Assembly (NCBI RefSeq): GCF_057098645.1
Contig: NZ_CM169472.1
Direction: 5' to 3' (one strand)
Length of the DNA stretch: 64,000 nucleotides
Part shown: positions 1-64,000 of the stretch, piece after piece
Layout of the letters: every line of letters begins with the position of its first letter
Position numbering within the stretch: the first letter of the stretch is position 1
Position numbers and translations under genes: made by a program
The notes under the pieces: generated by a model
What the model saw: only the letters and a program-made list of their open reading frames with translations
Told to the model about the DNA's origin: nothing
The model's database searches: none

Positions 1-406
1 TTACGTGATTATTAAGTCGCCTTTTCAGGGCGATATAATCCACGCGCTTTTCCTTTACGTAATACTCAAGCCAGTAGGTGAGCGCATCGCCAACCGTTAC
101 GGGCTTTAACGCTTCCTGTACGGTGTAATTCATCTCATGACGTGGATTTTTCCCCTCAGCCAGCCATGTGCGACACTGTGCGGCTTTTTCCCTAGCTGCT
201 TTCAGGCTCAGATCAGGATAACTTCCCAGCTTAATGCGTTCGGGTCGTGTCTCCCTTCCCGTTCCGGCCCTGTATGTGAAATACCAGGTCAATTTCCCTG
301 ATGTTAAATATTTCACGCTCAGGTTTCCGCCATCACTATAAAACGTGTTTTTCTCCGCTGGCTTACCATGAAGTTTCCTTAGCAAGGTATCGCTCAGTTT
401 GTTCAT
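1..406 (-). CDS. Tyrosine recombinase / phage-type integrase, P4-like; only the N-terminal ~135 codons are in the window and the 3' end lies beyond the window start
   Basis: Minus-strand reading frame from ATG at 404-406 to position 1 has no stop. Translation MNKLSDTLLRKLHGKPAEKNTFYSDGGNLSVKYLTSGKLTWYFTYRAGTGRETRPERIKLGSYPDLSLKAAREKAAQCRTWLAEG... fits the arm-binding N-terminal domain pattern of P4-family integrases. Absent from the ORF track because it is truncated by the window edge. Confidence 0.6.
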   Translation of the reverse strand, partial: MNKLSDTLLRKLHGKPAEKNTFYSDGGNLSVKYLTSGKLTWYFTYRAGTGRETRPERIKLGSYPDLSLKAAREKAAQCRTWLAEGKNPRHEMNYTVQEALKPVTVGDALTYWLEYYVKEKRVDYIALKRRLNNHV

Positions 407-441
407 TGCTCTGCTCACGTTTTACCCCCTCTTTACGAAAA

Positions 442-465
442 AGTGACTACACCAGTGACTACACC
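442..465. repeat. Perfect 12-bp tandem direct repeat AGTGACTACACC x2 in the integrase upstream / junction region
   Basis: Read directly: agtgactacacc at 442-453 and again at 454-465, about 40 bp upstream of the integrase start codon. Confidence 0.9.
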
Positions 466-615
466 GATCGTTGCACAAAGGGCTACAACGTGAAACAAGC
501 TGGAACAAGGAAAATCACAAATCTGTTGATAATCAAAAACATAATGCACAGCCTGAAACATTATGAAACAGCAAAAAACACTAAATGATAAAATGCTGTT
601 ATTCTTAACCCGCTG

Positions 616-1500
616 GTGCAACACATGGTCCGCTGGCGAGTGCCGCGTGTACTGGCGGTGTCGATTTTGATGACCATCATCGTGATGGCTATGGTGTTGC
701 TGTTAGCTTATCTGGGTTCCGCGCTCAACGAGTTGACGCGGACGTTACCGCAATATCGCAACTCTATTATGACGCCGCTGCAAGCTCTTGAGCCGTTGTT
801 GCAACGCGTAGGGATTGACGTCTCAGTTGACCAGCTGGCGCATTACATTGATCCGAACGCGGCGATGACGTTGCTCACCAACTTATTGACGCAGTTATCT
901 AATGCCATGTCATCAATATTTTTATTGCTGCTGACGGTGCTGTTTATGCTGCTCGAAGTGCCACAATTGCCCGGAAAATTTCAGCAAATGATGGCGCGTC
1001 CGGTTGAAGGGATGGCGGCGATTCAGCGTGCGATTGACAGTGTGTCTCATTATCTGGTGCTGAAAACAGCCATCAGCATCATCACCGGCCTGGTCGCATG
1101 GGCGATGCTCGCCGCCCTCGATGTTCGCTTCGCTTTTGTCTGGGGATTGCTGGCCTTTGCGCTTAATTACATCCCTAATATTGGTTCAGTTCTCGCGGCA
1201 ATCCCCCCTATCGCTCAGGTACTGGTGTTTAATGGCTTCTACGAAGCGTTGCTGGTGCTGGCGGGATATCTGCTGATTAATCTGGTCTTCGGCAATATTC
1301 TGGAGCCGCGCATCATGGGACGTGGGCTGGGGCTTTCGACATTGGTGGTATTTTTGTCGTTGATTTTTTGGGGATGGTTGTTAGGACCGGTGGGTATGCT
1401 GCTTTCCGTGCCGTTGACAATTATTGTCAAAATTGCGCTTGAACAAACAGCGGGAGGTCAAAGCATCGCCGTTCTGTTAAGCGATCTCAATAAAGAGTGA
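616..1500 (+). CDS. tqsA: AI-2 exporter TqsA (AI-2E/PerM family), apparently 5'-truncated; 294 codons from GTG 616, with an in-frame ATG at 625
   Basis: 294-aa ORF of a polytopic membrane protein; synteny with pntB. The in-frame upstream sequence (466-615) is non-hydrophobic and carries stops at 586-591. K-12 TqsA is 344 aa as I recall. Confidence 0.8.
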
Positions 1501-1521
1501 CGGCCTCCGCAGAGGCCGTCA
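1498..1521. terminator. Hairpin between convergent tqsA and pntB (10-bp stem tgacggcctc / gaggccgtca)
   Basis: Inverted repeat read directly; it sits between the two convergent stop codons. No strong U-tract. Confidence 0.5.
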
Positions 1522-1524
1522 GGG

Positions 1525-2916
<1,392 letters not shown>

Positions 2917-2923
2917 TTACCCC

Positions 2924-4519
<1,596 letters not shown>

Positions 4520-4979
4520 TCATGTACGAGCTAAATGTTACTCCGTTAAAATAAATTAGTAACAAACGCCCTATAACGTACTGAAAATTATGCCTGTGAT
4601 CTAGCGCCAAAAATCAGTATTTCGGCGTGAACTCGCAAAATATTAACGATTCAGCCGTGATAGTGGGATAAACACCTTAGAACGCCGGATAAAGACTGAT
4701 AATTGTCTTCGACGGTCGGGTAAAACGAGACATCGCCCCGGCACGAATCACTACTTAACATTAAATTAACTTATACAATTCAGTTGCTTCAGTAGTAATG
4801 ATGCTGATACGGCTGTTTTTTAAGCATAGACGGTCATTTGAGCAGGATTAAAATTGGCTTAAGGAATGTGATATGAAAAATGACGCAGACAGTTACACCG
4901 TTTAAATGCAATAATCAGCCACGTTTCTCGTTAATAACAATACCAGTACCTGGTTTGCGCAAGGCGAAGGATTATTTTT

Positions 4980-5924
4980 ATGAAGCTTAAGAACACCCTC
5001 CTGGCGTCGGCACTGCTTTCTGCTACGGCATTCTCCGTTAACGCAGCAACAGAACTGACACCGGAGCAAGCGGCAGCGGTTAAACCTTTTGACCGTGTAG
5101 TGGTTACCGGTCGTTTTAATGCTATTGGCGAAGCGGTGAAAGCCGTTTCTCGTCGCGCAGATAAAGAAGGTGCCGCCTCTTTTTATGTTGTCGACACTTC
5201 TGATTTTGGTAACAGCGGTAACTGGCGTGTGGTCGCTGACCTCTATAAAGCCGATGCTGAAAAAGCAGAAGAAACAAGTAATCGCGTAATTAACGGTGTT
5301 GTCGAACTGCCGAAAGATCAGGCTGTTCTGATTGAACCGTTTGACACGGTCACCGTCCAGGGCTTCTATCGTAGCCAGCCAGAAGTCAATGATGCCATTA
5401 CCAAAGCGGCAAAAGCGAAAGGTGCCTACTCTTTCTACATCGTTCGTCAAATCGATGCCAACCAAGGCGGCAACCAGCGTATTACTGCATTCATCTATAA
5501 AAAAGATGCTAAGAAACGTATCGTCCAGAGCCCGGATGTGATCCCGGCAGATTCCGAAGCAGGACGTGCAGCTCTGGCTGCCGGTGGCGAAGCCGCGAAG
5601 AAAGTTGAGATCCCGGGTGTTGCGACTACCGCATCACCAAGTTCTGAAGTCGGTCGCTTCTTTGAAACCCAGTCATCAAAAGGCGGGCGTTACACCGTCA
5701 CGCTCCCGGATGGCACTAAAGTCGAAGAACTGAACAAAGCGACCGCAGCGATGATGGTCCCGTTCGACAGCATCAAATTCTCTGGCAACTACGGCAACAT
5801 GACCGAAGTCTCCTATCAGGTTGCGAAACGTGCCGCGAAGAAAGGTGCTAAGTATTACCACATCACCCGCCAGTGGCAGGAACGTGGTAATAACCTGACC
5901 GTCAGCGCAGATCTGTATAAATAA
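4980..5924 (+). CDS. ydgH: Periplasmic DUF1471-family protein YdgH (signal peptide)
   Basis: 314-aa ORF with N-terminal signal peptide; synteny. Confidence 0.85.
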   Translation: MKLKNTLLASALLSATAFSVNAATELTPEQAAAVKPFDRVVVTGRFNAIGEAVKAVSRRADKEGAASFYVVDTSDFGNSGNWRVVADLYKADAEKAEETSNRVINGVVELPKDQAVLIEPFDTVTVQGFYRSQPEVNDAITKAAKAKGAYSFYIVRQIDANQGGNQRITAFIYKKDAKKRIVQSPDVIPADSEAGRAALAAGGEAAKKVEIPGVATTASPSSEVGRFFETQSSKGGRYTVTLPDGTKVEELNKATAAMMVPFDSIKFSGNYGNMTEVSYQVAKRAAKKGAKYYHITRQWQERGNNLTVSADLYK

Positions 5925-5943
5925 CTATTCAGTTACTCCTATA

Positions 5944-5974
5944 AGGCGGCTTGATGCCGCCTTTCGCATTTTTA
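5944..5974 (+). terminator. Rho-independent terminator after ydgH
   Basis: Stem ggcggc / gccgcc with loop ttgat, followed by a T-rich tract tttcgcattttt. Confidence 0.65.
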
Positions 5975-6109
5975 GTCACAAATTTCCCCGCGACCATTGC
6001 ATGCAGACACATCTCTTCGTAAAATCCCGCGCTTCAGTGGCAAACTCCATTTTTATGCGTTTTGCCCTAATATTTATTCTTCTTATCACGTTTTAATCAC
6101 TGGATATCG

Positions 6110-7492
6110 ATGGAAAAGAAACTGGGACTGAGCGCACTCACCGCGCTGGTATTAAGCTCAATGCTGGGCGCGGGTGTTTTCAGTCTGCCGCAAAATATGG
6201 CGGCAGTTGCCAGCCCGGCAGCACTGCTCATCGGCTGGGGTATTACTGGCGCTGGCATTTTATTGCTGGCCTTTGCCATGCTGATCCTCACGCGCATTCG
6301 TCCCGAACTTGACGGCGGTATCTTTACCTATGCCCGCGAAGGGTTTGGCGAGCTAATCGGCTTTTGTTCCGCATGGGGATACTGGCTGTGTGCAGTCATC
6401 GCCAACGTCTCCTATCTGGTGATCGTTTTTTCCGCGTTAAGCTTTTTTACGGACACGCCGGAATTGCGCCTGTTTGGCGATGGTAATACCTGGCAATCGA
6501 TCGTCGGTGCATCGGCTTTATTGTGGATTGTTCACTTTTTGATCCTGCGCGGGGTGCAAACCGCTGCCAGCATTAACCTGGTGGCGACACTGGCAAAATT
6601 GTTGCCGCTGGGTCTGTTTGTTGTGCTGGCGATGATGATGTTCAAACTGGATACCTTCAAGCTCGACTTCACCGGACTTGCACTTGGCGTACCTGTTTGG
6701 GAACAGGTGAAAAACACCATGCTGATCACCCTGTGGGTTTTCATTGGTGTGGAAGGTGCCGTGGTTGTTTCTGCCCGTGCGCGTAATAAACGTGATGTTG
6801 GCAAAGCGACACTGCTGGCGGTTCTCTCCGCTCTGGGCGTTTACTTGCTGGTAACGCTGCTTTCGCTGGGTGTGGTGGCACGTCCTGAACTGGCTGAAAT
6901 TCGTAACCCGTCAATGGCCGGTCTGATGGTGGAAATGATGGGACCGTGGGGCGAAATCATCATCGCTGCCGGTTTGATCGTTTCCGTTTGCGGCGCGTAC
7001 TTAAGCTGGACCATCATGGCGGCAGAAGTTCCGTTCCTGGCTGCCACTCATAAAGCATTCCCACGCATTTTTGCGCGCCAGAACGCACAAGCTGCGCCAT
7101 CCGCCTCACTGTGGTTGACCAACATCTGCGTGCAAATTTGTCTGGTACTCATCTGGCTGACCGGTTCCGATTACAACACGTTGCTGACCATCGCCTCAGA
7201 AATGATTCTGGTGCCCTATTTCCTGGTCGGCGCGTTCTTGCTGAAAATCGCAACCCGTCCACTGCATAAAGCGGTAGGTGTCGGTGCCTGCATTTATGGC
7301 TTATGGTTATTGTACGCCTCTGGTCCAATGCACTTGCTGTTATCCGTTGTTCTGTATGCACCGGGGCTGCTGGTTTTCCTGTATGCGCGCAAAACGCATA
7401 CACATGATAATGTACTGAACCGTCAGGAAATGGTGCTGATTGGCATGCTGTTAATTGCCTCAGTTCCGGCGACCTGGATGCTGGTGGGATAA
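6110..7492 (+). CDS. ydgI: Putative arginine/ornithine antiporter (APC family amino acid transporter)
   Basis: 460-aa polytopic membrane ORF; synteny. Confidence 0.85.
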   Translation: MEKKLGLSALTALVLSSMLGAGVFSLPQNMAAVASPAALLIGWGITGAGILLLAFAMLILTRIRPELDGGIFTYAREGFGELIGFCSAWGYWLCAVIANVSYLVIVFSALSFFTDTPELRLFGDGNTWQSIVGASALLWIVHFLILRGVQTAASINLVATLAKLLPLGLFVVLAMMMFKLDTFKLDFTGLALGVPVWEQVKNTMLITLWVFIGVEGAVVVSARARNKRDVGKATLLAVLSALGVYLLVTLLSLGVVARPELAEIRNPSMAGLMVEMMGPWGEIIIAAGLIVSVCGAYLSWTIMAAEVPFLAATHKAFPRIFARQNAQAAPSASLWLTNICVQICLVLIWLTGSDYNTLLTIASEMILVPYFLVGAFLLKIATRPLHKAVGVGACIYGLWLLYASGPMHLLLSVVLYAPGLLVFLYARKTHTHDNVLNRQEMVLIGMLLIASVPATWMLVG

Positions 7493-7528
7493 CGTTCATC
7501 CCATCGTTGGATAGCAAAGGAGATAACG

Positions 7529-8251
7529 ATGGGTAAAACCCAGCCCTTGCCAATATTAATTACTGGCGGAGGTCGTCGCATCGGCCTCGCCCTCGCATGG
7601 CATTTCATTAATCAAAAGCAACCGGTGATTGTCAGCTATCGGACACACTATCCAGCCATTGATGGACTGATTAATGCAGGTGCGCAGTGTATTCAGGCTG
7701 ATTTTTCGACCAACGACGGTGTGATGGCGTTTGCCGATGAAGTACTAAAAAGCACCCATGGTCTGCGTGCTATTTTGCATAACGCCAGTGCGTGGATGGC
7801 GGAAAAACCGGGTGCGCCACTGGCCGACGTACTGGCTTGCATGATGCAGATCCACGTTAATACCCCATACCTGCTCAACCATGCGCTGGAAAGATTACTG
7901 CGTGGGCACGGACACGCCGCCAGCGATATCATTCACTTTACCGATTATGTGGTGGAGCGCGGTAGCGACAAACATATTGCGTATGCTGCAAGCAAAGCGG
8001 CACTGGATAATATGACCCGCTCGTTTGCCCGCAAGCTGGCACCGGAAGTGAAAGTGAATTCTATTGCGCCATCGCTGATCCTGTTTAATGAACATGATGA
8101 TGCCGAATATCGACAACAGGCGCTGAATAAATCACTGATGAAAACCGCGCCTGGCGAGAAAGAAGTGATCGACCTGGTCGATTACTTACTTACCAGCTGC
8201 TTTGTCACCGGACGCAGTTTCCCACTTGATGGCGGTCGTCATCTGCGTTAA
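7529..8251 (+). CDS. folM: Dihydromonapterin reductase / dihydrofolate reductase (SDR family)
   Basis: 240-aa ORF with an SDR Rossmann N-terminus (ITGGGRRIGLALA); synteny. Confidence 0.88.
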   Translation: MGKTQPLPILITGGGRRIGLALAWHFINQKQPVIVSYRTHYPAIDGLINAGAQCIQADFSTNDGVMAFADEVLKSTHGLRAILHNASAWMAEKPGAPLADVLACMMQIHVNTPYLLNHALERLLRGHGHAASDIIHFTDYVVERGSDKHIAYAASKAALDNMTRSFARKLAPEVKVNSIAPSLILFNEHDDAEYRQQALNKSLMKTAPGEKEVIDLVDYLLTSCFVTGRSFPLDGGRHLR

Positions 8252-8583
8252 TGCAGCTTAATCCAGCATATAATCAACACCCATGCGCTTATCCCCCAGC
8301 ACGCAACAGAACCAACAAAAGCAGCGGGCAAGCGCATCATTCCGGTGAAATACCATAGCGACACCAGGTAAACAAAATAGGGAATAATCGACCACATGCT
8401 AAAAATGATGGTTGCGCGCAAGGCTTCAATGCCACGTTCGCTGGCAACAATATAATGCGCGATGAGCGCAAAGGTCGGGAAAAGTGGAATCAGCCCGGCG
8501 ATATAATAATTTTTCGTTTTTGCTAAAACACCAATCAACAGCACTACCAGCGCACCGAGCGCGGCTTTGATTACCAGCCCCAT
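8248..8583 (-). CDS. ydgC: Small inner-membrane protein (GlpM family)
   Basis: 111-aa hydrophobic ORF; its 3' end overlaps the folM stop by 4 bp. Confidence 0.8.
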   Translation of the reverse strand: MGLVIKAALGALVVLLIGVLAKTKNYYIAGLIPLFPTFALIAHYIVASERGIEALRATIIFSMWSIIPYFVYLVSLWYFTGMMRLPAAFVGSVACWGISAWVLIICWIKLH

Positions 8584-8711
8584 CTTTTTACCTTAACACT
8601 TCCATAACAAGTCATCAGTAGAATACCTGATGAAAACTTGTTTAGAAACGATTGATAGTAAGTAAAAACAGCGCGGTGTATTGTGACGTTTTTATATCTA
8701 CCGTGAATGTT

Positions 8712-9431
8712 ATGAACACTATCGTATTTGTGGAAGATGATGCGGAAGTCGGTTCACTGATTGCCGCGTACCTGGCAAAACATGATATGCAGGTTACCGT
8801 AGAGCCGCGCGGCGACCAGGCCGAAGAAACCATTTTGCGAGAAAATCCGGATTTGGTGTTACTCGACATCATGCTACCAGGCAAGGACGGCATGACCATT
8901 TGTCGTGATTTACGCGCAAAGTGGTCTGGACCGATTGTTCTTCTAACCTCTCTCGATAGCGATATGAACCACATCCTGGCACTGGAAATGGGTGCCTGCG
9001 ACTATATTCTCAAAACGACGCCCCCTGCTGTTTTGTTAGCGCGTTTACGTTTGCATTTGCGTCAGAATGAGCAAGCCACGCTGACCAAAGGTCTTCAGGA
9101 AACGTCACTGACTCCCTACAAAGCCCTGCATTTCGGCACGTTGACCATCGATCCTATCAACCGCGTAGTCACCCTGGCTAACACTGAAATCTCGCTCTCG
9201 ACAGCTGATTTCGAATTATTGTGGGAATTAGCTACCCATGCCGGGCAAATCATGGACCGCGATGCATTGCTGAAAAATTTACGCGGCGTCAGTTATGACG
9301 GACTGGATCGTAGCGTGGACGTGGCTATTTCGCGGTTAAGAAAAAAACTGCTCGATAACGCCGCAGAACCTTATCGCATTAAAACTGTGCGTAACAAAGG
9401 CTATCTTTTTGCGCCTCATGCATGGGAATAA
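8712..9431 (+). CDS. rstA: Two-component response regulator RstA (OmpR family)
   Basis: ORF 8652-9431; start taken at the internal Met MNTIVFVEDD, giving 239 aa; receiver plus winged-helix domains. Confidence 0.9.
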   Translation: MNTIVFVEDDAEVGSLIAAYLAKHDMQVTVEPRGDQAEETILRENPDLVLLDIMLPGKDGMTICRDLRAKWSGPIVLLTSLDSDMNHILALEMGACDYILKTTPPAVLLARLRLHLRQNEQATLTKGLQETSLTPYKALHFGTLTIDPINRVVTLANTEISLSTADFELLWELATHAGQIMDRDALLKNLRGVSYDGLDRSVDVAISRLRKKLLDNAAEPYRIKTVRNKGYLFAPHAWE

Positions 9432-9434
9432 GCG

Positions 9435-10736
9435 ATGAAAAAACTGTTTATCCAGTTTTACCTGTTATTGTTTGTCTGCTTCCTTGTGATGTCTCTGCTG
9501 GTTGGGCTGGTGTACAAATTTACCGCCGAACGCGCGGGCAAACAGTCGCTGGATGATTTGATGAACAGTTCGCTGTATCTGATGCGCAGCGAATTGCGTG
9601 AGATCCCCCCACACGACTGGGGTAAGACGCTGAAAGAGATGGATTTAAATCTCTCTTTCGATCTGCGTGTCGAGCCACTGAGTAAATACCATCTTGATGA
9701 TATTTCCATGCACCGACTGCGTGGCGGCGAAATTGTCGCCCTGGACGATCAGTACACGTTTTTGCAGCGTATCCCGCGCAGCCACTACGTGCTGGCAGTT
9801 GGTCCTGTTCCTTATCTTTATTATCTCCATCAGATGCGATTGCTGGATATCGCCCTGATCGCTTTTATTGCTATTTCCCTCGCCTTTCCGGTGTTTATCT
9901 GGATGCGTCCGCACTGGCAGGATATGTTAAAACTGGAAGCAGCGGCGCAACGATTTGGCGATGGGCATCTCAATGAACGTATCCACTTTGATGAGGGTTC
10001 GAGCTTTGAACGACTTGGTATCGCATTTAACCAGATGGCGGACAATATCAACGCCTTGATTGCCAGCAAAAAACAGCTTATTGACGGTATCGCTCACGAA
10101 CTGCGAACACCGTTAGTGCGCCTGCGTTATCGACTGGAGATGAGCGATAACCTGAGCGCCGCCGAATCCCAGGCGTTGAATCGCGATATCAGTCAACTTG
10201 AAGCTTTAATTGAAGAGCTGCTGACTTATGCCCGACTCGATCGCCCACAAAACGAGCTTCATCTTAGCGAACCAGACCTGCCGTTGTGGCTATCAACGCA
10301 TCTGGCAGATATTCAGGCAGTAACGCCCGATAAAACGGTACGGATAAAAACGCTCATGCAAGGCCATTATGCGGCGTTGGATATGCGCTTAATGGAGCGC
10401 GTGCTGGATAATTTGCTCAATAACGCCCTGCGCTACTGCCATTCAACGGTTGAAACCAGCCTGCTACTGTCGGGGAATAGAGCGACATTAATTGTTGAGG
10501 ATGATGGCCCAGGGATTGCCCCAGAAAACCGCGAACATATCTTTGAACCTTTTGTGCGCCTCGATCCCAGCCGGGATCGCTCAACCGGCGGCTGCGGGCT
10601 GGGGCTGGCAATTGTCCACTCTATAGCACTGGCAATGGGCGGTACGGTTAATTGTGACACCAGCGAACTGGGTGGTGCCCGCTTCTCGTTTAGCTGGCCG
10701 TTATGGCATAACATCCCGCAATTTACCTCTGCTTGA
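9435..10736 (+). CDS. rstB: Sensor histidine kinase RstB
   Basis: 433-aa ORF with TM segments, HAMP domain, H-box (IAHELRTPL) and ATPase domain; directly downstream of rstA. Confidence 0.9.
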   Translation: MKKLFIQFYLLLFVCFLVMSLLVGLVYKFTAERAGKQSLDDLMNSSLYLMRSELREIPPHDWGKTLKEMDLNLSFDLRVEPLSKYHLDDISMHRLRGGEIVALDDQYTFLQRIPRSHYVLAVGPVPYLYYLHQMRLLDIALIAFIAISLAFPVFIWMRPHWQDMLKLEAAAQRFGDGHLNERIHFDEGSSFERLGIAFNQMADNINALIASKKQLIDGIAHELRTPLVRLRYRLEMSDNLSAAESQALNRDISQLEALIEELLTYARLDRPQNELHLSEPDLPLWLSTHLADIQAVTPDKTVRIKTLMQGHYAALDMRLMERVLDNLLNNALRYCHSTVETSLLLSGNRATLIVEDDGPGIAPENREHIFEPFVRLDPSRDRSTGGCGLGLAIVHSIALAMGGTVNCDTSELGGARFSFSWPLWHNIPQFTSA

Positions 10737-10778
10737 CACTACGCGCACGGTGGTCAAGTCACCACCACTGTGCTATAA

Positions 10779-13141
<2,363 letters not shown>

Positions 13142-13253
13142 GGCCTGCTCCTCACCTGATTAATTTTTTCTTTCTGTTTTGCTTTCGTTAAGCAACTTTT
13201 AGCTCGCTTATTATTTACCATTTGATAACAAATGTTTGGTCTTTCGTGCCATG

Positions 13254-13279
13254 TAAAAAAACCGCCCCGAAGGGCGGCT
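13254..13279 (-). terminator. Rho-independent terminator after fumA
   Basis: On the minus strand: gccgccc-ttcg-gggcggt followed by ttttttt, immediately 3' of the fumA stop. Confidence 0.7.
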
Positions 13280-13283
13280 CTGT

Positions 13284-14930
13284 TTATTTCACACAGCGGG
13301 TGCATTGTGTGAGTTGTATCTGCTGGAAGAAGTCATTTCCTTTATCATCCACAAGGATAAACGCCGGGAAATCTTCCACTTCAATTTTCCAGATGGCTTC
13401 CATTCCCAGTTCCGGATATTCAACACATTCCAGGCTCTTAATACTTCCCTGCGCCAATACAGCGGCCGGACCACCGATACTGCCAAGGTAGAAGCCGCCG
13501 TGTTTTTTACAGGCATCCGTCACCTGCTGGCTGCGGTTGCCTTTCGCCAGCATGATCATACTTCCGCCCTGCGCTTGCAGTTGATCGACATAAGAATCCA
13601 TCCGTCCGGCGGTCGTTGGGCCAAGAGAACCGGAGGCATAACCTTCCGGCGTTTTGGCCGGACCCGCGTAGTAAATCGGATGATCTTTAATGTACTGCGG
13701 CAGCCCTTCACCGTTATCCATCCGCTCTTTCAGTTTGGCGTGAGCAATATCACGACCAACGATAATCGTGCCGTTAAGCGATAAGCGTGTAGAAACGGGA
13801 TACTGCGACAACTGTGCGAGGATCTCTTTCATCGGACGGTTAAGGTCAACGCGCACCGCTTCGCCTTCTCCCGCTTTGCGCAGCTCTTCCGGGATATATT
13901 TGCCTGGATTATGTTCCAGTTTTTCGATCCAGATCCCCTGACGGTTGATCTTCGCTTTGATATTACGGTCAGCAGAGCAGGAGACGCCCATACCGACCGG
14001 GCAGGATGCGCCGTGACGTGGCAGGCGAATCACGCGGATGTCGTGAGCGAAGTATTTACCACCAAACTGCGCACCCAGACCAAGATTTTGCGCTTCGATC
14101 AGCAATTCTTTTTCCAGTTCCACATCGCGGAACGCCTGACCGTGCTCATTCCCTTCCGTTGGCAGTTCATCATAGTATTTCGCGGAAGCCAGTTTCACCG
14201 TTTTAAGGTTCGTTTCTGCAGAAGTTCCACCAATAACGAACGCAATATGATACGGAGGACAGGCCGCCGTACCCAGCGTGCGCATCTTCTCAACCAAGTA
14301 ATTTTTCAGTTTCCCCGGCGTCAGTAACGCTTTGGTTTCCTGATAGAGATACGTCTTGTTTGCCGAACCACCACCTTTGGCGATACAGAGGAATTTGTAT
14401 TCGTCGCCATCAACGGCATAAAGATCGATCTGCGCTGGCAGATTGGTGCCGGTATTCACTTCTTTATACATATCCAGCGGCGCGTTTTGCGAGTAGCGCA
14501 GATTATCTTCGATATAAGTGTTATAGACACCGCGCGCCAGCGCCGCTTCATCACCACCACCGGTCCATACACGCTGCCCTTTTTTACCAACAATAATCGC
14601 GGTGCCGGTATCCTGACAGGTTGGCAGAACGCCTTTCGCCGCGATGTCGGAGTTACGCAGGAATTGCAGCGCCACATATTTATCATTTTCGCTGGCCTCC
14701 GGGTCACGCAGAATGTCGGCCACCTGTTGTTGGTGAGCCGGACGCAGCATAAACGACGCATCATGAAACGCCTGACGCGCCAACAGAGTTAACGCTTCGG
14801 GTGCGACTTTCAAAATCTCCTGCCCTTCAAATTCAGATACGCTAACGTGTTCGCTGGTTAGCAGGTAATACTCAGTATCATCTTTTTTGAGTGGAAAAGG
14901 AGCCTGATAATGAAAGGGTTTGTTTGACAT
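13284..14930 (-). CDS. fumA: Fumarate hydratase class I (Fe-S dependent)
   Basis: 548-aa ORF; synteny with fumC and manA. Confidence 0.93.
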
Positions 14931-15128
14931 TGTTCTCTCACTTACTGCCTGGTTTGGTTATGCTCTGGGCGGGTGTTCCGTTGCCCTGTTAAAAGCGAGT
15001 AACAATATCCTACACACTTTTTTAACAAAAACTGAGACTAGTACGACTTTTTGCGGCTCCAGGTTACTTCCCGTAGGATTCTTGCTTTAATAGCGGGATT
15101 AATTTCCACATTAAAACAGGGATTGATC

Positions 15129-33928: not shown

Positions 33929-33929
<1 letters not shown>
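33348..33929 (+). CDS. rsxA: Rsx/Rnf ion-translocating oxidoreductase complex subunit A
   Basis: 193-aa polytopic membrane ORF; first gene of the rsxABCDGE cluster. Confidence 0.92.
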
Positions 33930-36818
<2,889 letters not shown>

Positions 36819-37877
36819 ATGGTATTCAGAATAGCTAGCTCCCCTTATACCCATAACCAGCGCCAGACATCGCGCATTATGCTGTTGGTGTTGCTCGCAG
36901 CCGTGCCAGGAATCGCAGCGCAACTGTGGTTTTTTGGTTGGGGTACTCTCGTTCAGATCCTGTTGGCGTCGGTCAGTGCTCTGTTAGCCGAAGCTCTCGT
37001 ACTCAAACTACGCAAACAGTCGGTAGCCGCCACGTTGAAAGATAACTCAGCATTGCTGACAGGCTTATTGCTGGCGGTAAGTATTCCCCCCCTCGCGCCA
37101 TGGTGGATGGTCGTGCTGGGTACGGTGTTTGCGGTGATTATCGCTAAACAGTTATATGGCGGTCTGGGACAAAACCCGTTTAATCCGGCAATGATTGGTT
37201 ATGTGGTCTTACTGATCTCCTTCCCGGTGCAGATGACCAGCTGGTTACCGCCACATGAAATTGCGGTCAACCTCCCTGGTTTTATCGACGCCATACAGGT
37301 TATTTTCAGCGGGCATACCGCCAGTGGTGGTGATATGAACACACTACGCTTAGGTATTGATGGCATTAGTCAGGCGACACCGCTGGATACATTTAAAACC
37401 TCTGTCCGTGCCGGTCATTCGGTTGAACAGATTATGCAATATCCGATCTACAGCGGTATTCTGGCGGGCGCTGGTTGGCAATGGGTAAATCTCGCCTGGC
37501 TGGCTGGCGGCGTGTGGTTGCTATGGCAGAAAGCGATTCGCTGGCATATTCCCCTCAGCTTCTTAGTAACGCTGACGTTATGCGCAACGTTGGGCTGGTT
37601 GTTCTCACCAGAAACACTGGCAGCACCGCAAATTCATCTGCTGTCTGGAGCGACCATGCTCGGCGCATTCTTTATTTTGACTGACCCGGTTACCGCTTCT
37701 ACGACCAATCGTGGTCGTCTTATTTTCGGCGCGCTTGCGGGCTTATTAGTCTGGTTGATCCGCAGTTTCGGCGGCTATCCTGACGGCGTGGCTTTTGCCG
37801 TCCTGCTGGCGAACATCACGGTTCCTCTGATCGATTACTACACGCGTCCGCGCGTCTACGGCCATCGCAAAGGGTAA
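36819..37877 (+). CDS. rsxD: Rsx/Rnf complex subunit D
   Basis: 352-aa polytopic membrane ORF. Confidence 0.92.
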
Positions 37878-37880
37878 ACC

Positions 37881-38501
37881 ATGCTGAAAACTATCCGAAA
37901 ACACGGCATTACGTTGGCGCTATTTGCAGCGGGTTCAACAGGGTTAACTGCGGCCATCAACCAGATGACCAAAACGACGATTGCTGAACAGGCCAGTCTG
38001 CAACAAAAGGCTTTATTTGATCAGGTGCTGCCAGCCGAACGCTATAACAATGCGCTGGCACAGAGTTGCTATCTGGTAACTGCGCCAGAGTTAGGTAAAG
38101 GTGAGCATCGGGTTTACATCGCCAAACAGGATGACAAACCGGTAGCCGCCGTTCTGGAAGCAACCGCGCCAGATGGCTATTCCGGTGCGATTCAGCTGCT
38201 GGTGGGAGCCGATTTTAACGGCACGGTACTTGGCACGCGCGTGACAGAGCACCACGAAACGCCAGGGCTTGGCGATAAAATCGAACTGCGCCTTTCTGAC
38301 TGGATCACCCATTTTGCGGGTAAAAAAATCAGTGGTGCGGATGATGCGCACTGGGCGGTGAAGAAAGATGGTGGTGATTTCGACCAGTTCACCGGCGCAA
38401 CGATTACTCCCCGCGCGGTGGTTAATGCGGTAAAACGCGCCGGATTGTACGCTCAGACGTTACCGGCACAACTTTCTCAACGTCCTGCCTGTGGAGAATA
38501 A
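37881..38501 (+). CDS. rsxG: Rsx/Rnf complex subunit G (FMN-binding)
   Basis: 206-aa ORF with signal-anchor. Confidence 0.92.
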
Positions 38502-38504
38502 AGC

Positions 38505-39200
38505 GTGAGCGAAATTAAAGACGTTATTGTTCAGGGGTTGTGGAAAAACAACTCTGCGCTGGTCCAGTTGCTCGGCCTTTGTCCTCTGTTGGCGGTCACG
38601 TCCACTGCCACTAACGCTCTGGGTTTAGGACTTGCGACTACGCTGGTACTGACGCTGACCAACCTGACCATTTCGACGCTGCGTCACTGGACGCCAGCCG
38701 AGATCCGCATTCCCATTTACGTGATGATCATCGCCTCGGTGGTCAGCGCTGTACAGATGCTGATCAACGCCTACGCCTTTGGCCTGTATCAATCATTAGG
38801 GATTTTTATTCCGCTGATTGTCACTAACTGTATCGTTGTGGGCCGCGCTGAAGCCTTCGCCGCCAAAAAAGGTCCGGCGCTTTCGGCACTGGACGGCTTT
38901 TCAATTGGTATGGGCGCAACCTGCGCCATGTTCGTGCTGGGTTCACTACGCGAAATTATCGGCAATGGCACATTGTTTGACGGTGCAGATGCGCTGTTAG
39001 GTAGCTGGGCAAAAGTATTACGCGTGGAGATTTTCCACACCGACTCCCCTTTCCTGCTGGCGATGCTGCCACCAGGTGCATTTATTGGCCTGGGACTGAT
39101 GCTGGCAGGAAAATACCTGATTGATGAAAGAATGAAAAAGCGCCGTACTGAAGCAGCTGCCGAACGTGCATTGCCAAACGGTGAAACAGGGAATGTCTGA
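38505..39200 (+). CDS. rsxE: Rsx/Rnf complex subunit E
   Basis: 231-aa polytopic membrane ORF. Confidence 0.92.
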
Positions 39201-39835
39201 TGAACAAAGCAAAACGCCTGGAGATCCTCACTCGCCTGCGTGAGAACAATCCTCATCCCACCACCGAGCTTAATTTCAGTTCGCCTTTTGAATTGCTGAT
39301 TGCCGTACTGCTTTCCGCTCAGGCGACCGATGTCAGTGTTAATAAGGCGACGGCGAAACTCTACCCGGTGGCGAATACGCCTGCAGCGATGCTTGAACTG
39401 GGCGTTGAAGGGGTGAAAACCTATATCAAAACGATTGGGCTTTATAACAGCAAAGCAGAAAATATCATCAAAACCTGCCGTATCTTACTGGAGCAGCATA
39501 ATGGCGAGGTTCCGGAAGATCGTGCTGCGCTTGAAGCCCTGCCCGGCGTAGGTCGTAAAACAGCCAACGTCGTATTAAACACTGCATTCGGCTGGCCGAC
39601 TATTGCTGTCGACACGCACATTTTCCGCGTTTGTAATCGTACTCAATTTGCGCCGGGGAAAAACGTCGAACAGGTAGAAGAAAAGCTACTGAAAGTGGTT
39701 CCGGCAGAGTTTAAAGTCGACTGCCACCATTGGTTGATCCTGCACGGGCGTTATACCTGCATTGCCCGCAAGCCCCGCTGTGGCTCTTGTATTATTGAAG
39801 ATCTTTGTGAATACAAAGAGAAAGTTGACATCTGA
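39200..39835 (+). CDS. nth: Endonuclease III (DNA glycosylase/AP lyase)
   Basis: 211-aa ORF with HhH motif and a C-terminal 4Fe-4S Cys cluster (CIARKPRCGSCIIEDLC); start overlaps the rsxE stop. Confidence 0.95.
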   Translation: MNKAKRLEILTRLRENNPHPTTELNFSSPFELLIAVLLSAQATDVSVNKATAKLYPVANTPAAMLELGVEGVKTYIKTIGLYNSKAENIIKTCRILLEQHNGEVPEDRAALEALPGVGRKTANVVLNTAFGWPTIAVDTHIFRVCNRTQFAPGKNVEQVEEKLLKVVPAEFKVDCHHWLILHGRYTCIARKPRCGSCIIEDLCEYKEKVDI

Positions 39836-40005
39836 AGAAAAGGGGTAACACCGATTACCCCATTGATAACCTTTCTTTATCCTCTTTTAAAACATCTTTT
39901 TAACGTCAATGATGCCATTGCTTAGCGTTATCATCAGGTAATCCGTTTGCGGATAACCAAAAATGCAGGTTAATTGTTTTTTTAATAGCGAAATTTTCTA
40001 TTCAT

Positions 40006-40023
40006 TCGTGATCAAGATCACGA
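40006..40023. promoter_or_regulatory. 18-bp palindrome TCGTGATCAAGATCACGA (CRP/FNR-like half-sites) in the nth-dtpA intergenic region
   Basis: Read directly: 8-bp inverted arms with a 2-bp spacer; contains GTGA-N6-TCAC. Confidence 0.35.
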
Positions 40024-40445
40024 TGCTGTGGCAATGTAAAAACATTGCAAGAATCAGGTTAAAATCATTTAAATTTACACACGCAACAAATATTGACCTA
40101 CAAAACATTACACTGGCTATTTTTCAGAAACTGGACTATCTCACTAGGAAAAACGCTAAATAGCAGAACATATCGCCGTCAAGCCATCATCCCCCTCTCA
40201 ATGCAGTGAAAAAATCTGCCGTTACGTTTTTTGAAAAATTTAACGCTGGATAACATTTCCCGGAATGGTTGAATTCCCCGCCTCAGTTATATGTAACAGA
40301 TTATTACAAAGGACTTGTCTGAAAGTGCAAGATAGTGAACATTACCTGCCGTTTCCCCTCCCACTATAACAATTGCGCGTATGTTTTTTAGGCATAACGC
40401 GAGAAAGCACCCCCGTTAATATGGGATGTAAAAAAAGAGGTAAAA

Positions 40446-41948
40446 GTGTCCACTGCAAACCAAAAACCAACTGAAAGCGTCAGTTTGAACGCTTTCAAAC
40501 AACCGAAGGCGTTCTATCTCATCTTCTCGATTGAGTTATGGGAACGTTTTGGTTATTACGGCCTACAAGGAATTATGGCTGTTTACCTGGTTAAACAACT
40601 GGGTATGTCTGAAGCGGATTCAATCACCCTTTTCTCTTCCTTTAGTGCCCTGGTTTATGGTCTGGTCGCTATCGGCGGCTGGTTAGGTGACAAGGTACTG
40701 GGTACTAAACGCGTAATTATGCTCGGCGCTATTGTGCTGGCGATTGGTTATGCTCTGGTTGCCTGGTCTGGTCACGACGCCGGTATCGTTTATATGGGTA
40801 TGGCGGCTATTGCGGTCGGTAACGGCCTGTTTAAAGCTAACCCGTCTTCTCTGCTTTCTACATGCTATGAGAAAAACGACCCGCGTCTGGACGGTGCATT
40901 CACCATGTACTACATGTCCGTCAACATCGGCTCTTTCTTCTCTATGATCGCCACCCCGTGGCTGGCCGCGAAATACGGCTGGAGTGTTGCGTTTGCGTTG
41001 AGCGTTGTAGGCCTGCTGATCACTATCGTTAACTTCGCCTTCTGCCAACGCTGGGTTAAACAGTACGGTTCAAAACCAGATTTCGAGCCTATCAACTACC
41101 GTAACCTGCTGCTGACCATTATTGGTGTTGTGGCACTGATCGCTATCGCCACCTGGCTGCTGCACAATCAGGAAGTTGCGCGTATGGCGCTGGGCGTTGT
41201 TGCCTTCGGTATCGTGGTGATCTTCGGTAAAGAAGCCTTCGCGATGAAAGGTGCTGCGCGTCGTAAAATGATCGTTGCCTTCATCCTGATGCTCGAAGCC
41301 ATTATCTTCTTCGTGCTGTACAGCCAGATGCCAACGTCACTGAACTTCTTTGCGATTCGTAACGTTGAACACACCATTCTGGGCCTGGCCGTAGAACCTG
41401 AGCAGTATCAGGCACTGAACCCGTTCTGGATCATCATTGGTAGCCCGATTCTGGCCGCTATCTATAACAAGATGGGCGATACCCTGCCGATGCCAACTAA
41501 GTTTGCAATCGGTATGGTGATGTGTTCTGGTGCGTTCCTGATTCTGCCGCTGGGTGCAAAATTCGCGTCTGACGCAGGTATCGTGTCTGTAAGCTGGCTG
41601 GTCGCAAGCTATGGCCTGCAGAGTATCGGGGAACTGATGATCTCTGGTCTGGGTCTGGCAATGGTTGCTCAACTCGTTCCGCAGCGTCTGATGGGCTTCA
41701 TTATGGGTAGCTGGTTCCTGACCACTGCCGGTGCAAACCTGATTGGTGGTTATGTTGCGGGTATGATGGCTGTGCCGGATAACGTTACCGATCCGCTGAT
41801 GTCACTGGAAGTCTATGGTCGCGTATTCTTGCAGATTGGTGTCGCTACTGCCGTTATTGCAGTACTGATGCTGCTGACCGCGCCGAAACTGCACCGCATG
41901 ACGCAGGATGACGCTGCAGACAAAGCGGCGAAAGCAGCCGTAGCGTAA
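40446..41948 (+). CDS. dtpA: Proton-dependent di-/tripeptide permease (POT family)
   Basis: 500-aa ORF, MFS/POT transporter; GTG start after a good RBS (aagaggtaaaa). Confidence 0.92.
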
Positions 41949-41971
41949 AATTCAGGGAAACTCTTTTACAA

Positions 41972-42003
41972 GTCGCTAACTTTTCGTTAGCGGCTTTTTT
42001 TTG
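41972..42003 (+). terminator. Rho-independent terminator after dtpA
   Basis: Stem cgctaac / gttagcg followed by a run of eight T. Confidence 0.8.
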
Positions 42004-42052
42004 TTCAGCAACGCACTACCATACTTTAAACCACAGACAAAAGGAGTTACCG

Positions 42053-42658
42053 ATGAAATTGTTCTACAAACCGGGCGCCTGCTCTCTCGCTTCCCATATC
42101 ACCCTGCGTGAGAGCGGAAAGGATTTTACGCTCGTCAGTGTGGATTTAATGAAAAAACGTCTCGAAAACGGTGACGATTACTTTGCCGTTAACCCTAAGG
42201 GGCAGGTGCCTGCATTGCTGCTGGACGATGGTACTTTGCTGACGGAAGGCGTTGCGATTATGCAGTATCTTGCCGACAGCGTCCCCGACCGCCAGTTGCT
42301 GGCACCGGTAAACAGTATTTCCCGCTATAAAACCATCGAATGGCTGAATTACATCGCCACCGAGCTGCATAAAGGTTTCACACCTCTGTTTCGCCCTGAT
42401 ACACCGGAAGAGTACAAACCGACAGTTCGCGCGCAACTGGAGAAGAAGCTGCAATATGTGAACGAGGCACTGAAGGATGAGCACTGGATCTGCGGGCAAA
42501 GATTTACAATTGCTGATGCCTATCTGTTTACGGTACTGCGCTGGGCATACGCGGTGAAACTGAATCTGGAAGGGTTAGAGCACATTGCGGCATTTATGCA
42601 ACGTATGGCTGAACGTCCGGAAGTACAAGACGCGCTGTCAGCGGAAGGCTTAAAGTAA
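42053..42658 (+). CDS. gstA: Glutathione S-transferase
   Basis: 201-aa [35 protein letters not shown]... Confidence 0.93.
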
Positions 42659-42665
42659 TAGCCAT

Positions 42666-42689
42666 CGGCCCACAGATCGTTGTGGGCCG
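42666..42689. terminator. Hairpin between convergent gstA and pdxY
   Basis: 9-bp stem cggcccaca / tgtgggccg with a 6-nt loop. Confidence 0.6.
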
Positions 42690-42701
42690 AAATGAGATAT
42701 T

Positions 42702-43565
42702 TCAGAGCTTTGTTGCGCTGAAGTAATGTTCTGGTTTGGCAATACGATCCTGAGCAGCCACCACTTGCAGCTCATATTCCTGCATTGCTTTGGTGGTCAC
42801 CATGATTTCGTAGACTGCAGCGGTCACATGTTCCAGGGCCTCCTGCAGCGTTGCCCCCTGAAGCAGTTTCACCAGCAGTAAACCGCTCGTCACATCACCA
42901 ACACCTACCGGCTGGCGCATACCAAAATCCACCAGTGGCCGGCTGATATGCCAGGCTTCATCGGCGGTGACCAGCAGCATTTCAAAACGGTCACGGCTGT
43001 AGCCAGCTCGCGCCAGGTGTTTAACTAACACAATTTGTGGCCCTTGCGCAATGAGTTCGCGCGCTGCCAGAACCGCTTCTTCGACGTTATTTACCGCATG
43101 CTCACAGAGTATTTCCAGCTCAACCAGATTTGGCGCAATGATATCGCTGGCAGGCAAACCGTGCCGCACATGAAACTCTGCGACACCCGGTGCAACGATA
43201 CAGCCTTTTTCCGGATGACCCATTACCGGATCGCAAAAATATTTCGCCTGCGGATTCGCGGCTTTCACCTGACGGACGATACCGAGAATATGTTCACCCT
43301 GCTCCGCCGATCCCAGATAGCCACTTAATACGGCATCACAGGTGTGTAATTTATCAATGGCGGCAATGCCTTGCACAATTTCGGTTAAATGGCTGGGCGG
43401 CATCACGCAGCCAGTCCATTTGCCGTATTGGGTGTGATTAGAAAATTGAACGGTGTTCAGCGGCCAGACGTTCGCGCCCAGGCGGCGCATCGGAAACTCT
43501 GCCGCACTGTTACCCGCATGACCATAAACAACGTGAGACTGGATAGCGAGAATATTTTTCATCAT
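42702..43565 (-). CDS. pdxY: Pyridoxal kinase 2
   Basis: 287-aa ORF, ribokinase-like fold; downstream of tyrS on the same strand. Confidence 0.92.
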
Positions 43566-43623
43566 GTTCCCTGTATAAAAACCAGGGGGAGTGATTTCTC
43601 ACTCCCCCTTTCCACTTAATGCA

Positions 43624-44898
43624 TTATTTCCAGCAAATCAGACAGTAATTCTTTTTGCCGCGACGCAGTAAGGTAAAACGACCAAACAGACGATCTTCTT
43701 CTTTAAAGAAGTATTCAGGATCGGACTGTTTTTCACCGTTAATGGTGATGGCATTGGAGGCGATAGTTTTACGCGCCTGACCACGGGAAGGTTGCAGTTC
43801 AGAATCGACCAGCGCCTGCATCAGGTCTGCGCCCTTTTCCATCTCAACCATCGGTACGCCGTCCTGCGCCAGCTGTTCGAAGTCCGCTTCACTCAGCGCA
43901 CTCAAGGAACCGCTGAACAGGCATTCGGTAATACGTTTTGCCGCCTGCAAACCTTCTTCACCGTGAACCAGACGGGTCACCTGCTCCGCCAGTACATACT
44001 GGGCGCGCGGTGCTTTACCGCTGTTTTTATCTTCTTCTTCCAGGGCGTTGATCTCTTCAATGCTCATAAAGGTGAAGAACTTCAGGAAGCGGTAAACGTC
44101 GGCATCCGCAGTGTTGATCCAGAACTGGTAGAATTTGTACGGGCTGGTTTTCTTCGGATCCAACCAGACTGCGCCGCCTTCAGTTTTACCAAATTTGGTG
44201 CCATCTGCTTTGGTGATCAGCGGAACGGTCAGGCCAAACACCTGATTCTGATGCAGACGACGGGTCAGGTCGATACCAGAAGTGATGTTACCCCACTGAT
44301 CAGAACCACCAATTTGCAGCACCACACCGTACTGTTTGTTCAGACAGGCGAAGTCATAACCCTGCAACAGGTTGTAGGAAAACTCAGTGAACGAAATCCC
44401 CTGATCTTCACGGTTGAGACGCTGCTTAACCGCTTCTTTGTTGATCATCTGGTTAACGGAGAAGTGTTTGCCAATATCGCGCAGGAAGGTCAGCACATTC
44501 ATATTGCCGAACCAGTCATAGTTGTTCGCCGCGATAGCAGAGTTTTCTCCACAGTCGAAATCGAGGAACGGGGCAACCTGCTTACGGATTTTGTCCACCC
44601 ACTCCTGAACAGTTTCTTCAGTGTTCAGCTTACGCTCGGCAGCTTTGAAGCTCGGGTCGCCAATCAGACCCGTCGCGCCGCCTACCAGCGCAACCGGCTT
44701 GTGGCCCGCCTGCTGGAAGCGTTTCAGGCATAACAATGGAACAAGATGCCCCAAATGCAAGCTGTCAGCGGTAGGATCGAAGCCGCAATAGAGCGCGATC
44801 GGGCCTTGCGCCAGTCGCTCTGCTAACGCTTCCTCGTCCGTCACCTGGGCTACCAGCCCCCGCTCTTGCAATTGTTTAATCAAGTTACTGCTTGCCAT
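43624..44898 (-). CDS. tyrS: Tyrosyl-tRNA synthetase
   Basis: ORF 43624-44910; start at [15 protein letters not shown] gives 424 aa; class I HIGH motif (HLGH) and KMSKS-type motif (KFGKT). Confidence 0.95.
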
Positions 44899-45026
44899 CA
44901 AAATCTCCATGTATATAACGACTGCACCTTTGCCGGTACACGACTTTTCGCCAGATGCGAAAGAGACATAGAATAAAGTGCCAGAATCAGGAGTACCAGC
45001 GATTAAAGCAAGATTTTTGCATCTTT

Positions 45027-45683
45027 TCAGGGTGCAAGACGATCAATCTTCCACGCATCATTTTCACGCTGGTACAAAAAGCGGTCATGCAGGCGATGCT
45101 CACCCCCCTGCCAGAACTCAATCTGTTCAAGGCTGACGCGAAAACCGCCCCAAAAGCTCGGCAATGGCACTTCGCCCTGTTGAAACTTCTGCTTCAGCTC
45201 CAGGAATTTACTTTCAAGGATACCGCGGGCAGAAATGCGACTGGACTGCTTCGAAACCCATGCACCAATCTGGCTATCACGCGGGCGGCTATGAAAATAT
45301 TTCATCACTTCGAGAGTCGAAAGTCGTTCCGCTTTACCGATCACCATCACCTGGCGCTCAAGGGTATGCCACGGGAACAGCAGGCTAACGCGCGGATTAT
45401 TTTCGATTTGATGTGCTTTACGGCTGCCGAGGTTGGTGTAAAACACCATGCCTTTTTCGTCGTAATGTTTGAGTAAAACGATGCGCTGATAAGGCTGACC
45501 ATGTTCATCCACGGTAGCGACCACCATCGCGGTAGGGTCCGCCAGTTTGGCTTCACAAGCCTGAGAGAGCCAGCGTTCAAAAAGGGTTAATGGATCGGCA
45601 GGAAGATCGCGGCGGCGTAACCCGCCTTTGGTGTATTCACGGCGCAGATGCGCGATTTGCTGCAATTCGTCGTTATCAGACAT
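45027..45683 (-). CDS. pdxH: Pyridoxine/pyridoxamine 5'-phosphate oxidase
   Basis: 218-aa ORF, FMN-binding split-barrel. Confidence 0.93.
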
Positions 45684-45741
45684 GGTTTTCTTTACGGATT
45701 GTCAGTGGGTGACGCTATTGTGCGCCGCCCCTGGAAAAATC

Positions 45742-46071
45742 TCAACGCTGTGGATTTTGTAACTGACAGTTATTCAATACGATGCGGTCGCGTTTATAGA
45801 CAGTCGCTTCATCGCCTTTCGACCAGAAAACATAGATTCCGTCAGTGTAACGCGCGCCAGAGGCTGAAATGCCCTGTTTGAGATGCAGTAGTTGATTATC
45901 GTAAACAAAACTGACCTCCTGGCGCGGATTATTCAGTTTGACCGTCAACGGTTTTTCATCACACTGGTATTCCAGCGTATCGGTTTGCATGCGCTCAACC
46001 AGCTGATTGAACGCGCTACAGCCGGTGAGAAGCACCGGCAAACAGATCAGTAACAGTTTTTTCATAGACAT
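45742..46071 (-). CDS. mliC: Membrane-bound lysozyme inhibitor of C-type lysozyme (lipoprotein)
   Basis: 109-aa ORF with a lipoprotein signal peptide and lipobox (LTGC). Confidence 0.88.
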
Positions 46072-46168
46072 ATCCCGAAGACTTTCCTGGTCTGGAGGGC
46101 AATACGCCCACCCTAACGTTCCAAGTGTAACGGCAGACGCGGTAAGAAAAATTCAGTTAACTCTGATA

Positions 46169-47278
46169 TCACGGGTTAGCGGGGAAAATAGCCCCGAGTA
46201 CCGTCTCCTGGCTTGCGCCAGTGACGGAAGGCAGATTTCCTGGTAATCCCGCCAGCGTACGCCAGGCAAGCCAGGCGAAAGCCAATGCTTCCATGTCATC
46301 GCCACTAATGCCAACGGCATCGGTGGTGGTGACTTCTGTGCCTGGCAGTAATGCCGCCAGACGCGCCATGAGTAGCGGATTACGACTTCCTCCACCACAT
46401 ACCAGCAATCGTTCACAGCCACCGCTCAACAAAACTTGTTCAGAAATGGTCACGGCGGTGAGTTCTGCCAGTGTGGCCTGCACATCACGGGGATCAACAC
46501 CCGGAAAATGGCGCAAATGGCGCTCCAGCCAGCCATAGTTAAAGTATTCGCGTCCGGTGCTTTTCGGTGCGGGTTGCGAGAAATACGGGTCGCTGAGCAT
46601 ATTTTGCAGTAGTGGGAGAATAACTTTACCCGCCCGTGCCCACTCGGCATCTTTATCGTAAGGTTTACCGGCCTGACGCCAGATCCAGGCATCCATCAGC
46701 ATGTTACCAGGACCGGTATCGTAGCCCCCAACCGGCTGCCCAGGAATGAGCAGTGACAGATTGGCGATGCCGCCAATATTGAGCACCATTCGTCGCTCGG
46801 TTGGGTGAGCCAGCAAGGCATGATGGAACGCAGGTACCAGCGGTGCGCCTTGTCCTCCCAAGGCAATATCGCGACGGCGAAAATCACCGACAACCGTAAT
46901 TCCGGTGCGTGCCACAATTTGATTATTATCGCCAATCTGTAAAGTGTGTGGTGCCACGCCCGTCGGTTCATGCCAGACGGTTTGACCGTGACAGCCGATC
47001 GCAACTATATCTCTCGCCTGCAGGTTTTGTTCCTTAAGCAAGGCATTGACCGCATCAGCAAAAAGTCGCCCGAGTTGAGTATCAAGCTGTCCAAACTGCG
47101 AAAGTGTAAGCTGCTGGCCCTGGCAAATATCCAGTACAGCCTGTTTCAGAGACACCGGGATCGGCCAGCTCAAACTTGCCAGCTGTGCGACCCGGTGTTC
47201 ATCAATTGTCGCCAACACAACATCAACACCATCAAGGCTGGTGCCTGACATAACGCCAATAAAGCGGCCCGATTTCAT
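46169..47278 (-). CDS. anmK: Anhydro-N-acetylmuramic acid kinase
   Basis: 369-aa [26 protein letters not shown]... Confidence 0.92.
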
Positions 47279-47551
47279 AGTTCATCCTTTTTCAATCTGA
47301 CGTTTGCGCACCACTCAAACATAAACTTTTCGTGAATACCATGCGGAATGACCGATTTTTACCGTTGGTAGTAAAACATTATCTTCAAATCAATAATCAT
47401 CATGAATGTTTTGTTTATAATTGGTTGATCCTACTTTCATTATGATTTGCTCATATTTGGTAGAACATGTAACCATGGATTCACATATGCCATATACTTT
47501 GACCATGAGGGATGCTTGCGTGGCGTTTCATGGTAAACAGGAGATTTTTCA

Positions 47552-48019
47552 ATGATTAAACGCGTATTGGTTGTTTCAATGGTAGGTCTGTCTCTTGTCG
47601 GTTGTGTTAATAACGACACCCTGTCAGGGGATGTTTATACCGCTTCTGAAGCGAAACAAGTACAGAATGTCAGCTATGGCACCATCGTTAACGTACGTCC
47701 GGTACAGATTCAGGGCGGTGATGATTCCAACGTGATCGGTGCAATTGGCGGTGCTGTTCTTGGTGGTTTCCTGGGAAATACTGTTGGTGGCGGAACCGGG
47801 CGTTCTCTGGCTACTGCAGCAGGCGCTGTTGCAGGTGGCGTAGCCGGTCAGGGCGTACAGAGTGCAATGAACAAAACGCAGGGTGTCGAGCTGGAAATTC
47901 GTAAAGACGATGGTAATACCATCATGGTGGTACAGAAACAAGGCAACACTCGTTTCTCTCCGGGCCAACGTGTCGTACTGGCCAGCAATGGCAGTCAGGT
48001 GACCGTTTCTCCGCGCTAA
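47552..48019 (+). CDS. slyB: Outer-membrane lipoprotein SlyB (glycine-zipper)
   Basis: 155-aa ORF with lipobox (LVGC) and a Gly-rich zipper. Confidence 0.92.
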   Translation: MIKRVLVVSMVGLSLVGCVNNDTLSGDVYTASEAKQVQNVSYGTIVNVRPVQIQGGDDSNVIGAIGGAVLGGFLGNTVGGGTGRSLATAAGAVAGGVAGQGVQSAMNKTQGVELEIRKDDGNTIMVVQKQGNTRFSPGQRVVLASNGSQVTVSPR

Positions 48020-48026
48020 ATAGTTT

Positions 48027-48054
48027 GCGTGTGGTCAGGTTACTGACCACACGC
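48027..48054. terminator. Bidirectional hairpin between convergent slyB and slyA
   Basis: 12-bp stem gcgtgtggtcag / ctgaccacacgc with loop gtta. Confidence 0.75.
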
Positions 48055-48064
48055 CCCCTTCATT

Positions 48065-48505
48065 TCACCCTTTGGCCTGTAACTCAATGATATTATACTC
48101 AAGTTTTGCGATGAGCGTAATCAGTTGTTCCAGTTCCTCTGCGGAGATGCCATGTAAAATTTCCGCGCGGGTTTTGTTAATAACAGCTTCCATTTCGCTG
48201 ATCAGCGGCTCTGCCTTTTCCGTCAGTTTAATACGTTTAGCCCGACGATCGCTGGCACAAGTTTGACGCGAAATTAACCCTTTTTCTTCCAGTTGGTCCA
48301 GAGTACGGACCAGTGATGGCTGCTCGATGCCAATCGCTTTTGCCAGTTGAATTTGCGACTGGTCTGGAGGTAACTGATGGATATTGTGTAACGTAACCCA
48401 ATGGGTTTGTGTTAACTCCAGCGGTTTCAGGCGATGGTCTATCAGAGCACGCCATATGCGCACCAACCGTGCCAGATCAGAACCTAGTGGCGATTCCAAT
48501 TTCAT
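48065..48505 (-). CDS. slyA: MarR-family transcriptional regulator SlyA
   Basis: 146-aa ORF with a winged-helix region; the annotated K-12 start may be 2 codons downstream. Confidence 0.92.
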
Positions 48506-48699
48506 CTCCTTATAATTAGCTTGCTAAGATATTATGCGGCTTTTAGAATAGTGTGCAGCAATTGTATTGCTAAAACAAATGTATTGCTGCATTTGGTTAC
48601 CGTCAGACATATTTTTCAGAAATTGCGCGTAAATTTTTCGCACTTAAAGAATATTTATTAATCTAACGCAATATATTCGGTCGTAAAGGAATCTACTTT

Positions 48700-48936
48700 G
48701 TGAAGTTTATGCTCAATGCAACAGGATTGCCCTTACAAGATCTGGTGTTCGGTGCGTCCGTCTACTTTCCTCCGTTTTTCAAAGCCTTCGCGTTTGGATT
48801 CGTCATCTGGCTTGTCGTACACCGCCTGCTTCGTGGCTGGATCTACGCCGGTGACATCTGGCATCCCTTATTAATGGATTTATCGCTGTTTGCGATTTGC
48901 GTTTGCCTTGCTCTGGCAATACTGATTGCGTGGTAA
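48700..48936 (+). CDS. ydhI: Small membrane protein YdhI (DUF1656)
   Basis: 78-aa hydrophobic ORF immediately upstream of ydhJ. Confidence 0.8.
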
Positions 48937-48938
48937 CT

Positions 48939-49796
48939 ATGTCAATTAAAACAATTAAGTATTTCTCAACAATCATTGTAGCGATAGTTGCGGTTCTTGC
49001 CGGATGGTGGTTGTGGAATTATTACATGCAATCTCCGTGGACACGCGACGGGAAAATACGCGCAGAACAGGTTTCTATCACCCCACAGGTGTCGGGACGT
49101 ATTGTTGAGCTGAATATAAAAGACAACCAGCTGGTTAACGCAGGGGATCTTCTGCTCACGATCGATAAAACGCCCTTTCAGATCGCCGAGCTGAATGCAC
49201 AGGCTCAGCTGGCGAAAGCGCAATCTGACCTCGCAAAAGCCAATAACGAAGCGAATCGTCGTCGTCATCTCTCACAAAATTTTATTTCTGCCGAAGAACT
49301 CGATACCGCTAACCTCAATGTTAAAGCGATGCAGGCCAGTGTTAATGCCGCACAGGCGACGCTGAAACAGACACAATGGCAACTGGCGCAAACGGAAATT
49401 CGCGCCCCGGTGAGTGGATGGGTGACTAACCTCACTACCCGCATCGGCGATTACGCTGACACCGGGAAACCGCTTTTTGCCCTTGTCGACAGCCACTCGT
49501 TTTACGTCATTGGTTATTTTGAAGAAACCAAGTTGCGCCATATCCGCGAAGGTGCACCAGCACAAATTACCCTCTATAGTGATAACAAAACGTTACAGGG
49601 TCACGTTTCCAGTATCGGTCGGGCGATTTATGATCAGAGCGTTGAAAGTGACTCAAGCCTTATTCCGGATGTGAAACCTAACGTCCCCTGGGTTCGTCTC
49701 GCCCAACGCGTTCCCGTCCGCTTTGCGCTGGATAAAGTTCCAGGCGATGTCACGCTGGTGTCGGGCACCACCTGTAGCATTGCCGTAGGTCAATAA
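48939..49796 (+). CDS. ydhJ: Membrane-fusion (HlyD-family) protein of a putative AaeAB-like efflux system
   Basis: ORF 48897-49796; start at the internal Met MSIKTIKYF gives 285 aa. Confidence 0.85.
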
Positions 49797-51808
49797 TGAA
49801 CGCATCGTCATGGTCCTTGCGCAATTTGCCCTGGTTCAGGGCCACGCTGGCGCAATGGCGTTATGCGTTACGCAATACCATTGCCATGTGTCTGGCGCTG
49901 ACGGTTGCCTATTATTTGAATCTGGATGAACCCTATTGGGCGATGACCTCGGCTGCAGTGGTTAGCTTTCCCACCGTTGGCGGTGTCATCAGCAAAAGCC
50001 TCGGACGCATCGCTGGCAGTTTACTGGGAGCCATTGCGGCACTGCTTCTTGCCGGGCATACGCTCAATGAGCCGTGGTTTTTTCTATTGAGCATGTTGGC
50101 GTGGCTTGGCTTTTGTACCTGGGCCTGTGCGCACTTCACGAATAACGTCGCGTATGCATTTCAACTGGCGGGCTACACGGCTGCCATCATCGCCTTTCCG
50201 ATGGTTAATATTACTGAGGCCAGCCAGCTGTGGGATATCGCTCAGGCGCGCGTTTGCGAGGTGATTGTCGGTATTTTGTGCGGCGGCATGATGATGATGA
50301 TCCTGCCTAGCAGTTCCGATGCTACAGCCCTTTTAACCGCATTGAAAAACATGCACGCCCGATTACTGGAACATGCCAGTTTACTCTGGCAGCCTGAAAC
50401 AACCGATGCCATTCGTGCAGCACATGAAGGGGTGATTGGGCAGATACTGACCATGAATTTGCTGCGTATCCAGGCTTTCTGGAGCCACTATCGTTTTCGC
50501 CAGCAAAACGCGCGCCTTAATGCGCTACTCCACCAGCAATTACGTATGACCAGTGTCATCTCCAGCCTGCGACGTATGTTGCTCAACTGGCCCTCACCGC
50601 CAGGTGCCACGCGAGAAATTCTCGAACAGTTGCTGACGGCGCTCGCCAGTTCGCAAACAGATGTTTACACCGTCGCACGTATTATCGCCCCGCTACGCCC
50701 GACCAACGTCGCCGACTATCGGCACGTCGCCTTCTGGCAGCGACTACGTTATTTTTGCCGCCTTTATCTGCAAAGTAGTCAGGAATTACATCGTCTGCAA
50801 AGCGGTGTAGATGAACATGCCAGACTCCCACGGACATCCGGCCTGGCTCGTCATACCGATAACGCCGAAGCTATGTGGAGCGGGCTGCGTACATTTTGTA
50901 CGTTGATGATGATTGGCGCATGGAGTATTGCTTCGCAATGGGATGCCGGTGCCAATGCATTAACGCTGGCAGCAATTAGCTGCGTACTCTACTCCGCCGT
51001 CGCAGCACCGTTTAAGTCGTTGTCACTGCTGATGCGCACGCTGGTGTTACTTTCGCTATTCAGCTTTGTGGTCAAATTTGGTCTGATGGTCCAGATTAGC
51101 GATCTGTGGCAATTTTTACTGTTTCTCTTTCCACTGCTGGCGACAATGCAGCTTCTTAAATTGCAGATGCCAAAATTTGCCGCACTGTGGGGGCAACTGA
51201 TTGTTTTTATGGGTTCGTTTATCGCTGTCACTAATCCCCCGGTGTATGATTTTGCTGATTTTCTTAACGATAATCTGGCGAAAATCGTTGGCGTCGCGTT
51301 GGCGTGGTTAGCGTTCGCCATTCTGCGTCCAGGATCGGATGCTCGTAAAAGCCGCCGCCATATTCGCGCGCTGCGTCGGGATTTTGTCGATCAACTAAGC
51401 CGCCATCCAACACTGAGTGAAAGCGAATTTGAATCGCTCACTTATCATCACGTCAGTCAGTTGAGTAACAGCCAGGATGCGCTGGCTCGCCGTTGGTTAT
51501 TACGCTGGGGTGTAGTGCTGCTGAACTGTTCTCATGTTGTCTGGCAATTACGCGACTGGGAATCGCGTTCCGATCCGTTATCGCGAGTACGGGATAACTG
51601 TATTTCACTGTTGCGGGGAGTGATGAGTGAGCGTGGCGTTCAGCAAAAATCACTGGCGGCCACACTTGAAGAATTACAGCGGATTTGCGACAGCCTTGCC
51701 CGTCATCATCAACCTGCCGCCCGTGAGCTGGCGGCAATTGTCTGGCGGCTGTACTGCTCGCTTTCGCAACTTGAGCAAGCACCACCGCAAGGTACGCTGG
51801 CCTCTTAA
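49796..51808 (+). CDS. ydhK: FUSC/AaeB-family efflux transporter
   Basis: 670-aa membrane ORF; start overlaps the ydhJ stop. Confidence 0.85.
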
Positions 51809-52330
51809 TTACTTAATTACACCACAGGCATAGCGTTCACCGCCACCGCCCAGCGGTTTAGGTTGATCGGACATATTATCGCCGCCAACGTGGACCATCA
51901 GCGCTTTGTCTTTGATTTCATCCAGTGATTTCAGACGAGGCGCGATGACGGCATCGGTAGCTTTGCCGTCATTATTGACGACCAGTGCAGGCAGATCGCC
52001 TAAATGCCCGGCACCTTCTGGCCCTTCATGTTTACCGGTATTTTGTGGATCAAGATGCCCGCCTGCGGATTCCGCGGCGCTGGCTTTGCCATCTTTGGTG
52101 GCTGGCTGGCAGCTTCCTTTGGCATGAATATGGAAGCCATGTTCACCGGGGGGTAATGCTTTCAGATCGGGCGAAAACTCCAGACCTTTATCGGTTTCAG
52201 TAATGGTGACGCTACCAATTGACTGCCCAACCCCTTGCGACGTGACGAGGTTCATCTCGACTTTTTCACTGGCAGCTTGTGCGCCGGTCGCAACAACCAG
52301 CGCCAGAATAGCCAGACTAAAACGTTTCAT
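51809..52330 (-). CDS. sodC: Periplasmic Cu,Zn superoxide dismutase
   Basis: ORF 51809-52381; start at MKRFSLAILALVVATGAQA (signal peptide) gives 173 aa; Cu/Zn SOD His motifs. Confidence 0.92.
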   Translation of the reverse strand: MKRFSLAILALVVATGAQAASEKVEMNLVTSQGVGQSIGSVTITETDKGLEFSPDLKALPPGEHGFHIHAKGSCQPATKDGKASAAESAGGHLDPQNTGKHEGPEGAGHLGDLPALVVNNDGKATDAVIAPRLKSLDEIKDKALMVHVGGDNMSDQPKPLGGGGERYACGVIK

Positions 52331-52410
52331 AGGACCTCCGTTCATTGTGCATTCCTGAATAAGTGTAAACCAGTGACACATTTTTGAACGGCGGCTATTC
52401 CTAAAAGTGC

Positions 52411-53307
52411 TTACGGTACGTCGTAACCCAGTGCCGCTTTACGGATACGAAACCATTGTTGACGGGTCATTTTCAGTGTTTCTGCTTCGACAGCTGCCCG
52501 TACGCGCTCAATTTTACCTGAGCCGATAATTGGCAGCGGCTGCGATGGTAAACGTAATACCCAGGCGTAAACCACCTGTTCAATCGAGCCCGCGTTTAAC
52601 TCCTCTGCCACCACAGCCAGTTCATCACGCAGCGGCTGGAAATAATCATCATTAAACAGACGACCACCACCAAGGCAGGACCACGCCATCGGACGAACAC
52701 GCAGTTGTTGCAGTTGGTCGAGCGTGCCATCCAGCAGTAACGGCTGATGTACCGGGGATATTTCCACCTGATTAGTGGCAAGGGTAAACGGCAGACGTGA
52801 TTGCAACAGGGCAAATTGCGCAGGCGTAAAGTTCGATACGCCAAAATGACGCACTTTGCCGCTCTGATGCAGATGTTTGAACGCGTCCGCCACTTCATCG
52901 GCATCCATTAACGGGTCCGGGCGGTGGATTAACAGCAGATCCAGATGATCGGTCGCAAGATTAATTAGCGACTGTTCGGCGCTCTTAATGATGTGATCGC
53001 GGTCAGTGATGTAATGACCAATGACGTTTTCTTCACGCGCGGTCGTCGCGATACCGCATTTACTGACGATTTCCATCCGCTCACGCAGGTGAGGTGCCAG
53101 TTTCAGCGCCTCGCCAAACGCCGCTTCGCACTGATAGCCACCATAAATATCAGCATGGTCCACGGTGGTCACGCCGAGATCCAGATGCTCTTCAATAAAA
53201 CTGACCAGCTGGCGGGCGGACATGTTCCAGTCCATCAATCGCCAGTAGCCCATCACAAAACGGGAAAACTCCGGGCCTTGCGGCGCAATAGTAATACGCT
53301 GAACCAT
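52411..53307 (-). CDS. ydhF: Aldo/keto reductase-family oxidoreductase
   Basis: 298-aa ORF; synteny. Confidence 0.88.
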   Translation of the reverse strand: MVQRITIAPQGPEFSRFVMGYWRLMDWNMSARQLVSFIEEHLDLGVTTVDHADIYGGYQCEAAFGEALKLAPHLRERMEIVSKCGIATTAREENVIGHYITDRDHIIKSAEQSLINLATDHLDLLLIHRPDPLMDADEVADAFKHLHQSGKVRHFGVSNFTPAQFALLQSRLPFTLATNQVEISPVHQPLLLDGTLDQLQQLRVRPMAWSCLGGGRLFNDDYFQPLRDELAVVAEELNAGSIEQVVYAWVLRLPSQPLPIIGSGKIERVRAAVEAETLKMTRQQWFRIRKAALGYDVP

Positions 53308-53355
53308 AATCGCTTCCTCTTATCAGATATGAGAGGAGTATACGCAAGATTAGGC

Positions 53356-53595
53356 TCAAAAGAGTGATGGTTGCTCCGGTTCGTCTGATGACGCTGGCTT
53401 ATTTGCACGTAATTTGCGCATTAATCGTTGCCGACAAAGGCGCAGCACCTCTTGTTTTTCGCCATCGCTCATTTTATTCCAGTTAAAACGCTCATCCCGA
53501 CTACGAAAACAGCCGCGACAAAACCCGCGTTCGTCAGACTGGCAAATTCCCCGGCACGGGCTCTGGACGGGAAAGAACTCTAATTGCTCCGCCAC
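53356..53595 (-). CDS. ydhL: DUF1289-family small Cys-rich protein
   Basis: C-terminal 79 codons of the 136-aa ORF, starting at an in-frame GTG (Val58); conserved Cys motif (CRGICQSDERGFCRGC). Confidence 0.6.
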   Translation of the reverse strand: MAEQLEFFPVQSPCRGICQSDERGFCRGCFRSRDERFNWNKMSDGEKQEVLRLCRQRLMRKLRANKPASSDEPEQPSLF

Positions 53596-53667
53596 TTCGC
53601 CCTCCTCAAATAAGATTATTACCATTATTGAAGCTGTTAATGCCCAAAGTAGCAACTTTGCTTGCAC

Positions 53668-53683
53668 TAGACCGACTGGTCTA
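53668..53683. promoter_or_regulatory. NemR operator-like box TAGACCGACTGGTCTA
   Basis: Inverted repeat TAGACC-N4-GGTCTA about 15 bp upstream of the nemR start. Confidence 0.6.
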
Positions 53684-53697
53684 CTACACTCCAACGC

Positions 53698-54297
53698 ATG
53701 AACAAACACACCGAACATGATACTCGCGAACATCTCCTGGCGACGGGCGAGCAACTTTGCCTGCAACGTGGATTCACCGGGATGGGGCTAAGCGAATTAC
53801 TAAAAACCGCTGAAGTGCCGAAAGGGTCCTTCTATCACTACTTTCGCTCTAAAGAAGCGTTTGGCGTAGCCATGCTTGAGCGCCATTACGCCGCATATCA
53901 CCAGCGACTGACTGAGTTGCTGCAATCCGGCGAAGGTAACTACCGCGACCGCATACTGGCTTATTACCAGCAAACACTGAACCAGTTTTGCCAACATGGA
54001 ACCATCAGTGGTTGCCTGACAGTAAAACTCTCTGCCGAAGTGTGCGATCTGTCAGAAGATATGCGTAGCGCGATGGATAAAGGCGCTCGCGGCGTGATCG
54101 CCCTGCTCTCGCAGGCTCTGGAAAATGGCCGTGATAGCCATTGTTTAACCTTTTGTGGCGAACCGCTGCAACAGGCACAAGTGCTTTACGCACTATGGCT
54201 GGGTGCGAATCTGCAGGCCAAAATTTCGCGCAATTCCGAGCCACTGGAAAACGCGCTGGCACATGTAAAAACCATTATTGCGACGCCTGCCGTTTAG
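53698..54297 (+). CDS. nemR: TetR-family electrophile-sensing repressor NemR
   Basis: 199-aa ORF with an N-terminal TetR HTH. Confidence 0.92.
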   Translation: MNKHTEHDTREHLLATGEQLCLQRGFTGMGLSELLKTAEVPKGSFYHYFRSKEAFGVAMLERHYAAYHQRLTELLQSGEGNYRDRILAYYQQTLNQFCQHGTISGCLTVKLSAEVCDLSEDMRSAMDKGARGVIALLSQALENGRDSHCLTFCGEPLQQAQVLYALWLGANLQAKISRNSEPLENALAHVKTIIATPAV

Positions 54298-54333
54298 CAG
54301 GCATTTTTTATCACCAGACGACCGGGAGCCTTT

Positions 54334-55431
54334 ATGTCATCTGAAAAACTGTATTCCCCACTGAAAGTGGGCGCAATAACTGCGGCAAACCGTATTTTTA
54401 TGGCACCGCTGACGCGTCTGCGCAGTATTGAACCGGGTGACATCCCTACCCCGTTGATGGCGGAATACTATCGCCAACGTGCCAGTGCCGGTTTGATTAT
54501 TAGCGAAGCCACGCAAATTTCTGCCCAGGCAAAAGGGTATGCTGGTGCACCTGGCATCCATAGTCCGGAACAAATTGCCGCATGGAAAAAAATTACCGCT
54601 GGCGTTCATGCTGAAAATGGTCATATGGCCGTACAGCTGTGGCACACCGGACGCATTTCTCACGCCAGCCTGCAACCTGGCGGTCAGGCACCGGTAGCGC
54701 CTTCAGCACTTAGCGCGGGAACACGTACTTCTCTGCGCGATGAAAATGGTCAGGCGATCCGTGTTGAAACATCCATGCCGCGTGCGCTTGAACTGGAAGA
54801 GATTCCAGGTATCGTCAATGATTTCCGTCAGGCCATTGCTAACGCGCGTGAAGCCGGTTTTGATCTGGTAGAGCTCCACTCTGCTCACGGTTATTTGCTG
54901 CATCAGTTCCTTTCCCCTTCTTCAAACCATCGTACCGATCAGTACGGCGGCAGCGTGGAAAATCGCGCACGTTTGGTACTGGAAGTGGTCGATGCCGGGA
55001 TTGAAGAATGGGGTGCCGATCGCATTGGCATTCGCGTTTCGCCAATCGGTACTTTCCAGAACACAGATAACGGCCCGAATGAAGAAGCCGATGCACTGTA
55101 TCTGATTGAACAACTGGGTAAACGCGGCATTGCTTATCTGCATATGTCAGAACCAGATTGGGCGGGAGGTGAACCGTATACTGATGCGTTCCGCGAAAAA
55201 GTACGCGCCCGTTTCCACGGTCCGATTATCGGCGCAGGTGCATACACGGTAGAAAAAGCCGAAACGCTGATTGGCAAAGGGTTAATTGATGCGGTGGCAT
55301 TTGGTCGTGACTGGATTGCGAACCCGGATCTGGTCGCCCGCTTGCAGCGCAAAGCTGAGCTTAACCCACAGCGTGCTGAAAGTTTCTATGGTGGCGGTGC
55401 GGAAGGCTACACTGATTACCCGACGTTGTAA
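54334..55431 (+). CDS. nemA: N-ethylmaleimide reductase (Old Yellow Enzyme family, FMN)
   Basis: 365-aa [31 protein letters not shown]... Confidence 0.93.
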
Positions 55432-55511
55432 TCCAACATTGCGAGCGGCGCAAAGCCGCCGCTATACTAAAACAACATTTTGAATCTGTTAGCCATTTTG
55501 AGGATAAAAAG

Positions 55512-55919
55512 ATGCGTCTTCTTCATACCATGCTGCGCGTTGGCGATTTGCAACGCTCCATCGATTTTTATACCAAAGTTCTGGGCATGAAACTGCTGCG
55601 TACCAGCGAAAACCCGGAATACAAATACTCACTGGCGTTTGTTGGCTACGGCCCGGAAACCGAAGAAGCGGTGATTGAACTGACCTACAACTGGGGCGTG
55701 GATAAATACGAACTCGGCACTGCTTATGGTCACATCGCGCTTAGCGTAGATAATGCCGCTGAAGCGTGCGAAAAAATCCGTCAAAACGGGGGTAACGTGA
55801 CCCGTGAAGCGGGTCCGGTAAAAGGCGGTACTACGGTTATCGCGTTTGTGGAAGATCCGGACGGTTACAAAATTGAGTTAATCGAAGAGAAAGACGCCGG
55901 TCGCGGTCTGGGCAACTAA
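55512..55919 (+). CDS. gloA: Glyoxalase I (lactoylglutathione lyase)
   Basis: 135-aa [33 protein letters not shown]... Confidence 0.95.
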
Positions 55920-56021
55920 TCTCCTGCCGGGCGCGAACTCATCGCGCCCGCATCTTTACTGCATCGACAAGTAATATTTGTCATAATGCGCGCTGCAATT
56001 TATCCGTATTAAGAGAATCAG

Positions 56022-56669
56022 ATGTCCGATAACGCTCAACTTACCGGTCTGTGCGACCGTTTTCGTGGTTTTTATCCTGTTGTGATCGATGTTGAAACAG
56101 CTGGATTTAACGCCAAAACCGATGCGCTGCTTGAGATTGCCGCCATCACCCTGAAAATGGATGAACAAGGCTGGCTGATGCCGGACACCACATTACATTT
56201 CCACGTCGAACCATTTGTCGGCGCAAATTTGCAGCCAGAGGCCCTCGCCTTCAACGGCATTGACCCGAACGATCCCGATCGCGGCGCGGTCAGCGAATAC
56301 GAGGCGCTGCACGAAATTTTTAAAGTTGTACGTAAAGGTATTAAAGCGAGCGGCTGTAACCGCGCCATTATGGTGGCACACAACGCCAATTTCGATCACA
56401 GCTTTATGATGGCCGCCGCTGAACGCGCCTCACTGAAACGTAACCCGTTCCACCCTTTCGCCACTTTTGACACTGCTGCACTGGCCGGGCTGGCACTCGG
56501 ACAAACCGTATTGTCAAAGGCTTGCCAGACCGCTGGCATGGACTTCGACAGCACCCAGGCGCACTCCGCGCTGTACGACACCGAACGCACTGCGGTGCTG
56601 TTTTGTGAAATCGTCAACCGCTGGAAACGTCTGGGAGGCTGGCCGCTACCTGCCGCCGAAGAGGTGTAA
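56022..56669 (+). CDS. rnt: Ribonuclease T (DEDDh exonuclease)
   Basis: 215-aa ORF with the DEDD exonuclease motif (VVIDVETAG). Confidence 0.95.
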
Positions 56670-56761
56670 TCGAGTCGATGCCTGATGACATGCAATGATT
56701 CAGGCATCTATAGTGAGGCTATTCCACGCATCATGCATGATATTCACGGGGAATAGCGTTA

Positions 56762-59700
56762 ATGGCAGATAATCCAAACCCTTCATCGCCCCTGCCGGAC
56801 GTGTTTTCACCGGCGACCCGCGACTGGTTTCTTCGCGCCTTTAAACAGCCGACCGCTGTCCAGTCGCAAACCTGGCATGTGGCGGCGCGAGGCGAACATG
56901 CGCTGGTGATTGCACCGACCGGCTCCGGGAAAACGCTGGCAGCATTTCTCTACGCCCTCGATCGGCTCTTCCGCGAAGGCGGCGAAGATACCCGCGAGGC
57001 GCATAAGCGTAAAACCTCACGCATTCTCTATATTTCACCGATAAAAGCCCTGGGCACCGACGTTCAGCGCAACTTACAGATCCCGTTACAGGGTATTGCC
57101 GATGAACGGCGGCGGCGCGGCGAAACGGAAGTCAATCTTCGCGTGGGGATCCGTACTGGCGATACGCCTGCACAGGAACGCAGCAAACTCACCCGTAATC
57201 CGCCGGATATTCTGATCACCACACCCGAATCACTCTATCTGATGCTGACCTCCCGCGCGCGCGAAACGCTACGCGGCGTCGAAACGGTAATTATTGATGA
57301 AGTCCACGCGGTAGCGGGCAGTAAACGTGGTGCGCATCTGGCGTTAAGTCTGGAGCGGCTCGATGCGCTGCTCCACACCTCAGCACAGCGAATTGGCCTT
57401 TCTGCCACTGTGCGCTCAGCCAGCGATGTGGCAGCATTTCTTGGCGGCGATCGCCCGGTTACGGTAGTCAACCCGCCCGCAATGCGCCATCCGCAGATAC
57501 GGATTGTCGTACCAGTCGCCAATATGGATGATGTCTCACCGGTCGCCAGCGGCACTGGCGAAGACAGCCATGCCGGCCGGGAAGGCTCCATCTGGCCATA
57601 TATTGAAACGGGTATCCTTGATGAAGTGTTGCGCCATCGCTCGACCATTGTCTTTACTAATTCGCGGGGGCTGGCGGAAAAACTGACGGCACGATTAAAT
57701 GAGCTTTACGCCGCACGCTTACAGCGTTCCCCGTCTATCGCCGCTGATGCGGCCCATTTCGAGTCGACCTCTGGCGCAACCTCTAACCGTGTACAAAGTA
57801 GCGACGTTTTTATTGCCCGCTCACACCACGGCTCCGTCTCTAAAGAACAACGAGCAATCACCGAGCAGGCGCTGAAATCGGGTGAGTTACGCTGCGTGGT
57901 CGCAACTTCCAGTCTCGAACTGGGGATTGATATGGGCGCTGTGGATCTGGTGATTCAGGTGGCAACGCCGCTTTCTGTTGCCAGTGGGTTACAACGCATT
58001 GGACGTGCCGGACACCAGGTAGGAGGTATCTCCAAAGGGCTTTTTTTCCCCCGAACCCGGCGTGACTTAGTCGATTCCGCAGTCATTGTAGAGTGTATGT
58101 TCGCAGGCAGGCTGGAAAACCTGACACCTCCGCATAATCCACTCGACGTCCTTGCGCAGCAAACCGTTGCCGCCGCGGCGATGGATGCATTACAGGTAGA
58201 CGAATGGTACTCCCGCGTACGCCGTGCCGCACCGTGGAAAGATCTGCCAAGACGTGTTTTTGACGCCACGCTGGATATGCTTTCCGGGCGCTATCCCTCT
58301 GGCGATTTTTCTGCTTTTCGACCAAAACTGGTCTGGAACAGGGAGACCGGGATATTGACCGCCCGACCTGGCGCTCAGCTGTTGGCAGTTACCAGCGGTG
58401 GCACCATTCCGGATCGTGGCATGTATAGCGTGTTATTACCCGAAGGTGAAGAACAGGCCGGTTCGCGGCGGGTGGGTGAACTGGATGAGGAGATGGTATA
58501 TGAGTCGCGGGTGAACGATATTATCACTCTCGGCGCAACCTCATGGCGGATCCAGCAAATCACCCGCGATCAGGTGATTGTGACTCCTGCTCCGGGTCGT
58601 TCTGCCCGGCTCCCCTTCTGGCGTGGTGAAGGTAACGGACGTCCGGCTGAATTAGGCGAGATGATTGGCGATTTTCTTCATTTGCTGGCGGATGGAGCGT
58701 TCTTTTCCGGGACTATTCCCCCGTGGCTGGCTGAAGAAAATACGATCGCCAATATTCAGGGGTTGATTGACGAGCAGCGCAACGCGACGGGCATCGTTCC
58801 GGGGAGTCGTCATCTGGTCCTCGAACGGTGCCGTGATGAAATTGGCGACTGGCGTATTATTTTGCACTCTCCCTATGGAAGACGGGTGCATGAACCTTGG
58901 GCGCTGGCGATTGCCGGGCGAATACATGCGCTATGGGGCGCTGATGCGTCTGTGGTCGCCAGTGATGACGGCATTGTTGCGCGCATTCCTGACACTGATG
59001 GTAAATTGCCTGACGCCGCGATTTTTTTGTTTGAACCAGAAAAGTTGCTGCAAATTGTCCGCGAGGCGGTAGGCAGCTCAGCACTTTTCGCCGCCCGTTT
59101 TCGCGAATGCGCCGCGCGGGCGTTATTAATGCCGGGCCGCACGCCGGGCCATCGCACCCCGCTCTGGCAACAACGGCTGCGCGCCAGTCAGTTGCTGGAA
59201 ATCGCTCAGGGATATCCGGATTTTCCGGTCATTCTCGAAACCCTACGCGAATGTCTGCAAGATGTTTATGATCTTCCCGCACTGGAACGTTTGATGCGTC
59301 GCCTGAACGGTGGCGAAATTCAAATATCCGATGTAACGACTACTACGCCCTCGCCTTTCGCCACAAGTTTATTGTTCGGCTATGTCGCGGAATTTATGTA
59401 CCAGAGCGACGCCCCGCTGGCAGAGCGCCGGGCATCCGTACTGTCGCTGGACAGCGAGTTACTGCGCAATCTACTCGGACAGGTCGATCCGGGGGAATTA
59501 CTCGACCCGCAGGTCATTCGCCAGGTGGAAGAAGAGTTGCAACGACTGGCTCCTGGCAGAAGAGCGAAAGGTGAAGAAGGATTGTTCGACCTGCTGCGCG
59601 AACTGGGGCCAATGACCGTTGAAGACCTGGCGCAACGGCATACAGGCAGCAGTGAAGAGATTGCGTCGTATCTGGAAAATCTTCTTACAGTAAAACGAAT

Positions 59701-64000: not shown

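Follow-up and report, generated by a model that had tools for sequence, protein, structure and literature searches.

The int-attR end of a probable PICI-family satellite integrated in tqsA of an O145:H28-like Escherichia coli chromosome

The left edge of the window analyzed here, i.e., the whole 64,000-nt stretch of contig NZ_CM169472.1 (assembly GCF_057098645.1), most probably represents the int-attR end of a PICI-family satellite that occupies positions 1-602 and is integrated site-specifically into codons 43-46 of tqsA; from the sequence comparisons presented below, we put the probability of this reading at roughly 0.88. Within the window, the evidence for a PICI consists of 135 integrase codons and one att arm; alpA, the replication genes, the cargo and attL were read in relatives. 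The element in this genome may be of the 11-kb EcCI042 type or of the 15-kb capsid-forming type. The literature already contains the att site, this family of elements and the disruption of tqsA, and the locus is an ordinary instance of this known arrangement. The original prediction, that the edge of an integrase-bearing mobile element severs the 5' end of tqsA, is supported. For annotation, the label of a PICI-family int-attR end fits the region better than that of a prophage or unknown island, and tqsA is best recorded as a split gene, predicted to be restorable by excision, rather than as a 5'-deleted one. The features of the locus are summarized in Table 1.

Table 1. Features at the left edge of the window, with the evidence for each
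Feature	Position	Strand	Evidence
Satellite int, 5' part	1-406	minus	open frame and domain matches
Element-side arm of attR (one attP arm)	407-593		identity in related loci
Two tandem 12-mers, AGTGACTACACC	442-465	plus	repeat search
att core / crossover region, TGCTGTTAT	594-602	plus	direct repeat common to attL and attR
tqsA' (3' 301 codons, 44-344)	595-1500	plus	alignment to K-12
Predicted excision junctions: attP ...GATAAAATGCTGTTATATATAAC...; attB ...TTATTGCTGTTATTCTTAAC...			

On the minus strand, a reading frame begins at ATG 404-406 and continues to base 1 without a stop, as had been predicted, and the peptide quoted with that prediction was reproduced. The frame is a genuine integrase N-terminus and not a chance ORF, because the Pfam domain Arm-DNA-bind_3 (PF13356) covers residues 4-91 of the fragment with E=8.8e-19 and the PHROG family phrog_1, annotated as 'integrase', matches it with E=5.8e-15; its expected membership of a recombinase family is thereby borne out. 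The fragment comprises codons 1-135 of about 405, the remaining ~812 nt lying to the left of the window, and for homologues PGAP places the start at GTG 416-418, four codons before the ATG. O26:H11 11368 and PE164 encode 409-aa integrases that agree with the fragment at 134 of 135 residues, and the integrase of EcCI042 agrees with it at 131 of 135. Full-length homologues combine Arm-DNA-bind_3 with a Phage_integrase domain (PF00589), which spans residues 214-375 of the O26:H11 11368 protein (E=1.1e-15). The description of the enzyme as 'P4-like' stands in part: the arm-binding domain is of the P4 type, but the similarity is distant, the match to NCBIfam PRK09692 being weak (E=2e-6) and reaching 51.8 bits against a cut-off of 434.

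An ungapped comparison with K-12 revealed identity from window position 594 rightward (TGCTGTTATTCTTAACCCG...) and none leftward. A 25-kb search of complete E. coli genomes found many unoccupied genomes that align from exactly the same base, which falls within the interval of 590-600 where the junction had been anticipated. The 9-bp core starts with the last base of tqsA codon 43 (base 594) and reaches into codon 46; the 3' part of the gene is thereby separated from the promoter, the start codon and the first 43 codons. The longest ORF available for a restart runs from GTG 616, which is codon 51, to position 1500. Its length of 294 codons and the in-frame stops 5' of it (TGA 586-588 and TAA 589-591) agree with the earlier reading of this DNA, and the gap between the int and tqsA ORFs, given there as 210 bp, measures 209 nt (407-615). 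The K-12 reference state given there was also correct: TqsA is a 344-aa protein, and mdtU and mdtJ, with no integrase, lie upstream of its gene.

Both ends of the element were read in four relatives: O26:H11 11368 (L001), PE164 (L002), O145:H28 12E115 (L004) and strain 042 (L015). In all four, tqsA codons 1-46 were found 11,034-15,531 bp leftward, at the far end of the element (core-to-core sizes of 11,034, 11,492, 14,877 and 15,531 bp), and the core was present as a direct repeat at both junctions, as a search of the far end had been proposed to reveal. When the two halves were joined in silico at this repeat, each relative yielded a 1,035-nt gene encoding a 344-aa TqsA. The rejoined protein is the K-12 protein in O26:H11 11368, PE164 and O145:H28 12E115, where every one of the 10-15 nucleotide differences is synonymous, and that of strain 042 departs from K-12 by a single residue, L108I. 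Since the halves rejoin, tqsA in these relatives is split and not deprived of its 5' end; the view that the 5' end had been replaced gives way to one of displacement, seen in all four relatives with both ends read. The nucleotide differences of the window's tqsA' from K-12 are likewise all synonymous, and a hybrid of the window's 3' part with the 5' part from O145:H28 12E115 encodes a TqsA with 0 amino acid differences from K-12.

Read on the opposite strand, the core is ATAACAGCA, which is listed as the att sequence of EcCI042 and EcCIK1516, both with tqsA as their integration site (Fillol-Salom 2018, PMC6092414, Table S1). EcCI042 is an 11-kb element of E. coli 042 (FN554766.1:1832521-1843554), and EcCIK1516 measures 11.4 kb (PMC6092414). 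In the RefSeq record of strain 042, the published EcCI042 end at 1843554 corresponds to window position 602, the last base of the core. PICIs have been described as using a specific att site that is not used by prophages (Fillol-Salom 2018), and this is what was found at tqsA, because the core equals the published PICI att, all 13 int-bearing occupants read are satellites, and a nucleotide search of bases 1-615 against 50,697 phage records returned no match. Rfam and tRNA scans of positions 1-2000 returned nothing; therefore, the integrase is not of the tRNA- or sRNA-targeting kind. The other published hallmarks of Gram-negative PICIs are a one-directional order of int, alpA and replication genes, a length near 10-15 kb with neither lysis nor tail genes, and induction by helper phages leading to high-frequency transfer (Fillol-Salom 2018). 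Counted against the PICI reading is the behavior of EcCI042 itself, for which no transfer was detectable after mitomycin C in strain 042, its own host.

The 1-1600 junction was searched in 5,426 complete E. coli genomes and was present in 246 of them at a coverage of at least 80%; among the matches listed, none was recognizable as O157:H7. Fourteen contexts were read, comprising the four complete genomes and ten public assemblies (L005-L014) selected by an exact match to the 294-aa product. This integrase lies at the truncated tqsA in 13 of the 14, in satellites of 11-15.5 kb. In each of these 13 the integrase has 409 aa and its gene is next to that of an AlpA-type regulator (PF05930); alpA is situated some 1.2 kb beyond the left edge of the window and is followed by a D5-type primase or an AAA_25/RepA helicase. 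Two of the 13 int-bearing loci are too short for cargo typing, and all 11 with readable cargo carry a DUF4222 gene, the primase or helicase, SSB and PerC. A head module (HK97-type capsid, prohead protease and portal) is present in seven of the 11; in O26:H11 11368 and O145:H28 12E115, for which the reading extended over the whole element, genes for head closure, a head-tail connector, HNH, TerS and TerL were also found. In the other four, a lambda-E-type capsid gene is accompanied by a head-decoration gene and a Nu1-type or no TerS, as in EcCI042 and EcCICFT073. The annotations of the relatives contain no tail or lysis genes and none of the P4 genes sid, psu, delta, cnr and epsilon.

Several cargo annotations in the relatives are frameshifted or partial, at 8911-9092 and 18016-18573 of L001 and at 10374-10915 and 11548-11947 of L002; those of PE164 include TerS and the head-decoration gene. 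Some of the O26 11368 and PE164 island copies may be defective. The single context with no integrase at the junction (L008; GCA_002155195.1, MUAB01000007.1, positions 9351-10000) comes from a K-12-like genome, in which K-12-identical selU-ylbG-ylbI-ybbD is followed by ~25 nt, a divergent attR arm (TTAACTACACC twice), the core and tqsA'. The junction is thus a remnant or the product of a rearrangement, and one of its breakpoints coincides with the arm repeats. Islands at the tqsA site occur in enterohaemorrhagic and enteropathogenic lineages with perC and rdgR on board, and PICI-encoded PerC and RgdR have been reported as LEE activators (PMC6092414).

The arm between int and the core is AT-rich (38.5% GC) and identical in eight related loci, in all of which the same core and tqsA' follow; compared with EcCI042, one of 186 nt is different. 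The int promoter must also lie within this arm, and a scan of 300-800 on either strand found no sigma-70 consensus promoter, whether for int or directed outward to tqsA'. In O26:H11 11368, PE164 and O145:H28 12E115, the tandem 12-mers recur on both arms in the same orientation, at distances from the core of 151/139 nt on its left in attR and 82/94 nt on its right in attL. This tandem pair holds the only plus-strand copies of the 8-mer ACTACACC in the 64-kb window. Alignment of the two arms revealed a ~60-nt module (about 440-498) in direct orientation on both, composed of the two 12-mers, then CGwTCGkTGCAC, then ACAACGTGrAACAA. We infer that the tandem 12-mers are putative arm-type integrase binding sites. 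Two IHF-consensus matches with one mismatch each, at 519-531 (minus) and 531-543 (plus), were not counted as evidence. In relatives, PGAP annotates a 60-aa 'hypothetical protein' (WP_001332680.1) at 406-588 on the plus strand, wholly over the attR arm, in which the arm repeats are read as SDYTSDYT. As an outward-reading gene, this ORF is a probable overcall; substitutions among its alleles are mostly non-synonymous.

Two other accounts of the element itself were considered. The original prediction left room for a prophage and likened the integrase to that of P4, and an ordinary temperate prophage or a P4-type satellite at the tqsA site would be consistent with the P4-type Arm-DNA-bind_3 domain and with the D5/primase gene, of a P4-like kind, in some relatives. 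We regard this as extremely improbable, and that part of the prediction was not upheld: relatives carry PICI or cf-PICI satellites at the published tqsA att site, the complete ones are all 11.0-15.5 kb long and have no annotated tail or lysis genes, and the nucleotide search of phage records was empty. No integrase from a phage record exceeds 50% identity to the fragment, and a 16.5-kb 'induced prophage' record is the source of one of the two top hits. In addition, the Int, AlpA and Pri-Rep proteins of PICIs are only distantly homologous to P4 proteins (PMC6092414). That the window instead holds a decayed or rearranged remnant, in which the int-attR end alone survives, excision no longer occurs and tqsA is permanently dead, is decidedly unlikely, given that a full-length integrase and an AlpA-type regulator are present in 13 of 14 contexts, that the 135 codons are intact and match full-length copies at all but one residue, and that the arm and core are the same as in intact elements. 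What speaks for such a remnant is the presence of one third of int in the window, the frameshifted cargo genes of several relatives and the example of L008, where the attR arm and tqsA' are joined to ybbD-selU with no integrase.

A further alternative concerns the gene rather than the element, namely that transcription originating in the element drives expression of a truncated TqsA, initiated at GTG 616 or ATG 625, whose function is retained or altered. The 294-codon ORF has stayed open, public assemblies include it among their gene calls, and only synonymous differences separate it from K-12; this synonymous-only pattern, however, is equally expected from a recent insertion. The scan of 300-800 offers no sigma-70 consensus promoter for such transcription, inspection by eye found no Shine-Dalgarno-like sequence just 5' of 616 or 625, and the product would lack part of the N-terminal fold as resolved by cryo-EM (PMC9475539; PDB 7nb6). 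In that structure, helix H1 (T7-F29) is the major cytoplasmic pentamer contact and helix H2 extends over A31-W57 (PMC9475539). The break at codons 43-46 falls inside H2, so that the insertion costs tqsA' all of H1 and the N-terminal half of H2, together with the start codon and the native promoter. In the relatives, PGAP labels tqsA' as a pseudogene without its N-terminus. Expression of a working truncated protein is, on balance, highly improbable. Because the promoter, start codon, H1 and half of H2 are lost and PGAP assigns a pseudogene, tqsA is likely inactive while the island is integrated. Of the two outcomes suggested originally, inactivation is the likely one, and re-promotion found no support in the promoter scan. 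With the AI-2 exporter gene interrupted by these islands in 246 of 5,426 genomes, a deficiency in tqsA that lasts as long as integration probably affects ~4.5% of complete E. coli genomes.

EcCICFT073 and the cf-PICIs provide the analogy from which a course of events can be proposed for the satellite at tqsA. In EcCICFT073, int-attP is sufficient for integration, int is required for excision and transfer, and alpA is induced by helper phages and then activates the island (PMC6092414). The island would thus remain integrated in tqsA until a helper phage turns on alpA. The N-terminal domain of Int would bind the ACTACACC arm repeats, with core sites around TGCTGTTAT also bound, and recombination within the core would excise the island. 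Once excised, it would replicate via its primase or RepA helicase and be packaged into helper-derived capsids in the case of the EcCI042 type, or into its own HK97-type capsids fitted with helper tails in the case of the cf-PICI type. tqsA would be off during integration, and excision would restore it.

Such a cycle corresponds to regulated gene integrity, in which an insertion disrupts a domain and precise excision restores the ORF; in silico, both were found at this locus. The disruption of the tqsA Pfam domain by a tight integrase clade was reported by Mageeney 2020 (PMC7192596), whose supplement lists Eco33.11.tqsA, Eco557.15.tqsA and Eco282.16.tqsA. If the middle numbers are sizes, they equal 11, 15 and 16 kb and agree with the sizes found in relatives. 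The idea of a switch was already proposed bioinformatically in that study (Mageeney 2020, PMC7192596). Were it true, quorum-signal export and biofilm behavior would be coupled to phage activity. We consider two further possibilities unlikely, namely that the locus acts as a helper-phage-triggered reversible AI-2 export switch and, separately, that this genome harbors a satellite variant with unseen cargo. The undecayed state of the split tqsA was examined as a sign of a maintained switch and set aside as uninformative, TqsA being equally invariant in unoccupied K-12 and L005-L014 having been chosen by exact protein match.

The chromosome surrounding the satellite closely resembles that of O145:H28 12E115: window positions 616-64000 are 99.97-100% identical to it and colinear, except for a 1,195-bp IS5 in uidC. 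The element part, 1-593, differs from the 12E115 island at 26 positions, whereas only bases 47 and 194 distinguish it from the O26/PE164 allele, with K120 in place of N as the result of one of them. The chromosome therefore carries an island allele unlike that of its nearest sequenced relative. Near-identical backbones with different satellite alleles at the same att site suggest independent acquisition or recombination. The exact int allele of the window, defined by bases 47 and 194, was absent from the 5,426 complete genomes, and JGI metagenome contigs yielded no copy of this private allele in two scans by exact pattern, the first of which used a pattern for the base-194 variant only; with no exact match, no full copy of the window's int allele was readable.

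The 1-615 region had been held to be the only site of a foreign element in the window, which proved incorrect, as the IS5 copy at 18750-19944 is a second one. It constitutes a 1,195-bp insertion relative to both O26 11368 and O145:H28 12E115, carries an IS5-type transposase ORF of 326 aa at 18818-19798 (plus strand) and splits the glucuronide porin gene uidC. Elsewhere in the window, internal repeats were observed at ~36146-36771, where the colinear 12E115 genome has rsxC; they appear as off-diagonal blastn self-hits whose offsets are multiples of 96 bp.

Among known systems, P4 shares with the satellite at tqsA the combination of Arm-DNA-bind_3 and tyrosine recombinase architecture seen in the full-length homologues; in contrast, the homology of the integrases is only distant, and the element gene content and att site are not alike. 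For regulated gene integrity (PMC7192596), tqsA is there a bioinformatic candidate, and we found no experiment on regulated excision or restoration. EcCICFT073, the experimentally characterized E. coli PICI, resembles the EcCI042-type relatives in int, alpA, pri-rep and the pair of capsid-E and head-decoration genes; it differs in that its genes are cited as c1499-c1501 and that, for the tqsA site, Table S1 names only EcCI042 and EcCIK1516. The cf-PICIs, with EcCIEDL933 as prototype, are similar in the int-alpA-rep order followed by a head module in seven of 11 relatives with no annotated tail or lysis genes, and cf-PICIs and classical E. coli PICIs have four attB sites in common (Alqurainy et al., 10.1101/2022.09.08.507074). 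With EcCI042 and EcCIK1516, the satellite shares the target gene tqsA, the 9-bp core and the right boundary at window position 602, whereas the private changes at bases 47 and 194 of the int allele and the O145:H28-like chromosome set it apart from EcCI042.

Follow-up and report, generated by a model that had tools for sequence, protein, structure and literature searches.

Arm-type sites are textbook features of phage integration. Those of lambda Int are reportedly P1, P2 and P'1 to P'3 (Ross and Landy, 1982). The five lambda arm sites, two on one arm and three on the other, are used differentially in integration and excision; the lambda int promoter lies outside the arm, and the N-terminal domain of the lambda enzyme comes from a different Pfam family than Arm-DNA-bind_3.

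Two described systems are closer to the locus analyzed here. In attL of KplE1 (CPS-53), the arm-type (P') sites of the integrase IntS and the sites of TorI have been mapped (Panis et al., 2010, PLoS Genet, PMC2951348). The IntS arm sites overlap the int promoter and their occupancy represses int, so that negative autoregulation has been demonstrated in this system (PMC2951348). In helper-embedded PICIs (HE-PICIs), Mageeney et al. (2023, NAR Genom Bioinform, PMC10111431) described an attP "doubled motif," tgTGTATTGCantgTGTATTGCa, with copies 81 +/- 2 and 132 +/- 2 bp from the attP centre. They reported that it is confined to HE-PICIs and that other PICIs, those at fis among them, lack it, and they kept Int, AlpA and an unknown protein as possible binders (PMC10111431).

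Here we analyze a doubled 12-bp motif that lies upstream of an integrase gene in a stretch of 64,000 nucleotides, which we call the window. A preliminary description of this DNA had suggested that the repeat might represent arm-type recombinase sites, operator iterons or part of an att site. Our results extend the published observation and open no new category: arm-type sites are long established, a 2+2 arrangement of doubled motifs was described in 2023 for HE-PICIs, and the repeat in the window is, by sequence comparison, its counterpart in a sister clade.

The Repeat and Its Immediate Surroundings

Direct reading and a pattern search both place back-to-back copies of AGTGACTACACC at 442-453 and 454-465 on the plus strand. 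Tandem Repeats Finder reported a period of 12, 2.0 copies, 100% match and a score of 48 for 442-465, bearing out the perfect 12-bp tandem of the preliminary description. There is no other exact AGTGACTACACC in the 64-kb window, where the nearest other match, with one mismatch, is at 21728 on the minus strand. By our own estimate (64000 x 4^-12), 64 kb of random sequence should contain about 0.004 perfect 12+12 tandems, and we therefore conclude that the repeat is not an accident of composition. It starts 23 bp upstream of the int GTG (416-418, minus strand), closer than the approximately 40 bp claimed before, and lies just upstream of the Shine-Dalgarno sequence. The features of the region are these:

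1..418, minus strand: the first 139 codons, or 5' part, of the gene for a P4-type tyrosine integrase, which leaves the window at its left end
425..432, minus strand: Shine-Dalgarno-like sequence AGAGGGGG, found by direct reading 6 nt ahead of the GTG start codon of int
442..465, plus strand: doubled motif, AGTGACTACACC twice (in int sense, GGTGTAGTCACT twice), the proposed int-proximal pair of arm-type half-sites
466..593, plus strand: remaining 128 bp of the int-proximal attP arm, with the class B blocks, an IHF-like site and a core-adjacent stretch
594..602, plus strand: identity block TGCTGTTAT, common to attB, attP and both junctions; the crossover falls within it
603..1500, plus strand: 3' fragment of tqsA (AI-2 exporter), a chromosomal gene cut by the insertion

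The GTG start (MSRAMNKL...) is based on the RefSeq annotation of near-identical copies and on an ATG at the equivalent codon in relatives. The part of int that lies in the window includes the N-terminal arm-DNA-binding domain. In a full-length homologue that is 99% identical (L001), Pfam PF13356, Arm-DNA-bind_3, covers aa 8-95 (E 1.4e-18) and is accompanied by Phage_integrase; the enzyme is a heterobivalent integrase of the P4/CP4-57 type. Homologues of the Arm-DNA-bind_3 domain have been solved in the apo form (3JTZ, 3JU0).

A scan of the whole window found no tRNA genes, implying that this is not a tRNA-associated att site. Two further candidates were discarded. A possible third unit, degenerate and following the pair in register at window 478-489, lacks conservation among relatives, and a role in leader RNA structure was dropped when the fold of the int leader with the repeat gave a nonsignificant z of -1.47.

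Co-oriented Pairs Flank the Core of the Excised attP

To the right of the junction are the 3' 300 codons of tqsA, followed by pntB and pntA. The insertion site is chromosomal tqsA, between mdtJ and pntB, and tqsA has been listed among the genes interrupted by an integrative element (PMC7192596). When K-12 attB, the O26 left junction, the right junction in the window and an attP contig (L084) are aligned together, the classical attB x attP relationship is seen; both this alignment and a longest-common-substring analysis define the shared block TGCTGTTAT. The crossover block lies at 594-602, and the repeat sits, as had been proposed, within the junction region, more exactly in the element-derived arm.

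It had been considered that the motif might be conserved chromosomal sequence with no copy near the other end of the element. The data point the other way on both counts. Complete copies of the element, in O26 11368 and PE164, carry a second co-oriented tandem pair, AATGACTACACC AGTGACTACACC, on the same strand and 72 bp inside the other junction. The uninterrupted tqsA region of K-12 contains no copy of the motif, even with one mismatch allowed. All four units are ANTRACTACACC, a sequence different from the core, TGCTGTTAT; the int-side pair is 128 bp from that core and the far-arm pair 72 bp.

The excised attP itself is present in L084, a metagenomic contig of 11,098 bp from a virome collection (IMG/VR), which is terminally redundant and therefore circular. 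Its order is int, a first pair, 128 bp, TGCTGTTAT, 72 bp and a second pair, with 209 bp between the pairs. Together, the far-arm pair, the motif-free tqsA of K-12 and the attP of L084 establish that the motif belongs to the element and is found on both of its arms. As expected of arm-type sites, the pairs lie in element-derived attP arms, outside the crossover and absent from attB; the repeats occur on both arms and are unlike the core, and the integrase has a separate N-terminal arm-binding domain.

The insertion splits tqsA at about codon 50, and the element provides no replacement 5' end, so that the AI-2 exporter probably stays inactive as long as the satellite is in place.

The Host Element Is a PICI-Family Satellite

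The junction (window 1-1500) was found in 246 of 5,426 complete E. coli genomes, and the tqsA part alone in 5,422. Of int, no more than the first 418 nt fall in the window, and the cargo of its own element lies outside it; complete copies in other genomes show what such elements carry. In O26:H11 strain 11368, the insertion at the same junction is 14.9 kb long (L001 33636-48503) and encodes int, alpA, a D5-type primase, SSB, PerC, capsid, protease, portal, head-completion, HNH and TerS/TerL proteins, the gene set of a capsid-forming PICI (10.1101/2022.09.08.507074). The closest genome, PE164, is 99.4% identical and also has the far-arm pair. Its 11.4-kb element (L302 5650-17126) has classical PICI cargo, with capsid, decoration and TerS genes. 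The complete copies agree with the definition of PICIs and cf-PICIs as islands of 10-15 kb with int, alpA, primase/helicase and packaging or capsid genes, no tail or lysis genes and an att site of their own. We conclude that the element is a PICI-family phage satellite inserted in tqsA. That a helper phage may induce and mobilize it has indirect support in L084, a circular contig with attP from a virome collection.

A single int-attP module, with int 99% identical and the tqsA core, is thus associated with cf-PICI cargo in O26 11368 and with classical cargo in PE164 and in a viral contig (L047). Recombination module and cargo reassort. Separately, the non-coding far end of the cf-PICI (L001 33940-34120) contains long imperfect inverted repeats, such as 33997-34029 and 34035-34067 (33 nt, 79% complementary), which could be a structure of the cos or ori type.

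The Doubled Architecture Is Conserved across Integrase Relatives

Related E. coli integrases, with 70-91% nucleotide identity, occupy four other sites: phoQ/roxA, smrA/abgR, clpS/cspD and thiM/rcnR. More distant homologues, with 53-63% amino-acid identity, were collected from Salmonella, Serratia, Yersinia and Klebsiella by a homologous-protein search, together with the contigs that encode them. Counting relatives with readable upstream DNA gives 46, from seven attB sites and five genera, and every one has a pair with a 12-bp period upstream of int, 14-58 bp from the int start. At loci covering the whole element, a second co-oriented pair is present on the far arm in all 14 distinct elements (O26 11368, PE164 and 12 others); no copy of the pair on the opposite strand was seen among these 14 loci.

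The consensus of the unit is A-N-N-R-A-C-Y-N-C-A-C-M. Spacing between the two pairs is 208-210 bp in nine elements representing seven attB sites, and the cores of these elements differ: TGCTGTTAT, AAATATGTCC, TCACGATATT, ATAACTATCAT, ATACGGGTATTTCT and the fis 3' end. Variation in the unit can be matched between the arms. In one element (L006), all four units contain CTGACCACAC, so that the variant is present on both arms together. The unit types of the elements compared below are:

L004-type elements: TAACTACACC
L006-type elements: TGACCACACA

The same arrangement reaches the HE-PICIs, whose integrases are 40% identical to that of the tqsA element, have the same domains and are accompanied by an equivalent TGTGTATTGCA pair; again, the variant unit is present on both arms.

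A search of 2.9 million viral contigs with a degenerate form of the doubled motif returned 99 matches, of which about 95 are such arms. The pattern also matched unrelated DNA. One example (L071 5041-5110) is a five-fold ACTACACCAAYA repeat within a phage ORF, a coding TTP repeat that specifies a Thr/Pro-rich peptide repeat; two other contigs (L008 3057 and L033 253) contain AATAACTACACCAGTAACTACACC outside any satellite arm context. Most IMG/VR prophage contigs begin exactly at int and hence lack the upstream arm. A contig scan using an integrase alignment gave only two distant, irrelevant matches, and the peptide patterns were too specific.

A chimeric element (IMGVR_UViG_2859821903_000003) is of the tqsA type in aa 1-55 of Int and in its int-side pair, and of the phoQ/roxA type in the rest of int, AlpA, the far-arm pair and the core, AAATATGTCC. 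On its int side, the chimera (L116/L062/L063) carries units of the AGTG type, against ATTG or ATTA on the far arm, and this mismatch implies that unit positions 2-4 are tolerant rather than strictly matched. Residue 36 of Int is K or R according to whether unit position 4 is G or A; in view of the linkage and of the mismatched arms of chimera L116, this correlation was set aside.

A core-adjacent stretch, AAAAAACACTAAATGATAAAAT (window 573-593), is conserved among elements whose cores and attB sites are wholly unlike, and the integrase or an accessory protein may make a core-flanking contact there.

Two Classes of Repeats and Their Candidate Binders

Each arm carries two classes of repeats: class A, the 12-mer pair, and class B, units of the RAACAA type with a 10-11-bp period. 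The class B units in the window (TGAAACA, TGGAACA, AAATCACA) form two blocks, 491-520 and 554-580, between the 12-mer pair and the core. Three further copies follow the far-arm pair (L001 33746-33778). In int sense, class B reads TTGTTCG, TTGTCCG or TTGTTYC. Between the two blocks, at 520-536 on the minus strand, there is a near-consensus IHF-like site, TATCAACAGATTT, and its ATAATCA core is found at the same place in relatives.

Two comparisons separate the classes. Between L004 and L006, AlpA is 97% identical and class B is the same; class A differs on both arms and the N-terminal domain of Int differs too. Conversely, between L002/L003 and L004/L005, AlpA is only about 60% identical and class B is different, while class A is identical, as is the Int N-domain segment NDGGNLSVRHSTSGLLTWY, which in the L002 versus L004 comparison is a beta-sheet segment of Int. 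In these comparisons, class A appears to go with the N-terminal domain of the integrase, and class B goes with AlpA. Physical linkage of the int-side pair to the 5' end of int means that the match between unit and N-domain is in part co-inheritance by hitch-hiking, and chimera L116 has mismatched arms at unit positions 2-4. Across relatives, the sequence type of class B tracks the type of AlpA, and the class B repeats are probably AlpA (RDF) sites, judging from this covariation and from their likeness to the mapped TorI sites of KplE1 attL.

These data bear directly on the most serious alternative, that the doubled motif is itself bound by AlpA or another small DNA-binding protein and acts as an RDF site, or as an operator that governs excision and the expression of int. 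AlpA (Pfam Phage_AlpA) is encoded beside int in every relative. Its candidacy is also favored by the 12-bp period, which is near the spacing of RDF sites, typically direct repeats about one helical turn apart according to PMC7498355, and Mageeney et al. name AlpA as an alternative binder of the HE-PICI doubled motif (PMC10111431). Nevertheless, we judge this explanation rather improbable. The units differ on both arms where AlpA is nearly the same (L004/L006) and are identical where AlpA is not (L002/L004). The 12-mer pair does not track AlpA type, as a site for AlpA should, whereas the RAACAA class, with its period of about 10-11 bp, does, and its resemblance to the TorI motifs GTTCG/GTCCG makes it the better AlpA candidate. 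Moreover, a pair on either side of the core, each at a set distance from it, is the pattern that Int arm sites should show.

The other alternatives account for less of the evidence. A role confined to int, with the int-side pair serving as a transcriptional operator or promoter element and the far-arm copy being incidental, would fit the placement of the pair, which in every relative is 14-58 bp upstream of int, and has the KplE1 precedent for such sites regulating int. We regard it as improbable to a greater degree, since the far-arm pair adjoins no gene start, yet is conserved, co-oriented and held at 208-210 bp across seven attB sites, a constraint that makes sense only in the context of attP and the intasome; nor is there a promoter consensus over the pair. 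Neutral duplication by replication slippage, which a perfect two-copy tandem resembles if recent, is hardly credible for a two-unit, 12-bp arrangement that persists down to 40% integrase identity, with diverged units, on both arms and at fixed spacing. Across the att arm (406-588, plus strand, within an open frame listed at 301-588) there is a RefSeq annotation for a hypothetical protein of 60 aa, WP_001332680.1, in which the repeat would encode SDYT-SDYT. That the peptide explains the repeat is very improbable, and the annotation is probably spurious to judge from its frame, which is unconserved in relatives: it is interrupted or much shorter in L006, L177, L178 and L179, where the DNA motif is kept. 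In addition, the ORF overlaps the int start in antisense and the far-arm copy is in non-coding DNA. Equally hard to sustain is the reading of the repeats as iterons of a satellite replication origin. Iterons are typically short tandem direct repeats, usually three or more, located at the origin beside the initiator gene, but these have only two units per site, flank the att core with the primase/helicase 3-5 kb away and have a spacing tied to the crossover site. The operator iterons of the preliminary description accordingly survive in one sense only: an operator role for int is plausible, and the replication sense is not supported.

A Model for Integrase Docking and Autoregulation

Of the three readings offered initially, arm-type recombinase sites is the best supported, as predicted sites, on the strength of the far-arm pair and the motif-free tqsA of K-12. 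We consider it likely, from the sequence comparisons, that the doubled motifs are four arm-type half-sites for the N-terminal domains of an Int tetramer and that the int-side pair also represses int. We infer the identity of the binder from the position, copy number, geometry, conservation and between-arm matched variation of the units and from the presence of an arm-binding domain; docking by the integrase is the most likely interpretation.

In this model, the two pairs would supply four half-sites bound by the four Arm-DNA-bind_3 domains of the integrase tetramer, with the catalytic domains holding the core sites, so that bent arms and core could assemble as an intasome. The intasome would serve integration and, together with AlpA, excision. 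AlpA at the class B repeats would give directionality, and a host bending protein may assist at the IHF-like site (about 520-536).

With tqsA divergent and pntB set off by a terminator, the only place for the int promoter in the prophage state is 466-593. This would place the int-side pair between the int promoter and the int ribosome-binding site, and bound integrase should therefore repress int. By analogy with KplE1, autoregulation through the int-side pair is probable. A scan of 300-720 for sigma-70 promoters found none, which makes autoregulation the weakest, inferential step of the model.

Significance

The repeat is now an identified part of the recombination site of a mobile element, whose boundary is set at 594-602, and tqsA is shown to be interrupted by an excisable satellite. 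The one published account of such a motif restricts it to HE-PICIs; the comparisons indicate that a doubled architecture, diverged in sequence, runs through related satellite integrases whose elements occupy chromosomal sites in several genera of enterobacteria. A broader proposal, to which we give an even chance, is that 2+2 half-sites of 12 bp, 208-210 bp apart, are the common minimal attP scaffold of the P4-type satellite integrase clade (PICI, cf-PICI, fis-PICI and HE-PICI) and so not a peculiarity of HE-PICIs. If this is true, fixed arms and spacing combined with an exchanged short core would explain how the clade hops among many attB sites, and would amount to a modular, retargetable integrase system in which a separate, AlpA-specific repeat class gives directionality. 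Confirmation by binding and mutagenesis would provide a simple rule for annotating PICI-type attP arms, as well as a constrained scaffold in which to study or engineer changes of integrase target site.

Comparison with Known Systems

The likeness to lambda is general: a heterobivalent tyrosine recombinase and repeated non-core sequences on both arms, with adjacent direct repeats on one.

The correspondence with KplE1 is closer. IntS has the architecture of the tqsA-element integrase (Arm-DNA-bind_3, Phage_int_M and Phage_integrase), and in both systems int runs outward from the att core and has its promoter region within the recombination arm. The components also come in the same order: core, two blocks of RDF or RDF-like sites with a period of about 11 bp, known or proposed Int arm sites and the int start codon. 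In int sense, class B matches the core of the TorI sites, GTTCG/GTCCG/GATCG (PMC2951348). In contrast, the P' consensus of KplE1 contains TAAA, and there are more than two such sites, some of them inverted; the insertion target of KplE1 is tRNA-argW rather than tqsA; and its RDF is TorI, which falls below the Pfam Phage_AlpA threshold. Binding and regulation have been demonstrated in KplE1 and are predicted for the tqsA element.

The HE-PICI doubled motif shares with the repeat described here its tandem doubling, its 12-bp period and its two co-oriented copies per attP. The pair edges of the tqsA element are 76.5 and 132.5 bp from the attP centre, and the int-side pair lies directly upstream of the int start codon (the ATG, in HE-PICIs) in the same orientation. 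In sequence, the int-sense units share only GTGTA.T (GGTGTAGTCACT in the tqsA element versus TGTGTATTGCAA in HE-PICIs); about half of the unit positions differ, and the HE-PICI core sequence TGTATTGC is not found in the tqsA-element unit. One HE-PICI (L193 1088-1160) has a third copy of TGTGTATTGCAA that the published description does not mention; it follows the doubled motif at 18 bp and stands about 20 bp from the int ATG. The sites of insertion differ as well, HE-PICIs being located in a late gene of the helper prophage and the tqsA element in a chromosomal gene. Finally, the scope is wider than the published one, as each of six further attB groups, like the fis-site PICIs (L177, L179), carries its own version of the doubled motif.

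Follow-up and report, generated by a model that had tools for sequence, protein, structure and literature searches.

The nth-dtpA Spacer

The window, meaning the whole 64,000-nucleotide stretch of E. coli DNA that was analysed, contains the gene order rsxE-nth-dtpA-gstA around the spacer described here, with the flanking genes named according to the RefSeq annotation. The nth gene (endonuclease III) is the last gene of the rsx-nth operon and occupies positions 39200–39835 on the plus strand, as given by its ORF and the RefSeq annotation. The dtpA gene (di/tripeptide:H+ symporter), which is the presumed regulated gene, was placed by ORF and annotation at positions 40446–41948 on the plus strand. 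The spacer between the end of nth at 39835 and the GTG start codon of dtpA at 40446 is 610 bp in length. Among the 49 intergenic gaps that the first 50 kb of the window contain, this one ranks first in length, and its G+C content is 37.2% compared with 51.1% for the whole window. The long and AT-rich character of this spacer, on which the original prediction was built, is real.

The length of 610 bp is found in 5,422 of 5,426 complete E. coli genomes. The spacer of E. coli O145:H28 RM12761 is 100% identical to that of the window. The K-12 spacer is also 610 bp long and differs from the window by seven substitutions and no indels, so coordinates convert directly between the two. No annotated feature exists inside the spacer in K-12 or in the 30 E. 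coli records listed.

The dtpA locus was taken from 80 Enterobacteriaceae species for comparison. The nth gene is located upstream of dtpA in all 80. The spacer is 570–640 bp long in 71 of these species, and is approximately 1.06–1.19 kb in Kosakonia, Phytobacter, and one Enterobacter sp.

Inverted Repeat and CRP Motif

An inverted repeat, TCGTGATCAAGATCACGA, is located exactly at positions 40006–40023. It is composed of two 8-nucleotide arms and a 2-nucleotide AA centre that is not self-complementary. The 18-bp palindrome that had been predicted here is correctly placed, but it is not a perfect palindrome. The window contains 63 perfect inverted repeats with 8-nucleotide arms and spacers of 0–10 nucleotides, compared with approximately 11 in shuffled sequence. 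Because such repeats are numerous, palindromy alone proves nothing.

The repeat lies within a binding site for CRP-cAMP (CRP being the sugar-sensing cAMP receptor protein), ttCGTGAtcaagaTCACGatg, at positions 40005–40025, which was identified from its sequence, from published Footprint-seq, and from the conservation of its half-sites. The core of this site, CGTGATCAAGATCACG (40007–40022), has the form CGTGA-N6-TCACG in the window. It matches 8 of the 10 core positions of TGTGA-N6-TCACA, including all of GTGA and TCAC. The spacer has only two GATC sites, and both are inside the CRP site. The pattern GTGA-N6-TCAC occurs three times in the 64 kb, with 0.87 copies expected, and the remaining two copies lie within fumC and within ydhJ. 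The significance of the site comes from the motif match, the cross-genus conservation, and the published binding taken jointly.

This very site has already been published. Table 1 of a 2026 Footprint-seq preprint lists the identical 21-mer, ttCGTGAtcaagaTCACGatg, as a CRP site of dtpA with an in vitro Kd of approximately 2.1 nM and a peak centre at NC_000913.3 position 1712342 (PMC12871828). The motif centre maps to K-12 position 1712337.5, and the peak centre given in the preprint lies 4.5 bp away. The repeat is a near-consensus CRP site and, as a DNA element, belongs to the CRP-operator family. The claim that the repeat resembles a dimer site of the CRP type is borne out, since the identical 21-mer is bound by purified CRP in vitro in the genome-wide footprint and its half-sites are kept across genera. 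The published datasets and supplements searched contain no in vivo CRP occupancy of this site and no CRP-dependent change of dtpA.

Conservation of the CRP Site

Of the 80 species fetched, 71 could be placed in register at the site. GTGA-N6-TCAC is present at the orthologous position in 50 of the 71, a single half-site is present in 10, and both half-sites are lost in 11. Some lineages can therefore do without the CRP input. The species lacking both half-sites keep the flanking blocks, and include Kluyvera, Pseudocitrobacter, and Superficieibacter.

The information content of the alignment columns is 1.3–1.9 bits at GTGA and ATCA, and 0.2–0.4 bits at the centre and the outer flanks. The columns of high information are 40008–40012 and 40016–40021, while 40014–40015 and the outer flanks are low. 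Across the 71 species, the conserved bases are confined to the protein contacts, as in a CRP site. The outer bases that make up the 18-bp palindrome in E. coli are not kept across species. A dimeric protein, rather than a hairpin, leaves a column pattern of this kind. Half-sites that are held while the centre drifts indicate selection for binding.

dtpA Promoter and OmpR-Bound Region

The start site of dtpA in K-12 is position 1712673, and it is the only dtpA start site given in the SMRT-Cappable-seq supplement (PMC6131387). This position corresponds to 40350 in the window. The centre of the CRP site, 40014.5, is thus at −335.5 relative to the start site. The 5’ untranslated region of dtpA is 96 nucleotides long (40350–40445, plus strand), as defined by the mapped start site, conservation, and a small CCCCG/GGG hairpin. 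The end of this leader contains an invariant A-rich tract and the Shine-Dalgarno sequence AAAAAAAGAGGTA ahead of the GTG start codon. RNAalifold found no compensatory pair in the 5’ untranslated region.

From the mapped start site and the invariant sequence GATAGTGAACATTAC, we infer a core promoter at positions 40315–40343 on the plus strand. It is composed of a −35 element, TTGTCT (40315–40320), a 17-bp spacer, and a weak −10 element, AACATT (40338–40343). An A-to-T change beside the −10 raises dtpA mRNA approximately 23-fold, which fits this placement, and an expression-raising dtpA promoter mutation reached fixation in three out of four populations maintained in parallel in long-term stationary phase (PMC7858067). 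A covarying inverted repeat in the −35/−10 spacer was considered and was dropped after the 20 sequences were read. No sigma-70-like promoter was called on either strand between 39700 and 40600. Since the scan also missed the weak true dtpA promoter, it is insensitive to activator-dependent promoters.

The region bound by OmpR in vivo is located at positions 40274–40333, on the basis of a published ChIP-exo peak and conservation, and has an invariant core, ATGTAACAGATTATTACAAA, at 40291–40310. The peak, P11, is the one proximal dtpA peak (PMC5438342). It spans NC_000913.2 positions 1710621–1710680, is classed as an activator site, and is centred at −46.5 (PMC5438342 supplement). The position of the peak (approximately −76 to −17) independently yields a start site at 40350. 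The OmpR motif is invariant in 20 genera and its sites abut the −35, as at an OmpR-activated promoter, with binding and dependence taken from the literature.

OmpR control of dtpA has long been known, and the textbook regulation of the gene is by OmpR alone. A dtpA fusion spanning −201 to +15, which excludes the CRP site, shows strong OmpR dependence (PMC5175337). The CRP site is therefore dispensable for basal activation. Low OmpR activates the gene, whereas high OmpR represses it, a behaviour that the authors describe as “reminiscent of ompF” (PMC5175337). Binding of GadX has also been reported in the literature, and GadX is a candidate partner for the dtpA region.

Conserved Blocks Upstream of dtpA

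From position 39966 on, the approximately 380 bp upstream of dtpA contain short conserved blocks with diverged sequence between them. These blocks, with their fixed spacing and the included OmpR-bound region, fit the earlier suggestion that the spacer serves complex regulation of dtpA.

The distal edge of the conserved region is the block CAGGTTAAT(t/c)GTTTTTTT at positions 39966–39983, which was defined by the conservation profile and the alignment. It is 50 bp from the right half-site of the CRP site in 51 of 58 species. An Lrp-like candidate, TAGAAAATTTCGCTA, is located at 39986–40000 on the minus strand. It contains an invariant TTCTA and has one mismatch to the Lrp SELEX consensus, YAGHAWATTWTDCTR. 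This is the sole match in the window with at most one mismatch, and with 0.65 matches expected by chance it is not significant alone. The literature search found no link between Lrp and dtpA, its hits all concerning the chelator DTPA.

A second inverted repeat, GCAATGT-AAAA-ACATTGC, was identified in the alignments at positions 40031–40048. The orthologous block in most other genera is GATAAC..ATGTTAAnnnnnTGTT(G/A), with TGTT repeats that are 11 bp apart. We take these repeats to resemble an ArcA box, as a candidate only. In the ArcA ChIP paper, dtpA is absent from the main text.

Four further blocks were identified by their conservation. The first, ACAAnACATTA..TTTTTCAGAA..CTAT(a/c)TCACT, is at positions 40100–40147. 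It is followed by AATAGCAGAACATATCGCC at 40159–40177 and by GCAGTGAAAAAA(t/a)C at 40203–40222. The last, GAAAAATTTAACGCTGGATAACATTT, is nearly invariant and is located at 40233–40258, approximately 104 bp upstream of the start site. It presumably resembles OmpR half-sites.

Spacing Between Elements

Spacing was counted in those species in which both anchors were located. The right half-site of the CRP site is 314 bp from the −10 anchor in 56 of 68 species and 315 bp from it in six, E. coli being among the latter. The AGCAGAAC block (40159–40177) is 74 bp from the next, the TTTAACGC block (40233–40258), in 79 of 79 species. The distance from the TTTAACGC block to the OmpR motif is 56 bp in 80 of 80 species, and that from the OmpR motif to the −10 anchor is 39 bp in 79 of 79. 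These distances are held although the sequence between the blocks has diverged almost completely. Beyond these elements the distances vary. The −10 anchor is 110–117 bp from the start codon, and the nth stop codon is 143–210 bp from the CRP site in all but two species. Because spacing is fixed toward dtpA and variable toward nth, the CRP site belongs to the dtpA control region.

The 326 nucleotides between the CRP site and the start site align across 20 genera with one gap column. RNAalifold gave −2.5 kcal/mol and 0 compensated pairs for this interval in the 20 genera. With no supported RNA structure, the constraint lies at the DNA and protein level. The geometry of the dtpA control region appears to be under selection. 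The deep conservation and the strict spacing over approximately 370 bp are the additions made here to the published site.

nth-Proximal Hairpin and Small RNA

A terminator hairpin, GGGGTAA-CACCGA-TTACCCC, was located just past the nth stop codon at positions 39842–39861 by a terminator scan and an inverted-repeat search. A hairpin next to nth had been predicted at 39848–39870; it exists, but at the former position. An A-tract is present on the 5’ side of the hairpin, and for this reason the terminator score is obtained on the minus strand only (GGGG...CCCC, then TTTTCTT). A hairpin is found past nth in almost all of 82 loci, with unrelated sequence in each. It is a fast-evolving terminator of rsx-nth. 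The 120 bp adjoining nth cannot be aligned between genera. The supplement of a CRP ChIP-exo study (Latif 2018) contains rsxABCDGE-nth only in its promoter list, where the coordinates are apparently those of transcription-unit ends, and these were not used as evidence.

A search of the spacer against Rfam at a permissive threshold returned nothing credible, with a best score of 19 bits against a gathering score of 229. The published transcript-mapping supplements that could be searched list no additional start sites or 3’ ends in the region. The combination of own promoter, terminator, and conserved body that marks a small-RNA gene was not found. The suggestion of an unannotated small RNA is not supported, given the lack of an Rfam match near threshold and of a promoter call, the unconserved 120 bp on the nth side, and the lack of an RNAalifold-supported structure from the CRP site to the promoter.

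Alternative Explanations

The inverted repeat might be an RNA or DNA hairpin, or part of a small protein gene. Its 8-bp arms are perfect, and in E. coli it is spanned by an ATG ORF of 66 amino acids at positions 39963–40163. This reading is barely credible, as the outer arms and the centre vary without compensation and conservation is limited to the bases that CRP contacts. An ATG ORF of at least 40 amino acids over the site is absent in 68 of 79 species, and elsewhere its ends and sequence differ. The 66-amino-acid ORF, which the original prediction had already set aside as unconvincing, has no ribosome-binding site and is not conserved. Judged by these comparisons, it is confined to E. coli and does not have the conservation of a small-protein gene. 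It is very unlikely that the repeat is instead a site for FNR, or for another protein of the CRP/FNR family, and serves anaerobic control of dtpA. GTGAT-CAAG-ATCAC does match TTGAT-N4-ATCAA at 8 of 10 positions, but the discriminating base, 40008, is G in 64 of 71 species, A in five, and T in two, and purified CRP binds at approximately 2 nM. Of the CRP/FNR-type site proposed for the repeat, the CRP part holds and the FNR part does not. Anaerobic induction of tppB in Salmonella is reported in the older literature and would favour FNR; this induction is said, however, to be independent of fnr (oxrA), which counts against it. The CRP site could also be an orphan that is bound and non-regulatory, being either tolerated or purely architectural in the chromosome. 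Many CRP-bound sites have no known effect (1,217 bound regions compared with 308 described sites; PMC12871828), and this one is far from the promoter and is lost in some genera. That explanation is improbable given half-sites that many genera retain despite drift at the centre, a fixed distance to the promoter, and an intergenic, high-affinity site placed among other conserved blocks.

CRP sites are usually within approximately 100 bp of a start site, which favours an unmapped promoter near this one. Such a promoter could transcribe a minus-strand RNA or be an upstream plus-strand promoter of dtpA with a long leader. In the minus-strand version, the −10 would be TATTAA at positions 39987–39982 and the start at approximately 39974, which places CRP at approximately −40 (class II). 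The RNA would be approximately 135 nucleotides long and convergent with nth, and would end at the 39861–39842 hairpin and its TTTTCTT. The distance from TATTAA to the CRP centre in E. coli is indeed near a class II arrangement, and the nth hairpin is called as terminator-like on the minus strand only. Nevertheless, a second promoter of either kind is unlikely. No sigma-70 promoter was called on either strand from 39700 to 40600, SMRT-Cappable-seq gives 1712673 alone for dtpA, and the spacing of the CRP site is fixed toward dtpA and not toward nth. The TAATAG segment at the minus-strand −10 is the least conserved part of its block, the body of the RNA (39862–39955) has no conservation outside Escherichia, and the hairpin sequence and its T-tract side differ among genera. 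Neither RNA has an Rfam match near threshold, and the long leader has no supported RNA structure. Combinations of −10 and −35 elements on both strands, spaced from the CRP site as in class I and class II promoters, were also examined by eye, and none was both good and conserved. A minus-strand RNA is possible as an Escherichia-specific feature, for which the geometry in E. coli is the one supporting observation.

Proposed Action of CRP at dtpA

The inverted repeat is rather likely to be a high-affinity CRP operator at the distal end of a dtpA control region of approximately 380 bp, with CRP-cAMP providing a carbon-status input through a fixed multi-protein assembly. In this way, CRP-cAMP would bring carbon status to bear on dtpA, a peptide importer. 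Class I and class II CRP sites range from about −41 to −93, and −335.5 is far beyond the known direct-contact distances. The site matches none of the distances of class I or class II promoters (−41.5, −61.5, −72.5, −82.5, and −92.5). As it is too far upstream for RNA polymerase contact of the class I or class II type, CRP at −335.5 is proposed to bend the DNA inside the assembly. The assembly would consist of OmpR and of factors on the other conserved blocks, for which the Lrp-like and ArcA-like motifs are candidates. A fixed geometry of this kind would account for the intolerance of insertions and deletions between the blocks.

A bolder version, which we offer tentatively and consider doubtful, is a rigid enhanceosome-like assembly of which CRP is one part, with the inter-site distances over approximately 370 bp under selection and CRP acting by long-range, geometry-dependent control. 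If true, dtpA would be a non-fimbrial and non-phase-variable case of such control in enteric bacteria. It would also integrate carbon (CRP), envelope or osmotic (OmpR), and possibly amino-acid or redox (Lrp-like or ArcA-like) signals.

According to the literature, the mouse gut is a setting in which dtpA is strongly induced. Through a conserved CRP site of nanomolar affinity, peptide scavenging would become linked to carbon status, and the strict spacing over approximately 370 bp suggests that the promoter has a more elaborate architecture than current databases record.

Comparison with Known Systems

Canonical CRP operators, such as those of lac (−61.5) and galP1 (−41.5), share with the dtpA site a two-fold symmetry over approximately 22 bp and a TGTGA-N6-TCACA core, which is CGTGA-N6-TCACG here. 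They also share a nanomolar affinity in vitro and a conservation that matches the contact bases. Unlike them, the dtpA site is at −335.5 from the sole mapped start site, and no CRP-dependent promoter was found adjacent to it.

The papBA pilus operon has a distal CAP site at approximately −215 that needs Lrp and correct helical phasing. Like papBA, dtpA has a single CRP site far upstream, an adjacent sequence resembling the Lrp consensus, and GATC sites, and by analogy the fixed spacing at dtpA may reflect a dependence on phase or distance. Unlike papBA, dtpA has no partner gene of the PapI/PapB type, no GATC pair in separate Lrp sites, and no evidence of phase variation. Both of the GATC sites at dtpA are inside the CRP core and so follow from the CRP consensus.

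In ompF, a distal OmpR site, F4 (about −380 to −350), loops to the proximal sites F1–F3. Like ompF, dtpA is controlled by OmpR from proximal sites that abut the −35, and it has conserved blocks 300–380 bp upstream. The distal element of dtpA differs in that it binds CRP and not OmpR, and there is a single proximal OmpR peak. A further difference from ompF is that the repression of dtpA at high OmpR is seen with the −201 to +15 fusion, which does not contain the distal region (PMC5175337). The papBA and ompF systems may be regarded as the nearest functional analogies, with no claim of membership.

Chromosomal insertions and reporter libraries are placed in the nth-ydgR spacer as a “neutral” landing pad, yet this spacer is mostly conserved regulatory DNA.

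Comparison of the CRP Site and Flanking Sequence

The half-sites of the CRP site in the nth-dtpA spacer are degenerate (e.g., CGCTGACAAGATCATG) in the dtpA loci of Kluyvera (L021-L023, L027, L028, and L035), Pseudocitrobacter (L032 and L036), and Superficieibacter (L057). These loci retain the flanking conserved blocks and all of the spacings. Because the half-sites have decayed within an otherwise intact arrangement, the alignment points to a lineage-specific loss of CRP input in these three genera.

In E. coli, the CRP site is adjoined by a second inverted repeat, GCAATGT-AAAA-ACATTGC, at positions 40031-40048. Among the loci compared (L003-L082), the orthologous block in most other genera reads GATAAC..ATGTTAAnnnnnTGTTG and carries TGTT repeats 11 bp apart, a pattern which we take to be ArcA-box-like. 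The Escherichia, Salmonella, and Citrobacter group diverges at the second repeat.

Elsewhere in the 64-kb window, the exact GTGA-N6-TCAC core is found only at positions 13740-13753 and 49422-49435, within the fumC and ydhJ coding regions, respectively. These two matches are probably chance occurrences or intragenic CRP sites.

The dtpA Leader and Start Region

The dtpA leader is 96 nucleotides in length (positions 40350-40445) and is strongly conserved. Its 5’ end, CGTTTCCCCTCC, is invariant, as is the 3’ part, composed of an A-rich tract, the Shine-Dalgarno sequence, and the GTG start. Between them, a hairpin region at about 40375-40405 is variable, with pairing that, judged by eye, is kept by differing sequences in different genera. 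A second, small hairpin (CCCCG-TTAATA-TGGG) is conserved, and it is the only structure in the leader confirmed by RNAalifold, which found no two-sided covariation there. The leader may be a target of post-transcriptional control. In Salmonella, tppB (dtpA) is a reported target of GcvB.

Shortly 3’ of the start codon, codons 9-18 of dtpA contain a perfect 9-bp inverted repeat, TGAAAGCGT-N8-ACGCTTTCA (positions 40472-40497). The terminator scan finds this repeat terminator-like on the minus strand. In the mRNA, it could fold into a hairpin close to the site of translation initiation.

Size and Use of the nth-dtpA Spacer

The spacer is approximately 1.06-1.19 kb in length, compared with the usual ~600 bp, in seven Kosakonia and one Enterobacter sp. 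(L045, L047, L052, L055, L056, L059, L060, and L070), and in Phytobacter (L081). In these loci, additional DNA, possibly a gene, separates nth from the conserved block upstream of dtpA. A different GTGA-N6-TCAC sequence occurs ~575 bp from dtpA in most of them.

Both large chromosomal insertions and genomic reporter libraries have been targeted to the K-12 spacer (nth-ydgR, corresponding to positions 39836-40445), which serves as a “neutral” landing pad (Kuhlman & Cox 2010; bioRxiv MPRA preprints 10.1101/207332 and 10.1101/2020.01.04.894907). Conserved dtpA regulatory DNA or leader makes up ~480 of its 610 bp. An insertion could affect the control of dtpA or the context of the reporter, according to where it is placed.

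In the E. coli O145:H28 RM12761 record (NZ_CP007133.1), the locus tags pass from ECRM12761_RS10250 (nth) to RS10260 (dtpA), skipping RS10255. The skipped tag may have belonged to a feature once annotated in the spacer and later withdrawn.

Follow-up and report, generated by a model that had tools for sequence, protein, structure and literature searches.

The 16 bp palindrome in the promoter spacer of Escherichia coli nemR is very probably the NemR operator already known from K-12

TetR/tetO, QacR IR1 and AcrR represent an autoregulated arrangement in which a TetR-family dimer sits on a palindrome of ~15-16 bp over the core promoter and is released by an inducer. The tetR mRNA of Tn1721 is leaderless, as is the mRNA of another repressor, lambda cI. 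The NemR system of E. coli resembles this arrangement in its palindrome, its placement over the core promoter and its release, and differs from it in two respects. NemR responds to covalent or oxidative modification of cysteines rather than to reversible binding of a ligand, and its gene is the first of its own target operon (the type II arrangement), whereas systems of the TetR/tetO type are divergent.

The NemR site is said to have been defined by the DNase I footprint and EMSA work of Umezawa in 2008, and the 'NemR box' of that work we take to be the 16-mer described below. Purified NemR reportedly bound DNA in the hands of Umezawa in 2008 and of Lee and of Gray in 2013, and NEM, methylglyoxal or HOCl is said to abolish the binding. 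Physiological studies have shown that NemR represses nemRA and that N-ethylmaleimide and methylglyoxal inactivate NemR by cysteine modification (PMC3739934). When nemR is deleted, the nemA and gloA transcripts and GlxI activity rise about 5-fold, gloA being transcribed by read-through from nemRA because no strong terminator lies between nemA and gloA (PMC3739934). Quinones, glyoxals and reactive chlorine species reduce NemR DNA binding, and the sensing residues are Cys21/Cys116 and Cys106 (PMC5297802). Mutations in nemR and in the nemR promoter were also selected as suppressors of a rutE deletion, the 'nemR promoter' mutations being 'predicted to eliminate repression by NemR' (PMC3045373). Two NemR SELEX sites genome-wide were counted by Ishihama 2016.

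The window analysed here is the whole stretch of 64,000 nucleotides from contig NZ_CM169472.1. Its 1.1 kb segment from 53300 to 54400 agrees with E. coli O145:H28 chromosomes at 100% identity, and 5425 of 5426 complete E. coli genomes have a match to it. In the 100%-identical strains, the RefSeq labels for this segment are ydhF, ydhL, nemR and nemA. A preliminary description, made from the sequence alone, had named nemR, nemA and gloA as the genes 3' of the box, and RefSeq names, NCBIfam scores and a structural match all agree. That is, the products of nemA and gloA score over the cut-offs of their NCBIfam models, the regulator product finds only TetR-family models among its NCBIfam matches, and its match to 4yze, the solved structure of E. 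coli NemR, has E = 1e-123. A promoter-like site, TTGCGA-18-TATACT (55439-55468), lies in the nemA-gloA spacer and fits the reported own promoter of gloA. The promoter and terminator scan also returned a 9 bp GC-rich terminator-like hairpin 3' of gloA (55928-55950). The layout of the locus is given in Table 1.

Table 1. Features of the ydhF-gloA region, in coordinates of the window (SD, Shine-Dalgarno sequence; TSS, transcription start site)
Feature	Coordinates	Strand	Details
ydhF	52411-53307	-	
ydhL	53356-53595	-	
ydhL SD, GAGGAGGG	reverse complement of 53600-53607	-	strong
ydhL-nemR spacer			102 bp; divergent genes
ydhL TSS	53620	-	Kim 2012 (PMC3415461): 25 nt 5'UTR, upstream sequence matches
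ydhL promoter	53620-53655	-	-35 TTGCTA (reverse complement of 53650-55), 17 bp spacer, -10 TTCAAT (reverse complement of 53627-32)
nemR promoter -35, TTGCAC	53662-53667	+	abuts box directly; TTG invariant in 34/34 species; correctly placed for mapped TSS
nemR promoter -10, TACACT	53685-53690	+	1 nt 3' of box; T1, A2, T6 invariant in 34/34 species
nemR TSS	53698	+	A of ATG; Kim et al. 2012 (PMC3415461) Tables S1 and S4
nemR	53698-54297	+	TetR-family repressor; 199-codon ORF, ATG at 53698
Weak terminator-like hairpin	54285-54302	+	6 bp, GCCTGC-CGTTTA-GCAGGC and T-run; overlaps nemR stop codon
Second box of the other species, sequence form			TAGACGACCGGTCTA
Vestigial second box of E. coli, CAGACGACCGG	54315-54325	+	alignment, exact-pattern map
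nemA SD, GGGAG	54324-54328	+	
nemA	54334-55431	+	N-ethylmaleimide reductase (old yellow enzyme); NF007899 764.6 bits; shares the nemR promoter according to the literature
gloA	55512-55919	+	glyoxalase I (lactoylglutathione lyase); NF007629 305.6 bits
rnt, lhr	3' of gloA		

The preliminary description had placed an inverted repeat, TAGACC and GGTCTA about GACT, at 53668-53683, about 15 bp upstream of the nemR start. Coordinates and arms proved exact on the + strand, where the segment reads TAGACCGACTGGTCTA, with perfect 6 bp arms and a non-palindromic GACT centre. Between the box and the ATG lie 14 nt, and the centre of the box is at -22.5 relative to that ATG. Searching for TAGACC-N4-GGTCTA with 0 mismatches gives 1 match in the window, where 100 shuffles lead one to expect 0.01; when up to 2 mismatches are allowed there is still 1 match, against 0.86 expected. 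An inverted repeat of the 6-N4-6 form is unremarkable per se, as the window holds 34 perfect ones against ~16 expected under a uniform model. Because such repeats are common in the window, the informative signal is the specific sequence together with its position and its conservation, and not palindromy. The 63 bp core from 53650 to 53712 is found at 100% identity in 5036 of 5422 complete E. coli genomes.

Another perfect 6-N4-6 palindrome, CAAAGTAGCAACTTTG, lies nearby at 53645-53660, 23 nt from the box, and overlaps the -35 hexamer of ydhL. It is kept in Escherichia alone (E. coli, E. albertii) and is probably a product of chance.

The -35 and -10 hexamers of nemR are separated by 17 bp, 16 of which are the box. 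Judged by its sequence, the nemR promoter is of the sigma-70 type, with a 17 bp spacer nearly all of which would be operator. A simple sigma-70 consensus scan of the window left this promoter uncalled, because its -35, TTGCAC, matches the consensus at 3 of 6 positions only. The mapped TSS puts the box within an experimentally supported nemR core promoter (PMC3415461). Kim et al. 2012 (PMC3415461) place the E. coli nemR TSS at 1724047, the first base of the gene, with a 5'UTR of 0 and 15 reads. The Klebsiella orthologue KPN_01988 (ydhM) is likewise leaderless, with 20 reads, and the sequence 5' of it in their table includes TAGACCAATCGGTCTA.

Thus, in E. coli as in Klebsiella, the published TSS coincides with the A of the start codon, and the nemR mRNA is leaderless. 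This start agrees with the distance from the end of the -10 to the ATG, which is 7 nt (CCAACGC) in the window and 6-8 nt in 29 of 34 species, and with the missing Shine-Dalgarno sequence in CCAACGC. The leaderless start is already published, in a supplementary table (Kim 2012, PMC3415461), and goes unmentioned in the NemR literature that we found. One phrase in that literature is awkward for a leaderless transcript, namely the mention of a mutation in a 'ribosome binding site for nemR' (PMC3045373). If the transcript is leaderless, the lesion would fall between the -10 and the start, and more probably it disturbs start-site selection or leaderless translation instead. For the 'pnemR' suppressor SNP in Table S4 of the same paper, the coordinates are those of per-strain de novo assemblies; they are mutually inconsistent and no position is derivable from them.

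To follow the box beyond E. coli, one genome per species was scanned, which gave 80 loci encoding NemR relatives, 34 of them with nemA directly downstream. NemR identity in these 34 loci runs from 97% down to 50%, and they span Escherichia, Citrobacter, Enterobacter, Kluyvera, Cedecea, Providencia, Budvicia, Erwinia, Yersinia and Serratia. The box is retained in all 34, at 10-12 of the 12 arm positions. Its centre is found 21.5-23.5 nt before the start codon, or 31.5 nt in three Serratia loci because of start-codon offsets. In 28 of the 34 loci (221 kb), exactly one 16 bp box is present, always 5' of nemR; the box of the other six has 1-2 arm substitutions.

The bases that are kept define the site closely. 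Box positions G3 A4 C5 and G11 G12 T13 C14 are invariant in the 34 species, and centre position 9 is nearly random. The 4 nt centre reads GACT, GAAC, GAAT, GATT, GATC, AATC, AACC, GAGC or GTTC. A box-anchored profile of the 34 species reaches 2.0 bits at TTG (53662-64), at the GAC and GGTC of the box, and at T53685, A53686 and T53690; information content is near zero further upstream and from the -10 to the ATG. The frame invariant in these species reads TTGnnn, the 16 bp box, 1 nt, TAnnnT, 6-10 nt, ATG. A literature search found no earlier comparative-genomics account of NemR sites, and a RegPrecise-type database entry may still exist.

The preliminary description took the palindrome to be the NemR operator of the nemRA-gloA unit. 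Its placement in the nemR promoter, its conservation with nemR and the literature support that assignment. We therefore hold it highly probable that the 16 bp palindrome is the NemR operator, lodged in the spacer of an autoregulated nemR-nemA(-gloA) promoter and released by electrophiles or HOCl. What is found at the locus is a 16 bp palindrome in the nemR-nemA core promoter, the cognate nemR adjacent to it, and co-evolution of the two. The K-12 nemRA NemR box (Umezawa et al. 2008; RegulonDB/EcoCyc site) has the same 16-mer, the same flanks and genes and the same distance to nemR. K-12 MG1655 is identical to the window from the -35 through the ATG, its box lying at NC_000913.3 1725993-1726008; the window belongs to another lineage of E. 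coli, and the SNPs between the two are elsewhere in the spacer only. The sequence, its placement with respect to the hexamers and the mapped TSS, and its co-evolution with nemR are direct observations on these genomes. NemR binding, repression and inducers at the box are taken from the literature, and contact with these 16 bp is second-hand.

The switch is expected to work as follows. A NemR dimer would bind in the -35/-10 spacer, with one helix-turn-helix on each TAGACC half-site. So bound, it would keep RNA polymerase from contacting the promoter, presumably by steric occlusion, and transcription would not initiate. The nemR product would in this way repress its own promoter, from which an mRNA beginning at the A of its own AUG would be made; negative autoregulation is to be expected because nemR stands at the head of the unit. 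According to the literature, NemR cysteines are modified by N-ethylmaleimide, methylglyoxal, glyoxal, quinones or HOCl, upon which NemR leaves the DNA. Its release would allow transcription of nemR, nemA and, by read-through, gloA.

Other readings of the box have to be weighed against the NemR operator. Instead of a protein site, the repeat might be a chance occurrence or a hairpin of nucleic acid, acting as terminator, attenuator or RNA element, given the abundance of perfect 6-N4-6 repeats in the window, the ability of a single strand to form a 6 bp hairpin (DNA, -4.2 kcal/mol, z = -2.7), and a terminator scan that flagged the orthologous Citrobacter box with its T-rich tail. We give this reading practically no credence. 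The exact sequence, which has a chance expectation of only 0.01, is nevertheless kept from Escherichia to Serratia, and chance is thereby effectively refuted. The box is upstream of both TSSs (nemR, 53698, +; ydhL, 53620, -), so neither the nemR nor the ydhL mRNA contains it. Its arms keep their sequence and show no compensatory change, as a protein site would and a helix would not; it was not called terminator-like in the scan of the window, and no Rfam family matched it at E <= 1. A hairpin or RNA element is dismissed on the strength of this position, the lack of compensatory variation and the Rfam result. It is also very unlikely that the box chiefly controls ydhL, as a shared bidirectional operator. 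The two genes are divergent and closely spaced, and the ydhL -35 is 12 bp from the box, but the centre of the box lies beyond the ydhL core promoter, at 55.5 bp upstream of the TSS of that gene. The ydhL promoter, of which the block ATTGAAGAC...GCAA is kept in an alignment of Escherichia, Citrobacter and Enterobacter, does not overlap the box; the two promoters stand back to back with their -35 hexamers 6 bp apart. The box follows nemR, moreover, even where ydhL is 1-2 kb away (at least nine species) or not found in the locus (others), and it is still 22 nt before nemR there. No literature report was found that names ydhL as a NemR target.

The same bases are known as a site for a second TetR-family protein, RutR, and this makes for the most serious alternative. 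TAGACCGACTGGTCTA is the RutR ChIP-chip target 'intergenic (ydhM)', at -22.5 of ydhM, in Table 1 of Shimada et al. 2008 (PMC2475637), and the 16-mer is among 16 targets shifted by purified RutR at 10-50 nM in EMSA (PMC2475637), so that the exact 16-mer is bound in vivo and in vitro. The E. coli RutR box, TTGACCAnnTGGTCAA, has the same 6-4-6 geometry, with half-sites one base apart (TAGACC versus TTGACC); the 16-mer agrees with this consensus at 11 of 14 positions, including A at position 4 and T at position 13. Not one of the 34 NemR boxes departs from these two RutR-critical bases, and agreement with the RutR consensus across the 34 runs from 8 to 11 of 14 positions. Because RutR also binds the 16-mer, sequence and conservation alone cannot say which of the two proteins it serves. 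The site could then be primarily or additionally a functional RutR operator that co-represses nemRA and ties NemA to pyrimidine degradation. The suppression of rutE loss by nemR mutations gives RutR cross-binding a possible physiological rationale, since NemA can replace RutE, the reductase of the Rut pathway. Nevertheless, an effect of RutR on transcripts was detected at ves only (PMC2475637), and a later review sees no role for RutR in nemRA-gloA regulation (PMC5297802), that is, the literature reports no regulatory effect at this box. The window box has A and T at positions 2 and 15, where the RutR box has T and A; these NemR-distinguishing bases are kept in 32-33 of the 34 species, as expected if NemR is the selective agent, and conservation follows nemR. 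By contrast, centre positions 7 and 10, at which RutR prefers A and T, drift freely between species, and NemR and RutR resemble each other only in the HTH region, at 40% identity over 40 residues. We treat RutR binding at the box as cross-recognition and consider a functional RutR operator unlikely, a small probability of such a role being left by the genetics that connect nemR with the Rut pathway.

With the NemR operator so placed, the nemR-nemA junction shows how E. coli departs from its relatives. A second box, of 15 bp and of the form [T/A]AGn[C/T]GAC[C/T]GGTCTA (TAGnCGACyGGTCTA), occurs in the nemR-nemA spacer of all 33 loci outside E. coli. It is found once per locus, always on the + strand and 25-33 nt before nemA (e.g., locus L003, 3632-3646), and it sits between a hairpin after nemR and the nemA Shine-Dalgarno sequence. 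Its right arm is invariant, and position 4 of its left arm is A, T or C without compensation. E. coli keeps only CAGACGACCGG of it because the right arm, GTCTA, is deleted. The E. coli nemR-nemA spacer is ~18 nt shorter than in the other species examined, the missing stretch taking in ~9 nt of the right arm, and 5425 of 5426 E. coli genomes have this short junction. Most other genera have a strong terminator hairpin and T-run after nemR, 5' of the second box, at the place where E. coli has the weak hairpin of Table 1. A sigma-70 scan in Citrobacter and Yersinia found no consensus promoter beside the second box.

A weak TSS of 3 reads is reported at 54315, where the vestigial box begins, 19 nt before nemA (Kim 2012, PMC3415461). 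Together with the weak hairpin, it hints at some nemR-independent or attenuated expression of nemA.

All 33 other Enterobacterales in the comparison would have a two-tier design, made up of a leaderless, autoregulated nemR with its 16 bp box, a hairpin, and a 15 bp box before nemA. The second box might be a roadblock, or an operator specific to nemA. We offer the tentative proposal, which we regard as possible though less probable than its opposite, that the single box of E. coli is a derived, simplified state of this design, in which one dimer would read both 6-4-6 and 5-5-5 sites. As a separate matter, RutR occupancy of the 16 bp box might matter solely when NemR has been inactivated.

The 15 bp form is also found further afield. 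TAGACGACYGGTCTA (TAGACGAC(T/C)GGTCTA or a close variant) lies 5' of ~39 of 46 distant NemR-like TetR genes. These genes, of 39-47% identity and mostly without nemA, come from beta-, gamma- and alpha-proteobacteria and include members of Burkholderia, Vibrio, Pseudomonas and Lysobacter; the sites are ~26-50 nt upstream of the starts of the NemR homologues. Such 15 bp TAGAC-GACYG-GTCTA sites have the same half-sites as the 16 bp box with one central bp fewer, at a similar distance to the regulator start or to nemA, the nemA-proximal copy of E. coli being truncated. The presence of the 15 bp form before ~39 of the 46 distant genes implies that the half-site is family-wide and that the 16 bp spacing is particular to the enterobacterial nemR promoter.

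The box is already known. Documented earlier as the switch for the response of E. coli to electrophiles and bleach, it controls the NemA reductase and raises glyoxalase I. The preliminary description had called it known biology, rightly so, since the NemR box and NemR repression, the leaderless start and RutR binding have all been published. Its account of the operator holds as to identity and place; it omitted the RutR site, the leaderless state of nemR and the position of its box between -35 and -10, the own promoter of gloA, and the second box of the other species. As a positive control, the case is one in which a real operator was located at base-pair accuracy by a tool-free reading of sequence. 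The refinements are that the operator fills the spacer of a leaderless repressor gene, that its bases are common to RutR, and that the nemA-proximal box was lost in E. coli. If the two-tier proposal is true, a roadblock or operator role of the second box would uncouple basal expression of the repressor from expression of the enzyme, and the arm deletion and weakened terminator of E. coli would have fused nemA, and gloA by read-through, to the nemR promoter. One TetR-family dimer would then read half-sites at two spacings, 6-4-6 and 5-5-5. The locus also offers modest leads on leaky target expression in autoregulated, repressor-first operons and on cross-talk among TetR-family paralogues.
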